From Anaerovoracaceae bacterium (lineage in GTDB: Bacteria > Bacillota > Clostridia > Peptostreptococcales > Anaerovoracaceae), in assembly GCA_050953405.1 (NCBI GenBank), contig JBMNMP010000003.1:183159-247158 (forward strand): a stretch of 64,000 nt of DNA. The letters are read 5' to 3'. The notes beneath the pieces are model-generated. The model was not told the origin of the DNA. It ran no database searches and worked only from the letters and a program-made list of their open reading frames with translations. The position numbers and the translations under genes are program-made. Below are positions 1-64,000 of the stretch, piece by piece; position 1 is the first letter of the stretch, and the number at the start of each line of letters is the position of its first letter.

Positions 1-2
1 GC

Positions 3-830
3 ATACACTTCCGCGCCAGCCTGTGCATGAAGTACGACTATCTCCACGGAATGTATTCGTATGCAAGGGTCTGCCGTGCTATGTACCTGGCCAGTGAGGA
101 TACCGAGTATGTGGGACGTTTCAAGGCGGAAGCTCTAGACTGGTTTGAACTGCTGACAGAGACGCATCCGAGATTTGCACAGGGCTATTACTACCTGGGC
201 TATGCTTATCTGAACATCGGCCTCTATGCCAAGGCGCAGATAGCATGGAAGTGGTTCCTCTCCTTTTCACACAACGGCAAGGACAGGCGTGAGATCACCA
301 AGCGTATGAAGCAGATCGAGGATCCGGTCACTATCGAGGCGGGCTGCAACGAGATCGCATCGGGCAGATTCGAGGAGGGCGTGAAGACTCTGGAGCCCTA
401 TCTCTCCAGCAGATTCAACACCTGGTGGCCGCTCCACTATTATCTGGGAGTCGGCTATGCGAATACCAGCAGGATACCGGATGCGGTGGCCCGCTTTCGC
501 CACACTCTGACGCTGAACGCTTCACATATCCAGACGATGCAGGAACTGCTGGCTATTTATCGCGCTCAGAATGACAAAGAAAACATCAAAAAGTATGAGA
601 GCAAGATCAAGATGGTGGAAGAGGGTCTGGCAGAGGAGGAGCGCGAGGCTGCCAGGAAGGCCGAAAAGACTGCCCGCAAAAGGCCGCTGAAGAACACCAG
701 CAGCCGAAAGACGGCAAAAAGCAACGAAAATCAAGCTGCGCGCGGGAAGAGTTCCGGAGCCGCTGATGACGAAAGCGGAAAAGATGACGGATCAAAACGT
801 ACGAAGTCCGGCATCAAACGTCTCCACTGA
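3..830 (+). CDS. TPR-like repeat protein with a basic low-complexity C-terminal tail; the 5' end probably lies outside the window
   Basis: ORF 27..830. The same frame has no stop back to nt 3. TPR-like helical motifs are present (YYYLGYAYLNIGLYAKA, HYYLGVGYANTSRIPDA). The tail is rich in K, R and S. Confidence 0.55.
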   Translation: MHFRASLCMKYDYLHGMYSYARVCRAMYLASEDTEYVGRFKAEALDWFELLTETHPRFAQGYYYLGYAYLNIGLYAKAQIAWKWFLSFSHNGKDRREITKRMKQIEDPVTIEAGCNEIASGRFEEGVKTLEPYLSSRFNTWWPLHYYLGVGYANTSRIPDAVARFRHTLTLNASHIQTMQELLAIYRAQNDKENIKKYESKIKMVEEGLAEEEREAARKAEKTARKRPLKNTSSRKTAKSNENQAARGKSSGAADDESGKDDGSKRTKSGIKRLH

Positions 831-869
831 GTATGCAAAAAAAAACATGGTTTGAAAGCGATTATCAGG

Positions 870-898
870 TTGACTAATATGGCGGCCTATTGTATAAT
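870..898 (+). promoter_or_regulatory. sigma-A type promoter of the tRNA-Asn/Leu/fMet operon
   Basis: TTGACT at 870-875, a 17-nt spacer, then TATAAT at 893-898 preceded by TG. It lies about 45 nt upstream of the first tRNA. Confidence 0.7.
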
Positions 899-940
899 TT
901 TACTTGTCGCGAATCGGGAAACCGATTAAAGATAAGGCAT

Positions 941-1015
941 TCCGAGGTAGCTCAATGGTGGAGCAACCGGCTGTTAACCGGTAGGCTGTGGGTTCGAGCC
1001 CCACCCTCGGAGCCA
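941..1015 (+). tRNA. tRNA-Asn (GTT)
   Basis: Hand-folded cloverleaf. Acceptor stem TCCGAGG/CCTCGGA, anticodon loop CTGTTAA, T-loop GGTTCGAGCC, encoded CCA. Confidence 0.9.
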
Positions 1016-1040
1016 TTTTTAAAAGCGAAGCTATCGGTCC

Positions 1041-1129
1041 GCCGGCGTGGCGGAATTGGCAGACGCACGGGACTTAAAATCCCGCGGTCAGTGATGACTG
1101 TACCGGTTCGACCCCGGTCGCCGGCACCA
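1041..1129 (+). tRNA. tRNA-Leu (TAA), long variable arm
   Basis: Acceptor stem GCCGGCG/CGCCGGC, anticodon loop CTTAAAA, long variable arm, T-loop GGTTCGACC, encoded CCA. Confidence 0.9.
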
Positions 1130-1146
1130 ATAATTGAATATAACAT

Positions 1147-1222
<76 letters not shown>

Positions 1223-1227
1223 GAAAG

Positions 1228-1272
1228 AAAAGCCTTGAAAACGCTGAGACTGCAACGTTCCAAGGCTTTTTT
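1228..1272 (+). terminator. Rho-independent terminator of the tRNA operon
   Basis: Stem AAGCCTTG (1230-1237) pairs with CAAGGCTT (1261-1268), followed by a T6 run. Confidence 0.7.
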
Positions 1273-1303
1273 CATGTGGAAATTTAGACTTCCATTATTT
1301 TAC

Positions 1304-2419
1304 TTATGTGGCGTTTTGATGCGTTTTGGGGTACTTTGATGTGGCACCCGGTGTGGCACCCTGTGGCACCCTTTGAGATCCGAGATCGGACAATTCGGAA
1401 GCCACATCCGACAGATCGTCGTTGTTAAGATTTGTGTAAATATTAGCTGTCATTTTTATATCAGTATGACCCATCAGTTTTTGAGCAACTCGAATATCAA
1501 TGCCACGCCTGGCCAACTCTGTGCAATATTCATGTCGCAAACAATACGGCACAAGATCAGGAGCAAGCGGAAAAGGCGGGATTAGAGCATTGCGGTACAT
1601 CTTGCAACCCATGGAAATATTGATCTGCCTGCAATAACTCTTCCAGATGCGCCTGCGCTGCCGTGGATCAATCCTGTGACCAGATGACGTGCAGGCAATA
1701 TAATCATATCCGGGTATGTCTTTAATCAGCTTAAAGAGCATGTCAGGCAAAGGGACTTCTCTATCGGCCGCAGCCGTTTTTGTCCCCCGTATATGTAAAA
1801 AATGGGCCCCATTTTTAGTGAGAATATCGCGCCCCTGGCATTCTGCCGCCTCTTCAGGGCGGCATCCGCACAGCAGCATTAAAAGAAATAAATAAAAACG
1901 CCGGTCGGTGATTCCGACCTGCAAGAAATAGGTTCTTTCGGAAGACGTAAGCGCACGGCGGTGTTGTTTTTTCCTGGTTAGAGGTTTAACCAAATCAGCC
2001 GTTGGGTCTGAGATGATCAAATTATTGCTGTAGGCGTGGCTAAAAAGAAATTTCAAAGCGTGATATACTTCCCCCACCTGTGTAGGGCTTTTCCCTGTTT
2101 GTAAATTCATCACGCGCTGGCAGTGTATAGGCTTAATTCTTTTTATTGGCATACTACCGATCTCAGAAAGAATGGATGACTTCATCCTCTGCTCAAATTT
2201 TTCTCTTGTGATTTCGGCTTGATTGGTCTTGTAAGTTTCAATGCACTTTTCCGCCCATTCGGAGAGCAACATATCGCCGCTGACAACATTCCGCGCCGTC
2301 TTGAGGCATTCCAGCTTTTTTGCCTTCTTTTCCCCCAGCTTAATAAGACTGTCCGCCCGGACTTCATATCGCCTGCCATCGTAGGTGAATGTGGTTCGGT
2401 ATTTATATTTTTTTGGCAT
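1304..2419 (-). CDS. int: Tyrosine recombinase (phage-type integrase)
   Basis: 371-aa ORF. C-terminal catalytic region: LLCGCRPEE, then CLRHEYCTELARRGIDIRVAQKLMGHTDIKMTANIYTN (R..H-x-x-R..Y pattern). RBS GAGGTG. It lies immediately downstream of a tRNA gene. Confidence 0.9.
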   Translation of the reverse strand: MPKKYKYRTTFTYDGRRYEVRADSLIKLGEKKAKKLECLKTARNVVSGDMLLSEWAEKCIETYKTNQAEITREKFEQRMKSSILSEIGSMPIKRIKPIHCQRVMNLQTGKSPTQVGEVYHALKFLFSHAYSNNLIISDPTADLVKPLTRKKQHRRALTSSERTYFLQVGITDRRFYLFLLMLLCGCRPEEAAECQGRDILTKNGAHFLHIRGTKTAAADREVPLPDMLFKLIKDIPGYDYIACTSSGHRIDPRQRRRIWKSYCRQINISMGCKMYRNALIPPFPLAPDLVPYCLRHEYCTELARRGIDIRVAQKLMGHTDIKMTANIYTNLNNDDLSDVASELSDLGSQRVPQGATPGATSKYPKTHQNAT

Positions 2420-2437
2420 GATATCACCTCATTTAAG

Positions 2438-2545
2438 TTTCACACGATTAGCTCACGATTATTTTTGATTATGTTGGCTGTTTTAAGCCATTTGTATTAA
2501 TTAAAAAGTTTGATTTCACACGATTAGCTCACGATTATTTTGATT
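2438..2545. repeat. Two direct copies (33 and 32 nt, 76-bp period) of TTTCACACGATTAGCTCACGATTATTTT(T)GATT upstream of int
   Basis: Copy A is 2438-2470 and copy B is 2514-2545. They are identical except for one T in a T-run. Each copy holds two CACGATTA octamers, for example at 2443-2450 and 2454-2461. Confidence 0.85.
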
Positions 2546-2603
2546 CCTCTGTTTCTAAACCCTCTCGGCCCCGCCAAGCACACGGCCGACGCATTGCACT
2601 ACG

Positions 2604-3101
2604 TTAGAACTTCGCCCTAAGTTCGATTACTCTACCTAAAATTGTAACAGGCAGGCTCGCAATCTCACTTTGTGTGTAAAAGTCCGGTGTGTACTTAATG
2701 TTGGTAGGCGCAAGTGATATCATGCCGCCATTATGCTTTTTCAGCATACGCATAATGGCATCGTCGGAATTGACCATCGCGATCACAATGTCGCCGCTGT
2801 CACAGTCTGGCTGTTTTCTTACGATTACTACATCACCGTCGCAGAAACGTGGCTCCATACAGTCGCCCTGAACCTGCAATGCTATTATTTCACCGCTTTG
2901 CGCCATCTCCGGCGTGATTTCTTCCCAGTCTATGATTTCTTCGACTGCTTCCATCGGCCGCCCGGCGTGAACCATACCGACCACTGGTATGCGGGGGTAC
3001 TTTCGTTTCTTTTTTGGCTCGGGCGAGTCAGAGTTGCATTCATCTATCAAGTCTGTTTTATTGACTTCAAAATAATCGGCTAATTTCTGAATTTTTCCCA
3101 T
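2604..3101 (-). CDS. LexA/CI-like S24 peptidase-domain repressor, N-terminally truncated (HTH mostly missing)
   Basis: 165 aa. It begins with only the last helix of an XRE-type HTH (KLADYFEVNKTDLI). The S24 domain carries GDCMEP (Cys where LexA-family proteins have the Ser nucleophile) and MRMLKK. An in-frame stop lies immediately upstream at 3104-3106. Confidence 0.75.
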   Translation of the reverse strand: MGKIQKLADYFEVNKTDLIDECNSDSPEPKKKRKYPRIPVVGMVHAGRPMEAVEEIIDWEEITPEMAQSGEIIALQVQGDCMEPRFCDGDVVIVRKQPDCDSGDIVIAMVNSDDAIMRMLKKHNGGMISLAPTNIKYTPDFYTQSEIASLPVTILGRVIELRAKF

Positions 3102-3109
3102 TCTAGGAA

Positions 3110-3436
3110 GTGCAATACCCCTTGGGGTTTACGTCGAATAATCTAAAAGAGCATTTCGGGTCGAATGGAAGGCATACCAAAGAATATCCGGGATGGACCG
3201 CCGAAAAATACGAGAATGAGGCATTAAAATTAGTGCAAAGCCGCACAACGGATGATATAATAGGGTATAAAACAATATACGGTGCGGTTGTAAGATACAG
3301 GAAAAGCACAAACGACCTTGTAGTAGGTTACCCTAATGGCGGAATTGCAACGATGTTCAAACCAAAAGGCAACGCCAAAAAAGGGTATAGATATGTGTTA
3401 AGGAAAATGAAGAAAGAAGGGATCATTCATGATTAA
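3110..3436 (+). CDS. Hypothetical protein; looks like an N-terminally truncated C-terminal toxin/nuclease-type domain
   Basis: 108-aa ORF with a GTG start 8 bp from the divergent repressor start. The pattern NLKEHF..GRHTKEY..AEKYENEALKLV...GIATMFKP recalls polymorphic-toxin or phage head-protein C-terminal domains. This assignment is from memory only. Confidence 0.35.
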   Translation: MQYPLGFTSNNLKEHFGSNGRHTKEYPGWTAEKYENEALKLVQSRTTDDIIGYKTIYGAVVRYRKSTNDLVVGYPNGGIATMFKPKGNAKKGYRYVLRKMKKEGIIHD

Positions 3437-3614
3437 ATGCCCCGTGTGTGGAAAATATGAATTTGAGAACATTGATGACTATCGCGTTTGCCCTATTTGT
3501 AATTGGGAGAATGAAGAGTATCAGAGGCGATACCCGGATGAAGACGGGGGCGCCAATCGAATGAGCCTTAATCAGGCACGTGAGGCTTGGAAGAAAGGTG
3601 AAAAAGTTATTTAA
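3429..3614 (+). CDS. CPCC-family cysteine-rich small protein (immunity-like)
   Basis: 61 aa with CPVCGKYEFEN...YRVCPICNWENEEYQ, the CPxC...CPxC-W-E pattern of the Cys-rich CPCC domain. Its start overlaps the preceding ORF by 8 nt. Confidence 0.6.
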   Translation: MIKCPVCGKYEFENIDDYRVCPICNWENEEYQRRYPDEDGGANRMSLNQAREAWKKGEKVI

Positions 3615-3616
3615 CT

Positions 3617-3646
3617 AAAGCACGACGCACAGCGCGTGCTTTTTTA
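3617..3646 (+). terminator. Rho-independent terminator
   Basis: Stem AGCACG...CGTGCT followed by a T6 run, directly after the CPCC ORF. Confidence 0.55.
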
Positions 3647-3661
3647 GTAGGAGGAACGGGA

Positions 3662-3880
3662 ATGAAAGAGAACAGAGAAACGATATATGAATCTTCCATA
3701 CAAAAGTTGATACAGCAGGTGAGGGATGTAGGGGGATATCTTCAGGAGCATGCGGACGAGATCGTATACCGTGGGCCATATCTGGAAGATGGCGCGTTGA
3801 AAATCATCGCAAGGTTCAATTACGGGAAGGTTCCGATTCTTGAGATAGGATATAATGTTGTTGTATTGAAACACAAATAA
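3662..3880 (+). CDS. Hypothetical small phage-region protein
   Basis: 72-aa ORF with RBS AGGAGGA 6 nt upstream. No recognisable motif. Confidence 0.4.
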   Translation: MKENRETIYESSIQKLIQQVRDVGGYLQEHADEIVYRGPYLEDGALKIIARFNYGKVPILEIGYNVVVLKHK

Positions 3881-3949
3881 CGCAGAAATGGGATGATATC
3901 ATGAAATATATTAGAGCACCGGTAAAGCATAAGGACTAAAGGAGGGGCA

Positions 3950-4370
3950 ATGGCAGATCGAATCGGACGCCAGACCCCTACGGAGAGTTTTGTTTTACCA
4001 TATCAAAAGACAGACGGCGCCGAGGCAATCGAAAGCTACGAGAAATCCGGGCGCACCGCAATGGACTGGCAGAAACTTCTTGTCTACGACATGCTGGCGA
4101 AAGAGGATGATAACCAGTGGACGCATATGAAATACGGGATCGCCGTCCCAAGGCAGAACGGCAAGAATGAAGCTGTCGCAATTCGCGAGATGTACGGGCT
4201 GCTGCACGGAGAGAAAATTCTACATACCGCGCACCGTACCGATACATCACATACCGCATGGGAACGGCTGCTCGAGATCCTGTCGGATGCCGGGCTTGTA
4301 AAGCCTGACAAGAAGGACAAAGGCCTGTATCGGGCGTTTGGAAAAGAACACCAGACGGTTGACAGCAACA
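3950..4370 (+). pseudogene. Phage terminase large subunit, N-terminal ~135-140 codons only; 5' half of chimeric ORF 3950..4783
   Basis: RBS AAGGAGGGG. The N-terminus MADRIGRQTPTESFVLPYQKTDGAEAIESYEKSGRTAMDWQK...VPRQNGKNEAVAIRE...LHTAHRTDTSHTAWERL matches the conserved N-terminus and Walker-A-like region of Clostridial phage TerL as I recall it. GC-rich: 34 G+C in the 60 nt at 4261-4320. Confidence 0.7.
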
Positions 4371-4783
4371 ATTATTCGACATCAAAAAACATCATAACAT
4401 CTTTGGATGCATATTCGGATCAATATAATCTGATTTGCAAAGTGGATATGTATTATAAGGATAAACAGCGTATTGTCGAACGAAAGAAAAAAATTAAAAG
4501 GATTTACGATGGCTATGTGTTCCAATTATATGCACAGTACTTCTGCCTCACGGAGATGGGATATCCTGTAACTAGTTTGCAGCTTTACAGTATGGATGAT
4601 AACAAGAAGTATGATGTGAAGCTGCCGGAAGATGACCTTCCTATGTATGAAAAATTCACAGGTACTATTCAGGCAATACTGCATTTCAATCTGGAAGAAT
4701 TTGTACAGACTAATGTTGAGAAATGCCGTCACTGTATATATGAACCAGCATGTGACAGAGCGGATATAAAGGAAAAGGAGTAG
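4371..4783 (+). pseudogene. cas4: cas4, 5'-truncated; 3' half of chimeric ORF 3950..4783
   Basis: PD-(D/E)xK core is present: LICKVDMY (motif II Asp), IVERKKK (E-x-K), QLYAQYF (QxxxY), and C-terminal Cys cluster CRHCIYEPAC. The N-terminal Cys and motif I are absent. AT-rich: 17 G+C in the 60 nt at 4381-4440. It sits directly upstream of cas1. Confidence 0.75.
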
Positions 4784-4787
4784 TCAT

Positions 4788-5747
4788 ATGCTCAGTTTGC
4801 CAGAAATTAAGAAAAAGCAAATAGTGTTTGTGTTTGCATATGAAGGTGACAAGCTTTCTTTTTCAAATGACAATATAGTTGTTAAGGATAAGGAAGGGAA
4901 GGTGAAACATCAATCAACGTGTTATAAACTGTTCATGGTTGTTATAGCTGGTGATATTACCATAACAAGTGGTATACTGAAAAGGGCTAAAAATTTCGGA
5001 TTTACTATTTGTTTGATGAACCGAAATCTCAAAGTATATCAGATGATAAACAGCGTTGGTGAGGGCAACACTCTGCTGCGCAAATATCAGTATTCATATG
5101 ACAAGTTAGATCTGGGAAAACGGATCACAGAAAATAAGATATATAATCAGCTAAGCGCATTGAAGAAGATGCGCAAAAAATCATTATTTGATAAGGAGGC
5201 GATTTCATACCTTAATAATTATATTGAAAAAGTTAATAGTGCAAATTCCATAAATGAAATGATGGGTTACGAAGGCGCTGCAGCAAAAATATATTTTGAA
5301 CGGATTTTCGACAATGGCGACTGGAAAGGCCGCAAACCGAGAATTAAATGCGACTATATTAATACAACTTTAGATATTGGATATAATATTCTTTTCAATT
5401 GTATGGAGGCATTGCTTCATGCGTTTGGATTTGATACATATTATGGCGTGTTGCATAGATGTTACTATAGACGAAAATCTCTAGTATGCGATTTTGTAGA
5501 ACCTTTCCGCCCTCTGATAGACCTGGAGGTAAGAAAGGGAATCAATTTGGGGCAGATCAAAAGTGAAGATTTTACGTTGCGAGGACATAGGTACGTGTTG
5601 GATTGGAAAAATTCTCCCAAATATGTAAGCTTGTTTGCCAAAGCAATTTTAGCACACAAAGAAGATATGTTTTTGTATGTACAGACGTACTATAGATCAT
5701 TCATGAAGCAGCTGGGTAGTTCTGAATTTCCGTTTTATAGAATGTAG
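4788..5747 (+). CDS. cas1: CRISPR-associated endonuclease Cas1
   Basis: 319 aa. Motifs GYEGAAAKIYF, TTLDIGYNILFN, and GVLH...SLVCDFVEPFRPLIDL. Flanked by cas4 and cas2. Confidence 0.9.
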   Translation: MLSLPEIKKKQIVFVFAYEGDKLSFSNDNIVVKDKEGKVKHQSTCYKLFMVVIAGDITITSGILKRAKNFGFTICLMNRNLKVYQMINSVGEGNTLLRKYQYSYDKLDLGKRITENKIYNQLSALKKMRKKSLFDKEAISYLNNYIEKVNSANSINEMMGYEGAAAKIYFERIFDNGDWKGRKPRIKCDYINTTLDIGYNILFNCMEALLHAFGFDTYYGVLHRCYYRRKSLVCDFVEPFRPLIDLEVRKGINLGQIKSEDFTLRGHRYVLDWKNSPKYVSLFAKAILAHKEDMFLYVQTYYRSFMKQLGSSEFPFYRM

Positions 5748-5756
5748 GCGATAGAG

Positions 5757-6032
5757 ATGATTGTTGTTAGCTATGATATCTCCGACAACAAACTCAGGAC
5801 AAGATTTTCAAAGTACCTGAAGAAGTTTGGACATCGATTACAGTATTCTGTATTTGAGATAGATGTGAGTGAGCGTATGCTGGACGTCATTGAGGCAGAA
5901 ATAAAAAACAAATATGAAAAAAGATTCGGGCAGGAGGATAGTATAATCATATTTCGCATGTCTAATACCTGTAAAAACACCAGATATGGCTATGCAGCAA
6001 ACGATAACGATGATATGATTATAGTAACATAA
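5757..6032 (+). CDS. cas2: CRISPR-associated endoribonuclease Cas2
   Basis: 91 aa. MIVVSYDISDNKLRTRFSKYLKKFGHRLQYSVFE is the typical Cas2 N-terminus. Confidence 0.9.
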   Translation: MIVVSYDISDNKLRTRFSKYLKKFGHRLQYSVFEIDVSERMLDVIEAEIKNKYEKRFGQEDSIIIFRMSNTCKNTRYGYAANDNDDMIIVT

Positions 6033-6158
6033 TTACAAACCTCAGTCTTTATGAGGTAATACCATATATTAGGTTTAATGAACATGGCAAATTTGTGTAT
6101 GATGAACAAAAATATAGGCTCCATAATAAAAATAATTGTACAACGCTAACACTTAAGC
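6033..6158 (+). promoter_or_regulatory. AT-rich CRISPR leader
   Basis: 126-nt AT-rich stretch between the cas2 stop and the first repeat. Small hairpin ACCTCA/TGAGGT at 6038-6058. Weak promoter candidate: TTAATG (6075-6080), 17 nt, TATGAT (6098-6103). Confidence 0.6.
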
Positions 6159-9100
6159 GTTCATGGAACCTATGAAATTTCTACTGTTGTAGATTTGTGG
6201 CGAACACTCTCAATACTCTTGTTCATGGAACCTATGAAATTTCTACTGTTGTAGATATGCAGATAATGGCGGTGGTTGTAGCGTTCATGGAACCTATGAA
6301 ATTTCTACTGTTGTAGATTTTAGAGCTTCCATTGATTTTTCGATGTTCATGGAACCTATGAAATTTCTACTGTTGTAGATCACACCAAGCCCACGCTTCG
6401 CTATCCGGTTCATGGAACCTATGAAATTTCTACTGTTGTAGATTACGGGGTTTACTAAAAGAGCTATAAATGTTCATGGAACCTATGAAATTTCTACTGT
6501 TGTAGATTTGTCCCCGATTCTTTTAACTGCTTCGTTCATGGAACCTATGAAATTTCTACTGTTGTAGATGACGGCTTTAAGAATCCGGTCATCAATGTTC
6601 ATGGAACCTATGAAATTTCTACTGTTGTAGATCTTTGCCCGCTGCCTTTGCAAGCTTGGTTCATGGAACCTATGAAATTTCTACTGTTGTAGATATCAAC
6701 GGTCTGCTCTTATTACATTCAGTTCATGGAACCTATGAAATTTCTACTGTTGTAGATTACATCATCTGTAGTGGTATCTGGGGGTTCATGGAACCTATGA
6801 AATTTCTACTGTTGTAGATTCACAACACGGTTAGTATTTATAGACGTTCATGGAACCTATGAAATTTCTACTGTTGTAGATATTATTACCAGAGCATACC
6901 AGAGCATAGTTCATGGAACCTATGAAATTTCTACTGTTGTAGATATATTTTCCTTATATGAAGTGTCCACTGGTTCATGGAACCTATGAAATTTCTACTG
7001 TTGTAGATTCCTTTCAGTGCGTCTTTAAGTTTTGTGTTCATGGAACCTATGAAATTTCTACTGTTGTAGATAAGGACAACTCCCCTTGCTCGTTATAATG
7101 TTCATGGAACCTATGAAATTTCTACTGTTGTAGATCCGCCGATTTTTCCTATCCACCCGAACGTTCATGGAACCTATGAAATTTCTACTGTTGTAGATTG
7201 AGCTTGCTGATCTGATCTTTGAGAGGTTCATGGAACCTATGAAATTTCTACTGTTGTAGATTGGATCTCGGCCAGATCGCTCCAGAGGTTCATGGAACCT
7301 ATCAAATTTCTACTGTTGTAGATAAACTCATCTTTTATTACCCTGTACGGTGCGTTCATGGAACCTATGAAATTTCTACTGTTGTAGATCAGTAAAGACC
7401 GATGATGATACATATGGTTCATGGAACCTATGAAATTTCTACTGTTGTAGATAAATTATTGGAATTGATAGATATACAGGTTCATGGAACCTATGAAATT
7501 TCTACTGTTGTAGATCAAAATCTGATATGTCAGTAGTTACCGAGTTCATGGAACCTATGAAATTTCTACTGTTGTAGATTGCAACCTCTTGACCTGCGAG
7601 CCTGTAGTTCATGGAACCTATGAAATTTCTACTGTTGTAGATCTCGGCCGCAGTAAATGAAATGCCGACGTTCATGGAACCTATGAAATTTCTACTGTTG
7701 TAGATATTTGATTTAAGTGTCATGTTATTTCGTTCATGGAACCTATGAAATTTCTACTGTTGTAGATCTGAGATATGTGCACGGTGGATGAGCAAGTTCA
7801 TGGAACCTATGAAATTTCTACTGTTGTAGATTGTAGATTCGGCATCGACACACCTCTTGTTCATGGAACCTATGAAATTTCTACTGTTGTAGATCATGCG
7901 GATGCTGTGAATCCACAAGGTGTTCATGGAACCTATGAAATTTCTACTGTTGTAGATGTCCGCCTGTGGTCGGATCAACATAGTGTTCATGGAACCTATG
8001 AAATTTCTACTGTTGTAGATTTTAGTTTGTTTATCCCTGTAATAGTGTTCATGGAACCTATGAAATTTCTACTGTTGTAGATACATAACTCGCGATGCTT
8101 CTCTGCTTTGTTCATGGAACCTATGAAATTTCTACTGTTGTAGATCCGTATGCCTTTGGCGGGAAAAAAGGTAGTTCATGGAACCTATGAAATTTCTACT
8201 GTTGTAGATCCCATCTGACGCGCGTCACGCTTCAGGTTCATGGAACCTATGAAATTTCTACTGTTGTAGATCCAAAACGCCATTCGCATAATTATCCGGT
8301 TCATGGAACCTATGAAATTTCTACTGTTGTAGATTTCGGTGTATCGGGTACAACATCTTATGTTCATGGAACCTATGAAATTTCTACTGTTGTAGATTTG
8401 TTCCAAGCCCCGGGTTTGCTTTCATGTTCATGGAACCTATGAAATTTCTACTGTTGTAGATTGATCGTTCCCGCCTGACTGACTCCCAGGTTCATGGAAC
8501 CTATGAAATTTCTACTGTTGTAGATTGTACGCCGTGTTCATAACCCCTACCGGTTCATGGAACCTATGAAATTTCTACTGTTGTAGATTTGCTGCATCCT
8601 GCCATGAGTGTTTTTGGTTCATGGAACCTATGAAATTTCTACTGTTGTAGATAGTCGAAAAGGAAACAAAAGGAGCGATGTTCATGGAACCTATGAAATT
8701 TCTACTGTTGTAGATTTTTGCTTCCGAAAATTCCATCAACGTGTTCATGGAACCTATGAAATTTCTACTGTTGTAGATCTTCGCTTTTATCACTGACGCC
8801 TTTGTATGTTCATGGAACCTATGAAATTTCTACTGTTGTAGATTTCTGCTGTTCAAAATAATCCTCCATTGTTCATGGAACCTATGAAATTTCTACTGTT
8901 GTAGATCTCTGGTTGCAGAAGTTCTCAATGAAAGTTCATGGAACCTATGAAATTTCTACTGTTGTAGATTCCATTCTGACATGTTATGCCTCCCAAGTTC
9001 ATGGAACCTATGAAATTTCTACTGTTGTAGATGGGAAGAGATCGCGGCTCGTGGGTTGAGTTCATGGAACCTATGAAATTTCTACTGTTGTAGATTCGTC

Positions 9101-9344
9101 GTCCTCGATCTTGCAGTAGCTGTTCATGGAACCTATGAAATTTCTACTGTTGTAGATCTTCATCATTGAATATGAAGCAGTGTGTTCATGGAACCTATGA
9201 AATTTCTACTGTTGTAGATAAACAGCTGCTGTCAGAGAACTGGTAGTTCATGGAACCTATGAAATTTATACTGTTGTAGATCGGAAGTAACATACCGCTC
9301 TTGCGGAAGTTCATGGAACCTATGAAGTTTCTACTGTTGCAGAT
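6159..9344 (+). CRISPR. Type V-A (Cas12a/Cpf1-type) CRISPR array, 51 repeats and 50 spacers
   Basis: The 36-nt repeat is GTTCATGGAACCTATGAAATTTCTACTGTTGTAGAT. I counted 51 copies by hand, the first at 6159 and the last at 9309. Spacers are 26-30 nt and all different. The repeat 3' end AATTTCTACTGTTGTAGAT (stem TCTAC/GTAGA) is the Cas12a crRNA handle. The two distal repeats are degenerate: 9246 has TTTATACTG, and 9309 has GAAGTTT and GTTGCAGAT. The repeat at 7288 has TATCAAATT. Confidence 0.97.
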
Positions 9345-9557
9345 TTGCTTGAAGGCGTAAAGTGGTTCCGGGTGGTAGATCTTCGTATTGACTATTGCTT
9401 ACTGGATGATAGGAAATATATACAGGACTTTATCGGCGATGAACGCACGAATGTGGTAGGGTCTGTTTATATGTATAAAGAAATGAAGTACGGCTTTAAG
9501 GATGTTCCGGTCCCGCTGGGAGAAGGGGACGTGATCATAGATGCTTTCTGTGAGTAA
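9345..9557 (+). CDS. Hypothetical ORF abutting the last repeat; possibly a remnant of a disrupted host gene
   Basis: 70-aa ORF with a TTG start directly at the array end. Host-like GC content, no RBS, no recognisable motif. Confidence 0.25.
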   Translation: MLEGVKWFRVVDLRIDYCLLDDRKYIQDFIGDERTNVVGSVYMYKEMKYGFKDVPVPLGEGDVIIDAFCE

Positions 9558-9634
9558 TATCATTAAAGGTAGATGACCGGCAAGTTTTCAGGTATAATTA
9601 AGAAGATAATATTTAGAGAGACGAGGATTGACGT

Positions 9635-10330
9635 ATGACTGTTTTACTGGCGGCGGCATTGATTCCACCGCTGTTTTTGATCTTTCAGGTGTATCGCATA
9701 GATCGGGTAGAGAAAGAACCGCTCGGCCTGCTGATCAAGTTGTTCATATTTGGGGCCATTGCAGTGGTGCCTGCTGTTTTGCTGGAGATGCTGGGTACTG
9801 ATATACTGCTGGACGGTCTCTTTTCAGGCAGTGGCACTCTGGTGCGCCGCATAGTGGAGAACTTCATTGTGGTCGCCCTGGTGGAGGAAGGGTGCAAGCG
9901 CTTTTTCCTCAAGCGGGGCAGCTGGAGGCATCCGGCGTTCGATTACTGTTTTGATGCCATTGTATATTCGGTCGTTGTGTCGCTGGGGTTTGCCGCACTG
10001 GAAAACATCGGATATGTATTCCAATACGGTCTTCAAGTGGCTGCGATGCGGGCGGTGACCTCTATACCGGGGCACTGCATCTTCGGTATCTTCATGGGTC
10101 ACTATTACGGCATGGCCAGGATGGCCGATGCCTGGGGCGACAAAAAGCGCAGCCGTTCAATGCTGCGCAAGAGTCTTTGGGTCCCGGTCTTTCTGCACGG
10201 ATTCTATGACTTCACCGCGTCGATGGACAACAGTATAGTGACCATCGTGTTCTTTGTTTACCTTGTCGTGCTCGATATCGTGGCTATCCGCTCGATACGC
10301 AGGTATTCGAGACAGGACTTCCCCATCTGA
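9635..10330 (+). CDS. prsW: PrsW-family intramembrane metalloprotease
   Basis: Multi-TM protein with the EEGCKRF (EExxK) and HGFYDF motifs. Confidence 0.8.
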   Translation: MTVLLAAALIPPLFLIFQVYRIDRVEKEPLGLLIKLFIFGAIAVVPAVLLEMLGTDILLDGLFSGSGTLVRRIVENFIVVALVEEGCKRFFLKRGSWRHPAFDYCFDAIVYSVVVSLGFAALENIGYVFQYGLQVAAMRAVTSIPGHCIFGIFMGHYYGMARMADAWGDKKRSRSMLRKSLWVPVFLHGFYDFTASMDNSIVTIVFFVYLVVLDIVAIRSIRRYSRQDFPI

Positions 10331-10377
10331 TAATCTGCTGAGTGACCGCGGCAGATGCGGTCCGTACCAGCTGGAGC

Positions 10378-11217
10378 TTACTGCTGCTCTTTCACGAGCA
10401 CGGTCTGCTCTGCGTACTTACCGAAGAAATGATAGCCGGAACCGCCTTCAGATATTATGTTCAGGAGCTCATCGGGTCTGGTGACGCGGATGCCGCCGGC
10501 CATGGTGACGCCGTGTGCGAAGAGCGCGTCCGGCAGCATGCTCGCGGTGGGGCCGGTAACCAGCACTTCGGCTCCCGGTTTTGCCATCTTCAGGAGACCG
10601 GGCAGCGTGTCGTTAAGGATGGTCACCCCGGTGATCACCAGCAGATCGGCGTCCGGGATGCAGGTGTCCGCTTTCTCGGCGGGAAGGTAGTAGGGCATTT
10701 CTCTTTCCTTCAGCGTGCGTGGATCCTGTTCCAGCACGTGGAAATCGGCATCGATCGCAATCAGCTTTCTCAGGATAGGTACCAGGGCACCGACGACCAC
10801 GCTTTTCTTATATCGCTCCAGATCCAGGAGGTCGAAGGCATTGGCATCGTGGATCACCTTAAAGCCGCTGGTCCTGTTGTCCGCGGCTTTCCTGTCCCAG
10901 ACCAGCATGCTGAGTGCATTCAGGGCCGAAATGCCAAGGGTGCGGCGCAGGATGTTCGGGTTCTCTACATCGTTCAGGTAATCGGTGACCGGTCTGCCGG
11001 AGAGCTTTCCAGACAGCGGCATAGCGCGTGCAGAGCTCGGACAGCATACAGCTTCCGGCATATCCTTGATCGGCGTATAACAGAGGCCGCCCTGGCCTGT
11101 TGACAGCTTTACGCCGGAGAAGAAGAGCCCGAAGACAGCCATTTCGACAGTGATCTCATCGAGCTCGGAACCCAGCTCGGATTTTACTATTTCTATTGTT
11201 TCGCTTAGTATAGACAT
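10378..11217 (-). CDS. DUF4213/DUF364 (Rossmann-like, putative metal-chelation) domain protein
   Basis: 279-aa ORF. Recalled family pattern: FSGVKLSTGQGGLCYTP...VVVGALVP...LVITGVTILN. The opposite-strand ORF 10342..11103 has Arg/His/Gly-biased composition. Confidence 0.65.
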   Translation of the reverse strand: MSILSETIEIVKSELGSELDEITVEMAVFGLFFSGVKLSTGQGGLCYTPIKDMPEAVCCPSSARAMPLSGKLSGRPVTDYLNDVENPNILRRTLGISALNALSMLVWDRKAADNRTSGFKVIHDANAFDLLDLERYKKSVVVGALVPILRKLIAIDADFHVLEQDPRTLKEREMPYYLPAEKADTCIPDADLLVITGVTILNDTLPGLLKMAKPGAEVLVTGPTASMLPDALFAHGVTMAGGIRVTRPDELLNIISEGGSGYHFFGKYAEQTVLVKEQQ

Positions 11218-11356
11218 GTTTCACCTCCGTCATTCTTTATTTTATAACCGGAAGAATGGGGGTTCAAACACCAAAAATAGCGTTACAGGCTCAATTCACA
11301 GGTGTATAATATGATTAATTTGTTTCTATATGAAGAGAATTACAGGAGGTAAGCAT

Positions 11357-11950
11357 ATGGCAGACAGCATTTCGAGAGATGCAGCCTTTGAGCTGTTGAA
11401 AAAATACAATAAGGAGCCGTTCCACATCCAGCATGGACTGACGCTGGAGGGCGTGATGAAGTGGTTCGCCGGGCAGAAGGGATATGCCGATGAAGCGGAG
11501 TACTGGGGCATCGTCGGATTGCTGCACGACGTGGATTTTGAACAGTATCCGGACGAGCACTGCATCAAGGCGCCGGAACTGCTGCGCGCAGCCGGTGTCG
11601 GCGAAGACATGATCCATTCTATCTGCAGCCACGGTTACGGGCTGACGGTGGACATCAAACCGGAGCATGAGATGGAGAAGGTGCTCTATGCGGTCGATGA
11701 GCTGACAGGTCTCATCGGCGCGGCAGCTTTGATGCGTCCTTCAAAGAGCGTGCAGGACATGAAGGTAAAGTCGGTGAAGAAAAAGTACAAGAGTGCAAAT
11801 TTCGCCGCCGGCTGCTCGCGTGAGGTGATCGAAAAGGGCGCCGAAATGATGGGTGTCACCCTGGAAGAACTGATAGAGCAGACGCTGCAGGCTATGAGGA
11901 GCTGTGAGGATTCGGTGCAGGCGGCGATGGATGACTATGATGCTGAATAA
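11357..11950 (+). CDS. HD-domain phosphohydrolase
   Basis: RBS AGGAGG 7 nt upstream of the ATG at 11357. HD signature HIQHGL...GLLHDVDFE. Confidence 0.75.
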   Translation: MADSISRDAAFELLKKYNKEPFHIQHGLTLEGVMKWFAGQKGYADEAEYWGIVGLLHDVDFEQYPDEHCIKAPELLRAAGVGEDMIHSICSHGYGLTVDIKPEHEMEKVLYAVDELTGLIGAAALMRPSKSVQDMKVKSVKKKYKSANFAAGCSREVIEKGAEMMGVTLEELIEQTLQAMRSCEDSVQAAMDDYDAE

Positions 11951-12040
11951 GCGCAGGCTGAAAGAAGCTTGTTGCTTCGGTGATGGCGGCATGGTACAAT
12001 TTTGAATAGTAGTTGGTAAAATCTGTAGAAGAGGATAAAG

Positions 12041-13306
12041 ATGTCAAGAGCCAAGAAGATCACCGTGATGGTGATAATTATTGTAGCGGCACTCGTGGCC
12101 GCGTGCCTGGTCGCGCTGAACCGCATGGATGCCGTAGCCGACGCTGCCGTTGAAAAGGCGGACGGCCGCATCCTGAAAAACGTATACATAGATACGGTGG
12201 ATGTCGGCGCCCTTAGCAGGGATGAAGCCACGGCGGCAGTGGAGAAGCTCGCAGCGAAAGCAGACGACAGTATCATCACACTGAAGGCAGGCAGGAAAGA
12301 AAAGAAGATCAGGGCCGGCAGGCTGAATATCGATTACAAGATCTCTCAGGCTGTGGACCGCGCTTTCGAAGTGGGACGCGAGGGGAATATACTCGCACGC
12401 TTCAAATCTGTGCGCGAGCTGAAAAACGAGGACCGGCATATCAGACTGCATGCGGCGGCGGACCCCGCCGAGATTAAAAAGGCGGTCAGATCGGCGGTGA
12501 GGCCGCTGGCTGTCAGGGCCGTTCCCGCGTATTTGAGGCGCGTGGAAGTCAAGAGAGAAGATAAAAAGGCAGAGAGTGAAAAGCATCTGCCGGTCAAGTG
12601 GAAGGTCATCAAGGTAAAAGAAGTCAAAGGGCAGAAGGTCAACCGGGAGAAATCCGGGAAAAGGCTCGCGGCGGCGATCAACAATAAATGGGAAAAAGGT
12701 GATATGACCGTGGACATGAGCGTCAGAAAAATCACTCCCCGGGTGACTGAGTCGGACTTCAAAGATATCCATGATGTTCTGGGGACTTATACAACGGAGT
12801 TCGACGGTGATGACGTCAGCCGCAGCCGGAATCTGGTCAACGGCGTCAGAAAGATCAGCGGGACCTTCCTGCAGCCGGGCCAGCGCCTTTCGGTCTACAA
12901 AAAGGTGGCTCCGTTCACGGCTGAGAACGGCTGGCATCTGGCGGGGACTTACAGCGGCGGCAAGGAAGTTATGGACTATGGCGGCGGTATCTGCCAGGTC
13001 TCCACGACTCTCTACAACGCCGTGATCAGATCGGAACTGAAAGTCAATGAAAGGCACAACCATTCGATGCCGGTATCCTATGTACCGCTGTCGGCCGATG
13101 CCACGATTTCGGGTTCGGACCTGGATTTCAAATTTACGAATAATCTCGACGATCCGATATATATATCCGGCAAGGTGCACGGAGAAAGTCTCACGTTCAC
13201 CATCTACGGGACAGAGACGAGGAAGAACGACAGGTATGTCGACTTTGAATCGGAAACGCTGGCATCCTACGGAGCCGGTGAGCAGGTGGTGGGCACCGAT
13301 CCTTAG
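12041..13306 (+). CDS. VanW-family protein, interrupted by an in-frame TAG at 13304; coding-like sequence continues to 13537
   Basis: N-terminal TM segment. VanW core GGGICQVSTTLYNAVIRSELKVNERHNHSMPVSYVP. After the TAG the same frame reads LPEGSERIESYGSPGYEAQLWKIVYENGKEKKRTRFNHSSYTAVPTKIIKGTKKP...* with a stop at 13535-13537. Confidence 0.8.
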   Translation: MSRAKKITVMVIIIVAALVAACLVALNRMDAVADAAVEKADGRILKNVYIDTVDVGALSRDEATAAVEKLAAKADDSIITLKAGRKEKKIRAGRLNIDYKISQAVDRAFEVGREGNILARFKSVRELKNEDRHIRLHAAADPAEIKKAVRSAVRPLAVRAVPAYLRRVEVKREDKKAESEKHLPVKWKVIKVKEVKGQKVNREKSGKRLAAAINNKWEKGDMTVDMSVRKITPRVTESDFKDIHDVLGTYTTEFDGDDVSRSRNLVNGVRKISGTFLQPGQRLSVYKKVAPFTAENGWHLAGTYSGGKEVMDYGGGICQVSTTLYNAVIRSELKVNERHNHSMPVSYVPLSADATISGSDLDFKFTNNLDDPIYISGKVHGESLTFTIYGTETRKNDRYVDFESETLASYGAGEQVVGTDP

Positions 13307-13544
13307 CTCCCGGAGGGTAGCGAGCGCATCGAGTCCTACGGTTCACCTGGATACGAGGCGCAGCTGTGGAAGATCGTTTATGAAAACGGCAAAGAAAAGA
13401 AGCGTACCCGCTTCAATCACAGTTCCTATACGGCGGTTCCCACGAAGATAATCAAGGGCACCAAAAAACCGACAAAGACGAAGACGAAGGACAAAGGGAA
13501 GAGCAAGGAAAAAGAAAAACCGGACACCAAGAAATAATAGAGTA

Positions 13545-13574
13545 AAAAACGGAGCTGATCAAGCTCCGTTTTTT
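13545..13574. terminator. Bidirectional rho-independent terminator
   Basis: AAAAACGGAGCT, loop GATCA, AGCTCCGTTTTT. A perfect hairpin with an A-tract 5' and a T-tract 3'. Confidence 0.8.
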
Positions 13575-13631
13575 GAGTTCCACTTTGTCCCGTGGTACCC
13601 CCGTTATTAATTATCAGATAAGCTGGCTGCT

Positions 13632-14174
13632 CTAGCCAAAATATCTCTTCAGCAGTCCGGCAAATGCCTTGCCGTGTCTTGCTTCGTCTCTTGCCATTTC
13701 GTGAACTGTATCGTGAATAGCATCCAGTCCGGCAGCCTTTGCCTTCTTGGCCAGATCTGTCTTGCCGGCTGTAGCGCCGTTTTCAGCCTGTACTCTCATC
13801 TCCAGGTTCTTCTTTGTGGAGTCGGTGATCACCTCGCCCAGCAGTTCAGCAAACCTTGATGCGTGATCAGCTTCCTCATAAGCGGCCTGCTTCCAGTAGA
13901 GACCGATTTCCGGATAGCCTTCTCTATGAGCTACTCTTGACATTGCAAGGTACATACCTACTTCAGAACATTCTGCTGTGAAGTTGTCTCTCAGACCCTG
14001 CAGGATCTCTTCGTCAACGCCCTTAGCGATGCCTACAACATGCTCAGATGCCCATTCCATATTGTCTTCGTCGAGCTTCTTGAACTTTTCAGCAGGTGCT
14101 CCGCACTGAGGACATTTCTCCGGCGGCTGTTCTCCCTCATAAACGTATCCACATACTGTACATTGCCATTTCAT
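13632..14174 (-). CDS. rbr: Reverse rubrerythrin (N-terminal rubredoxin-like Cys4 plus ferritin-like di-iron domain)
   Basis: Start chosen at [10 protein letters not shown], with RBS GGAGGTA 7 nt upstream. CTVCG...CPQCG motif, then E..EEADH di-iron ligand motifs. Confidence 0.85.
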
Positions 14175-14236
14175 AGTTATTACCTCCATTAAATAATACT
14201 TGATACTTTTTCTATAGTCATGAATCTGCCACAACT

Positions 14237-14261
14237 CTTATTGATAACTTGTGTCAATAAG
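14237..14261. promoter_or_regulatory. Inverted repeat CTTATTGA-N9-TCAATAAG upstream of rbr; candidate PerR/Fur-family operator
   Basis: Perfect 8-bp arms at 14237-14244 and 14254-14261, about 65 bp upstream of the rbr start. The TTATTGATAA core resembles Fur/PerR half-sites. Confidence 0.35.
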
Positions 14262-14519
14262 GATATACCACAGATGATTTGCTTAAAACATTCTTTTTGG
14301 AATTATTTTCGCCCTGAACCATATCCCCATATACTAGTTTCCACCGTTTACATAATATTCTCGATATTGGGAATTTGTCAAGGCTAACTTGCCGGGATGC
14401 GGCGGTGACCGGGGTCTTCGATCGGGGTGAGCTTATTTTTCTTTACTACTTTGTTTGAACCATGTATAATAACGGTAAGAATATCTATAATTCGATAAAA
14501 AGAAAAGGAGATAGTAATT

Positions 14520-14750
14520 ATGGAAATGGAGAAGAAAATTCAGGCTGGACTGGATCAGATCAGACCTTTCCTTCAGAGGGATGGCGGCGACATCGAGTTC
14601 GTTGAATACACAGACGATAATGTTGTAAAAGTAAAACTGCAGGGACACTGTGCAGGATGCCCGGGTGCCCTGATGACGATCAAGGGAGTAGTCGAAAGAG
14701 TATTGAAGGAAAGTTATCCTGAGATCAAAGCGGTTGAAACAGTGCAGTAA
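14520..14750 (+). CDS. NifU-like Fe-S cluster assembly domain protein
   Basis: 76 aa. IRPFLQRDGGDIEFV...GHCAGCPGALMT is the NifU C-terminal domain CxxC motif. Confidence 0.85.
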   Translation: MEMEKKIQAGLDQIRPFLQRDGGDIEFVEYTDDNVVKVKLQGHCAGCPGALMTIKGVVERVLKESYPEIKAVETVQ

Positions 14751-14834
14751 GCTCAGAGCTAACGATGATTCTGGCTGCCGACGGTCCTCGTGACGGTCGG
14801 CAGTTATAGTGTTACGGTCATAAAGGAGGTACGC

Positions 14835-16280
14835 ATGTCATATCCCGAACTGGTGAGGGAGAAGATAGATGAAAATTTTGAAGAACAGCTGCGTACGCTG
14901 AAGGAACTGATAGCCATTGAGAGCGTGGTCTCCGAAGAAGAGACCGCGGGAGACGTGGTGATGCCTTTTGGCAGCGGGGTGCAGCGTGCATTCAAATATA
15001 TGCTGAGGAAAGGCGGGGAATTCGGACTGGACACCTTCAACGCTGACAACTTCGGAGGTCACCTTCAGTGGGACGGCGAGGATGAGGGCGCGGAGACCAT
15101 GGGTATTGTCTGTCATATAGATACGGTGCCCCTGGGATCCGGATGGAAGCATAGCCCGCTGGACTGCGAACAGGCGGACGGCCGGATCTACGGCAGGGGG
15201 ACCAACGATGACAAGGGACCCTGCATCGCATCGCTGTTTGCCATCAAGGCGCTGAAGGACTGCGGCATCAAACCGCACAAGAATATTCGCCTGATATTGG
15301 GGCTCGATGAAGAGACCGACTGGGTGGGCATGGAGAAATATCTGCAGGAGACTGAAGCTCCTGACTTTGGATTCACGCCCGATGCGGATTTTCCGGCCAT
15401 AAATGCGGAGATGGGGATACTGGTCTTCGATATTGCCAAAAAGTTTTCCCGTTCTACGGGAGGCGGGCTCAGCCTCAGCAGTATCAAAGGCGGAACAGCG
15501 GCCAACATGGTCGCCGACAGCGCCAGAGCGGTGGTCAATTCCAGGGATCCCGATGCTTATGCGGCTGTCATCGATGAAGTCGAGGCCTGGAGACAGGCCG
15601 GCAATGCCGACATACACGCGAAAAAAACGGGCAGGAGCCTGGAGATAAGGGTCAACGGAGTGTCTGCTCACGGAGCGCATCCGGGTCTGGGAAAGAACGC
15701 CATCAGCGGATTGATGGCTTTCCTGGGGAACCTGACGTTTGACAATGATGATGTCAGCGAATTCATCGAGTTCTACAACTGGCATATAGGCGAGGAACTG
15801 AACGGGGAATCGCTGGGATGCCTGCTCGAGGATGAAGCCTCCGGCCAGACGATATTGAATGTGGGAATGATCGATGTGGACCGCAAATCAGCGCGCGTCA
15901 CCTGCAACGTCAGGTACCCGATCAGCAAGACAGATGAAGATGTATATGCGGGCATGGAAGAGGTCTGCAACGAATACGACCTCGGAATCGTCAAGGGAAA
16001 ATGCGAAGAGCCCATATTCATTTCAGCGGAGAAACCGCTGGTGAAGACACTGATGGATGTTTATCGCGAGCACACGGGCGACAAAGACAGCAAACCGCTG
16101 GTGATCGGAGGGGGCACTTATGCCAGGGCCTTCGACAACGTGGTCGCCTTCGGGGCCAGGTTCCCCGGAGATGAAGATGTGGCTCACCAGAAGGACGAGT
16201 ACATCCAGGTAGAACAATTCAAGATGATAACTCAAATATATGCGGACGCCATCTACAGGCTGACATGTGAAGAAATGTGA
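14835..16280 (+). CDS. pepV: M20-family dipeptidase (PepV-like)
   Basis: RBS AAAGGAGG before the ATG at 14835. Motifs CHIDTVP, GRGTNDDKGP, LGLDEE. Confidence 0.85.
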   Translation: MSYPELVREKIDENFEEQLRTLKELIAIESVVSEEETAGDVVMPFGSGVQRAFKYMLRKGGEFGLDTFNADNFGGHLQWDGEDEGAETMGIVCHIDTVPLGSGWKHSPLDCEQADGRIYGRGTNDDKGPCIASLFAIKALKDCGIKPHKNIRLILGLDEETDWVGMEKYLQETEAPDFGFTPDADFPAINAEMGILVFDIAKKFSRSTGGGLSLSSIKGGTAANMVADSARAVVNSRDPDAYAAVIDEVEAWRQAGNADIHAKKTGRSLEIRVNGVSAHGAHPGLGKNAISGLMAFLGNLTFDNDDVSEFIEFYNWHIGEELNGESLGCLLEDEASGQTILNVGMIDVDRKSARVTCNVRYPISKTDEDVYAGMEEVCNEYDLGIVKGKCEEPIFISAEKPLVKTLMDVYREHTGDKDSKPLVIGGGTYARAFDNVVAFGARFPGDEDVAHQKDEYIQVEQFKMITQIYADAIYRLTCEEM

Positions 16281-16296
16281 TTAAAGGGAGTAAACA

Positions 16297-16971
16297 ATGA
16301 AATACAGGATCGAAGGCGGTCAGTTGCCGGTTGCCATCTGCAGCCTGGATGCTGAGGAATCAGTGATCACTCAAAAAGGCGCGATGGCCTGGATGTCTCC
16401 GAACATGGAGATGAAGACACAGGGAACCGGCGGCTTTGGCAAGTCGTTGGGCAGGATGTTCTCGGGAGACAGCATCTTCCAGAACAAATACACGCCCAGG
16501 GGAGGCCCGGGAGAAATTGCTTTCTCCTCCAGCTTTCCGGGATCGATCGTAGCCATCGATGTGGGAGAGCAGAGTATCATAGCACAGAAATCGGCTTTTC
16601 TGGCCAGCGACCCCACGGTGGAGCTGTCTCTGTTTTTCAGGAAAAAGCTGGGTGCGGGGCTCCTGGGCGGCGAGGGCTTTGTGATGCAAAAGCTGGAAGG
16701 AAGCGGCATCGCACTGCTTGAGATCGACGGAGCTGTGATCGAGTGCGACCTCGCAGAGGGAGAGCAGATTGTGATCGATACAGGGAATCTGGCTTATATG
16801 AGCGCTTCCTGCAAAATGGACATACAGTCTGTACAGGGCATGAAGAATGTTCTCTTTGGCGGTGAAGGATTATTCAATACAGTGGTTACAGGGCCGGGAA
16901 AAGTCGCACTGCAGACTATACCGGCAAAGAATGTGGCGGAGGCTATCATACCGTACATACCGGCGAAATAG
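16297..16971 (+). CDS. TIGR00266/AIM24-family protein
   Basis: 224 aa. MKYRIEGGQLPVA...GEGFVMQKLEGSGIALLE...GEGLFNTVVTGPGKVALQT is typical of the family. Confidence 0.7.
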   Translation: MKYRIEGGQLPVAICSLDAEESVITQKGAMAWMSPNMEMKTQGTGGFGKSLGRMFSGDSIFQNKYTPRGGPGEIAFSSSFPGSIVAIDVGEQSIIAQKSAFLASDPTVELSLFFRKKLGAGLLGGEGFVMQKLEGSGIALLEIDGAVIECDLAEGEQIVIDTGNLAYMSASCKMDIQSVQGMKNVLFGGEGLFNTVVTGPGKVALQTIPAKNVAEAIIPYIPAK

Positions 16972-16978
16972 AAAGTTA

Positions 16979-17500
16979 ATGGAATACGAAATCAATTACA
17001 GAAATGACGAGCGCATACTGGCGGAGTTCTACCGCCATACGGTGTGCGGCCCGTACAGAAAAATAGGAATAGTAATAATTCTGATAGGCGTTCTGCAGAT
17101 GGGTATCCTCATCTGCGGATACACCGGGATCGTCGATCTGCAGTTTTCATCGAAATCTCAGATGCTGCTGATCGCGATGGGCGTGGCCGAATTTGTCATC
17201 GGCATAGCGCTGAGCTGCTATCACATACTGATCGGCAGGGCTGCCATGAAGCAGGGCCTGAAGTCGCACGGCGGGGAGATGCCGGAGACGCATATAACTA
17301 TGGGCGATGATATACATGTTGTCGAGGGAGAAGCCGATTCGACTTACGATTACCGGCAGATCACCAGCATGAAGGAGACGCCGCGCATGTTCTGCATCAT
17401 GTTCGGGAAATACTCGGGCATCGCGCTGCCGCGCAGCGGATTCGTCAAGGGAGATGCGGACACTTTTGCCGGCTGGATCGCAAAACAGCGGACTGCATAG
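16979..17500 (+). CDS. YcxB-like membrane protein
   Basis: Start taken at MEYEINY, just after the previous stop. Two central TM helices plus a C-terminal YcxB-like region. Confidence 0.5.
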   Translation: MEYEINYRNDERILAEFYRHTVCGPYRKIGIVIILIGVLQMGILICGYTGIVDLQFSSKSQMLLIAMGVAEFVIGIALSCYHILIGRAAMKQGLKSHGGEMPETHITMGDDIHVVEGEADSTYDYRQITSMKETPRMFCIMFGKYSGIALPRSGFVKGDADTFAGWIAKQRTA

Positions 17501-17621
17501 CATTATTGAGCTTGAGAATGACTGCTAAAACGTGTATAATTTTAGCATTGTGTCGGTATGCGCCCTGAAGGTGCCCGGCCGGCGCTCAAAGACAAGCAAT
17601 TATGAAAGGAACCGATTTCAG

Positions 17622-19013
17622 ATGAGAGACATTGAGATAAAGGAACTCTACAGGAACAGCGACAAATATGCTGACAAGGAGATCACCATCAGGGGATGGG
17701 TGAGGACGAACAGAGGATCTAACAAGTTCGGCTTCATCGAGATCAACGATGGATCTTTCTTCAAATCACTGCAGGTCGTTTACGAGGCAGATACCCTGGA
17801 CAATTACAGGGAAATATCCAAGGTGCCCATTGCGGCGGCCCTGAAAGTGACCGGCAGGCTGGTGCTCACGCCTGAGGCCAGGCAGCCGTTTGAAATAAAG
17901 GCCAGTGAGATAGTGATCGAGGCGGATTCAGATCCTGACTATCCGCTGCAGAAGAAGAGACACAGCATGGAATATCTGCGCGAGATCGCGCACCTGAGGC
18001 CGAGGAGCAATACCTTCGCGGCTGTGTTCCGTGTCAGATCGCTGGTAGCTTATGCGATACACAGATTCTTCCAGGAACACAACTTTGTCTATGTGCACAC
18101 CCCGATCATCACGGAATCGGATGCCGAGGGCGCAGGCGAGATGTTCCAGGTGACTACGCTGGATCTCGACAATCTGCCGCTCAAAGACGGCAAGGTGGAT
18201 TACAGCCAGGACTTTTTCGGCAAGCCGACGAGCCTGACGGTCAGCGGCCAGCTGGAAGCCGAGATATTCGCGCTGGCTTTCCGCAATGTATATACGTTCG
18301 GCCCTACGTTCAGGGCGGAGAATTCCAACACTCAGAGGCACGCTTCGGAGTTCTGGATGATAGAGCCGGAGATGGCTTTCACCGACCTCGAAGGCAACAT
18401 GGAAGTGGCCGAGGCGATGATCAAATACATCATCAACTACGTTCTCGAAAACGCACCCGAGGAAATGGAGTTCTTCAACCGCTTCATCGACAAGGGCGTG
18501 CTCGAGAGGCTGCAGAACATTGTGAACTCCGACTTTGGACGGGTGACCTACACCGAAGCCGTGGACATACTAAAAAAATCCGGGGAAAAGTTTCAATATC
18601 CTGTCGAGTGGGGTATAGATCTGCAGACGGAACACGAGAGATACCTCACGGAGAAGGTCTACAAAAAGCCGGTATTCGTGACCGATTACCCGAAGGATAT
18701 CAAGGCCTTCTACATGCGCATGAACGATGACGGGAAGACCGTCGCTGCCTGCGACCTGCTGGTGCCCGGCGTCGGCGAGATCATCGGCGGCAGCCAGAGG
18801 GAAGAGCGTCTCGATGTCCTCGAAAACAGGATGGACGAACTGGGTCTCAACAAGAAAGATTACTGGTGGTACCTGGAGCTGAGAAAATACGGCGGCGTCA
18901 AGCATGCCGGCTATGGACTGGGCTTTGAGCGCATCATCATGTACATCACGGGAATGAGCAACATCAGAGACGTACTGCCGTTCCCAAGGACGCCGAAGAC
19001 AGCGGAATTCTAA
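17622..19013 (+). CDS. asnS: Asparagine--tRNA ligase
   Basis: 463 aa from [12 protein letters not shown]-fold N-terminus [22 protein letters not shown]. Class II motifs [21 protein letters not shown] and [12 protein letters not shown]. Confidence 0.9.
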
Positions 19014-19042
19014 GGCGGCGTCCCCGAAAGGACTGGTGCATA

Positions 19043-21130
19043 TTGGCGAATCAGACGTCGAAGAACGTGATCCCGCAGTTCGAGCGGGAAAAGCTGTATA
19101 GAAAAGCCAGGGGTTTCTTCTCGATCATGAACAGGCTTGATCGGGAGGGACCCCGTTTTGAAATGCTGCAAAAGCGCGGCGAAGAGGTGCTGCAGAGGAT
19201 CGGGGACCGGGTGAGCCCCCGCGCCGTCTATAGTTATTACGATGATGTCCGGCTGCAGGGCCGGGAACTGATCATCGGCGGCCGGCGCCTCAGTTGCAAT
19301 GTCTTCGAGCAGCTGCGGCAGGATCAGATCAGGGGCGCTTTCGTCTTTTTCATCAACGCCGGCGAGTACTACGATCCCGCTGACAATGCCGCCGATCAGG
19401 TCTTTGCCGACCAGTGGGGCACAGCTTTCACAGATGCGGCGCGCGACTGCCTGCGCGACCACCTCTCCGGCATGGCGAGGTTGAGCGATGAATTCGGTCC
19501 CGGCTTTTACGGAATGAAGATCTCCGCCCTGCGCGATCTGGCAGAGCTGGCCGACCCATCGCGGATAGGTATCGGGTTCAGCAACAGCGGCATGCTGGTG
19601 CCCGTCAAGGCCAGTGCCGGCATCTATCTGTCTGTGAGTGATGATTATCGTCATCTGGACAGGGCCTGTCTTGACTGCAGGGGTACGGCGCTGAGCTGCA
19701 GTTACTGTAATGTCATGGCGAGGAAGCAGGTCTTCAGGTGCCCCGGTGTATGTTCACGCTGCGGCAGGTGCAGCGATGCCGGAATGATGAAGGATGCCGG
19801 CGAGAGAAAGAGCAGCATGCTGAAGTTCCCAGCGGACTTCGCGCCCGACAGGATGCCGCTGGGCTATGCGGCCGCTTTCGACATCGGTACGACGACCATA
19901 GTGGGCATGATCTGGGATGCGAACCACGGGCGGCTGATGGGCTCCAGGGCGGCGGCCAATCCTCAGGGAGAGTTCGGAAAGGATGTCATTTCGCGCATCA
20001 CGTACTGCGGCGGCGATGCCGGAAAGCTGGCGCAGCTGTCACAGAGCGTGCGTGAGTGCATGAATGGGCTCCTGGAGGATATCTGCCGGGAGACGGGTGC
20101 CGACAGAGGGCTGATCGTGAAGATCGCTGTCTGCGGAAACACGACCATGTCGCATTTGTTTGCAGGATATGATCCCTCATCGCTGGCGGTCGCCCCCTTC
20201 AAACCGGCTTATGAAGGGATGCTGAGCGGGGATGCGGCGGATTTCGGCATCGTGGCTGCCGGGGGCTGCCGGCTGATCCTGCTGCCGAACATTGCAGGAC
20301 ATGTGGGCGGCGACATCACTGCCGGCATTCTGGCGACGCGGCTCTGGAAGCGGCCGGGCAATACACTGCTGATAGATATCGGCACCAACGGTGAGATAGC
20401 CCTCAGGAGCGGCGATGATCTGCTGGTGTGTTCCACGGCTGCCGGGCCGGCATTCGAGGGAGCGGCCATCAGGGACGGTATGCGCGCCGCTGCCGGTGCC
20501 CTGGAAAAGGTGAAGATCACCGGCGATGAGGTCTATTTCAAGGTGATCGGAGAGGTGCCGCCGGTCGGTATCTGCGGTTCGGGTCTCATCGATGCTGTGG
20601 CTGCCATGCTGGATGCCGGATTGCTGGATGCCGGAGGCCGCATGGCCTCCGCGGGCGAATATTCGGAACAGCACCCGGGTTCACTGCTCTGTGAACGCCT
20701 GCGAGAGGGCGAGCAGGGACGGGAGTTCGTACTCGTCAGCAGGGAGAAGGCCCCCGATGTGGTCCTCACGCAGCAAGACATTCGCCAGGTCCAGCTGGCC
20801 AAGGGAGCGGTGGCCGCAGGTGTGAAGATAATGCTGCAAAAGCTGGGACTCTCTGCCGCCGATCTGGACATGGTTCTCATCGCAGGAGCCTTCGGCAACT
20901 ATATCGACCGCGCCTCTGCGGTGCGCATCGGATTGCTGCCTCAGATCAGCCTCGACAAGATCAGGACCGCCGGGAACACCGCGGGCACGGGCGCGCTGAT
21001 GGCTGCCGCCTGCAGGGCGGATGAAGAGGCTGCTGCCGGGATACCGGAGAGAGCGGGACATGTAGAGCTGGCGCAGGAAGCGGATTTCAATGCAGCTTAC
21101 CTGGAGGAGATGAATTTTCACAATGGATGA
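19043..21130 (+). CDS. RACo-like corrinoid reductive-activation protein (MetH-activation-like N-domain, Cys cluster, ASKHA ATPase/DUF4445)
   Basis: 695-aa ORF. The TTG start is uncertain. Cys cluster CPGVCSRCGRC. ASKHA region DIGTTTIVG...DIGTNGEIAL...TAAGPAFEG...ICGSGLIDA. Confidence 0.7.
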   Translation: MANQTSKNVIPQFEREKLYRKARGFFSIMNRLDREGPRFEMLQKRGEEVLQRIGDRVSPRAVYSYYDDVRLQGRELIIGGRRLSCNVFEQLRQDQIRGAFVFFINAGEYYDPADNAADQVFADQWGTAFTDAARDCLRDHLSGMARLSDEFGPGFYGMKISALRDLAELADPSRIGIGFSNSGMLVPVKASAGIYLSVSDDYRHLDRACLDCRGTALSCSYCNVMARKQVFRCPGVCSRCGRCSDAGMMKDAGERKSSMLKFPADFAPDRMPLGYAAAFDIGTTTIVGMIWDANHGRLMGSRAAANPQGEFGKDVISRITYCGGDAGKLAQLSQSVRECMNGLLEDICRETGADRGLIVKIAVCGNTTMSHLFAGYDPSSLAVAPFKPAYEGMLSGDAADFGIVAAGGCRLILLPNIAGHVGGDITAGILATRLWKRPGNTLLIDIGTNGEIALRSGDDLLVCSTAAGPAFEGAAIRDGMRAAAGALEKVKITGDEVYFKVIGEVPPVGICGSGLIDAVAAMLDAGLLDAGGRMASAGEYSEQHPGSLLCERLREGEQGREFVLVSREKAPDVVLTQQDIRQVQLAKGAVAAGVKIMLQKLGLSAADLDMVLIAGAFGNYIDRASAVRIGLLPQISLDKIRTAGNTAGTGALMAAACRADEEAAAGIPERAGHVELAQEADFNAAYLEEMNFHNG

Positions 21131-21134
21131 CCGG

Positions 21135-21163
21135 TTGTCATATCACAATTAAAGTGATAATAT
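21135..21163 (+). promoter_or_regulatory. Promoter of the riboswitch-controlled ECF operon
   Basis: TTGTCA (21135-21140), a 17-nt spacer, then TAATAT (21158-21163). Confidence 0.55.
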
Positions 21164-21184
21164 GATACCTGAAATCAAAAATCG

Positions 21185-21412
21185 TTCAGATGAAACCGCC
21201 GGTGTGCGACCTAGAAGCGCAATGCGATAATAGGGAACCGGGTGAAAGTCCCGGGCAGACCTTGCTGCCGTTACAGCCGGAAAACCTGCCGGGGGTTCAT
21301 CCCGCGGGCAACAGGCTGCAGCGCACGGGGTGAATATTGATAGATGACGGGATGTGCAGAGGCGCATCCCATGCTTCGGCAGAATGCAGCCGGAGCTTTT
21401 ATTATTTTTTGA
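21185..21412 (+). ncRNA. Cobalamin (B12) riboswitch with terminator expression platform
   Basis: Core AATAGGGAACCGGGTGAAAGTCCCGG, and B12-box-like AGCCGGAAAACCTGCC. Terminator stem GCTTCGGC (21373-21380) pairs with GCCGGAGC (21389-21396), followed by TTTTATTATTTTTT. Confidence 0.75.
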
Positions 21413-21426
21413 GGAAGTGCTTGATC

Positions 21427-22134
21427 ATGAAAAAGATATTAGTATTGATGCTTACACTGGCGCTGGTCATCGGAGGGCTGGCGGGCTGTGGCAGCGGCGA
21501 TCCTGCCGGGGGCACCGGCAACAACGCCATCAGGAATCAGCAGGAAAAGACGCCCCGGCAGGTGGCCAAAGAAAAGAAAAAAATCGCCGGCGAGCGAAAA
21601 AAGCTCAGCAGCCAGGCTTCCGGGTCCAAAACGAAGGAATCCGTATCCGGCGGCAGCGCTGACGGTTCTTCTAATGAGGCCTCTTCCTCTGAGGGCACTA
21701 AAAAGAAGGGAGACTCGCAGACAGGCAAAAAGAGCGGCACTCAGCCCGGCAGCAGCGAGAAAAAACGCGGGGTCACTATTTCTATCTCCGCCGAACGGAT
21801 ACTGTACAGCAAGCGTGCCAGCGACGATGTGAAGTCACTGGTGCCCGGCGGCGGGTACCTGATGAGCGAACGCTCTGTCGGCATCAAGAACGGGGACACG
21901 GTCAAGAGTGTCCTGCTGCGGACTGCAAAGTCGGCAGGCATCGTCCTCTCCTGGGAAGGCGGCGATTATCTGGTCGGCATCGGCGGTATTTTTGAGTTCG
22001 ACGGAGGGCCGGGCAGCGGCTGGATGTACAGCGTCAACGGCAAATTCCCCAACGCTGCCTGCAGTCAGTACAAGGTGAAAAAGGGAGACGTGATCGCCTG
22101 GAAATACACCAATAATAGGGGCAGCGACCTATGA
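21427..22134 (+). CDS. Lipoprotein with C-terminal DUF4430 (transcobalamin-like, putative corrinoid-binding) domain
   Basis: Start at MKKILVLMLTLALVIGGLAGC (lipobox LAGC). Ser/Lys-rich linker. DUF4430-like C-terminus GPGSGWMYSVNGKFPNAACSQYKVKKGDVIAWKYT. Confidence 0.75.
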   Translation: MKKILVLMLTLALVIGGLAGCGSGDPAGGTGNNAIRNQQEKTPRQVAKEKKKIAGERKKLSSQASGSKTKESVSGGSADGSSNEASSSEGTKKKGDSQTGKKSGTQPGSSEKKRGVTISISAERILYSKRASDDVKSLVPGGGYLMSERSVGIKNGDTVKSVLLRTAKSAGIVLSWEGGDYLVGIGGIFEFDGGPGSGWMYSVNGKFPNAACSQYKVKKGDVIAWKYTNNRGSDL

Positions 22135-22979
22135 GGAGGGACGTCCTGGACGGATACCATCCCCTGGTGGTTTTCATATATTTTGCGATGGTCATCATCG
22201 CCAGCGTGGTCCTCTTCCATCCGCTCGCGAGCGCTGTCTCCCTGGCGGCGGCGCTTCTTTACGGTATATGGCTGAAGGGAATGAAGGCCGTGAAATATTT
22301 CATCCTGCCCCTCGCGGTCGCAGCTGTCACCCTGCTGGTGAACACACTATTCGTCCATCAGGGGATCACTGTCATCGCTTATATGGGTGAGAATCCCATA
22401 ACCCGGGAAGCTGTCATCTACGGCCTCTGCGCCGGACTGATGACCGGCTCCATGCTGATGTGGTTCTACTGCGCCGGATGTATCATGACGAGCGATAAGT
22501 TCATATATATCTTTGGCAGGATAATGCCTGCGGCATCACTGATGTTTTCAATGACTATGAGGTTCGTGCCGCGCTTTGCGGGGCAGGCCGGGAAGATCAG
22601 TGCTGCGCGCAGAGCCATGGGCTGCAGTGATGGCAGGAAAACGGCTTCTGGGCTGAAGACGGTTTCCGTGATGGCGACCTGGGCGCTGGAAAATTCCATC
22701 GACACGGCGGACTCCATGAAAGCCCGCGGCTACGGGCGCCGGGGACGCAGCCGCTATGCCATCTTCAGATGGGAACCCCGCGATATTTTGCTGCTGGTGA
22801 TCTGCACCTGCCTCACCGTCTGCGCTCTGGCCTCGAATATCAGGATCGTTTGTTATCCGATGGTGCGCCTCAGCGGTAGCGCGGCCGGTCTGCCGGCATT
22901 TGCGGTGCTCTGCCTGATACCGCTGGCAATGAATGTATGGGAGGGAATGCGATGGAAGTATTTACAGTCAAAGATCTGA
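22131..22979 (+). CDS. ecfT: ECF transporter T component (CbiQ/EcfT family)
   Basis: Multi-TM protein with the conserved SIDTADSMKARGYG motif. Its start overlaps the upstream stop. Confidence 0.85.
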   Translation: MRRDVLDGYHPLVVFIYFAMVIIASVVLFHPLASAVSLAAALLYGIWLKGMKAVKYFILPLAVAAVTLLVNTLFVHQGITVIAYMGENPITREAVIYGLCAGLMTGSMLMWFYCAGCIMTSDKFIYIFGRIMPAASLMFSMTMRFVPRFAGQAGKISAARRAMGCSDGRKTASGLKTVSVMATWALENSIDTADSMKARGYGRRGRSRYAIFRWEPRDILLLVICTCLTVCALASNIRIVCYPMVRLSGSAAGLPAFAVLCLIPLAMNVWEGMRWKYLQSKI

Positions 22980-24565
22980 CTTTCACATATCCCGGCAGGA
23001 ACAAGCCGGCGCTGAAAGAGGTGTCCTTTTCCGTGCAGCGCGGTGAGATGGTGACCCTCTGCGGCAGGAGCGGCAGCGGCAAGACGACCCTGATGAAGCT
23101 CCTGAAACCGGAGCTGGCGCCTCACGGACTGCTTGAAGGAGGCATCCATATGAGCGTGGACGGCCCCGGCGGGGTCGGCTTTGTGCTGCAGGACCCGGAC
23201 AACCAGATAGTGACAGACAAAGTCTGGCACGAGCTCGCCTTCGGCCCCGAAAATCTGGGATGGGAAACCCGCACCATCAGGATCAGGGTGGCCGAGATGG
23301 CCAGTTACTTCGGGATACAGAACTGGTTTCGCAAAGATGTAAGCCAGCTTTCGGGCGGCCAGAAGCAGCTGCTGAACCTGGCGGCGGTGATGGTGATGAA
23401 GCCGGAGGTGCTGCTGCTGGACGAACCAACTGCGCAGCTGGACCCCATAGCGGCCGGGGAATTCATAGATACGGTGAGAAAGCTGAATCGGGAGACCGGG
23501 ATCACTGTGGTCTTGACGGAGCACCGTCTGGACAGCGTACTGCCGGTATCCGACCGCATGATCGTGCTCGAAGACGGGCGTCTGATAGTAGATGATGAAC
23601 CGCGTCGCGGCGTCAAAAAGCTGGCCGCTCTCGGGAGCGAAATGTTCAAGTCGATGCCGGCGCCGGTGCAGGCGTGGACCCGCATCGCAGAGGGAGAATG
23701 TCCGCTCGATGTCAGGGAGGGCCGCATGTGGCTGGAAGAGATACTCGGCGGACGGCGCATCGTGAAGAAAAGGATCCACGGGGAAGCCGCGGCAGCGGAC
23801 GGCGGGGAGGCGGCTCTGCGTCTGAAAAACGTCTGGTTCCGCTACAGCCGCAGCGGAGAGGATGTACTGCGCGGCCTTGACTGCGAGGTCAGCAGCGGCA
23901 GTTGCTTTGCCATCATGGGAGGGAACGGCAGCGGCAAGACTACAGCGCTGAAGATAATGTCGGGAGCCGTAAAGCCGTACCGCGGCAAAGTTGACAGGGG
24001 CTCACTGCGGGTATTGATGCTGCCGCAGGACCCGCAGCTGGTATTCGCCTCGGACACGGTCAGGGAGGAACTGGCTGAGATGAGCGACAGCGAGGATGAG
24101 ATAGCTGAGATCGCCGGCTTCATGGAGATCGACAGCCTGCTGGATGCGCATCCCTATGACATCTCCGGTGGTGAACAGCAGCGGACGGCTCTGGCAAAAC
24201 TGCTGCTGGCCGCTCCGGATGTCATCCTGCTGGACGAGCCCACCAAGGGCATGGACAGCGCCTTCAAGGAAAAGCTGGGAGGACTGTTCCGGGTACTGAA
24301 GCAGGAGGGCAGGACCATCATCATGGTGAGTCACGATATCGAATTCTGCGGCAGGTATGCCGATCGCTGCGCCATGTTCTTCGACGGCAGCATCACGACC
24401 AGCGATGCGCCGGGAAGATTCTTCGCGGGCAACAGCTTTTATACCACAGAGGCCAACAGGATGTCGGCGGGCTTTTTTGAAGATGCGGTTACCCCGGAGG
24501 ATCTGGCGGCCCTGGTGGAGCAGAACCTCACGGCCGCAGACGGAGAAGGGAGCGCCGGATCATGA
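22952..24565 (+). CDS. ecfA: Fused double ECF/ABC ATPase (EcfA1-EcfA2 type)
   Basis: Two Walker A motifs (GRSGSGKTT, GGNGSGKTT) and two signature motifs (LSGGQKQ, ISGGEQQ). The alternative start at 22937 is also in frame. Confidence 0.85.
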   Translation: MEVFTVKDLTFTYPGRNKPALKEVSFSVQRGEMVTLCGRSGSGKTTLMKLLKPELAPHGLLEGGIHMSVDGPGGVGFVLQDPDNQIVTDKVWHELAFGPENLGWETRTIRIRVAEMASYFGIQNWFRKDVSQLSGGQKQLLNLAAVMVMKPEVLLLDEPTAQLDPIAAGEFIDTVRKLNRETGITVVLTEHRLDSVLPVSDRMIVLEDGRLIVDDEPRRGVKKLAALGSEMFKSMPAPVQAWTRIAEGECPLDVREGRMWLEEILGGRRIVKKRIHGEAAAADGGEAALRLKNVWFRYSRSGEDVLRGLDCEVSSGSCFAIMGGNGSGKTTALKIMSGAVKPYRGKVDRGSLRVLMLPQDPQLVFASDTVREELAEMSDSEDEIAEIAGFMEIDSLLDAHPYDISGGEQQRTALAKLLLAAPDVILLDEPTKGMDSAFKEKLGGLFRVLKQEGRTIIMVSHDIEFCGRYADRCAMFFDGSITTSDAPGRFFAGNSFYTTEANRMSAGFFEDAVTPEDLAALVEQNLTAADGEGSAGS

Positions 24566-25206
24566 GCAGCAGGATACTGATCTTGATCGCCGCTCTGCTG
24601 GTGATCGTTCCTTTCTACATATTCTTCGAGAGGAAAAAGCCCTCGGCGCGGACCATAGTGTTGATAACGGTGCTCGCCGGACTGGCAGTCGCCGGGAGAG
24701 CCGCCTTCTTCATGACGCCTTTCTTCAAGCCGGTGCTCGCCTTCGTGATCATAGCCGGAGTCAGCCTGGGGCCCAACGCGGGCTTTATAGTCGGCTCCAT
24801 GTCTGCCCTGGTGTCCAACTTCATCTTCGGTCAGGGACCGTGGACCATATTCCAGATGGTGGCCTGGGGAGTGGTCGGCCTGGCAGCCGGACTGCTGTCA
24901 GGCAGTCTGCTGGCAAAGGGGCGCACGGTGCCCATGATGATATACGGATTCCTCTCAGCGTTCCTGATACACGGGCTGATAACCGATATCTGGACAATAT
25001 TTTTTGCCAGCGAGCAGCCGACGCTGTACAGCGCTCTGGCCATATATGCAGCCTCGATCGTCCCCGATGCGGTCCTGGGGGCGGCGACGGCGCTGTTCCT
25101 CCTGGTTCTGGGGCACCCCATGGTGAAAAAAATAGAGAGAGTAAAGTTGAAATACGGCCTTTCACAGGACGGTGAAGGCGCTGTGGAAAGCAGTGATAAG
25201 CTATAA
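24562..25206 (+). CDS. ECF transporter S (substrate-capture) component; corrinoid specificity inferred from the riboswitch
   Basis: 214-aa protein with about six TM helices, start overlapping the ATPase stop. Last gene of the B12-riboswitch operon. Confidence 0.7.
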   Translation: MSSRILILIAALLVIVPFYIFFERKKPSARTIVLITVLAGLAVAGRAAFFMTPFFKPVLAFVIIAGVSLGPNAGFIVGSMSALVSNFIFGQGPWTIFQMVAWGVVGLAAGLLSGSLLAKGRTVPMMIYGFLSAFLIHGLITDIWTIFFASEQPTLYSALAIYAASIVPDAVLGAATALFLLVLGHPMVKKIERVKLKYGLSQDGEGAVESSDKL

Positions 25207-25260
25207 AAAAACCGGAGATATTCCTGACGCCGCTGCCGTTGGGAACCGGATAAAGCTCAC

Positions 25261-25299
25261 AAAAAAACAGGAGACCCGGCGTCTCCTGTTCCGTCTTTT
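25261..25299. terminator. Bidirectional terminator
   Basis: A7 run, then ACAGGAGAC, loop CCGGC, GTCTCCTGT. It lies between convergent genes. Confidence 0.7.
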
Positions 25300-25314
25300 A
25301 TGATAATGAGCTTA

Positions 25315-25719
25315 TCAGTTTTCTTTTTCGGTCTCTTCTGTGGCCGCTGTTTCTCCGGCAGCTTCACCGGCTTCATTTTCTGATCCGTCTTTTTCGCTGC
25401 TCTTGTCCAGCATGGCTGCCAGGGCATCCTGTCCCTTAGCTTTGCCGTTCTCAAGAGGTTTGATGTTTTCCAGGCGCACGATCACCCTGGCGATGCCGAA
25501 GAATATGAAAGCATATGCGATCCACGGTCCCACGGCGGACATGATCGAGGGCACTATCTGCATCCATGCCTGGCTGAACTTCAATCCGTACCCGCTCATG
25601 TACTGATTCACCTGACTGATCGTCGAAATGAGCGAGAAAACGCAAATAACCAGCATTACGATCGAAAGCACATACATCGTGATTTCGATTCCTGTCATTT
25701 TAGATTTTTTCTGATTCAA
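25315..25719 (-). CDS. Hypothetical membrane protein with acidic C-terminal tail
   Basis: 134 aa, two to three TM helices, Glu-rich tail. No recognised family. Confidence 0.5.
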   Translation of the reverse strand: MNQKKSKMTGIEITMYVLSIVMLVICVFSLISTISQVNQYMSGYGLKFSQAWMQIVPSIMSAVGPWIAYAFIFFGIARVIVRLENIKPLENGKAKGQDALAAMLDKSSEKDGSENEAGEAAGETAATEETEKEN

Positions 25720-25847
25720 TTTTGATAACCTTTCCTTTCGTTTGTCTTAGATACATTTTAATATTCTAAATGCTTAACCTTAAATAAACCTTACCGATTT
25801 TACACTATATGCGGTGCAATATCAAATCGACGGTCTGCGGTCAGGCC

Positions 25848-26402
25848 CTAAAAGCTCCGCGACAGGCTGCTGTAATCATTGTCGGGCAGCTTGCGCAGGA
25901 TGATCCAGGCCACGATGCCGATCACCGCACCAAAGCCGACTCCGGAGAATATGAGCACCGGGAAGTAGATGAATATGCGGATGTTTCCTATTATGAAGGC
26001 GGCGGTCAGCAGCTGCCCCGTGTTGTGCATGACACCGCCGGCGACGCTGATGCCGATGATGGAAAACAGCCGCGTGCGCTTGAGGAGCACCATCATCCCC
26101 AGGCTGAGGAGACCTCCGGCGAGTGAATAAAGTATGCCGAAGACACCTGAGAATAGGAGTCCGGCGACTACGATGCGTATCATGTTGATCATCAGTGCAT
26201 AGCGCCCGTCCAGGATGTAGAGAGCGATGATGACCACCAGGTTGGCGACACCCAGCTTGACGCCGGGGATCCCTATATTGAAAGGCAGGATCGCTTCCAC
26301 GTAGGAAAAGATGAGAGCCAGTGCGGTCATCAGGGCAACGACAGCTATTTTTTTACTTGGATATCGTGTCATACTTTTCCCCGTTTCCTTTGATCTCGAC
26401 AA
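25848..26402 (-). CDS. Gx transporter family protein (heptaprenyl diphosphate synthase component I-like)
   Basis: Recalled motifs: FSYVEAILPFNIGIPGVKLGVANLVVIIALY and GGVMHNTGQL. The start may be an internal Met. Confidence 0.75.
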   Translation of the reverse strand: MSRSKETGKSMTRYPSKKIAVVALMTALALIFSYVEAILPFNIGIPGVKLGVANLVVIIALYILDGRYALMINMIRIVVAGLLFSGVFGILYSLAGGLLSLGMMVLLKRTRLFSIIGISVAGGVMHNTGQLLTAAFIIGNIRIFIYFPVLIFSGVGFGAVIGIVAWIILRKLPDNDYSSLSRSF

Positions 26403-26718
26403 CGACTTTGTGCGGCAGGCAGATAATGGACTGCGAAGGATCGTTGATTTTCCCCTGTTTGATGCAGTCGTGGTTGCGGCAGGTGGTTGATTTCATATAG
26501 ACATAACCGTCTTTAATTGATATTATATTCCCAGTGCCGAGGTCTACCGTCCTGTCTTTCAGAAGGCTGTAGGTACCGAAGGTTTTACCGTCGATGGTGA
26601 CCACGACCTTGTTTCCGCTGACTTTGCCGGTGGAAAGATAATACGTTGCGGCCAGGCCGCAGACTATGAGGGCGATTATCAATATTATGTCTGCCTTCTT
26701 TAATATTTTGAACAACAT
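26353..26718 (-). CDS. NusG domain II-containing protein (DUF1312)
   Basis: N-terminal TM helix. YVYMKSTTCRNHDCIKQGKI...ICLPHKVVVEI is typical of the family. Confidence 0.75.
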   Translation of the reverse strand: MLFKILKKADIILIIALIVCGLAATYYLSTGKVSGNKVVVTIDGKTFGTYSLLKDRTVDLGTGNIISIKDGYVYMKSTTCRNHDCIKQGKINDPSQSIICLPHKVVVEIKGNGEKYDTISK

Positions 26719-26739
26719 GTGATACCCCCGGGAGGAACA

Positions 26740-27747
26740 ATGAAAAAGCTGCTAGTAATCATACTCATTTGTGCGTTGATAATTATACCACAAACAGGTT
26801 GCGGAAAGGAAGAACAGGTTTCCAGTGAAGGATTCTATCTGGATACCATCTGCAATATCACTATTTACAACATAGAAAAGAAAAAAGGCGAAAAGCTGAC
26901 AAAGGGAGCGCTCAAGGTATGCGACAAGTACGAAAAGATGATGAGCAAGACCGTTGACGGCTCCGACGTGGACAGAATAAACAAGGCCGGCGGCAAGCCG
27001 GTAAAGGTATCCCGGGATACACTTGATGTAATAAAGCTGGGTCTTGAGATGAGCAGGGACTCCGGCGGCAAGTTCGATATTACAGTAGGCCGGATCACCG
27101 ATCTCTGGGACTTCAAGTCGAAGAATCCCAAGGTGCCCGCGGCCGATGACATACGCGCGGCAGTGGCCACTGTAGGTTACAAACAGGTGAAGATCAAAGG
27201 CAACACGGTGCAGCTGACAAATCCGGAGACAAAAATCGATTTAGGTGCGGTAGCCAAGGGGTATATAGCTGACAGGGTGACCGATTATCTGAAGAAGAAC
27301 CATGTGGATCAGGCGATCATCAACCTCGGCGGCAACGTGGTCGCCATCGGTTCCAAGTCGAAGGGAACGCCGTGGCGCGTCGGCATCGAAAAGCCGTTCT
27401 CCGGCCGTTCCAAGATCGTGGGAGCCACGCCGGCCACTAACGAGGCCGTAGTCACCTCGGGCATATACGAGCGCGAGTTCAAAAAGAACGGCAGGATATA
27501 TCACCATATCATAGATCCGAGCACCGGCTATCCGGTGGATAATGATGTGGTATCGGATACTATCGTCGCCAGGGCGGGCAGGGCCGCCAGATGTGATGGA
27601 TATTCCACCGTCTGCCTGCTGCTTGGAGTGGACAAGGGAAAGAAGTTCATCGAAAAACAAAAAGGATTTCAGGCGCTCTTCATCGACCGCGATAATAAGA
27701 TCACCAAAACGAAGGGCATGAAATTTGAAAAAAGCGAGGACAACTAA
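26740..27747 (+). CDS. apbE: FAD:protein FMN transferase ApbE (lipoprotein)
   Basis: RBS GGGAGG before the ATG at 26740. Lipobox-like QTGC. Motifs DLGAVAKGY, NLGGNV, HHIIDPSTGYP. Confidence 0.85.
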   Translation: MKKLLVIILICALIIIPQTGCGKEEQVSSEGFYLDTICNITIYNIEKKKGEKLTKGALKVCDKYEKMMSKTVDGSDVDRINKAGGKPVKVSRDTLDVIKLGLEMSRDSGGKFDITVGRITDLWDFKSKNPKVPAADDIRAAVATVGYKQVKIKGNTVQLTNPETKIDLGAVAKGYIADRVTDYLKKNHVDQAIINLGGNVVAIGSKSKGTPWRVGIEKPFSGRSKIVGATPATNEAVVTSGIYEREFKKNGRIYHHIIDPSTGYPVDNDVVSDTIVARAGRAARCDGYSTVCLLLGVDKGKKFIEKQKGFQALFIDRDNKITKTKGMKFEKSEDN

Positions 27748-28976
27748 TGAGATTGCTGAAAGTAGATAAACTTGAAGAAGCCAGAGAAAAGCTGCAGCAG
27801 GCGGCATCCGCTTTCCGGCTGCAGGAGGAAACGGTGCCCCTGTGCGAGGCGGAGGGCCGGGTCCTCTCTCAGGACGTCAGGGCGGCGGAGTCCGTCCCCG
27901 GTTTTGCAAAGTCGACCATGGACGGTTATGCCGTGCGTGCCAAGGATACACAAGGTGTCACTGATTCGATCCCCTGTTTTCTTGAAGTGGTCGACGAAAT
28001 AAAGATCGGCCATGCGGCGGAAAAGAAGATCGGCCCGGGACAGTGCGCTTATGTGCCCACCGGAGGTATGCTGCCGGAAGGGGCAGACGCCGTGGTCATG
28101 ATAGAGTACTGCGAGCATTTCGATGATACACAGCTCGCCGTATATAACGCGGTAAGCCCGGGCAGGAACGTGGTACAGGAAGGCGAGGACATACAGAAAG
28201 ATGCGGTCATCATGAAGAGGGGCAGCTATCTGCGGCCGCAGGAAATAGCCGCGCTGGCTTCATGCGGGGTATCCGGAGTACCGCTGTACTGCAGACCGAA
28301 GATAACCATCATCTCCACAGGAGACGAACTGGTGGGTGTAGATGATGATCTGGGACCGGGACAGATAAGGGATACCAACACGTGGGGCCTCAAAGCGCAG
28401 TGCGCGCGCAGCGGCATCCAGGTGGTGCGTACAAAAGTCCTCAAAGATGATGAAGAGCTGCTGCGGAACACGATCAGGAGCGCCATGGAAGACAGCGATA
28501 TCGTGGTCACCAGCGGCGGTTCCAGCCAGGGAAAGCACGACTTTACAGCAAAGGTGATCGACGGGTTGTCGCATCCCGGAGTATTCGTACACGGCATCGC
28601 GCTCAAGCCGGGCAAGCCTACTATCATCGCCTTTGATCAGCCGAGCAGCACACTGCTGATGGGTCTGCCGGGGCATCCCGTTGCCTCCATGGTGGTCTTT
28701 GAATTCTTCGTGGTCTGGCTGCTGCGGCAGAAGATGGGCATGAAAGAACCGATGAAGTTCCCGGCGAGGATCGAGAACAATGTAGCCGGGGGAGCCGGCA
28801 GAGCTTACTGCCTCATGGTACAGCTGATCGCGGCCGAAGACGGCTGGATAGCGCGCCCGGTGCTCGGAAAGTCGGCGCTGATAACGGTGCTCACCAGGGC
28901 CGACGGCTATACGTTCATCGACACCAACAAAGAAGGACTGAAGGAAGGAGAGCAGGTGATGGTCAACCTGTTTTGA
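27747..28976 (+). CDS. moeA: Molybdopterin molybdotransferase MoeA
   Basis: 409 aa. Motifs MDGYAVRA, ISTGDEL, IRDTN, TSGGSSQGKHDF, KPGKPT. Confidence 0.85.
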   Translation: MRLLKVDKLEEAREKLQQAASAFRLQEETVPLCEAEGRVLSQDVRAAESVPGFAKSTMDGYAVRAKDTQGVTDSIPCFLEVVDEIKIGHAAEKKIGPGQCAYVPTGGMLPEGADAVVMIEYCEHFDDTQLAVYNAVSPGRNVVQEGEDIQKDAVIMKRGSYLRPQEIAALASCGVSGVPLYCRPKITIISTGDELVGVDDDLGPGQIRDTNTWGLKAQCARSGIQVVRTKVLKDDEELLRNTIRSAMEDSDIVVTSGGSSQGKHDFTAKVIDGLSHPGVFVHGIALKPGKPTIIAFDQPSSTLLMGLPGHPVASMVVFEFFVVWLLRQKMGMKEPMKFPARIENNVAGGAGRAYCLMVQLIAAEDGWIARPVLGKSALITVLTRADGYTFIDTNKEGLKEGEQVMVNLF

Positions 28977-28979
28977 GTT

Positions 28980-30917
28980 ATGGCAAAGAGAAATCTTTAT
29001 CTGGATACAATACCTGTAGAAGAGGCGCTGGACAAATATCAGCATGCACTGCAGGGCAGGCTGCAGCCGCAGTACGAGGAGATCGCGGTCACCGATTCCC
29101 TGCATCGCATCACGAAGGAGGCCGTATATGCACGATACAGTTCACCGCTGTTCAACGCCAGCGCCATGGACGGCATCGCGGTCATCGCTTCGCATACGGA
29201 GGGCGCCAGAGAGACGGAGCCCAGATTGCTGCGGGAAAATGAGGACTTTGTGGTCGTGGACACCGGGGATCCGGTGCGCGCGCCTTACGATGCGGTCATT
29301 ATGGCGGAGGACATCGTCGAGGTCGATGGCGGGGTGACCATCACGGCTTCGGCAGCTTCCTGGCAGCACATCCGCCCCGTGGGCGAAGACATTGTTGCCG
29401 GAGAAATGATCCTGCCGGGAAGGCACAAGATCCGCGCCATTGATGTAGGCGTTCTCCTCAGTGCCGGCATCACCAGGATAGAGGTCGTCAAGCTGCCGCG
29501 GGTGGCTATATTCCCGACCGGCGATGAGATAGTCGAAGCTGAGGACCTCGATGCGGGCAATGCCGATGAGATGATCGAGGCCGGCGGCATCATAGAATCC
29601 AATTCGCGTATGTTCGAGAACATGGTCATCGAAGCCGGCGCTGCGGCCGACAGGTATGCGACTCTGGTGGATGATTACGACACCATCAAAAAGGCCGTGC
29701 TCGATGCCCTCGAAGATCATGACATGGTCATCGTCAATGCGGGGTCCAGTGCCGGCCGCGATGACTACACGGTACACGTTTTCCGCGAGCTCGGCGAAGT
29801 CGTGGTCCACGGCGTGGCCATAAAACCGGGCAAGCCGGTGATCCTGGCCATAATAAACGGCAAGCCGGTGATCGGTCTCCCGGGATATCCGGTCTCCGCT
29901 TACATCGGATTCACCAATTTCGTTTCTCCGCTGCTGGCGGAGATGTGCGGCGACACGCTGCGGGGCACCGGCAGCGTGGATGCGGTGATCACGAGGCGCC
30001 TGGTCAGCAGCCTGAAGCACAGGGAATATGTGCGCGTCAAGGTCGGCAAGGTCGGCAGAAGGATGGTCGCCGCCCCGCTGGCAAGGGGCGCCGGGGCGGC
30101 CATGTCGCTGGTGCGCGCCGATGGTTTCTGCGTCATTCCGCAGCATTCCGAAGGCGTGGAAGCCGGGGAGACCGTGAGGGTGGAACTGTATCGTGAACTG
30201 GAAGAGGTGGAGAATACCGTGGTCGTCATCGGGAGCCACGATCTCATACTCGATGTGATGGCCGATATGATGCCGAACAATTACCGCGATATGTATCTGT
30301 CCAGTACCCATGTGGGCAGCATGGGAGGACTGATGGCGCTGAAGAGGGGCGAAGCTCATGTGGCGCCCACCCACCTGCTCGATGAAAAAACCGGAGAATA
30401 CAATGTGGCCGTGCTGCGCCACCTGTTCGGCAGCGGTAAGATCACGCTGGTGAAGGGTGTCGGCAGGACGCAGGGTATCATGGTCAAGAAGGGCAATCCG
30501 CTGGGTATCCGCGGCATCAAAGATCTGGCCGCAGGATCCGGGGTGCGCTATGTCAATCGTCAGCGCGGTGCGGGCACCAGAGTGCTCTTCGACTACCGTC
30601 TCCGGCAGCTGGGCATCGATCCCTCCGCTGTGAACGGATATGAACATGAGGCGGCGACGCACATGGCTGTGGCCGCGGCGGTCAAGAGCGACAGCGCGGA
30701 CGCCGGCATGGGTATACTGTCGGCTGCACGGGCTATGGATCTGGATTTTATCCCCATAGCAGATGAAGAATATGATTTTGCGATCCCCACCGAATACATG
30801 GAACTGCCGCATATCAAGGCGTTCCTGGAGATACTGACCGGCGACGAATGCAGGACACGCGTGGCCGCACTGGGCGGATACACCTTTACACGTACCGGGG
30901 AACGGATAGAGATCTGA
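28980..30917 (+). CDS. MoeA-like molybdopterin biosynthesis protein fused to a C-terminal PBP-like (molybdate/tungstate-binding type) domain
   Basis: 645 aa. The N-terminal ~400 aa are MoeA-like (MDGIAV, FPTGDEI, NAGSSAGRDDY, KPGKPV). The C-terminal ~240 aa are solute-binding-protein-like (VVIGSHDL...VNRQRGAGTR). Confidence 0.8.
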   Translation: MAKRNLYLDTIPVEEALDKYQHALQGRLQPQYEEIAVTDSLHRITKEAVYARYSSPLFNASAMDGIAVIASHTEGARETEPRLLRENEDFVVVDTGDPVRAPYDAVIMAEDIVEVDGGVTITASAASWQHIRPVGEDIVAGEMILPGRHKIRAIDVGVLLSAGITRIEVVKLPRVAIFPTGDEIVEAEDLDAGNADEMIEAGGIIESNSRMFENMVIEAGAAADRYATLVDDYDTIKKAVLDALEDHDMVIVNAGSSAGRDDYTVHVFRELGEVVVHGVAIKPGKPVILAIINGKPVIGLPGYPVSAYIGFTNFVSPLLAEMCGDTLRGTGSVDAVITRRLVSSLKHREYVRVKVGKVGRRMVAAPLARGAGAAMSLVRADGFCVIPQHSEGVEAGETVRVELYRELEEVENTVVVIGSHDLILDVMADMMPNNYRDMYLSSTHVGSMGGLMALKRGEAHVAPTHLLDEKTGEYNVAVLRHLFGSGKITLVKGVGRTQGIMVKKGNPLGIRGIKDLAAGSGVRYVNRQRGAGTRVLFDYRLRQLGIDPSAVNGYEHEAATHMAVAAAVKSDSADAGMGILSAARAMDLDFIPIADEEYDFAIPTEYMELPHIKAFLEILTGDECRTRVAALGGYTFTRTGERIEI

Positions 30918-30942
30918 GAGAACTGAAAGCGAAGAGGGAGAA

Positions 30943-31713
30943 ATGATCAAAGCAATTTTTTATGATATAGACGGGACACTGTTTTCACATCAGCAGAACA
31001 AGATACCGGACAGCGCCGTGCGGGCAGTCAACGAGGCGCACAAGAAGGGCATACGTACTGTGATCGCGACCGGAAGGCCGCTGCCGCACCTGAAGATGCT
31101 GGACCTTTCCATGATCGATGTGGACGAATACATGATCATGAACGGGCAGCTCTGCCTCGACCGCAACTACAATACGATCCTGGAGAATCCCATCGGGGCC
31201 CGGGAGACGGAGACCATACACAGGATGTTCGATGCCGGAGATCCTGCGATCATGATCCTCGAAAAAAATAAGGTCTACGTCAACAAGGTCGACGACAACA
31301 TGATGGAAGCGCTGGATTCGGTGCACACCCCGCGTCCCGCGATAGGCGAATTCAGCGGGGACAAAATATATCAGGCCATCGCTTATGTTGGTGAGGAGCG
31401 CACCGAGGAGATCAGACAGGCTGTGCCCGGATGCAAAGTCATCCGCTGGCATGAAAAGGCGCTGGACATGATCTCCAGGAACGGTAGCAAGGCCGCGGCA
31501 ATCGAAAAGTATCTGGAGCATTTTGGCATTGCACGCGAGGAATCCATGGCTTTCGGTGACGCCGGGAACGATCTGGAGATGCTGCAGTATGTCGGCATCG
31601 GCGTGGCCATGGGCAACGCTGTGGAAGCGGTCAAACAGGGTGCAGACTACATCACGGATGACATCGATGAAGACGGACTCGCCAGGGGACTGCATCACTT
31701 CGGCGTCCTCTGA
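30943..31713 (+). CDS. Cof-type HAD-IIB phosphatase
   Basis: Motifs FYDIDGTL, ATGRP, FGDAGNDLEML. Confidence 0.85.
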   Translation: MIKAIFYDIDGTLFSHQQNKIPDSAVRAVNEAHKKGIRTVIATGRPLPHLKMLDLSMIDVDEYMIMNGQLCLDRNYNTILENPIGARETETIHRMFDAGDPAIMILEKNKVYVNKVDDNMMEALDSVHTPRPAIGEFSGDKIYQAIAYVGEERTEEIRQAVPGCKVIRWHEKALDMISRNGSKAAAIEKYLEHFGIAREESMAFGDAGNDLEMLQYVGIGVAMGNAVEAVKQGADYITDDIDEDGLARGLHHFGVL

Positions 31714-31869
31714 GATATTGGCTGCCGTTGCCGGAAAAAGTGTAAGCCATCGCGAACGGTGTCAGCGTCCGCTGACGGCGCATGGGAACGATTGGAATCA
31801 CTCGATAAGGTGTGCAGAATCCGCCGGCGTGTAAGTCCAGGCTTACAGTATATTATTCTAAAATAACTT

Positions 31870-31898
31870 AAGAACGTTGAATTTTCAACGTTCTTTTC
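31870..31898 (+). terminator. Rho-independent terminator
   Basis: AAGAACGTTGA pairs with TCAACGTTCTT (11-bp stem), followed by TTTT. Confidence 0.75.
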
Positions 31899-32075
31899 TA
31901 TTGGCATGAATGTTGCTCTTTTTAATAGTAACCGGTGTTAGAGATAACGCTGAAGCAGATAACAGTTACTGAAAACTGCTGTTTGCCTGTTCGCCATTCC
32001 GCATCCTGCGGGGTGAACGAATTGAAATCATCCCTTATTTATGTTCTTAGAAAACTTTTGCAGGAAGGAGAAAGT

Positions 32076-33449
32076 ATGAGCAACAACAAAATGTCAGCTG
32101 GTCAGGAAGGCTCGTTGGAGTCTTTCGGATACAAGCAAGAATTGAACCGTACTCTAGGCCTCTGGCCGGTGGTACTTTTCGGAGCCGCTTACATGGCCCC
32201 GTGCACGATATTTTCATATTACGGCCTGATCGGTACGCAGACGCACGGCATGGTGTCCATGTGTTATCTGATAGCTACTATCGCTATGCTGTTCACGGCG
32301 CTGAGCTACCGCCAGATGGTCAAGGCGTTCCCGATCGCGGGATCCGTCTATAACTATGTAGCCCATTCGATGAAGATCGAAGTCGGCTTCATGGCGGGAT
32401 GGGCGATACTGCTGGATTATATCCTGCTTCCGATGATCAACTACATCATCGCGGCGAACTTCATCCCCATCCTGTTCCCCATGGTGCCCAGGTGGGTACA
32501 GATCGTGGTCCTCATCGCAGTGGTCACCCTGGTCAACCTTATCGGCGTCAAGGTGCTCTCGACTGTGGACAATATCCTGGTCCTCTTCCAGCTGGTCTTC
32601 GTTATCGTGGCCGTGATCTTTGCCATCAAAGTGATCATAACCAAAGATTATACCGTGGATATCAACGGACTGCTGGATGTTTCACAATTCGATACTGTCG
32701 GCATGAACGGCCTCATAGGAGGTGCGGCGATCTTATGCCTGTGCTTTCTTGGATTCGACTCGGTGACCACGCTGGCTGAAGAGACTAAAAATCCAGGCAG
32801 GACGATAGGCAACGCCCTGATCCTGCTGGTCGTCATCGTGGGCGGATATTTCGTGATCTCGACATATATTTTCCAGACTTCTTTCCCAAAGGGCTGGAAG
32901 ATCATGTCGCCGGACAACGGTGCTTATGACCTGCTGGGACATATCGCGCCGCCGATCATGGGCACGCTCCTGGTCATCTGTATGATCGCAGCCTGTGTGG
33001 CCTGTGCGATCTCTTCGCAGGCGGCCTGCGCCCGTATCCTTTACGGCATGGGTCGTGACGGACAACTGCCGAAGTTCTTCGCGCACGTCAGCAAAAAGCA
33101 TCAGGTGCCGGACTACGGCATCATTATCATCGGTGCGATTTCCCTGGTCGCTATCGGTCTTGATCTGGACGTGGCTTCCACGATGATCAACTTCGGTGCG
33201 CTGCTGGGATTTTCCATGGTTTCTCTGTCGGTCATCGTGTGGTACTGGGGAAGACAGAAAGAAAGAGGCTTCAAGGCCTTCATAACTTATCTTCTCTGCC
33301 CTTGTATCGGTATGGCGATCTGCCTTTATCTGTGGGGCAACCTGGGCAAAACAGCAATGATAATCGGTTTTATCTGGCTGGCGATCGGCGCCGTGTGCAT
33401 GCTGGTAGCCAAGAAGAAGGGCAACAAGTTAGAGATGCATCAGGAATGA
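32076..33449 (+). CDS. APC-superfamily amino acid/polyamine permease
   Basis: RBS AGGAAGGAG before the ATG at 32076. About 12 TM helices. N-terminal LNRTLGLWPVVLFGAAYMAP is typical of APC permeases. Confidence 0.8.
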   Translation: MSNNKMSAGQEGSLESFGYKQELNRTLGLWPVVLFGAAYMAPCTIFSYYGLIGTQTHGMVSMCYLIATIAMLFTALSYRQMVKAFPIAGSVYNYVAHSMKIEVGFMAGWAILLDYILLPMINYIIAANFIPILFPMVPRWVQIVVLIAVVTLVNLIGVKVLSTVDNILVLFQLVFVIVAVIFAIKVIITKDYTVDINGLLDVSQFDTVGMNGLIGGAAILCLCFLGFDSVTTLAEETKNPGRTIGNALILLVVIVGGYFVISTYIFQTSFPKGWKIMSPDNGAYDLLGHIAPPIMGTLLVICMIAACVACAISSQAACARILYGMGRDGQLPKFFAHVSKKHQVPDYGIIIIGAISLVAIGLDLDVASTMINFGALLGFSMVSLSVIVWYWGRQKERGFKAFITYLLCPCIGMAICLYLWGNLGKTAMIIGFIWLAIGAVCMLVAKKKGNKLEMHQE

Positions 33450-33485
33450 CTTCGTTCCCTGATGACATGTGCACGGGGACGGACA

Positions 33486-33527
33486 GCAGAAAAAGAAAGC
33501 CGGCGTGTGACCACCGGCTTTTCTGCA
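33486..33527 (+). terminator. Rho-independent terminator
   Basis: AAGCCGG...CCGGCTT stem, followed by TTCTGC. Confidence 0.5.
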
Positions 33528-33724
33528 AATTTGCAGTTGACAAACCCGGTACGCATGGGTTATTATTCTCATATCATATGACTGACGGAAACGTGGAATG
33601 AACCACAATGAAGTATGATTATAACAAAGCCGACCGTCTGGGCGAAAAGCCCTGAGGTGCGGCTTTTTCTATTGCGGGACCGCGCGGTGATCAAGGACCG
33701 CGGGAGCATGAAGCGGAGGAACGG

Positions 33725-34471
33725 ATGAAGGGAAGGATCCACTCGATCGAATCCATGGGACTGGTAGACGGACCCGGAGTGAGGGCAGTTGTTTTCACTC
33801 AGGGATGCCGCATCAGATGCAAGTACTGTCACAACCCGGATACCTGGGATGTGAACGGCGGCAAAGAGATCGAAGCTGAGGAACTGGTCAGCAGGATAGC
33901 GAGATTCAAGAGCTATTTCGGCAGTGAAGGCGGAGTGACCTTTTCCGGAGGTGAACCCCTGATGCAGCCTGAGTTCCTGGCGGAATGCCTCGAGCTCTGT
34001 AAAGAGGCCGGCATTCACACCTGCCTGGACACTGCGGGACAGGCGCGTACAGATGCCATGCCGCAGCAGGATGCTGACGGGAGATACCGATCGCCGCTGC
34101 TGTCGCGCGTGCTGCAGAACACCGATCTGATCCTCTTCGATATCAAGGAAACGAAGGAAGACGCTTATCGCGAGCTGACCGGAGCCGGGAGATTCCTCTC
34201 TATGGCGACGGAGGCACACATCCCCCTGTGGCTGAGGCACGTAGTCGTGCCCGGCCTGACAGATTCAAAAGCACACCTCGCTGACCTGAAAGAATATGCA
34301 GGAAACATACCGGGCGTAGAAAAGATCCAGTTGCTGCCTTATCATACGGCGGGAACGGAAAAGTACGAAAAGCTGGGCATCGCTTATCCGCTGCAGGGAA
34401 CTCCGGCAATGGATGCGGCGCTGTGCAGAGAACTGGAAAACGAGATATTCACGGGAGGAACAGTCGAATGA
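33725..34471 (+). CDS. pflA: Pyruvate formate-lyase activating enzyme (radical SAM)
   Basis: Motifs [18 protein letters not shown] and the [10 protein letters not shown] CxxxCxxC cluster. Confidence 0.9.
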
Positions 34472-36729
34472 TTACAGAACTCAAGAGAGAAAAACCGAAG
34501 ATGAGAAAAGAATGGGAAGGCTTTAACAGCGGCAACTGGAGGCACGTCATCGATGTGCGCAACTTCATCCAGAAGAACGTGACTCCGTATGAAGGTGATG
34601 AAAGCTTCCTCGAAGGCCCGACTGAGAGGACTGAAAAAGTCTGGGGACGCTGTCAGGAGCTGCTGGCGGAAGAACGGAAGAAGGGCATCCTGGATGTGGA
34701 AACCAGCGTGGTCAGCGGCATCGATAATTTCGAGCCGGGCTACATAGACAAGGAGAACGAGGTCATCGTCGGCCTGCAGACCGACGCGCCGCTGAAGAGG
34801 ATCATGAATCTCTACGGGGGCACCAGGATGGCGGAACAGGCCCTGGAGCAGTACGGCTATCAGATGGACCCCGAGGTGAAGAGAAGATTCCACGAGTACA
34901 GGAAGACGCACAACGAGGGCGTGTTCGATGCTTATCCCAAGAGGACCAGAGTCGCCCGTCACAACGGACTGCTGACGGGGCTGCCGGACGCTTATGGCCG
35001 CGGCAGGATCATCGGTGATTACAGGCGCGTTGCCCTTTACGGTGTGGATTATCTGATCGAGCAGAAGAAGGCCGATATCGAGATGGCTGACGGTCCGATG
35101 ACTGACGAGCTGATCCGCATGAGAGAGGAGCTGCACGAGCAGGTACGGGCCCTGGAGCAGATGAAATCGATGGCGTCGAAGTATGATGTCGATATTTCCG
35201 GCCCTGCAGGCAACGCGCAGGAAGCTATCCAGGCTGTATATATGGCTTATCTGGCCGGTGTCAAGGAAAACAACGGGGCTGCGATGTCCCTCGGCAGGAC
35301 GTCCACCTTCCTGGATATATACATCCAGAGGGATCTTGAAAGAGGGCTGCTCACAGAAAAAGAGGCCCAGGAACTGATGGATCAGTTTGTCATCAAGCTG
35401 CGTCTCGTGAGACACTTGAGGACTCCTGAATACAACGAACTGTTCGGCGGAGATCCGACCTGGGTCACAGAATCCATAGGCGGGATGAGCGTCAAGGGGA
35501 TGCCCCTGGTGACCAGGAATTCGTTCCGCATCCTGCATACTCTGGACAACATGGGAACGGCACCGGAACCCAATCTCACGGTGCTCTGGAGCCAGAACCT
35601 GCCTGAAGCTTTCAAAAGATACTGCGCCAGGATGAGCATCAAGACGGATTCCATCCAGTACGAGAGCGATGATCTGATGAGGCCTGTCTATGGAGATGAC
35701 TATGCGATCTCCTGCTGCGTGTCCGCCATGAACGTGGGCAAGCAGATGCAGTTCTTCGGAGCGCGAGCCAACCTGGCAAAGTCACTGCTCTACGCCATCA
35801 ACGGCGGCGTGGATGAACTGACGGGGGAGACTGTGGTCCCCAAGATCGAACCGATGACTGAAGACATCCTGGATTTCAACAAGGTAATGCTCAGCTACAA
35901 GAAGGTCATGAGTTATGTGGCCGGACTCTATGTGGACACCATGAACGTGATCCACTATATGCACGACAAATATGCTTATGAAGCCAGTCAGATGGCGCTG
36001 CACGATACTTATGTCGAGAGAGTGACCGCCTTCGGCATCGCCGGCCTTTCGGTGGCCGCCGATTCGCTGTCAGCAATCAAGTTCGGCGGCGTGAGACCGA
36101 TCAGGAACGAACAGGGCGTGGCCGTGGATTTCGAGATCCTGGGCGATTTCCCAAAGTACGGCAACGATGATGACGATGTGGATGACCTGGCGGTGGAGGT
36201 CGTCAAGTATTTCAGCTCGGAGCTGAAAAAGCACCCCATGTACCGCAATGCACGCCATACACTGTCGGCACTGACGATCACCAGTAACGTGATGTACGGC
36301 AAGAAAACCGGCAACACTCCGGATGGCAGGAAGCACGGTGAACCTCTGGCGCCGGGAGCGAACCCGATGCACGGACGCGATGAGAGCGGTGCTCTGGCGA
36401 GCCTGAACTCCGTCGCCAAGATCCCGTACAGGAACGTGTGTCAGGACGGGGTCTCCAACACCTGGTCGATCATCCCGCAGGCTTTGGGACAGGACGAAGA
36501 GAGCAGGGAAAAGAATCTGGTCTCCATCCTCGACGGTTATTTCATGCAGGGTGCACATCATCTCAACGTGAACGTGATGAGCAGGGATCTGCTGCTGGCG
36601 GCTTATGAACATCCGGAGGAATACCCGACGCTGACCATCAGGGTCTCCGGATATGCGGTGAACTTTGTGCGTCTTTCGCGTGAACATCAGCGCGAGGTCA
36701 TCAGAAGGACCTTCCACGAGGCCATTTAG
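34468..36729 (+). CDS. pflB: Formate C-acetyltransferase (pyruvate formate-lyase)
   Basis: ATGA overlap with the pflA stop. Glycyl-radical motif [11 protein letters not shown] near the C-terminus. Active-site region AISCCVSAM. Confidence 0.9.
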
Positions 36730-36803
36730 AAAAGCGCAAAATAGAAATGACTTTAATATATCTTCTGTCTGCGATATAATGTAGACAGGAGATTTTAATT
36801 ACA

Positions 36804-37757
36804 ATGAAAGACAGATTTGGAAGAGATATAAACTATATGCGAATCTCGGTGACGGATCTCTGCAATTTGAGGTGCAAATACTGCATGCCGGCTGAAGGAG
36901 TGAAAAAGCTGCCTCACGATCAAATGATGACCAGGGAGGAATTACTCAATGCAGCGCGGGCCGGAGCCGAGCTGGGGATCAAAAAGATCCGGCTTACCGG
37001 CGGGGAACCCATGGTAAAACACGGGATCCTGGAAATATGCAAAGGAATCAGTGAAATAGAAGGAATCCAGGAGCTGTGTATGACAACTAACGGCACCTAT
37101 CTGCCGGAGTACGCAGCTGATCTGAAAAAGGCCGGAGTCAACCGGCTGAACATATCGCTGGACACGCTGAATCCCGAAAAGTTCCGCGACATTACCCGCG
37201 GCGGCGATCTCATGGACGTGCTCGACGGGATCAGAACGGCGGATGCGGTCGGTTTTGAAAATCTGAAAGTGAACGTAGTTCTGGCTAAGGGTTTCAATGA
37301 CGATGAGATACGGGATTTTGTGGAATTGACAAGGCACGATGATCTGGAAGTCAGATTCATCGAACTGATGCCGATCGGAGACGGCATCGGCTTTAACCGC
37401 CAGCAGTATATCAGTGCTGATGAGGTGCTTGCAAAGGTGCCGGAACTGATATCGCTGGACAGGGAGCAGGGAGTTGCCAAGCTGTACGCCCTGCCGCGGG
37501 CTAAGGGCCGTGTCGGGCTCATCAGGCCTATCAGTTGTGAATTCTGCGAAGGCTGCAACAAGATCAGGCTTACGAGCGACGGGAAGATAAAGCCGTGTCT
37601 GCACTCCAACCAGGAATATTCCATACGCGGCAAGGACTTTGAGGGGATCAAGCAGACTATGATCGATGCCATCATGGGCAAGCCGGAGCGGCGCGCACCG
37701 ATGGATGAGATCCATCCCAGCGAGACTTCCCGTACTATGAACCAGATAGGAGGATAA
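36804..37757 (+). CDS. moaA: GTP 3',8-cyclase MoaA
   Basis: Radical-SAM motif CNLRCKYCMP and C-terminal cluster CEFCEGCNKIRLTSDGKIKPC. Confidence 0.9.
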   Translation: MKDRFGRDINYMRISVTDLCNLRCKYCMPAEGVKKLPHDQMMTREELLNAARAGAELGIKKIRLTGGEPMVKHGILEICKGISEIEGIQELCMTTNGTYLPEYAADLKKAGVNRLNISLDTLNPEKFRDITRGGDLMDVLDGIRTADAVGFENLKVNVVLAKGFNDDEIRDFVELTRHDDLEVRFIELMPIGDGIGFNRQQYISADEVLAKVPELISLDREQGVAKLYALPRAKGRVGLIRPISCEFCEGCNKIRLTSDGKIKPCLHSNQEYSIRGKDFEGIKQTMIDAIMGKPERRAPMDEIHPSETSRTMNQIGG

Positions 37758-37762
37758 ACGCA

Positions 37763-38254
37763 GTGGCTGATTTTTCTCACTTCAATGGTGAGGGGCGCGC
37801 CCGCATGGTCGATGTGGGCGGAAAAGCGGTTACCCGGCGTGTCGCGGTAGCGGCGGGCAGGGTCCTGGTGAGCAGGGAGACTTTTGATCTCATCAGGAGC
37901 GGCGGCATGAAAAAGGGAGACGTGCTGGGCACTGCCCAGATAGGCGGCATCATGGGTGCCAAGAGGACTCCCGACATCATACCGATGTGCCACCCCATCA
38001 TGATAAACGGAGTAGACATAGATTTTGAAATGAATGAAAAAGACCTGGCGGTGGAGATCACGGCTTCGGTCAAGTGCAGCGGTGTCACCGGCGTGGAAAT
38101 GGAAGCGCTGACCGCTGTTTCTGTTGCCGCCCTGACTGTCTATGACATGTGCAAGGCTGTGCAGAAGGATATGGTTATCGATAATATACATCTGCTGTCC
38201 AAGAGCGGCGGCAAGAGCGGCGACTACAGATGGGAGGACAAACATGGCATATAA
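37763..38254 (+). CDS. moaC: Cyclic pyranopterin monophosphate synthase MoaC
   Basis: Motifs MVDVGGKAVTRR, IPMCHP, GVEMEALTAVSVAALTVYDMCKA. Confidence 0.9.
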   Translation: MADFSHFNGEGRARMVDVGGKAVTRRVAVAAGRVLVSRETFDLIRSGGMKKGDVLGTAQIGGIMGAKRTPDIIPMCHPIMINGVDIDFEMNEKDLAVEITASVKCSGVTGVEMEALTAVSVAALTVYDMCKAVQKDMVIDNIHLLSKSGGKSGDYRWEDKHGI

Positions 38255-38747
38255 TGCAGCGGTGATAACTATCAGCGACAAGGGCTCGCGCGGCGAGAGA
38301 GTGGATACGGCGGGTCCTGCGTGCTGCGGGATACTGAAGGACCACGGATGGGAGATAGAATATACAGCAATCATACCGGATGATTTCGGTACTATCTGCA
38401 GCGAGCTGAAGAAGTGCGCCGACGAGCTGGGGGTGACTCTGGTGATCACCACCGGGGGAACGGGATTTTCGAAACGCGATGTCACCCCGGAGGCGACACT
38501 GAGAGTATGCGAGCGCGAGATCAGAGGCATTCCTGAAGCGATGAGAGCGGAGAGCAACAAGATCACGCCGCGTGGTATGTTGTCCAGAGCAGCCGCCGGA
38601 TTGAGGAAAGACACCATGATCGTCAATGTGCCTGGATCGGAGAAGGCAGCGCGTGAGAACCTGGAAGCGGTCATCGATCCCATCAGACATGGTGCGGACA
38701 TGCTGGCCGGCGGAGGCCATGACCATGCGCACGAGCATGAGAAATAA
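38244..38747 (+). CDS. moaB: MoaB/MogA-family molybdenum cofactor biosynthesis protein
   Basis: The start overlaps the moaC stop. Motifs ITISDKGSRGER, LVITTGGTGFSKRDVTPEA, NVPGSEKAA. Confidence 0.85.
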   Translation: MAYNAAVITISDKGSRGERVDTAGPACCGILKDHGWEIEYTAIIPDDFGTICSELKKCADELGVTLVITTGGTGFSKRDVTPEATLRVCEREIRGIPEAMRAESNKITPRGMLSRAAAGLRKDTMIVNVPGSEKAARENLEAVIDPIRHGADMLAGGGHDHAHEHEK

Positions 38748-38760
38748 CGAGGAGGAAGCA

Positions 38761-39237
38761 ATGGCTGAAGTAGTAGCGGTCTGTATCAGCGAGAAGAAGG
38801 GCGAGCAGAAACACCCCGTTGATCAGGCGGTATTGAAAGAGAATTACGGAATCGAGGGAGATGCCCATGCGGGCAAATGGCACCGGCAGGTGAGTCTGCT
38901 GGGCGATGAGAGCGTTGACAAGCTCAGGGATGTCATCGACATACCCCTGCCGCCGGGCGCTTTTGCGGAGAATATACTGACCAGGGGCATCGAGCTCTTT
39001 ACACTGCCTATAGGTACCCGGCTGCAGATCGGAGAAGCCATCGGAGAGGTGACTCAGATCGGCAAGGAGTGCCATTACGGCTGTGCGATCAGAGAGATCG
39101 CCGGAGACTGTGTGATGCCGCGTGAAGGCATTTTTGTGAGAGTGCTGAAGGGCGGTACCGTCAAGGCGGGCGATCCTGTCAAAATATTGGAAAGAGGAGA
39201 CCAAGATGGACGAAAAGACCAGAAAGCTTTGGGATGA
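38761..39237 (+). CDS. MOSC domain-containing protein
   Basis: Motifs GIEGDAHAGKWHRQVSLL, GAFAENILTRGIEL, and C-terminal Cys (KECHYGCAI). Confidence 0.75.
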   Translation: MAEVVAVCISEKKGEQKHPVDQAVLKENYGIEGDAHAGKWHRQVSLLGDESVDKLRDVIDIPLPPGAFAENILTRGIELFTLPIGTRLQIGEAIGEVTQIGKECHYGCAIREIAGDCVMPREGIFVRVLKGGTVKAGDPVKILERGDQDGRKDQKALG

Positions 39238-39721
39238 GTGCGTCGAGTTTCACGGACATAAGTGCGGCGGCCTTGTGATTGGATTCAAGGCTGCCCTTTA
39301 CATTCTGGAACTGATGCACATCGACCGTGCGGGCGATGAAGAGCTCGTATGCATTGCGGAGAACGATTCCTGCGGTATCGACGGCATCCAGTATGTGGCC
39401 GGATGTACCATAGGGAAGGGCAACCTCCTGTTTCGCCTGCGCGGCAAACAGGCCTGGAATTTCTACAACCGGGGAACGGGAGAATCGCGGAGACTGATAC
39501 TGCGGGAGAGAAAGATTCCCCGCGATGAGATGCTGGAACTGCCCGGCAGCGAACTGTTCGAGACGGGCCCTGTAAAGTTTGAGCTGCCTGAGAAGGCCCG
39601 CATCTTTAAATCGTATCCGTGTGAGGAATGCGGCGAGATGACAGCCGATTATTTCATGCGCATGCAGGACGGCAAACGCGTTTGCCTCTCGTGCTTCAAA
39701 GATTATGAAAGGTTCAGGTAG
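39206..39721 (+). CDS. FmdE/FwdE-family protein with C-terminal zinc ribbon
   Basis: FHGHKCGGLVIGFKAA...NDSCGIDGIQYVAGCTIGKGNL, and C-terminal CEECG...CLSC. Confidence 0.75.
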   Translation: MDEKTRKLWDECVEFHGHKCGGLVIGFKAALYILELMHIDRAGDEELVCIAENDSCGIDGIQYVAGCTIGKGNLLFRLRGKQAWNFYNRGTGESRRLILRERKIPRDEMLELPGSELFETGPVKFELPEKARIFKSYPCEECGEMTADYFMRMQDGKRVCLSCFKDYERFR

Positions 39722-39723
39722 AT

Positions 39724-40695
39724 ATGAGGGAAGTTAGCAGAATAAGGATTCAGGATATCGAGGGTTTCCGTTTCGGGACTGCGGAGTCGCTGGCCGGGGC
39801 CACCGGGGTGACCGTTATTGTCAGTGAAGAGGGAGCTGTTGCCGGCGTCGATGTGCGCGGCGGCGGACCGGCTACCAGGGAAACGGATGTCATCAAGCCG
39901 GAGAATACTGTGCAGACGGCGAATGCCGTGGTGATTTCCGGCGGCAGCGCCTTCGGTCTGGAGGCCGGCTGCGGCGTCATGGATGCTCTTGCAGCCAGGG
40001 AGATCGGACTGGACACCGGACTCGGCATCGTACCCATAGTCTGCGGCGCATCACTGTTCGATCTGCAGCTGGGAGAAAAGGGAGCTTACCCCGACAAGGC
40101 CATGGGCTTTACGGCCTGTGAAAACGCCTTCAGGGGGCAGTTCGGCGACGGATGCCGCGGAGCCGGCTGCGGGGCTACGGTCGGCAAACTGATGGGCTCC
40201 GAACGGTGCATGAAGAGCGGTCAGGGAGTCTCTGCCGCTCAGCTCGGTGACTTGAAGGCCGGTGCGCTCACTGCCGTGAACTGCGTGGGAGACGTGTTCG
40301 ATGAGAACGGAAATGCTCTGGCCGGACTGCTCTCGGAAGACGGCTCGCACCTGATTTCGACTGAGGAGGCTCTGCTGGCCGATCTGAACGCGGGAGACAT
40401 GCCGCTGAGCAATACCACGATAAGCTGCATTGTCACCAACGCAAAGCTGGACAAGGCGCGCTGCGCCAAGCTGGCGTCCGTATGTCACGATGCTTTTGCG
40501 AGATCTATAAGGCCTGTCCACTGCAGTGCGGATGGAGACACGATCTTCGTGCTGGCCTCGGGCAGGGTGGAGACCGATTTCGATGTCCTCGCAGTGCTGG
40601 CTGCGAGACAGGTGCAGGCTTCGATCACCGGGGCAGTGAGCAGCGCGGATCCGAAGCGCTCGTATGGCCTCAAGTGTGCCGCTGATTTCAGATGA
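39724..40695 (+). CDS. P1 (S58, DmpA/L-aminopeptidase-like) family peptidase
   Basis: Motifs TGVTVIV, GVDVRGGGPATRETD, NTTISCIVTNAKLD. Confidence 0.75.
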   Translation: MREVSRIRIQDIEGFRFGTAESLAGATGVTVIVSEEGAVAGVDVRGGGPATRETDVIKPENTVQTANAVVISGGSAFGLEAGCGVMDALAAREIGLDTGLGIVPIVCGASLFDLQLGEKGAYPDKAMGFTACENAFRGQFGDGCRGAGCGATVGKLMGSERCMKSGQGVSAAQLGDLKAGALTAVNCVGDVFDENGNALAGLLSEDGSHLISTEEALLADLNAGDMPLSNTTISCIVTNAKLDKARCAKLASVCHDAFARSIRPVHCSADGDTIFVLASGRVETDFDVLAVLAARQVQASITGAVSSADPKRSYGLKCAADFR

Positions 40696-40725
40696 ATGAT
40701 TTAAGATAAGCCGTATCGGATATAC

Positions 40726-40757
40726 AAAAAGACCGCTGCCAGGCAACGGTCTTTTTT
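40726..40757. terminator. Bidirectional terminator
   Basis: AAAAAGACCGCTGCC, one-base loop A, GGCAACGGTCTTTTTT. It lies between convergent transcription units. Confidence 0.75.
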
Positions 40758-40763
40758 CAGTTT

Positions 40764-40838
<75 letters not shown>

Positions 40839-40904
40839 AGGCCTCTTGCTGAATCGATTTTTAAATATCAGGGGCGCCGGACGTTGTCCGCGCCCCGTGA
40901 TCAT

Positions 40905-40979
40905 TGGCTAGGGTAGCAGGATTCGAACCTGCGCATGATGGAATCAGAATCCATTGCCTTACCACTTGGCGATACCCCA
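40905..40979 (-). tRNA. tRNA-Gln (CTG)
   Basis: Reverse complement TGGGGTATCGCCAAGTGG... with anticodon loop TTCTGAT, ending TACCCTAGCCA. Confidence 0.85.
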
Positions 40980-41057
40980 ATGTTGGTTACTTTTCTATTA
41001 TATAATACACTCCGTGATTTGTGAACTGGTATTTCACGTTTTGTATTTTCTCTTTAA

Positions 41058-41134
41058 TGGGGTGGGTAGTGGGATTCGAACCCACGCATGGCGGAGCCAC
41101 AACCCGCTGTCTTAACCACTTGACTATACCCACC
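41058..41134 (-). tRNA. tRNA-His (GTG) with encoded G-1
   Basis: Reverse complement G-GTGGGTATAGTCAAGTGG... with anticodon loop TTGTGGC, ending TACCCACCCCA. The extra 5' G pairs with C73. Confidence 0.9.
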
Positions 41135-41138
41135 AAAT

Positions 41139-41215
41139 TGGCGATCCGGATCGGGTTCGAACCGACGACCTCCAGCGTGACAGGCTGGCATTCTAACCAA
41201 CTGAACTACCGGACC
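41139..41215 (-). tRNA. tRNA-Asp (GTC)
   Basis: Reverse complement GGTCCGGTAGTTCAGTTGGTTAGAATGCC... with anticodon loop CTGTCAC, ending CCGGATCGCCA. Confidence 0.9.
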
Positions 41216-41232
41216 GCATAATTAGTCATACA

Positions 41233-41308
41233 TGGTGGGCGCTACAGGGCTCGAACCTGTGACCCCCTGCTTGTAAGGCAGGTGCTCTCCCAGCTGAGCT
41301 AAGCGCCC
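41233..41308 (-). tRNA. tRNA-Val (TAC)
   Basis: Reverse complement GGGCGCTTAGCTCAGCTGGGAGAGC... with anticodon loop CTTACAA, ending AGCGCCCACCA. Confidence 0.9.
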
Positions 41309-41334
41309 ATATACAATGTATTTGATAAAGTATA

Positions 41335-41411
41335 TGGTAGCGGCGAGTGGATTCGAACCACCGACCTTCCGGGTATGAACCGGACGCTCTAGCCAACTAA
41401 GCTACACCGCC
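41335..41411 (-). tRNA. Elongator tRNA-Met (CAT)
   Basis: Reverse complement GGCGGTGTAGCTTAGTTGGCTAGAGCG... with anticodon loop TTCATAC, ending CGCCGCTACCA. It resembles Bacillus elongator tRNA-Met. Confidence 0.8.
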
Positions 41412-41445
41412 ACGTCATCGCAGCTCCTTAGATACTGCAAGAGTT

Positions 41446-41474
41446 ATATTACCAAAAGAAACCGAGGGTGTCAA
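41446..41474 (-). promoter_or_regulatory. Promoter of the six-tRNA operon
   Basis: On the minus strand: TTGACA (41474-41469), a 17-nt spacer, then TAATAT (41451-41446). It lies about 35 nt upstream of tRNA-Met. Confidence 0.7.
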
Positions 41475-41587
41475 GAATAAAATTCCGGAAAGGCAACTAA
41501 ATTGGAGATTGTTCCCCAAAGCCCGCAGAGGATGGAAAAATAATGAGCTGCCGCAGCAGCTCATCGTCCTCTCATCCGGTTGTAATG

Positions 41588-41935
41588 TTAAATGTCTGAT
41601 CCTTCGGGTGGATCATTTTCTGTGTCGGGGTCTTCGACGGAGTCAGCGTCTGCAGTTGCCTCGGCCTCAGCTTTCCTCTTTTCCAGTGCTTTTTCATATT
41701 CGGCGAATATTGCCTCTTTGATCTTGTTTCTGGTTTCAGATACCAGCGGATGCGCTATGTCTCTGAAATCGCCTTCGCCCATTTTTCTGCTCGGCATGGC
41801 AATAAAGAGACCGTTGCGGCCATCGATGATTTTAATGTCGTGTACGACGAATTCATCATCAAAAGTGATGGATACGATGGCTTTCATTTTTCCTTCATCG
41901 TTGATTTTGCGTATTCTTACGTCAGTAATATTCAT
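41588..41935 (-). CDS. spoVG: Septation protein SpoVG
   Basis: [51 protein letters not shown] is the canonical SpoVG N-domain. Acidic tail. Confidence 0.92.
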
Positions 41936-42048
41936 TTTTTGACACCGCCTTTTTGTGATACATCATACTGTCATTATATAGCACAGTATACTAATTAACA
42001 AGGAGTTTAATAAAAAATTCTGACTATTAAGCACTCGTTTGAAACGAT

Positions 42049-42858
42049 TCAGAACAGATCCTGATTGGGAAAAACTTCGATTTCACCGGTGGCCTCGTTG
42101 AGGCTCTCCAGGTATATGATCGGGGTGTAGTTTTCTATTTTCTTGCTGACAGGTTCCACGGCCACCATGGCGACGCCGATGCCGCAAACCTCGATATCGC
42201 TTTCTGACAGCAGCTCGCAGATGCCCTTCATGGAACCGCCCGCCCGCATGAAGTCATCGACTACCAGGGCGCGGCTGCCGGGCACGGCGGCCTTCTTGGA
42301 GAGCGACATCTTCTGCATGCGTGATGTGGATCCTGAGAAGTAGTTGATGGAGATCGTGGGGCCTTCGCTGATCTTGGGCTCGCGGCGGACGACTATCAGC
42401 GGCAGGTCCAGCAGCTTGCCGGTCATCAGGGCCAGGGGGAGTCCCTTGGTCTCGATGGTGGCCACGTAGTCGGCGCGGCAGTCTTTGAATTTGCGCGCCA
42501 GTATCTCCGCCATTTCTTCCGTGAGTACGGGATCGAACATGATGTCGGAGGTGTACAGAAAGCCGCCTCCCATGATGCGCGACGGATCCGACAGCATATC
42601 GCATATCTTCTGCTGCGTCCGGAGACATTTTTCGTCGCTGATCCAGCTGGTGTACCTGACGCCGCCTCCGGCTCCGGGGATTGTCTCTATGCGGCCGAGG
42701 TCGCCCTCGCGCAGTATGTCTTTGGCGATCTTGATGTCTTCGCTGACGGTTGACTTTGCCGCGCCGAAAAGCTGACAGAAATATTTGAGCCCGAATGAGC
42801 GGCCGGGCCTCGATGACAGTATTTTGATAATTGATCCTATCCTTCCGCTTCTCTTCAT
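42049..42858 (-). CDS. purR: Pur operon repressor PurR
   Basis: N-terminal winged helix (RIGSIIKILSSRPGRSF) plus a PRT-type domain (ALVVDDFMRAGGS). Confidence 0.88.
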   Translation of the reverse strand: MKRSGRIGSIIKILSSRPGRSFGLKYFCQLFGAAKSTVSEDIKIAKDILREGDLGRIETIPGAGGGVRYTSWISDEKCLRTQQKICDMLSDPSRIMGGGFLYTSDIMFDPVLTEEMAEILARKFKDCRADYVATIETKGLPLALMTGKLLDLPLIVVRREPKISEGPTISINYFSGSTSRMQKMSLSKKAAVPGSRALVVDDFMRAGGSMKGICELLSESDIEVCGIGVAMVAVEPVSKKIENYTPIIYLESLNEATGEIEVFPNQDLF

Positions 42859-42973
42859 TAGCTCGTCCTCCTGTTAAAAATAATATTATTAGAAGCGAGA
42901 AATATTGTCAAATCGGTGACTAATTCTGTACAAATGTGATATAATGCTTTCGAATTAATTACGGAGGATACGG

Positions 42974-44389
42974 ATGATAGATTTTTCAAAAGTAAAATGC
43001 ATCCATTGTATTGGCATTGGCGGAATTGGGTTGTCTGCTATTGCCTCTATTTTGCTTTCTAAAGGATATAAAGTTACAGGATCTGATATGAACCAGGGGG
43101 ACAAGGTGGAAAGCCTGATGAAAGAAGGGGCTACCATCTATCTGGGACACAGGGCCAAAAACATCGGTGATGCTGATCTGCTGGTTTTCTCGGCAGCGGT
43201 AGCCAGGGACAATCCTGAGCTGGTAGCGGCGAAGGAAAAGGGCATCCCGTGCATCAGCAGAGCGCAGATGCTGGGGATCCTGATGGCCGAGCACAAGATC
43301 AGCATTGCGGTATCGGGTACCCACGGGAAGACGACAACCACTTCGATGTTGTCACTGATACTGAAGCACGCTCAAAAGGACCCCACCATCCTGGTGGGCG
43401 GAAACCTGGCGGAGCTGCACGGAAATGTGAGAGTAGGACACAGCGAGTACTTTGTAACCGAGGCATGCGAATACATGGACAGCTTTCTCCAGTTGAAACC
43501 GAAGATCGAGATCATACTGAACATCGACTCGGATCACCTGGACTATTTTAAAGATGTTGAACACATAGTGAAGTCGTTTGACAAGTTTGTAGACAATGTT
43601 CCCGAGGACGGGATCATTTTGGCTTACGGGGCAAATCCCTTTGTCAAGAGAGTCATCAAGGGCAGGGACAACGTGATCACTTATGGATTTGATGAAAGCA
43701 ACGACTACTATGCGGATGATATAGAATTCAACGGCGAGGGCAAACCATCGTTCACGATGTACAACAACGGGGAGAGGCTGGCAAACATACAGCTGGACGT
43801 TCCGGGCGAGCACAACCTGCTCAACGCTCTGGTGGCGGCGGCATGCGCCCATGTGCAGGGGATACCGATGGACCTCATCAAGGATACACTCGAGCATTAT
43901 CGCGGCACTCAGAGGCGTTTTGATGTCATCGGGGAGACCCAGGACGGGATCACGGTCATCGACGACTATGCCCATCACCCCACGGAAATCAAGGCAACTC
44001 TGGCGGCGGCACAGAAGAGGAAGCACAATGAGATATGGAGCGTATTCCAGCCCCACACTTATTCGCGGACAGTGGCTCTGTTCGACGAGTTCCCGGCCGC
44101 GTTCGAGCAGTCGGACAAAATCGTGCTCGCGGAGATTTTCGCAGCCAGGGAAAAGAACATTCACAAGATAAGCAGCAAGTCTCTGGCCAGGGAGATCAAA
44201 AAAGTATACCCCGACAAGGAGGTCTACTTTTTCAGCGACCTGGGCGAGATCGCGAATTTCGTGTATCATAATTCAGAACCCGGTGATCTCGTGATGACAC
44301 TGGGAGCCGGTGATATCTATAAGGTGGGCGAAATGATCCTGGAGCTGGACGGCACCGGGAAACTCAAGGGAGAAAAGATCAATGACTAA
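42974..44389 (+). CDS. murC: UDP-N-acetylmuramate--L-alanine ligase MurC
   Basis: Motifs HCIGIGGIGLSAIA, GTHGKTTTTSM, DDYAHHPTEI. Confidence 0.9.
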   Translation: MIDFSKVKCIHCIGIGGIGLSAIASILLSKGYKVTGSDMNQGDKVESLMKEGATIYLGHRAKNIGDADLLVFSAAVARDNPELVAAKEKGIPCISRAQMLGILMAEHKISIAVSGTHGKTTTTSMLSLILKHAQKDPTILVGGNLAELHGNVRVGHSEYFVTEACEYMDSFLQLKPKIEIILNIDSDHLDYFKDVEHIVKSFDKFVDNVPEDGIILAYGANPFVKRVIKGRDNVITYGFDESNDYYADDIEFNGEGKPSFTMYNNGERLANIQLDVPGEHNLLNALVAAACAHVQGIPMDLIKDTLEHYRGTQRRFDVIGETQDGITVIDDYAHHPTEIKATLAAAQKRKHNEIWSVFQPHTYSRTVALFDEFPAAFEQSDKIVLAEIFAAREKNIHKISSKSLAREIKKVYPDKEVYFFSDLGEIANFVYHNSEPGDLVMTLGAGDIYKVGEMILELDGTGKLKGEKIND

Positions 44390-45089
44390 ATTGACAATAG
44401 AAGATATAGAAAAAGCAGAAAGAGAGCGGCTGGAACGCAATCTCGAGTATACTGCCGGAGGTGTGCGCTTTATCGACATCAGACAGGCGTATATAGATGA
44501 AGGAGTCGAGATCGGCGAAGGCACAGTGATATACCCCTGTGTCGTGCTGGAAGGCAGTGTAAAGATCGGCAGCAACTGCGTCATCGGACAGAACAGCAGG
44601 ATCGTTGATTCTACCATCGAAGACGACGTTGAGATCCAGAGCTCGGTGATCCTTCAGAGTTCGGTCGGCAGCGGCACCAAGGTGGGACCGTTTGCATACA
44701 TGAGGCCGAATTCGCATACGGGGAAAAACTGCAAGGTAGGAGATTTCGTGGAGATGAAGAACTCCACGCTGGGAGATGGCAGCAAGTCTTCACATCTCAC
44801 ATATATAGGAGACGCGGACGTCGGCAGCGGAGTCAACCTCGGCTGCGGAGTGGTGTTCGTCAACTACGACGGACGCGAAAAGCACAGGACCACTGTGAAA
44901 GACGGCGCTTTCATCGGATGCAACACCAATCTGGTGGCTCCGGTCACCGTGGGGGAGAAAGCTTATACCGCCGCGGGAAGCACGGTCACCGGCAATGTGC
45001 CCGATGGCGCACTGCACGTTTCCAGAGCAAAAGCACGTACACTCGAAGGCTGGGTCGCAAGGCGCGGACTTCTCAATAAGAAAAAATAA
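44382..45089 (+). CDS. glmU: GlmU C-terminal half only: left-handed beta-helix glucosamine-1-phosphate N-acetyltransferase domain
   Basis: 235 aa. It starts in the helical linker (RERLERNLEYTAGGVRFID), followed by hexapeptide repeats and the NYDG...K..T motif. No N-terminal nucleotidyltransferase domain. The start overlaps the murC stop by 8 nt. Confidence 0.75.
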   Translation: MTKLTIEDIEKAERERLERNLEYTAGGVRFIDIRQAYIDEGVEIGEGTVIYPCVVLEGSVKIGSNCVIGQNSRIVDSTIEDDVEIQSSVILQSSVGSGTKVGPFAYMRPNSHTGKNCKVGDFVEMKNSTLGDGSKSSHLTYIGDADVGSGVNLGCGVVFVNYDGREKHRTTVKDGAFIGCNTNLVAPVTVGEKAYTAAGSTVTGNVPDGALHVSRAKARTLEGWVARRGLLNKKK

Positions 45090-46055
45090 ATGGAGGATAA
45101 AATGAAGAACGGAGTGTTTTCTGACTACAAGGTATTCACCGGCAATTCACATCCCGAGCTGGCCGAAGAGATCGCATCTCTCATGGGCAAGCCGCTGGGA
45201 AAGATAGACGTAAAGAAATTCAGCGACGGCGAGATAGCTTTGAACCTGCACGAAACTGTCAGGGGATATGACTGCTATATCGTACAGTCGACCTGTTCGC
45301 CAGTGAATGACAATCTGATGGAAGTCCTGATCATGATCGATGCCATGAAGCGCGCTTCAGCAGGCAGGATCAATGCCGTAATACCTTACTACGGATACGC
45401 CAGACAGGACAGGAAGGCAAAACCAAGGGATCCGATCTCGGCCAAGCTGGTTGCCGATATCCTGCAGTCTGCAGGAGCTGACAGGGTGGTTACTATGGAC
45501 CTTCATGCGGCTCAGATTCAGGGATACTTTGATATACCGGTAGATCACCTGCTGGGTATGCCGATCCTGGTGGACTACTGGAAAAAGAAGAATATTGAAG
45601 ATCTGGTAATAGTTTCGCCGGATCACGGCTCTGTAGGCAGGGCAAGGAGCATGGCGGAACCGCTCAATGCACCGATTGCTATCGTCGACAAGAGGAGACC
45701 GGAACCGAACAAGAGCGAGATAATGAACATTATCGGAGATATCGAAGGAAAGAACTGCATCATCGTGGATGACATGATCGATACCGCAGGCACTATCTGC
45801 AATGCCGGCAAGGCGCTGATGGAGATGGGTGCCAGGAGCGTGTCCGCATGTGCGACACACGCCGTACTTTCCGGACCGGCTCCGCAGAGACTTGACGAAG
45901 CTCCGTTCAAGGAAGTCGTACTGCTGAACACGATCCCCATCCCGCCGGAGAGAAGGATCGAGAATATGAAGCACCTGTCTGTGGCTCCGTTGTTTGCAGA
46001 AGCGATGGCAAGGATCCACAACAACGATTCTATCAGCAAGATGTTCAACGACTAG
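45090..46055 (+). CDS. prs: Ribose-phosphate pyrophosphokinase
   Basis: Motifs YYGYARQDRK, DLHAAQIQGYF, IVDDMIDTAGT. Confidence 0.92.
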   Translation: MEDKMKNGVFSDYKVFTGNSHPELAEEIASLMGKPLGKIDVKKFSDGEIALNLHETVRGYDCYIVQSTCSPVNDNLMEVLIMIDAMKRASAGRINAVIPYYGYARQDRKAKPRDPISAKLVADILQSAGADRVVTMDLHAAQIQGYFDIPVDHLLGMPILVDYWKKKNIEDLVIVSPDHGSVGRARSMAEPLNAPIAIVDKRRPEPNKSEIMNIIGDIEGKNCIIVDDMIDTAGTICNAGKALMEMGARSVSACATHAVLSGPAPQRLDEAPFKEVVLLNTIPIPPERRIENMKHLSVAPLFAEAMARIHNNDSISKMFND

Positions 46056-46063
46056 GGAGGAAA

Positions 46064-46627
46064 ATGTACTTGATAGTCGGCCTGGGCAATCCAGGCAGGG
46101 AGTACGCTCAGACCAGACACAACATGGGCTTTATAACCCTGGATCATCTGGCAGCACAGCTGGGCGTCGATATAAACAGAATAAAATTCAAATCTTTGGT
46201 CGGGGAGACGCGTCTTTCCGGCCAAAAAGTTGTGCTCTTAAAACCGCAGACATATATGAACAACAGCGGTGAAGCGGTGCGCGAAGCGGTCAGCTTTTAC
46301 AAGATCGAGCCGGAGAACCTGATAGTGGTTTATGACGATCTTGACATTGAACTGGGGACGCTGCGTATCAGAAAAAAAGGCAGCGCAGGCACGCACAACG
46401 GGATGCGGTCCGTGATCAGACTGCTAGGATTCGATAATTTCCCGCGTGTGAGAGTTGGTATCGGCAGCAACGGTGATACCGACATCATCAACTACGTGAT
46501 CGGCGGTTTCCGCAAGGAAGAGGTGGAGCCCCTGGAACGCGCAGTCGAACAGGCCTGCCGGGCATTGAAGTGCTATGTTGAATACGGAATAGAGAAAGCG
46601 ATGCAGGATTACAATGGCAAATGTTGA
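46064..46627 (+). CDS. pth: Peptidyl-tRNA hydrolase
   Basis: Motifs MYLIVGLGNPG..Y..TRHNMGF and GSAGTHNGMRS. Confidence 0.92.
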   Translation: MYLIVGLGNPGREYAQTRHNMGFITLDHLAAQLGVDINRIKFKSLVGETRLSGQKVVLLKPQTYMNNSGEAVREAVSFYKIEPENLIVVYDDLDIELGTLRIRKKGSAGTHNGMRSVIRLLGFDNFPRVRVGIGSNGDTDIINYVIGGFRKEEVEPLERAVEQACRALKCYVEYGIEKAMQDYNGKC

Positions 46628-49600
46628 CATATGCGGAGTATCCGACAGCCGCAGCGCAGAAGCTGCCGGCAGGATAATCAATGAAAAGGGAGGCCAGTGG
46701 CTCGTGGTTTCCCCGTCTCTGGCGGGGGCTTCGCGCATGGCCTCCGACCTTTCATTTTTTGTAAAGAAAAAAATATACCTGCTGCCGTACGACCAGGAGA
46801 CCTTCATAGGCTACGAAGCCAAGAACAGGGATGCGCTGACCGGCCGTCTGCGCGTGATGAAGGCGCTGCTGGACGATGAGGACTGCGTCATCTGTGCGCC
46901 CGCACAGGCGGCGATATGCAAGCTGCCGCCGGCGCAGACGATGAGATCGCAAATGTTCACGATCAGTGACGATGATGAAATATCGCTCAAAGAGGTGACT
47001 TCAAAACTGGTGGACATGGGGTACGAGCGCGTGCCCCTGGTTTATGCAGCGGGTCAGTTTTCCCTGCGCGGCGATATCCTCGATATTTTCACGCCCTACG
47101 GGGAAGCTCCCTTCCGCATAGAGCTGTTCGATACGGACGTGGAATCGATACGGACGTTCGATCCGGTTTCCCAGAGATCAGTGGAAAAAGTCACCGGACT
47201 GACGGTGGCCCCGGCGACGCTGATCGTGCGCGAGAAAGAATCCTTCTCGCGGGCGAAAGAAGGCATCGGCAAAGCTTACAGGAGACTGCCGGAGCGCCGT
47301 GATGAACTGCTGGACCTGATAGAAAATTTCAGCAGCACGCAGCATCTGGAAAATTATCTCGACTATTTTTATGAACACCCGCAGCACATCTGGGATTATA
47401 TGAAGAACGACGGCCGCATCATCGTCGATGATCCCAACCGCTCCTGGGAGAATCTCAAGGCCAATGGACAGGAGCTGGAAGCGGACTTCGAAGTATACAT
47501 GGAAAAGGGCCTCGTGGTGGCCGCGGATTTTGAGAAACAGCCGGGTGTTGCCGATCTGGAGGAAATGTACCGCGCCGGGGACACCTGGTTTCTGACGCCG
47601 TTTGCGCGGAATATTAAAGGCGTGGAGCAGCTGGACGAGCTGAAAAACGTCACCAGCAGACAGACTCTTTCGTACAACGGAAAACTGGAGATACTGGAAA
47701 AAGATCTGCACCGCTATCTCGACAATGCTTACAAGGTGACCATCGTATGTTCCACCGAGGACCGGATGCGCAATATGAAGGAATATCTTTCACACATCGG
47801 ACTGCGCCAGCAGATATGGGTCAAGGGCGGTAATCTTTCCGGTGGCATGGACCTGCCGGACGAAAAAATCTGCTATATAACGGACGGCGATATCTTCGGC
47901 ACTTACAAGAGAAAGCGCCGCCGCCGCAGGGCCGGCAGCGAGAACACCGAAGCCATCAAGAGCTTTTCTGAGATCAGGAAGGGCGACTTTGTGGTCCATG
48001 AAGCTCACGGTATCGGAAAGTACGAGGGCCTGGAACAGCTGACGGTGGCCGGTGAGGTCAGGGATTATCTCAAGGTGAAGTATGCAGGGAACGATATGCT
48101 CTACGTGCCTGCGGACCAGATGCACTTGATCCAAAAGTACGTGGGCGCCGATTCCACGGCGCCGAAGATCAACAAACTGTCGGGCAGCGAGTGGCGCACC
48201 ACCAAAGCCAAAGCCCGGGCCAGCGTGGCCAGCATGGCCAAGGAGCTGCTGGAGCTGAGTGCCGAGAGGGCGGCGGCGCCGGGATATGCATTTGAGCCGG
48301 ACACGGTATGGCAGAAGGAGTTCGAAGACAGCTTTCCTTACGAGGAGACTCCCGATCAGCTGCGCTGCATCGAGGAAATAAAGCGTGACATGGAAAAGCC
48401 GGAGGTCATGGACAGGCTGCTCTGCGGTGATGTGGGTTACGGCAAGACTGAGGTCGCCGCGCGCGCCATGTTCAAGTGCGCTGCCGAAGGCCGTCAGGTA
48501 GCCATGCTGGTGCCGACTACCGTGCTCGCCAGCCAGCATTATCACACACTCACAGAGCGTTTCGCGAAATTCCCGTTCACCATCGATGTGGTCAGCCGCT
48601 TCCGCACGCCTGCGGAACAGAAAAAGACCATAGAGGGCCTGAAGAAGGGAACGGTGGATATCGTGATCGGCACGCACCGCCTGCTGTCCTCCGACGTGGC
48701 TTTCAAAGATCTAGGGCTGCTGGTGGTCGATGAGGAACAGAGATTCGGCGTCGCTCACAAGGAAAAGATCAAAAAGATGCGCAAGAACGTGGACGTGCTC
48801 ACTTTGTCGGCGACACCGATCCCGCGCACCCTGCACCTTTCACTGCTGGGTATCCGCGACATGAGCCTGCTGGAGGAGCCGCCGGAGGAGCGCTATCCGG
48901 TACAGACATATGTGCTCGAGGAGGATGATCATGTGATCCGCGAAGCCATAGAGCGCGAGCTCGACCGCGGCGGACAGGTATACGTGATCCACAACAGGGT
49001 CAACGGCATACACCGGATCGCGGACAAGATAGACAAGCTGGTCCCCGGCAGGCGCATCGTGGTCTGCCATGGGCGCATGAGTGAGACGGCTCTGGAGGAT
49101 TCCATGATGGCTTTTGTCAACGGTGAAGCCGATATCCTGGTGGCCACGACTATAATAGAAAACGGGATCGACATACCGAACGTGAACACTGTGATCGTCA
49201 TTGATGCCGACAAATTCGGCCTCTCACAGCTGTATCAGCTGCGTGGCCGGGTGGGCAGATCTACCCGCCTGGCTTATGCCTATCTGATGCACAGGCCCGG
49301 CAAGGTGCTTAGCGAGGTGGCCGAAAAGAGGCTCAAAGCCATCAAGGACTTTACCGAGTTCGGTGCCGGCTTTAAGATTGCGATGCGGGATCTGGAGATA
49401 CGCGGTGCCGGAAATCTGCTGGGCCGTGAGCAGCACGGCCACATGGTGAACGTGGGCTATGAACTCTACAGCAAGATGGTCGATGATGCCGTGAGAGCCC
49501 TGCGCGGGGAGACCGTCCGCAGCGAGGATAAGGAAGCTACCATAGATATGAAGCTGCCGGCTTATATACCCGACTGGTACATACATGATGAAGAGGTCAA

Positions 49601-49898
49601 GCTGTCGATGTACAAGAAAATCGCGGCTGTGAGCAGCGAAGAAGACCAGAAAGCCATGATGGAGGAGCTCGACGACCGCTTTGGCAGTGTGCCTGCGGAG
49701 ACCAGAAATCTGATGCTGGTTTCCCGCATCCGGACCCTGGCGGAGGAGCTGGACGTGCGCAAAGTCATCATCCAGAAAAAGAGGGCTGTCTTGAATTATG
49801 ACAAGAAACTGAAGATGCGTCCCCAGGCGATCTTCCTCGAGAGCGGGGGCAATCCGCTGGATGAACTGCTGGATGTGATGACTGTGATGATAAGGTGA
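46614..49898 (+). CDS. mfd: Transcription-repair coupling factor Mfd
   Basis: 1094 aa. CarD-like region (GDFVVHEAHGIGKY), SF2 helicase motifs (GDVGYGKTEVA, VDEEQRFG, LSATPIPRT), and TRG motif (LYQLRGRVGRS). Confidence 0.92.
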   Translation: MANVDICGVSDSRSAEAAGRIINEKGGQWLVVSPSLAGASRMASDLSFFVKKKIYLLPYDQETFIGYEAKNRDALTGRLRVMKALLDDEDCVICAPAQAAICKLPPAQTMRSQMFTISDDDEISLKEVTSKLVDMGYERVPLVYAAGQFSLRGDILDIFTPYGEAPFRIELFDTDVESIRTFDPVSQRSVEKVTGLTVAPATLIVREKESFSRAKEGIGKAYRRLPERRDELLDLIENFSSTQHLENYLDYFYEHPQHIWDYMKNDGRIIVDDPNRSWENLKANGQELEADFEVYMEKGLVVAADFEKQPGVADLEEMYRAGDTWFLTPFARNIKGVEQLDELKNVTSRQTLSYNGKLEILEKDLHRYLDNAYKVTIVCSTEDRMRNMKEYLSHIGLRQQIWVKGGNLSGGMDLPDEKICYITDGDIFGTYKRKRRRRRAGSENTEAIKSFSEIRKGDFVVHEAHGIGKYEGLEQLTVAGEVRDYLKVKYAGNDMLYVPADQMHLIQKYVGADSTAPKINKLSGSEWRTTKAKARASVASMAKELLELSAERAAAPGYAFEPDTVWQKEFEDSFPYEETPDQLRCIEEIKRDMEKPEVMDRLLCGDVGYGKTEVAARAMFKCAAEGRQVAMLVPTTVLASQHYHTLTERFAKFPFTIDVVSRFRTPAEQKKTIEGLKKGTVDIVIGTHRLLSSDVAFKDLGLLVVDEEQRFGVAHKEKIKKMRKNVDVLTLSATPIPRTLHLSLLGIRDMSLLEEPPEERYPVQTYVLEEDDHVIREAIERELDRGGQVYVIHNRVNGIHRIADKIDKLVPGRRIVVCHGRMSETALEDSMMAFVNGEADILVATTIIENGIDIPNVNTVIVIDADKFGLSQLYQLRGRVGRSTRLAYAYLMHRPGKVLSEVAEKRLKAIKDFTEFGAGFKIAMRDLEIRGAGNLLGREQHGHMVNVGYELYSKMVDDAVRALRGETVRSEDKEATIDMKLPAYIPDWYIHDEEVKLSMYKKIAAVSSEEDQKAMMEELDDRFGSVPAETRNLMLVSRIRTLAEELDVRKVIIQKKRAVLNYDKKLKMRPQAIFLESGGNPLDELLDVMTVMIR

Positions 49899-49996
49899 CG
49901 ATTTTGTAATTTTCCTATTGACAATTGGTACCTTTCGCCATAGAATAAGAAAGTATTTTAACACGAGGGATTGCTGTGGAAAGGAGAGTGTCTCTT

Positions 49997-50113
49997 ATGA
50001 GTCTCTGGATACTGGCAATTGTGATTCTGGTGGTCTGTACGATAGCATCGGCTACCAGCAAAAAAGTGTATGTGAAGAAGACGAAAGACACTGAAGATAG
50101 GAAAACTGAATAA
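49997..50113 (+). CDS. Possible 38-aa single-TM small protein
   Basis: Hand-translated: MSLWILAIVILVVCTIASATSKKVYVKKTKDTEDRKTE. RBS AAGGAGAG about 8 nt upstream. A hairpin with a T8 run follows at about 50128-50170. Not in the supplied ORF track, which has a 60-aa cutoff. Confidence 0.35.
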   Translation: MSLWILAIVILVVCTIASATSKKVYVKKTKDTEDRKTE

Positions 50114-50211
50114 TATGATTACTATGAAAAGCCCTTGGTGCTGCAGTTTGCCGCCGGGGGCTTTTTTTTAAGGAAGGAAGCTGTTATACTGTTTGAGGCA
50201 AGGAGGTAATT

Positions 50212-51510
50212 ATGCTATTCAAGAGTATTAAGATCATAGATGAGAATTTTGCCGTCCGCGATGACATGTATGTCGGCGTGAAGGACGACAAGATCGATTA
50301 TATAGGAACTGAACGCCCGGCAGCTGACTACGGCGACGAATACGACGGCAGGGGAAAACTGCTGATGCCGGGCTTTTACAATGCGCACGCGCATTCGCCG
50401 ATGACTCTGATGAGGGGCTACGGAGAGAATCTGGCCCTGCAGTCATGGCTCAACGACAGGATATTCCCGTTCGAGGCGGAGCTCAACGGTGATGCCGTAT
50501 ACTGGGGAACAAAGCTGGCGATGGCGGAATCCGTGGCCAATGGAATCGTTTCCACAACTGATATGTACTACTTTACGGATGAAATGGTGGCCGCTTATCT
50601 GGACAGCGGATGCAAGGGGAACATCTCCCGCTCGATCACCAACTTCCTGGATGAAGATATCTTCGACATGGATGCCGGAAAAGAAATGAAGAAGGCCTTC
50701 GAAGACCACCACATGGCCGGCGACGGCAAGATCAGGATAGACATGAGTCTGCACGCGGAGTACACTTCGACGCCGAAGACGGTCAGACAGCTGGCGGAGT
50801 ACACCAGATCGATAGGTGCCAACCAGCATGTACATGTTTCCGAGACGCAGACGGAGCACCGCGAGTGCATCGAAAGGCACGGCAAGACGCCGGTAGCTTA
50901 TCTGGCGGAGAACGGTCTTTTCGATACGCCGACTACGGCGGCCCACTGCGTATGGATCGAGGGCGAAGACTACGACATCCTCAAGGACAAGGGGGTCACT
51001 GTGGCCGTCAACCCGGTCAGCAACCTCAAGCTGGCGAGCGGTGTCTGCAATGTGCAGGCGCTGCTGGACAGGGGCATCAATGTGGCCATAGGCACTGACA
51101 GCGTTGCTTCGAACAACAGTCTCGATTTTCTGGAAGAGATGAAAGTGTTTGCAATCGCGAGCAAGGCGCGTTACAATAATCCGGTCGTGGTCACGCCGCT
51201 GGACACTGTGAAAGCGGCCACCAGAGGCGGCGCTCTTTCTCAGGGCAGAAAGGACTGCGGCCTGATCAAAGAGGGGTTCAAGGCGGATCTGCTGGTGCTG
51301 GATATCAGCGGGCCCAACATGCACCCCGTTCACGATCTGTTGAACAACATCGTCTACAGCGCCAATGCTTCGAACATCAGGATGACGATGATCGACGGCA
51401 GGGTCCTCTACAAAGATGGAGAATATACGACGATCGATGTAGAGAAGACGATATACAACGTTGAAAAAGCAACTGGCAGGATATTGTCCATCCTGGCGGA
51501 GGGAAAATGA
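50212..51510 (+). CDS. mtaD: Amidohydrolase, MtaD-like 5'-methylthioadenosine/S-adenosylhomocysteine deaminase
   Basis: Motifs PGFYNAHAHSPMTLMRG, HVHVSET, IGTDSVASNN. Confidence 0.8.
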   Translation: MLFKSIKIIDENFAVRDDMYVGVKDDKIDYIGTERPAADYGDEYDGRGKLLMPGFYNAHAHSPMTLMRGYGENLALQSWLNDRIFPFEAELNGDAVYWGTKLAMAESVANGIVSTTDMYYFTDEMVAAYLDSGCKGNISRSITNFLDEDIFDMDAGKEMKKAFEDHHMAGDGKIRIDMSLHAEYTSTPKTVRQLAEYTRSIGANQHVHVSETQTEHRECIERHGKTPVAYLAENGLFDTPTTAAHCVWIEGEDYDILKDKGVTVAVNPVSNLKLASGVCNVQALLDRGINVAIGTDSVASNNSLDFLEEMKVFAIASKARYNNPVVVTPLDTVKAATRGGALSQGRKDCGLIKEGFKADLLVLDISGPNMHPVHDLLNNIVYSANASNIRMTMIDGRVLYKDGEYTTIDVEKTIYNVEKATGRILSILAEGK

Positions 51511-53156
51511 GCAAGAAATCATTTATAAGGGGTGCGGCTATACTGGGAGCCGCAGGGATCATGGTAAAGGTGCTGGGCGCCGTTTATCAGATCCCCTTCA
51601 CCCAGATGATCGGTGCGGACGGAATGGCCGCATACAAGCCGGCCTATGATGTGTATACGGTCTTCATCGTTATTGCCACTTCCGGCATACCGGTGGCCGT
51701 ATCCCGCATGGTGTCCGAGAGGATCATCGTGGGTAATTTTGAGGGAGGACACAGGGTGTTCCATATGTCCTTCCGTCTCATGCTGATAATCGGAGTCATT
51801 TCGGCAGCCATCATGTACTTTGGAGCGGATTTCATCGCACGGATATCGGGGGTCGCGGAGAGTGCGCTCTCCATGCGGACCATAGCTCCGGCGCTGATAG
51901 TGGTGCCCGTGATGGCGGCATTCCGCGGTTATTATCAGGGACAGCAGAACATGAAGCCGACGGCACTGTCGCAGGTGGTCGAGCAGGTGTTCCGCGTCAT
52001 CTTCGGTCTGGTCACTGCTTATGTACTCTATAATTCCGTGATCGGACTGTTCGCATCGCAGTCGGCGGGCGCACGCGGCGCGGCCGGCGGAGCTTTCGGG
52101 GCTACCATGGGCTCTATCGGCGGACTGGCAGTGATGGCCCTGGTATACATTCTCGACAGGAAGCATATCAAGTCGCGGGTGGCGCGCAGTGAAAACGTGG
52201 AACCCGAGAGCAACAAAGAGATCCTCAAGAAGATTCTCTGGTTCGCGGTGCCCATCACGCTGGGGGCCTGCATCGCTCCCATTATGAGTTACCTGGACGC
52301 ACCGATCGTGAACTCGCGGCTGGTGGCTACCGGCTGGGCGGTGGATGTAGCCAAGAATCTGTACGGTCAGATCGGCGCCTATGTATCGCCGCTGGTAAAT
52401 CTGCCGCAGGCGCTCTCGATGGCTCTTTCAATGAGCCTGGTACCTCTCATATCATCGGCACACAAGACCAATGATATAGAAAGCATGCATTCGAACACCT
52501 CGCTGGCGGTGAGAGTGTCCGTGATGATCGGTATGCCGTGTGCAGCCGGCATGGCCGTGCTCGCGGAGCCGATACTGCTGCTGCTGTATTCCGGCCGTTC
52601 GGCGGAAGCTATCAATGCGGTGCCTACACTGGCGATATGGGCGATCAGCATCGTGTTTGTTTCCATCGTGCAGACCGTTTCCGGTATCCTCCAGGGTCTC
52701 GGCAAACAGTTCATACCGGTGCGCAATATGATAATCGGCATCGTGATCAAGGTAGTCCTCACATACATCCTGGTAGGGGTACACAGCCTCAACATCAAGG
52801 GAGCCGCCATAGCCACGCTGATCACTTATGTGGTGGTCGCCTCTCTGGATATGCACGCGACCAGGAAACACACCGGCGCCCGCATAGACATCAAGCTTAC
52901 TTACATCAAGCCGCTGATAGCGACCGTCGTTATGGCCGCTGCGGCCTGGGGCGTGAACATGCTGCTGGCCGGCGGCGAGGTGACCCCGCACAACCTGATG
53001 GACAAGATCGCCTGTCTGGTCGCTGTAGTCGTGGCCGTCATCGTATACGCGGTGATGCTGCTGGTGACCAAGAGCATCGAACGCCGCGACCTTGAGAGTT
53101 TCAGCGCGGGTCAGAAAATGCTGAAGCTGGTTGACAGATTAGGGATAAAGTTATGA
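51507..53156 (+). CDS. MOP-superfamily flippase (SpoVB/YabM-like polysaccharide biosynthesis protein)
   Basis: 549 aa, about 14 TM helices. N-terminal SFIRGAAILGAAGIMVKVLGAVYQIPF is typical of the family. Confidence 0.8.
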   Translation: MSKKSFIRGAAILGAAGIMVKVLGAVYQIPFTQMIGADGMAAYKPAYDVYTVFIVIATSGIPVAVSRMVSERIIVGNFEGGHRVFHMSFRLMLIIGVISAAIMYFGADFIARISGVAESALSMRTIAPALIVVPVMAAFRGYYQGQQNMKPTALSQVVEQVFRVIFGLVTAYVLYNSVIGLFASQSAGARGAAGGAFGATMGSIGGLAVMALVYILDRKHIKSRVARSENVEPESNKEILKKILWFAVPITLGACIAPIMSYLDAPIVNSRLVATGWAVDVAKNLYGQIGAYVSPLVNLPQALSMALSMSLVPLISSAHKTNDIESMHSNTSLAVRVSVMIGMPCAAGMAVLAEPILLLLYSGRSAEAINAVPTLAIWAISIVFVSIVQTVSGILQGLGKQFIPVRNMIIGIVIKVVLTYILVGVHSLNIKGAAIATLITYVVVASLDMHATRKHTGARIDIKLTYIKPLIATVVMAAAAWGVNMLLAGGEVTPHNLMDKIACLVAVVVAVIVYAVMLLVTKSIERRDLESFSAGQKMLKLVDRLGIKL

Positions 53157-53971
53157 TAACGGTAGAAGAATACAAATATCTGGACAAAAAAGCAGAGACG
53201 CGCGGTGAAGCTATCGCGCGTCTTGATGACATAGTGCACGTGCTGCGCATAAAATGCCCCTGGGACCGGGAGCAGGATCACAAGAGCCTCAGAAAGGGAA
53301 TGATCGAGGAAGCTTATGAGGTGGTGGATGCCATCAACAAGGAGGACCTCGCAAATCTCAGGGAAGAGCTGGGAGATGTTCTGCTGCAGGTGGTCTTCCA
53401 TGCCGTTCTCTGTGATGAAAGTGACGAATTCACGCTCACCGATGTCATAAATGAGGAATGCGAAAAAATGATACGCCGCCATCCCCATGTTTTTTTATCT
53501 GAAGAAGCTAAAACAGTTGACAAAGTACTTGAAAAATGGGAGAATATCAAGGTAAAAGAGCACCATACGACATCTTATACGGAACGTTTGAAGGCCGTGC
53601 CTGATGCACTCCCGGCGTTGCTGCGCAGCAGCAAAATACAAAAACGTGCAGCGGAGGCAGGGTTCGACTGGGAGGATTCCAGAGGTGCTTTTGAGAAATT
53701 ATCCGAAGAAACTGAAGAACTAATCGAAGCTTACAATGGTTCAGACAGCGCGGCTATCGAAGAGGAATTGGGGGATCTGCTGTTTTCGGCAGTAAATGTA
53801 TCACGTTTTCTCGATGTGGACCCCGAAGAGGCTCTCCGGCGGGCGGCTGACAAATTCGTCAGGCGGTTTGAACAAGTTGAAACTTTGGCTGAACGATCCG
53901 GTAGACATATGAGCTTCATGGATCTGCAGGAGTTGGATGCCCTGTGGGACGAAGTCAAAAATAATGAGTAG
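53153..53971 (+). CDS. mazG: Nucleoside triphosphate pyrophosphohydrolase MazG
   Basis: Tandem MazG domains: CPWDREQDHKSLRKGMIEEAYEV...EELGDVLLQV, and a second EELGDLLF. Confidence 0.88.
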   Translation: MITVEEYKYLDKKAETRGEAIARLDDIVHVLRIKCPWDREQDHKSLRKGMIEEAYEVVDAINKEDLANLREELGDVLLQVVFHAVLCDESDEFTLTDVINEECEKMIRRHPHVFLSEEAKTVDKVLEKWENIKVKEHHTTSYTERLKAVPDALPALLRSSKIQKRAAEAGFDWEDSRGAFEKLSEETEELIEAYNGSDSAAIEEELGDLLFSAVNVSRFLDVDPEEALRRAADKFVRRFEQVETLAERSGRHMSFMDLQELDALWDEVKNNE

Positions 53972-54023
53972 TTTCTGAGGGGGAATATGTCGTAGCATTA
54001 TTAGTTTTAAGGAGGAATTGCTA

Positions 54024-54302
54024 ATGAACAAAGCTGAATTGATCGCTGCAGTAGCGGAGAAGACAGGATTCACTAAGAAAGATGCAGAAAATGCAGTTAA
54101 CGCAACGATGGGAGTTATAGAGGACACTCTGAAGCAGGGTGAAAAGGTACAGCTGATCGGTTTCGGAACATTTGAGGTTCGCCAGAGAAAGGCAAGGACC
54201 GGAAGGAACCCGAGAAAGCCTGGTGAAACAATTCAGATCGCAGCCAGCAAGGCACCTGTTTTCAAGGCAGGTAAGGCTCTGAAGGATTCAGTTAACAAAT
54301 AA
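54024..54302 (+). CDS. hup: DNA-binding protein HU
   Basis: [22 protein letters not shown]...[34 protein letters not shown]. Confidence 0.92.
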
Positions 54303-54380
54303 GAGGCTGATATAAAATGAAATCTAAGGGCAGCTGCGAAGGTTGCCCTTTTTGATTGTCACATGTAGAAGAGGAGAAGC

Positions 54381-54623
54381 ATGAGAATAGACAAATTCCT
54401 GAAGAATTCGCGGCTCATAAAGAGACGCTCGGTGGCCAAGGAGGCCTGTGACGGCGGCCGCATATCGATAAACGGAAAGACAGCAAAGGCGGGCAGCGAT
54501 GTCGAAGTGGGAGACGTGATCAACATCCGCTTCGGCACAAAAGAAATCGCAGCACGCGTCTTTGAACTGAAGGAATCTCAGCGCAAGGAAGATGCTGCGA
54601 ATATGTACGAAATTATCGGCTGA
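54381..54623 (+). CDS. S4-domain RNA-binding protein (YabO/Hsp15-like)
   Basis: MRIDKFLKNSRLIKRRSVAKEACDGGRISINGKTAK is an S4 motif. Confidence 0.85.
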   Translation: MRIDKFLKNSRLIKRRSVAKEACDGGRISINGKTAKAGSDVEVGDVINIRFGTKEIAARVFELKESQRKEDAANMYEIIG

Positions 54624-54632
54624 AGCGCCGCT

Positions 54633-55181
54633 CTATTTGCTCAGCGGCCTGGTGCCCGCGAGGAGGCCTGTAGCCGCAAGGGCCGGGATGCGCGGCAGTA
54701 CCTGCTTTCCGACAAAGGTGATCAGTGCTGTTTCGATCGGCAGCATGACTGCTGCTTTGATCAGTCTCGTGGGAATAAGGGCCCATACGCCGTCGCCCAT
54801 GAGTATCGAGAGCCAGAACGTATCCAGACACAGATTCAGCAGCAGCACGACGACAGCCGCAGCCGCCAGAGATCTCGGCCAGCTGATGGGATGTTTGTAC
54901 AACAGCAGGCCAAAGGCCAGTCCGGTGAGGAAGGCCGTGGCCGTGAAGCCGGGGAAGTAAGCTCCCGTAGGGAACAGCAGCATGCCGAGGATGTCGCCGA
55001 CAGCATAGCAGGCTCCGGCCCACAGAGGGCCGTAGAGCATTGCGTTGATGGCAACCGGCAGGAAGCCGAAGCCGATGCGCAGTATCGGTGTGTTGATGGA
55101 CAGAAATCTGGTGAGTATTATCTCCAGAGCGACCAGAAAGGCCATCACGATCAATTGAGTAGTAAACGATTTTCTTTTCAT
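54633..55181 (-). CDS. folT: Folate-family ECF transporter S component
   Basis: 182-aa membrane protein (ALEIILTRFLSI...GFGFLP). Preceded by a THF riboswitch. Confidence 0.8.
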   Translation of the reverse strand: MKRKSFTTQLIVMAFLVALEIILTRFLSINTPILRIGFGFLPVAINAMLYGPLWAGACYAVGDILGMLLFPTGAYFPGFTATAFLTGLAFGLLLYKHPISWPRSLAAAAVVVLLLNLCLDTFWLSILMGDGVWALIPTRLIKAAVMLPIETALITFVGKQVLPRIPALAATGLLAGTRPLSK

Positions 55182-55251
55182 TAAAAAACTCCTTTCTATA
55201 GTTGTAGTGCATTGCTACACTAAAGAAGGAGCTGATTCTCTTATCCTTAAT

Positions 55252-55347
55252 GTAGTAGCGGACGCAATACCGCATCGCAAGCTCGTTGCTTTTCGTCCAC
55301 AGGCTACATCCCATCCTGAGGCACGTAACGCACGGTATTTACTCTAC
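55252..55347 (-). ncRNA. THF (tetrahydrofolate) riboswitch
   Basis: The minus strand reads GTAGAGTAAATACCGTGCGTTACGTGCC...GGATGGGATGTAGCC...GGACGAAAAGC...GCGGTATTGCGTCCGCTACTAC. This matches the recalled THF-I consensus blocks (AGAGTAG..CGCGTTA..GGGATG..ACGAAGC..GCATCCGCT). It lies in the 5' leader of folT. Confidence 0.75.
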
Positions 55348-55409
55348 AAGAAAGAGTATAGCACAAGCTGTTCTTGAAGGCAATATTTCGATTTGATATA
55401 CTGTTATCT

Positions 55410-56564
55410 ATGGACCTGCAAAAGCAATACATGAGCGTGTATACGTTCACATATGCGGCTGTCGGGGTGCTGAGCACTCTCATCAGTCAGTATCTCGACG
55501 GGATCGGGTTTTCGGGTGCGGAAATAGGCACGATCACCGCGGCAGGGACTTTTGTTTCTATTTTTGCGACCGCGTTCTGGGGCAAGGTTTACAGCGCCAG
55601 CCGCAGCAAACACATGACTGTCATGCTGATGCTGCTGGCGGCGGCCGGGATAGCCCTGATCGTGATGAACGTGAAAGCCTATCCGCTGTTCCTCCTGCTG
55701 TTCGGCGCGATGTACTTTTTCCAGTCACCGGCGATGTCACTGTCGGATGCGCTCTGCCTCGATGACGGGCAGATGTTCGGCAGCGTGAGGACTTTCGGAG
55801 CCATCGGCTTTGCCGCGGCTTCCTTCATCGGTGCTTATATTGCTCAGAAGACAGGTCTGCGCTGGATCTTCCCCATGTATGTCGTCTGCTACCTGGCAGC
55901 GGCTGCCTTCATATTTTCAATAGACCGCAGGAAACGGGCCGCCGGAGGCGGCTCGCAGGAAGAGGCCGCAGAAGAGAAAAAAACAAGGGGCGGATATCTG
56001 CAGCTGCTGCACAATCGCAAATACGTGATGCTGGTGCTGAGCGCTTTTTTCATCTACGGGCCTAACATTGCACACAATACATATTTCAGCTTTCTTTATC
56101 TGAAGGGCGGCGGCGAGCTGGCGGGAGTCGGGCTGGCCTTCTTCCTGATGGCGGAGAGCGAGGCACCCGTGATGGCCTGGACTACGTGGCTGGAGGAGAA
56201 AATCACCGTTGAAAAGCTGCTGCTGATCGCGATGATCGTTTCCATAGCCAGATTCTGCTGGTACGGCAGTCAGCCTCCGTACTATCTGCTGCTGGCGCTG
56301 TTCTTCACGCAGGGGATCGTCAACGGGATCATACTGGTCGAATTCATCAGGTATGTGCACATCCTGGTCGGCCGCGAACAGAGCGGCGTAGGCATAGCAG
56401 CTTACTATGCGTTCCTCAGCTGCAGCACCATCAGCTGCCAGCTGATCGGCGGCGTCGTGCTCGATGACTTCGGAGCCGGCGGCGTCTATCTCTTCTTTGC
56501 CGGCTTCAATGTCATCGGACTGGTGCTTCACCTTGCATTTGGATTGCACAGAAAGAAACAGTAG
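55410..56564 (+). CDS. MFS transporter
   Basis: About 12 TM helices. The start is uncertain (TTG 55374, ATG 55410 or ATG 55431). Confidence 0.7.
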   Translation: MDLQKQYMSVYTFTYAAVGVLSTLISQYLDGIGFSGAEIGTITAAGTFVSIFATAFWGKVYSASRSKHMTVMLMLLAAAGIALIVMNVKAYPLFLLLFGAMYFFQSPAMSLSDALCLDDGQMFGSVRTFGAIGFAAASFIGAYIAQKTGLRWIFPMYVVCYLAAAAFIFSIDRRKRAAGGGSQEEAAEEKKTRGGYLQLLHNRKYVMLVLSAFFIYGPNIAHNTYFSFLYLKGGGELAGVGLAFFLMAESEAPVMAWTTWLEEKITVEKLLLIAMIVSIARFCWYGSQPPYYLLLALFFTQGIVNGIILVEFIRYVHILVGREQSGVGIAAYYAFLSCSTISCQLIGGVVLDDFGAGGVYLFFAGFNVIGLVLHLAFGLHRKKQ

Positions 56565-56612
56565 TGCTATAATGAAGTCCTGTTTACGGGAAATCAAAAG
56601 GAGAAGGATTGC

Positions 56613-58055
56613 ATGAATAAGAGCGGAAAGAAATGGAAATCGGCTGCGGCCCTGCTGCTGGCACTGGCGCTGATAATGACCATGCCGGGGGTCGCCGCTG
56701 CAGAAGAAGCGGATGACGGTGGAGGAATACCGCCTGCAGAGAGCACGCTGATAACGTCTTTCGCGGGGCTGGATGCGGGCACTTCACAGCAGGAATACAC
56801 GGTAGGCAAGCTGCAGTCCGAACTGCTGCTGCCGGCGACTGTCGATGTCGAAGCTGCAGGAGCGGACGGCACACAGCAGACGGCCTCTATAGATGTCAGC
56901 TGGACAGCGGCGGAAGGATCGCCGGCTTATGACAGCGGCAAGGCGGGAACCTACAGCTTCACGGTGGACAAGACAGCACTGCAGGAAAGCGGTTACACTG
57001 TTGCCGATGGAGTCCCGCTGCCTGTGATCAGGGTGACCCTGAAAAAGTCGCCGACCAGTATCGCGGGTATGCCGGCAGGCATGCAGGTCAGAGCCGGCAG
57101 GGCAGTCAGCTTTATAGTGAAAGTAAGCCCCGCCGGGGGCAGGAATCTGTATCTGCAGCAGTACAGCGGCGGCAGGTGGATCAGCCGCAGGAAGTATACG
57201 CTGCCGCAGAGCGAGGCTGCGGCCGGTATCGCAGTGACTCTGCCGGGCAGCTGGTATCGGCGGATCTATTCTACATGGCGCCTTTACGCACCGGCGACTT
57301 CCGCGGCGGAGGCAGCGGTCAGCTCTACCCTGAAGGTGCAGGCAATAAGGGTCTTCCAGAACCCGAAAGGCCGTTATCAGATAAAAGATTACATACCGAC
57401 CAGAAAAACTACATATAATCTGAAAGTCGGCATTAGCGGATACAAGGTCTATAAGGTGCAGAAAAGACTGCACTGTTATTATGGACGTTCAAAGTATACG
57501 GTAACAACGAGAGCTGTTGTCAGACGCTACCAGAGGAGACACCATTTGAGGGTGACCGGAAGGGTGAACCTGGCCACCTGGATGAAGATGGGATTTTCAA
57601 GGCATAGCTGGTACTATGCCGATTCATATGTATATCCGATACAGGTGACCGCTGCGAGCACGAAAAAGCAGTGCATCGAAGCCATGATCAAAGCAGCCTG
57701 CAAGTACCGGGGCACCAGGTATGTGTGGTGTGCGGCGGCAAGGCCGAAACAGGGCGTGGACTGTGCAGGGCTCGTGATACAGGCGCTGTATGCAGCGGGG
57801 ATCGATCCCCTGCCGCAGGGCAGCCACGTATATGCATATGCAAAGAACGAGTACACGACGACACGCATGTGGCGCAATAAGAAGTTCAAGCACGTCAGCT
57901 TCAGGAAGAAGAAGCGCGGCGATATCATCTGCTACTATGGCCATGTGTCCATATACCTCGGCCGCGGCAGGATGATCGAAGCTCTGCCGGGCAGGGTCAC
58001 CAGGATCACGCGTGTGCGCGGCGGCGCCCGGGGCTGTCTGAGGCCGTTCGTGTAA
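56613..58055 (+). CDS. Secreted NlpC/P60 (C40) cell-wall hydrolase with a PG-binding-like repeat
   Basis: Signal peptide (AALLLALALIMTMPGVAAA). PG_binding_1-like region (YKVYKVQKRL...RHHLRVTGRVNLATW). C40 catalytic region (GVDCAGLVIQALY...GHVSIYLG). Confidence 0.8.
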   Translation: MNKSGKKWKSAAALLLALALIMTMPGVAAAEEADDGGGIPPAESTLITSFAGLDAGTSQQEYTVGKLQSELLLPATVDVEAAGADGTQQTASIDVSWTAAEGSPAYDSGKAGTYSFTVDKTALQESGYTVADGVPLPVIRVTLKKSPTSIAGMPAGMQVRAGRAVSFIVKVSPAGGRNLYLQQYSGGRWISRRKYTLPQSEAAAGIAVTLPGSWYRRIYSTWRLYAPATSAAEAAVSSTLKVQAIRVFQNPKGRYQIKDYIPTRKTTYNLKVGISGYKVYKVQKRLHCYYGRSKYTVTTRAVVRRYQRRHHLRVTGRVNLATWMKMGFSRHSWYYADSYVYPIQVTAASTKKQCIEAMIKAACKYRGTRYVWCAAARPKQGVDCAGLVIQALYAAGIDPLPQGSHVYAYAKNEYTTTRMWRNKKFKHVSFRKKKRGDIICYYGHVSIYLGRGRMIEALPGRVTRITRVRGGARGCLRPFV

Positions 58056-58102
58056 GCCGGAGAAACACTGAAAATCTTTTTTAAAAAAGGTGAGAAAAGG
58101 TG

Positions 58103-58131
58103 TTGACAAGCGAGCGAGAAATTAGTATTAT
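58103..58131 (+). promoter_or_regulatory. rRNA operon promoter P1
   Basis: TTGACA (58103-58108), a 17-nt spacer, then TATTAT (58126-58131). An A-rich UP-like tract lies upstream. Confidence 0.7.
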
Positions 58132-58222
58132 ATACAAGCTGTCGCAAGAGAGCGGGGCCCGAAAAGGCCCTAAGGAGCAAGCGAAGGCGGCTAAAAAGTT
58201 TTGAAAAAAACGAAAAAAGCCA

Positions 58223-58251
58223 TTGACAAGAAGAGCTCAAAGCGATAGAAT
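58223..58251 (+). promoter_or_regulatory. rRNA operon promoter P2
   Basis: TTGACA (58223-58228), a 17-nt spacer, then TAGAAT (58246-58251). An A-rich tract lies upstream. Confidence 0.65.
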
Positions 58252-58530
58252 AACAGAGCACGCTAAAAAGAGCGAAGAGTTCGAAAACGGCGTGATGAAC
58301 CTTGAAAACAACATAGTGTAGAAATTTAGTCATAAAGATGCGAGAGCATCAAGAACTAAAAAGAAACGATCATGGACAATTGCAACGCAAGAGAAAATGA
58401 GAGTTTCCGACAATTTCTAAACGAACCAAACAATAATTCGGAACGAATTAGCAAAAGGCGCGAAAGCGTGAAAGAGTTCATAGAGATCGAACAAAAAGAC
58501 TGATCGCGAGAGATCGCAATTAGATAAATC

Positions 58531-60056
<1,526 letters not shown>

Positions 60057-60083
60057 CTCAAGTTTCTGCACTATGTGTTTTAT

Positions 60084-60160
<77 letters not shown>

Positions 60161-60449
60161 CATGTACCTTGAAAACTGAATATCCGAAAGTGTAAATTCA
60201 AATTTTACATAGTAAAAATTAATTTTACGAAACGAATCGAGGAATGCGCGAGAGCGCATCCAAAGTATTAGCTAAATGAAGCAAAACTAAGCGAACGCAG
60301 AGTTTTTCCCATTTGGCGGGTATAAAAAACGATTCATCGAGAAACCAGACCATTTTCACAAAAGAGAAAACAATAGTGAAGATAAGAAAATCCATCGTAC
60401 GCTAGCGATGGTGGCCAGTTATATCGCGGAAGCGGTAGACAAGCAATAA

Positions 60450-63350
<2,901 letters not shown>

Positions 63351-63417
63351 TGGTTTCTAAGGAAGACAGAAAGACACATGAGTAGGACATTCAGTTTTGA
63401 GGGTACATGACCCCATA

Positions 63418-63533
<116 letters not shown>

Positions 63534-63539
63534 TTAACA

Positions 63540-63570
63540 AACCAGCTTACTGAGGTAGGCTGGTTTTTTC
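63540..63570 (+). terminator. rRNA operon terminator
   Basis: AACCAGCTTAC, loop TGAG, GTAGGCTGGTT, followed by TTTTT. Confidence 0.8.
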
Positions 63571-63669
63571 TTGCTGTGCTCTTGACTAATCCATTAAAGA
63601 GATGTATTATATCATCTGTTAGCACTCATAGCATACGAGTGCCAAAACAAATATGGAGGTTATTTCAAA

Positions 63670-64000
63670 ATGGCAAAGAGACAATTTAAAGCTGAATCCA
63701 AGAGATTGCTGGATCTGATGATCAATTCGATCTATACACATAAAGAGATATTCCTGAGGGAGCTTATCTCCAATGGCAGCGATGCCATCGACAAGCTGTA
63801 CTACAAGAGCCTGACCGAAGGAAACACCGGCGTCAACAGGGACGATTTCACGATCCGCGTGGAACCGGACATGGGCAGTAGAGAGCTGCGGCTGCTGGAC
63901 AACGGCATCGGAATGAACAAGGACGAGATGGCCGAGAACCTGGGCACCATCGCCAAGAGCGGTTCCCTGGCATTCAAGAACGAGAACATGCCGGATGATA
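63670..64000 (+). CDS. htpG: Molecular chaperone HtpG (Hsp90), 5' part; continues beyond the window
   Basis: [43 protein letters not shown] is the canonical HtpG N-terminal ATPase motif. Confidence 0.9.

Follow-up and report, generated by a model that had tools for sequence, protein, structure and literature searches.

What has become of a type V-A CRISPR-Cas locus that keeps a large array, cas1 and cas2 but has no cas12a beside them? In this work, we have analysed such a locus from an Anaerovoracaceae bacterium, together with the 64-kb stretch of DNA in which it lies (the window). An earlier note on this DNA had left three answers standing: a dead relic, an array served in trans by a cas12a elsewhere, or a module devoted to adaptation. 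We propose that this is a canonical V-A locus that was recently stripped of its cas12a gene by a deletion and is now a young, functionally inert remnant, a reading to which we assign a probability of roughly 0.78.

A type V-A locus without its effector

The array (6159–9344, + strand) consists of 51 repeats of 36 nt (GTTCATGGAACCTATGAAATTTCTACTGTTGTAGAT) and 50 spacers, none of them duplicated, of 26–30 nt (mode 27) with a GC content of 0.447. All but three of the repeats are identical, the copies at 7288 and 9246 bearing one mismatch each and the copy at 9309 two. Since the degenerate repeats lie at the distal end of the array, the leader is assigned to the AT-rich, cas2-adjacent stretch between cas2 and the first repeat (6033–6158, + strand), where a simple and weak sigma-70 scan gave no promoter match on the + strand. 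The repeat ends at its 3΄ side in the Cas12a handle AATTTCTACTGTTGTAGAT; its predicted fold is a 3΄ hairpin, UCUAC-UGUU-GUAGA, with the 5-bp stem of the AAUUUCUACU-loop-GUAGAU pattern, and its last 19 nt are those of the short FnCpf1 direct repeat as printed in PMC5716609. The repeat scan, the fold and this identity bear out what the earlier note had said of the repeat and of its copy number.

Two of the cas genes are complete. The cas1 gene (4788–5747, + strand; TIGR04329 and PF01867) matches the type V Cas1 model TIGR04329 over profile positions 2–316 of 317 with 374.7 bits (cutoff 300), and NCBI labels its product as type V Cas1 of an Anaerovoracaceae MAG. The cas2 gene (5757–6032, + strand; TIGR01573) is also full length and covers positions 2–73 of 74 in PF09827. 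Of cas4, only the 3΄ fragment is left (4348–4783, + strand; residues 46–189 of 189), as had been noticed before. The ORF that carries it (3950–4783) matches the type V Cas4 model TIGR04328 at positions 41–177 of 178 only, with 165 bits and through its residues 133–270, whereas the full Cas4 of a near-identical locus (L005) covers positions 4–177 with 222.6 bits. In the Cas4 alignment the conserved N-terminal 45 residues, including the MEDPIPATCLNDFIFCPASIY block with the CP cysteine motif, are missing here. As judged from these sequences, the locus is of type V-A by its repeat handle, its Cas1 subfamily and its Cas4 subfamily.

In all five relatives examined (L011–L015, with Cas1 proteins 49–72% identical to that of the window) the order is cas12a-cas4-cas1-cas2-array, the canonical V-A arrangement that the note had assumed. 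The repeats of L011–L013 and L015, which have cas12a, also end in AATTTCTACTGTTGTAGAT, and that of L014 has the same stem with the loop TCGG. The locus of the window resembles canonical V-A systems, such as that of Francisella novicida, in its 36-nt repeat and handle, in its Cas1 and Cas4 subfamilies, in the cas4-cas1-cas2-leader-array order on one strand and in the length of its spacers. It differs from them in that cas12a, which would supply both the effector and crRNA processing, is absent, and in that a fragment of phage terL has taken the place of the 5΄ end of cas4.

No Cas12a was detected in the 64-kb window by tblastn with two full Cas12a proteins from relatives and the lineage's own C-terminal fragment (best E 0.22, noise), nor by the same search in the ~6 kb further upstream that are available from a related contig, L008 (best E 0.23). 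The sole ORF of more than 1000 aa in the window (46614–49898) is Mfd, as the note had recognized. About 70 kb of the genome were inspected in this way, and no effector lies in the 54 kb after the array or in the ~12 kb before it. The cas1 and cas2 genes and the leader are still perfect, a sequence state compatible with function in trans or with residual adaptation.

A prophage remnant and the deletion junction

The place of cas12a is taken by phage DNA, as the note had stated. The window carries a tRNA-Met gene (1147–1222, + strand; ARAGORN, Rfam), the last of a tRNA Asn-Leu-Met cluster and the probable integration site of the prophage, since an integrase gene begins 82 nt downstream of it. 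The tyrosine integrase (1304–2419, − strand; PF00589, PF14659, PF22022; phrog_1 integrase, E 2.6e-52) shares at most 58% identity with its IMG/VR prophage relatives. The 3΄ end of the tRNA (12 nt or more) has no second copy in the window, and thus no attR survives there. A CI/LexA-like S24 repressor fragment (2604–3101, − strand; PF00717; phrog_4 transcriptional repressor) lacks the HTH domain and covers LexA profile positions 78–197 only. It is followed by three small phage-associated ORFs (3110–3880, + strand; phrog_15528, phrog_6332, PF14206): the similarity of the one at 3110–3436 is confined to the last ~90 residues of a portal-fusion family of ~790 residues (phrog_15528, positions 701–789 of 794), that at 3429–3614 is a CPCC Cys-rich ORF, and that at 3662–3880 matched no family. 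Next comes a terL 5΄ fragment (3950–4351, + strand; codons 1–134 of about 472; phrog_9 terminase large subunit, E 6.8e-19), which keeps its own Shine-Dalgarno sequence, AAGGAGG, before the ATG. The fragment is 87% identical in protein sequence to a full 472-aa TerL on IMG/VR contig L078, with homology ending at ...GLYRAFGKEH.

The ORF at 3950–4783 is therefore an in-frame chimera of phage TerL residues 1–134 and Cas4 residues 46–189, the former standing in place of Cas4 residues 1–45. The window and L005, which has an intact cas4, are identical from position 4348 on and unrelated before it, while TerL homology extends through the His codon at 4349–4351. This sets the deletion junction at the ACAC of 4348–4351, refining the ~4350–4400 of the earlier note, with an inferred microhomology of at most 4 nt, an estimate to be read with the fact that the closest terL relative has only 81% DNA identity. 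The GC content also changes at this point.

The chimera was seen directly in six further assemblies (L001–L004, L006 and L007), the junction-bearing sources being JGI samples 3300060680, 3300060803, 3300061563 and 3300062814 and Logan runs SRR31066036 and SRR31066337. The chimeric protein is also present on an NCBI MAG contig of 519,782 bp, and 10 of the 11 contigs with exactly this Cas1 are chimeric or were grouped with chimeric ones by the search tool; an intact cas12a upstream, which the note had named as the sign of a misassembly, was found in none of the independent assemblies. Judging from their consecutive JGI and SRA identifiers, the assemblies that share the junction probably trace back to one or two projects. 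The same junction recurs in six or more assemblies of other samples and is therefore not a misassembly.

The state before the deletion can be approached through two near-identical loci. In L005, Cas1 is 100% identical, Cas4 is intact (189 aa), and upstream of it lie the last 118 codons of Cas12a, which include the RuvC-III region DADANGAYNIARKGLW and match Pfam NUC/RuvC_1; the chromosomal flank downstream is that of the window, with cas12a sequence rather than phage genes upstream. L131 is a near-identical contig on which a full cas4 is preceded by cas12a sequence with the same cas12a-cas4 join. Its cas12a is fragmented, by truncation and by an internal deletion from RuvC-I to Nuc, a hint that the effector may also be lost in another way. 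Alignment to close relatives, as the note had advised, thus recovered an intact cas4 preceded by cas12a sequence; a complete cas12a of this lineage came from none of the assemblies found.

From the 118-codon remnant of L005, the fragmented copy of L131 and the more distant relatives, we infer an ancestor with a low-GC island of cas12a, cas4, cas1, cas2, leader and array, and with a prophage, already decaying, integrated upstream at tRNA-Met. In a single deletion by illegitimate recombination, the prophage terL was cut after codon 134 and fused to cas4 at codon 46. Lost with it were all other prophage DNA on that side, whatever lay between, the whole of cas12a and cas4 codons 1–45, at least about 5 kb in all; what is left is the TerL'-'Cas4 chimera, complete cas1 and cas2 genes, the leader and the 50-spacer array. 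Between 4348 and 6158 (~1.8 kb of cas DNA) the window shows no substitution relative to the strain with intact cas4, and downstream 2 of 8966 nt differ; the absence of substitutions indicates that the deletion is very recent, and the 50 spacers record activity before it.

What could the array still do?

In V-A systems Cas12a is both the RNase that processes pre-crRNA and the interference nuclease. Because it is gone, the array would yield neither mature crRNAs nor immunity, and its revival would depend on a compatible cas12a arriving from elsewhere. It would be a record of earlier infections that has had too little time to decay. Could such a gene already be present in the genome, on a plasmid or on a phage, processing the transcript and using the 50 spacers? 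We consider this unlikely. The conserved 19-nt handle, identical to the short FnCpf1 repeat, also occurs in relatives with Cas1 identities of only 50–72%, so a foreign Cas12a could plausibly read the array; its leader and repeats are undamaged, and it is common for an array to lie far from a compatible cas cluster, as about 23% of CRISPRs do (PMC7145637). Undamaged repeats, however, are equally expected from the youth of the deletion, and between a point about 6 kb upstream of the window and one 54 kb past the array Cas12a gave no signal. Among the 120 best Cas12a homologues listed, none lies on a contig of 519,782 bp (a weak negative), and no IMG/VR contig carries this repeat.

That Cas1 and Cas2, with or without the chimera, still add spacers without an effector is far less probable. 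Both proteins match their family models from end to end, and their genes now lie downstream of the terL start and its strong Shine-Dalgarno sequence, an arrangement that might permit read-through expression. Against this, the spacers are unchanged in content and order in four JGI assemblies, none of which showed a sign of acquisition after the deletion: L001, L002 and L004 have all 50 spacers of the window, and L006, which differs from the window by 2 SNPs, has the first 25 from the leader end, where its contig stops. These identical arrays may mean that one clone was sampled repeatedly rather than a long stasis. The conserved N-terminal block of Cas4 is lost, and we know of no selective benefit of acquisition without interference. 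With Cas4 broken and the native, cas12a-proximal promoter region gone, the adaptation module is damaged as well, and adaptation would be at best crippled. The earlier framing of the locus as a noteworthy effector-less or adaptation-only system finds no support here; of the three options of the note the dead relic is favoured, with the amendment that the relic is very young.

Was the deletion selected? A spacer matching the prophage could have led Cas12a to cut the chromosome, the survivors being cells that had deleted both target and cas12a. Self-targeting spacers are reported to derive mainly from prophages (PMC7708048), and there are documented cases in which such conflict was accompanied by deletion of CRISPR-Cas (PMC3784566). 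The endpoints here fall exactly inside the prophage and inside the cas operon, and L131 may represent a second, different rearrangement that destroyed cas12a in the lineage. The spacers argue otherwise: they have no match in the surviving prophage remnant or in the rest of the window, and no credible one in L078 or in 48 integrase-related prophage loci. Nor was a credible protospacer, or with it the TTTV PAM that the note had proposed to look for, found among INPHARED phages, in IMG/VR (exact seeds of spacers 1–4) or in 1.39 Mb of retrieved loci; the single 19/21 match is flanked by ATGT, not TTTV. Since the prophage had already decayed to a patchwork of truncated genes, a neutral deletion suffices, and we regard a selected one as improbable. 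It is likewise doubtful that near-identical strains have lost cas12a on two or more independent occasions, by the terL'::'cas4 deletion and in L131, with cas1, cas2 and the 50-spacer array left intact.

Finally, the junction could be an assembly chimera, or the cas4-cas1-cas2-array block the cargo of an integrated phage, as the integrase and phage genes directly upstream on the same contig and the GC shift might suggest. Several samples and different pipelines assemble the same junction, the block of L005 has the same downstream flank with cas12a upstream, L131 has the same cas12a-cas4 join, both fused genes are truncated and the repeat is absent from IMG/VR; both versions are effectively refuted. 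The locus is thus probably a freshly orphaned, inert remnant.

A probable case of a recently orphaned array

Distant arrays have been defined by the lack of a cognate cas interference cluster within 20 kb, and orphan arrays by its lack in the whole genome; the former make up 23% and the latter 12% of CRISPRs (Bernheim et al. 2020, PMC7145637); in the Bacillus cereus group most CRISPR-Cas systems are defective by gene content (PMC7242445). The locus described here resembles both in having no nearby cognate effector and an incomplete cas set. Unlike typical orphan arrays it is undegraded, and its 51 repeats far exceed the mean of 8 in orphan arrays and of 24 in arrays inside loci (PMC7145637), which fits a very recent loss. 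As in CRISPR-Cas deletions that accompany self-targeting or a conflict with mobile elements (PMC3784566; PMC7708048), interference genes were removed with one endpoint in a prophage; in contrast to those cases, no self-targeting spacer was found, and a link to autoimmunity is here a possibility only.

Most likely, then, this is an ordinary kind of CRISPR decay, and it reveals no new system or mechanism. Comparison with near-identical strains that have an intact cas4 places the causal deletion to the nucleotide, and near-clonal alleles from before and after it are available in public metagenomes. The locus is a clean natural example, at nucleotide resolution, of the passage from a working class 2 CRISPR-Cas system to an orphan array. 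It also calls for caution in automated annotation: NCBI names the TerL'-'Cas4 chimera plainly 'type V Cas4', and such an effector-less locus would be tallied as type V-A. If cas12a has indeed been lost repeatedly, this would suggest that disarming the nuclease is selected for, perhaps because of autoimmunity against the neighbouring prophage, and the array would be a stored memory that any incoming Cas12a able to read the conserved handle could re-arm. Should such recurrent, effector-specific loss be confirmed, this lineage could serve to study in the field what Cas12a immunity costs beside prophages.

CRISPR array and cas genes

Our results show that the array described in the earlier note is real. 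The 36-nt repeat GTTCATGGAACCTATGAAATTTCTACTGTTGTAGAT was found by Tandem Repeats Finder and by direct pattern search in 51 copies on the + strand (6159–9344), with 50 spacers in between, both counts agreeing with the note; every spacer is different and 26–30 nt long (mostly 27). Forty-eight of the 51 copies are identical, and the mismatches lie at 7288 (one), 9246 (one) and 9309 (two). Since mutated repeats occupy the distal end, the AT-rich 126-nt stretch that separates cas2 from the first repeat (6033–6158) can be assigned as the leader; a simple sigma-70 scan, which we take as uninformative, gave no promoter on its + strand. The 3΄ part of the repeat is predicted to fold into the hairpin UCUAC-UGUU-GUAGA, and crRNAs processed by Cas12a (42–44 nt) would start at the handle stretch AAUUUCUACUGUUGUAGAU. 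The last 19 nt of the repeat are the same as the short FnCpf1 direct repeat as printed in PMC5716609. Right behind the last repeat starts a 70-aa ORF (9345–9557), a gene call made in every assembly, which has no family in PHROGs or among the collection's precomputed Pfam hits.

Upstream of the array, Cas2 is full-length, as is Cas1, which belongs to type V (TIGR04329, 374.7 bits for a cutoff of 300), and the ORF at 3950–4783 covers only profile positions 41–177 of the 178 of the type V Cas4 model. No Cas12a homologue was detectable by tblastn in the 64-kb window (best E 0.22) or in the ~6 kb before it that are present on L008, so that the absence of cas12a from the locus, as first reported from the sequence, is borne out over both stretches; the sole ORF of more than 1000 aa in the window is Mfd. 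The repeat and the Cas1 and Cas4 subfamilies place the locus in type V-A CRISPR-Cas, but it lacks the Cas12a effector that defines the complete system, and it belongs with the defective or orphaned CRISPR loci. Loci of this sort are frequent: orphan arrays make up 12% of CRISPRs and distant ones 23% (PMC7145637), and in the Bacillus cereus group most CRISPR systems are defective by gene content (PMC7242445).

The terL΄::΄cas4 junction and the proposed ancestral locus

The ORF at 3950–4783 is a chimera in which the 5΄ part of a prophage terL is joined to the 3΄ part of cas4. Its residues 1–134 form the N-terminal part of a phage terminase large subunit (phrog_9 match), 87% identical to the complete 472-aa TerL of an IMG/VR contig (L078), with the likeness stopping at ...GLYRAFGKEH. 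From nucleotide 4348 on, the window is base-for-base identical to L005, a contig from a near-identical strain (Logan SRR11702762), where this stretch lies inside the gene for an intact Cas4 of 189 aa. Because the His codon at 4349–4351 is common to both parents, TerL and Cas4, and the identity with L005 begins at 4348, the join can be placed at 4348–4351, with a microhomology of at most 4 nt. The fusion is in frame, by chance, and drops Cas4 residues 1–45, including the block MEDPIPATCLNDFIFCPASIY, which in the alignment is nearly invariant among relatives and contains the N-terminal cysteine motif; we take this cysteine to coordinate the iron-sulfur cluster of Cas4.

The earlier note had kept a misassembly at ~4350–4400 as an alternative, and this is now effectively refuted, as the same join recurs in independent assemblies. 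It was read directly in six other loci, from JGI samples 3300060680, 3300060803, 3300061563 and 3300062814 (L001, L002, L004 and L006) and from Logan runs SRR31066036 and SRR31066337 (L003 and L007). The exact Cas1 is present on 11 contigs, 10 of which are either chimeric or were placed by the tool in a group with chimeric contigs, and the window's exact proteins were found in an NCBI Anaerovoracaceae MAG, the assembly containing MGI6722427–MGI6722473, on a contig of 519,782 bp. The assemblies are independent although the sampled population may not be, since consecutive sample identifiers indicate that they probably come from one or two projects.

In L005, Cas1 and Cas2 are identical to those of the window, the downstream chromosomal genes are the same, and directly upstream of the intact cas4 lie the last 118 codons of Cas12a, including the DADANGAYNIARKGLW RuvC-III region; fragments homologous to this Cas12a end gave Pfam NUC and RuvC_1 matches. 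There is no difference from the window in 4348–6158, and only two in the 8966 positions downstream. Five distant relatives (Cas1 49–72% identical) all have the order cas12a-cas4-cas1-cas2-array; their repeats end in the window's handle in four cases, and in the fifth (L014) the stem is the same with another loop (TCGG). A synteny comparison of relatives, aimed at the DNA that preceded cas12a, found only the cas genes shared. The identity with L005, together with the canonical relatives, shows that the window allele arose very recently, by deletion, from a canonical V-A locus. The deletion took the 3΄ two-thirds of terL, the remaining prophage, any intervening DNA, all of cas12a and the beginning of cas4; judging by how much of these genes is missing, the loss came to at least about 5 kb. 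No full-length cas12a from this lineage was recovered: the search with the C-terminal fragment returned short fragments only (P0001 at 99% identity, the next best at 59%), no relative in the metagenome scan exceeded 61% identity, and the full-length query found nothing above 69% at the C-terminus. Among GTDB species representatives, no Cas1 is more than 72% identical.

Prophage remnant and possible broken copies of cas12a

Upstream of the chimera lies a prophage remnant that adjoins a tRNA Asn-Leu-Met cluster. It comprises a tyrosine integrase (1304–2419, − strand), an S24 CI/LexA-like repressor without its HTH domain, orf108, which is on the strand opposite to the repressor and corresponds to no more than the last ~90 residues of a portal-fusion PHROG of ~790 residues, a small CPCC protein and an orphan 72-aa ORF. 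A search for attR with the 3΄ end of tRNA-Met gave no further copy in the window. The remnant is a patchwork of truncated phage genes (for example at 2604–3436), which points to earlier deletions inside the prophage. The GC content is 0.36 in the cas genes, 0.46 in the remnant and 0.52 in the window, and against the higher-GC chromosome the CRISPR locus forms a low-GC island. Carriage of the CRISPR locus as phage cargo is effectively refuted, as L005 has cas12a sequence in place of the phage genes and the repeat was found on no viral contig of IMG/VR. Elsewhere the window holds a complete rRNA operon (16S, tRNA-Ile, 23S, 5S; 58531–63534), THF, ZTP and cobalamin riboswitches (55254–55348, 33568–33650 and 21182–21307) and a cluster of six tRNAs (40764–41411).

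The only other contig that extends upstream of cas4, L131 (Logan SRR29081727, 1452 bp), shares 869 nt with L005 at 100% identity and carries a cas12a wrecked into three pieces: part of a dipeptidase gene of the amidohydrolase type, Cas12a residues ~734–833, which stop at the RuvC-I motif GIDRGERH, and residues ~1099–1220, joined out of frame and with intact cas4 behind them. The start of L005 coincides exactly with the internal cas12a junction of L131, which fits a branch in the assembly graph, so that L005 does not establish that cas12a was intact. L131 is one short contig and serves as a lead only; if it is real, this lineage would have lost cas12a a second time, independently. Fragmented cas12a ORFs are also present on long contigs of other genomes, some of which may reflect sequencing frameshifts. 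One contig (L132) has a full cas12a followed by a NYN gene and then by an extra C-terminal Cas12a fragment, amid IS elements, in another (L133) all of the V-A locus is broken up, which may stem from long-read frameshifts, and in the third (L134) cas12a is split near the C-terminus, with cas1 and cas2 absent nearby. That the nuclease is lost recurrently and under selection, with the memory module retained, seems to us unlikely.

Present state of the locus

What is the array now? In V-A systems, Cas12a performs both pre-crRNA maturation and target cleavage; deprived of it, the array can provide no immunity. Adaptation would be impaired at best, because Cas4 is broken and the region upstream of cas12a, the presumed site of the operon promoter, is lost. 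L001, L002 and L004 carry the window's 50 spacers in unchanged order, and L006, with two SNPs, has the same first 25 leader-end spacers up to the contig end; acquisition since the deletion has therefore left no sign. This unchanged content, together with the broken Cas4, disfavours an adaptation-only module, and the youth of the allele alone accounts for the intact cas1, cas2, leader and repeats. Orphan arrays have a mean of 8 repeats and arrays inside loci one of 24 (PMC7145637), so that 51 repeats also fit a very recent loss. A cas12a encoded elsewhere could serve the array in trans, as the handle is the conserved one common to many Cas12a orthologues and only ~70 kb of this genome are covered here; however, neither a cas12a in the window and the ~6 kb upstream nor another array with this repeat was found, and we consider this unlikely.

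Autoimmunity could also have driven the deletion of prophage and cas12a. The geometry fits, as the deletion runs from inside the prophage into the cas operon, and such an event agrees with published patterns (PMC7708048, PMC3784566), but the spacers match neither the remnant, nor the window outside the array, nor related prophage loci, which makes this origin improbable. Spacer targets were likewise not found in 1.39 Mb of fetched loci, in INPHARED phages, where the matches are chance, repeat-level ones, or in IMG/VR (exact seeds of spacers 1–4). A 19/21 match of spacer 24 in the fetched locus L085, with an ATGT flank in place of a TTTV PAM and mismatches at both ends, was set aside as chance.

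We propose, with a probability of about 0.78, that the locus was orphaned only lately and is now a relic without function. The earlier reading is partly supported: the locus does lack its effector, but it is an ordinary, very recent product of decay and not a special arrangement. The chimera is named ‘type V CRISPR-associated protein Cas4’ at NCBI (MGI6722432.1), and under this name automated typing would miss both the fusion and the absent effector.

Follow-up and report, generated by a model that had tools for sequence, protein, structure and literature searches.

The type V-A loci of Clostridia, for example L010 and L009, have the gene order cas12a-cas4-cas1-cas2-array. The 64-kb stretch of DNA analysed here (the window), from a Clostridia genome of gut type, has an identical order downstream of cas4 and, in keeping with these loci, contains a type V cas1, a cas2, a remnant that still passes the Cas4 model and 36-nt repeats ending in TCTACTGTTGTAGAT, which we take to be the Cas12a crRNA handle. 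Unlike these loci the window has no cas12a, and in its cas4 134 codons of phage origin stand in place of the first 45.

As in degraded CRISPR-Cas loci and orphan arrays, what is left in the window is an array without an effector together with a residual adaptation module; it differs from the usual degraded loci in that the parental alleles and the exact breakpoint can be recovered, and in that no self-targeting spacer was found among the 50 in its array. Cryptic prophages are a further point of comparison, as the window has an integrase beside a tRNA gene, a repressor with no detected HTH domain and head or packaging genes that are broken mid-gene, yet here one deletion reaches into a defence locus and makes an in-frame hybrid with a host gene. 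Finally, Cas4 occurs in natural fusions (Cas4-Cas1) and as solo or MGE-encoded Cas4, and the window likewise has a Cas4 core on another polypeptide with phage-derived sequence involved. To our knowledge, however, the known Cas4 fusions retain the whole domain, each of the four cysteines included, and have been conserved from lineage to lineage, whereas the chimera described here is truncated and has been seen in one near-clonal lineage. We place the locus among degraded CRISPR loci and cryptic prophages and not among the natural Cas4 fusions. The process is a known one, that of ordinary genome decay, and there is no new mechanism or system; what the analysis adds is the exact breakpoint, the two parental alleles, a second scar and a negative result on self-targeting.

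The feature on which this comparison turns is an ORF at 3950-4783 on the forward strand, which starts with ATG, encodes 277 aa (the two parts are listed in Table 1) and is very probably the scar of a recent chromosomal deletion. The preliminary description of this DNA, made from the letters alone, had taken the ORF for the N-terminus of a phage terminase fused to the C-terminus of Cas4, and it is a true chimera, the halves matching different families that overlap only at the junction, with no single family running from end to end. Residues 2-112 fall on positions 57-169 (of 812) in the PHROG 9 profile for the large terminase subunit, with E 7e-19, and phrog_17688 takes in residues 3-118 with E 3e-35; a tblastn search with the N-terminal half matched annotated phage terminases, the best named of which belongs to Faecalibacterium phage Aster (57%). 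Residues 133-270 match NCBIfam TIGR04328 (cas4_PREFRAN, type V Cas4, profile positions 41-177 of 178, E 1.6e-48) with a score of 165.1 bits, where the curated whole-protein cutoff is 70, and the position beside cas1-cas2 and a CRISPR array is that of a type V Cas4. Pfam matched neither terminase nor Cas4, whether with the whole ORF or with each half separately, and as it is blind to both halves the PHROGs and NCBIfam libraries were needed for the call.

Much of the detail in the preliminary description also holds. The ribosome binding site is present as AGGAGG, located 8 nt 5' of the ATG, and the frame is open to the native cas4 stop; the G+C counts that were given to either side of the junction are exact (34/60 at 4261-4320, 17/60 at 4381-4440), the terminase part as a whole having 53% G+C and the cas4 part 37%; and the Cas4 motifs, a C-terminal CxxCxxxxxC (CRHCIYEPAC), the conserved D, ExK and Q...Y, are all there. 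Two of its statements need to be sharpened. The border between the halves had been put between residues ~135 and ~150, which is too loose, the actual join being at His134 (nt 4348-4351), and of the N-terminal part of Cas4 that was said to be missing the Cys is indeed gone, but a conserved His that directly precedes the Cas4 core has stayed.

The NCBI protein MGI6722432.1, from a metagenome-assembled genome (MAG) of an Anaerovoracaceae bacterium, is the same hybrid under the name "type V CRISPR-associated protein Cas4", an annotation error that mentions neither the foreign N-terminal 134 residues nor the truncation of Cas4. With such an annotation the locus would count as an incomplete type V-A system and the cause would be hidden by the Cas4 name.

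Table 1. Features of the prophage remnant, the hybrid gene and the CRISPR-cas locus, in window coordinates
Feature	Position	Strand	Basis
tRNA-Asn, tRNA-Leu, tRNA-Met cluster	941..1222	+	ARAGORN, Rfam
Tyrosine integrase, 371 aa	1304..2419	-	Pfam Phage_integrase, E 4.6e-21, plus SAM-like and central domains
S24-peptidase (CI/LexA-like) repressor remnant, 165 aa	2604..3101	-	Pfam Peptidase_S24, residues 39-159
108-aa ORF, GTG start	3110..3436	+	C-terminus of the 263-aa protein of L078 makes up the last 104 residues
Second deletion junction, where the repressor side runs into the interior of a gene for a 263-aa phage protein	3122..3123	.	Start of homology to L078
Gene for small Cys-rich CPCC protein	3429..3614	+	Pfam PF14206, E 1.8e-16
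72-aa phage gene, directly upstream of the terminase gene	3662..3880	+	Exact protein in L078, same place
Terminase large-subunit part, codons 1-134	3950..4351	+	PHROG 9, phrog_17688; 95.5% nt identity to L078
ACAC microhomology at the crossover, region of the His134 codon	4348..4351	+	Three-way alignment, BLAST end points
cas4 part, codons 46-189 of an intact type V cas4	4348..4783	+	TIGR04328; 100% to P0121/L009
cas1, type V, full length	4788..5747	+	TIGR04329, 374.7 bits (cutoff 300), profile 2-316 of 317
cas2	5757..6032	+	TIGR01573, E 3.9e-14; Pfam CRISPR_Cas2
Putative AT-rich leader between cas2 and the first repeat	6033..6158	+	Position at the undegenerated end of the array
CRISPR array, 51 repeats (36 nt) and 50 spacers (26-30 nt)	6159..9344	+	TRF and custom scan

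The preliminary description had proposed to look for the undeleted state in related strains, and both parental states are present in public data. For cas4, a homologue search with the C-terminal half found P0121, an intact Cas4 of 189 aa with 100% identity across the 142 residues of the query; it is encoded on L009, a contig from Logan run SRR11702762, in the same chromosomal context as the window. L009 shares cas1, cas2 and downstream genes (PrsW, DUF364, VanW and others) with the window, with 0 mismatches in the 1847 nt from 4348 to the first repeat while the downstream flank differs at 2 of 8600 nt, and since the trailer spacers S49 and S50 are also common to both, the window and L009 are of the same lineage. 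Directly upstream of the intact cas4 there are 118 residues on L009 that match the NUC and RuvC domains of Cas12a, the contig stopping inside cas12a, which bears out the claim that cas12a and the 5' end of cas4 have been lost from the window.

For the phage, exact look-up of the 72-aa protein led to L078, a prophage that looks complete and lies on a 1.1-Mb contig of JGI 3300053716; in it the 72-aa gene is followed by a full-length terminase of 472 aa with a TerL_nuclease domain at residues 231-386. The window aligns to L078 from 3122 to 4351 only (L078 9462-10690, 95.5% identity), the homology stopping exactly at the junction, and while in L078 the terminase gene continues past this point, in the window it does not, in agreement with the view that a prophage was one of the parents and that the rest of it has been removed. 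The true parental prophage was not recovered; L078, a relative at 95.5%, lies at another locus and differs from the window in its integrase and repressor module. Further searches, for the undeleted cas12a and for what lies upstream of it, were less productive: a scan of GTDB genomes with Cas1 found only relatives of at most 72% identity in other contexts, the homologues found with a related Cas12a of full length were no more than 69% identical to the L009 fragment, and when the integrase, the repressor and the 72-aa protein were looked up as exact sequences, the sample with the intact cas4 was not among the results.

With these two alleles the junction can be read to the base. By the BLAST end points the phage homology stops at 4351 and the cas4 homology starts at 4348, an overlap of 4 bp (ACAC), and in a three-way alignment of L078, the window and L009 the breakpoint reads ...GGGAAGGAACAC followed by ATCTACC... 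in terL, ...GGAAAAGAACAC followed by CAGACGG... in the window and ...ACAGCTGCACAC followed by CAGACGG... in cas4. Within the shared ACAC is a CAC (His) codon, which terL and cas4 read in the same frame; residues 1-134 of the chimera come from TerL and residues 134/135-277 are residues 46-189 of Cas4. A short overlap between the two homologies is as expected from the illegitimate recombination that the preliminary description had proposed, and at 4 bp it marks the joining as illegitimate and microhomology-mediated.

We propose an ancestral state in which a prophage sat at tRNA-Met and adjoined a type V-A locus with the full order cas12a-cas4-cas1-cas2-array. Microhomology-mediated illegitimate recombination would then have joined codon 134 of the phage terL to codon 46 of cas4 at ACAC, with the loss of the last 338 codons of terL, the structural and lysis genes, attR and any intervening DNA, and of all cas12a plus the first 135 nt (45 codons) of cas4. 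Related Cas12a proteins are ~1220 aa long and the phage structural genes visible past terL in L078 take up at least 8.5 kb; by comparison with such relatives the deletion would come to at least about 13 kb and was probably a few tens of kb in size. Both this size and the exact length of the microhomology are values that we infer, L078 being only a relative of the true parent. No divergence has gathered since the event, the cas4 part of the chimera being identical to the intact allele. A prophage that had been cut in this way should no longer be able to be packaged or to lyse the cell. A spontaneous deletion is the default reading, and it may have been favoured since the prophage was disarmed. 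The locus can be taken as a natural example of the loss of a CRISPR effector, in which one microhomology-mediated deletion would link the decay of a prophage with that of a defence system, and for which the alleles from before and after are both recoverable from metagenomes.

The most serious competitor, which we nevertheless consider improbable, is that Cas12a autoimmunity selected for the deletion as a means of escape: a Cas12a guided by one of the spacers would have cut the adjoining prophage, and the only cells to survive would have been those in which repair at a microhomology removed the lethal half of the prophage and cas12a together. The deletion takes exactly what such an escape needs, that is prophage DNA and cas12a, the join is at a 4-bp microhomology as repair would leave it, and self-targeting of prophages is reported to end in the deletion of cas genes or of entire CRISPR-Cas loci (PMC7708048). 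The spacers, however, do not bear this out, as none of the 50 has a match in the window outside the array, prophage remnant included, and the best ungapped spacer matches in L078 (20 kb) and in L089 (11.7 kb), an IMG/VR relative, are 19/26, which does not surpass the 70-75% of shuffled controls. Nor was there a match between the spacers and any of the other loci compared, or between spacers S1-S3 and IMG/VR, and comparison of the array with GenBank phages gave nothing credible. An autoimmune trigger is unsupported by the spacers tested, and its target could lie in phage DNA that was not recovered. If it were true, this would be a natural and breakpoint-resolved case of self-targeting that drives the domestication of a prophage and the loss of CRISPR together, with both alleles public.

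In what is left of the CRISPR-Cas system the ATG of cas1 lies 4 nt after the stop codon of the chimera, and cas2 and then the array come next. The last repeat is degenerate, which places the leader on the cas2 side. Three repeats deviate, namely R19 (7288-7323) and R50 (9246-9281) with 1 mismatch each and the terminal R51 (9309-9344) with 2; the remaining 48 are identical. The order of the spacers is the same as in the window in L001 and L002 (all 50) and in L004 (S1-S25, where the contig ends). The CRISPR-cas region (window 4300-9600) has ~31-42% G+C in 200-nt windows as against 50-60% in the chromosomal flanks, a contrast that suggests that the CRISPR-cas locus was itself acquired horizontally.

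By its type V Cas1 and its Cas12a-type repeats the locus is of type V-A, and the Cas12a effector that goes with them is absent from the window: no cas12a was found in the 64 kb or in the 10 kb further upstream on L001, and Mfd/TRCF is the only ORF of the window to exceed 1000 aa. The maturation of crRNAs is carried out by Cas12a itself, and because none remains in the window the array of 50 spacers should be inert, with neither crRNA processing nor interference, unless a second effector is present elsewhere in the genome. An array with Cas1, Cas2, an N-terminally truncated Cas4 and no Cas12a may amount to a natural experiment on whether spacer acquisition goes on at such loci and whether PAM selection has been lost. 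It is very unlikely that an inversion or translocation, and not a simple deletion, has moved cas12a and the 5' end of cas4 to another place in the genome. The part of the genome inspected is the 64 kb of the window and the additional 10 kb on L001, which gives such a rearrangement some room; against it, cas12a is found in neither part, and a JGI-type metagenome scan with the C-terminus of Cas12a gave at most 61% identity, in a collection that may not include the relevant samples.

It remains to be asked what each half of the hybrid protein keeps. On the terminase side the N-terminal ATPase region expected of a member of PHROG 9 is present, with the first 402 nt of terL matched at 95.5% and the PRQNGKN loop kept, and the C-terminal 338 residues of the full-length relative are missing. 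The segment LLVIDEAQ of the L078 TerL, presumably its Walker B motif, and the TerL_nuclease domain (231-386 in L078) both lie past the breakpoint and are absent from the window, so that there is no complete terminase. For Cas4, residues were mapped by alignment with 25 intact type V Cas4 proteins; sequence and profile searches of the PDB with the intact Cas4 and the full TerL found nothing, and the mapping of motifs therefore rests on this alignment of homologues. The chimera is without the nearly invariant N11, D12, F15, C16, P17, S19-Y21, H23, Q35, Q39 and G42, and it keeps H46 (which is H134 of the chimera), D50, D78, E89, K91, Q104, Y106, C171, C174 and C180. It has, in other words, the RecB-type catalytic positions (H, D, ExK) and Q...Y, and three of the four cysteines of the Fe-S cluster (C171, C174 and C180), C16, which would be the fourth ligand, having gone along with residues 1-45. 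Cas4 requires one N-terminal and three C-terminal cysteines to bind its Fe-S cluster, and in the Cas4 protein Sso0001 the replacement of any one of the four gave insoluble protein (PMC3466216). By this mapping the hybrid would be about one third of a terminase ATPase domain followed by a Cas4 core that lacks its N-terminal Fe-S cysteine and helix, and as both halves are broken mid-domain it is most likely an unstable or inactive protein. A search for sigma-70-like promoters on the + strand between 2400 and 4797 found no candidate, which is weak evidence either way.

There is very little to recommend the notion that the fusion is a functional protein under selection, be it a Cas4 nuclease core with a new N-terminal domain or a packaging decoy. 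It could draw on a frame that is open through the native cas4 stop, on a strong ribosome binding site, on the retained catalytic-type H, D, ExK and three Cys, and on the fact that translation through the truncated cas4 could keep coupling to cas1, the ATG of which is so close. Set against this, the terminase part has been broken mid-domain and is without the C-terminal residues that include the nuclease domain, and the Cas4 part is without its fourth Fe-S ligand, a loss of the kind that made Sso0001 insoluble (PMC3466216). Furthermore, the protein cluster of the chimera has a single member, all contigs that carry it share their context and, where it is assembled, the array, which makes them one near-clonal lineage, and with zero divergence from the intact allele there has been no time for selection to become visible. 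The open frame of the fusion is a one-in-three accident.

That the junction is an artefact in which an assembler joined phage reads to reads of the CRISPR locus can be dismissed with near certainty, in spite of the metagenome-assembled origin of the sequence and the abrupt shift in G+C, as the parents share just 4 bp at the junction, far under the k-mer of any assembler, and the exact 277-aa product and identical junction were assembled independently in at least four samples by two pipelines (contigs of JGI 3300060680, 3300060803 and 3300062814 and of Logan SRR31066036) as well as in the NCBI MAG; the contigs read here reach 156 kb, and the longest that is recorded for the protein has 520 kb.

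The scar in cas4 would be one of two that were left on the prophage. The probable attachment site of the prophage, judging by position, is tRNA-Met (1147-1222), which abuts the integrase; no second copy of the 3' region of tRNA-Met or of the integrase-proximal sequence, as would mark attR, was found within the window. No HTH domain was detected by Pfam N-terminal to the S24 domain of the repressor remnant, and when its frame is continued upstream it enters the phage fragment and is closed by a stop no more than 10 codons on; the short N-terminal piece ...IQKLADYFEVNKTDLI may be read as the tail of an HTH domain. It is at this place that the homology to L078 starts abruptly, at window 3122 and in the middle of the gene for a 263-aa phage protein (L078 8985-9776), and the 108-aa ORF that results consists of four new codons followed by 104 phage residues and aligns with PHROG 15528 at the C-terminal end of that family. 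A second deletion at 3122/3123, earlier or later than the first, would have removed the HTH domain of the repressor together with early genes, of which about 9 kb appear to be missing by comparison with L078. The prophage would accordingly be a remnant left by two deletions.

Other samples of the same series contain contigs that break exactly at the left junction, L086 ending at window 3123 and L082 starting at 3122, and a third contig, L088, stops where the repressor gene does, at window 2602. Such breaks suggest that these samples hold co-existing variants that share one side of the breakpoint, possibly including the undeleted prophage. In L087 (Logan SRR29081727, positions 1-450) the same integrase (exact protein, 99.7% nt identity) is followed by sequence unrelated to the repressor region of the window; an integrase module with a different neighbour points to a mosaic element. 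The CPCC protein differs in its C-terminal end, with 61 aa in the window and 44 aa in L078, where its gene (9769-9903) occupies the corresponding place.

Truncated terminase genes are also present elsewhere. On L005-L008 the gene at 10001-10282 encodes P0010, a terminase N-terminus of 93 aa that is 81% identical and that lies at a different chromosomal locus; it was found in 3300053716, the sample from which L078 also comes, and in two from the sample series of the chimera. The content downstream of P0010 varies, with a SymE/Vsr/Dcm/McrBC island in L005 (SymE also in L007) and YraN/ComM/DprA in L006. Several more short terminase fragments are present on long contigs, and the search seems to favour matches of query length.

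Away from the prophage and the CRISPR-cas locus, the window has THF, ZMP/ZTP and cobalamin riboswitches (55254-55348, 33568-33650 and 21182-21307, respectively), a cluster of six tRNA genes at 40764-41411 and a complete rRNA operon (16S, tRNA-Ile, 23S, 5S) at 58531-63534.
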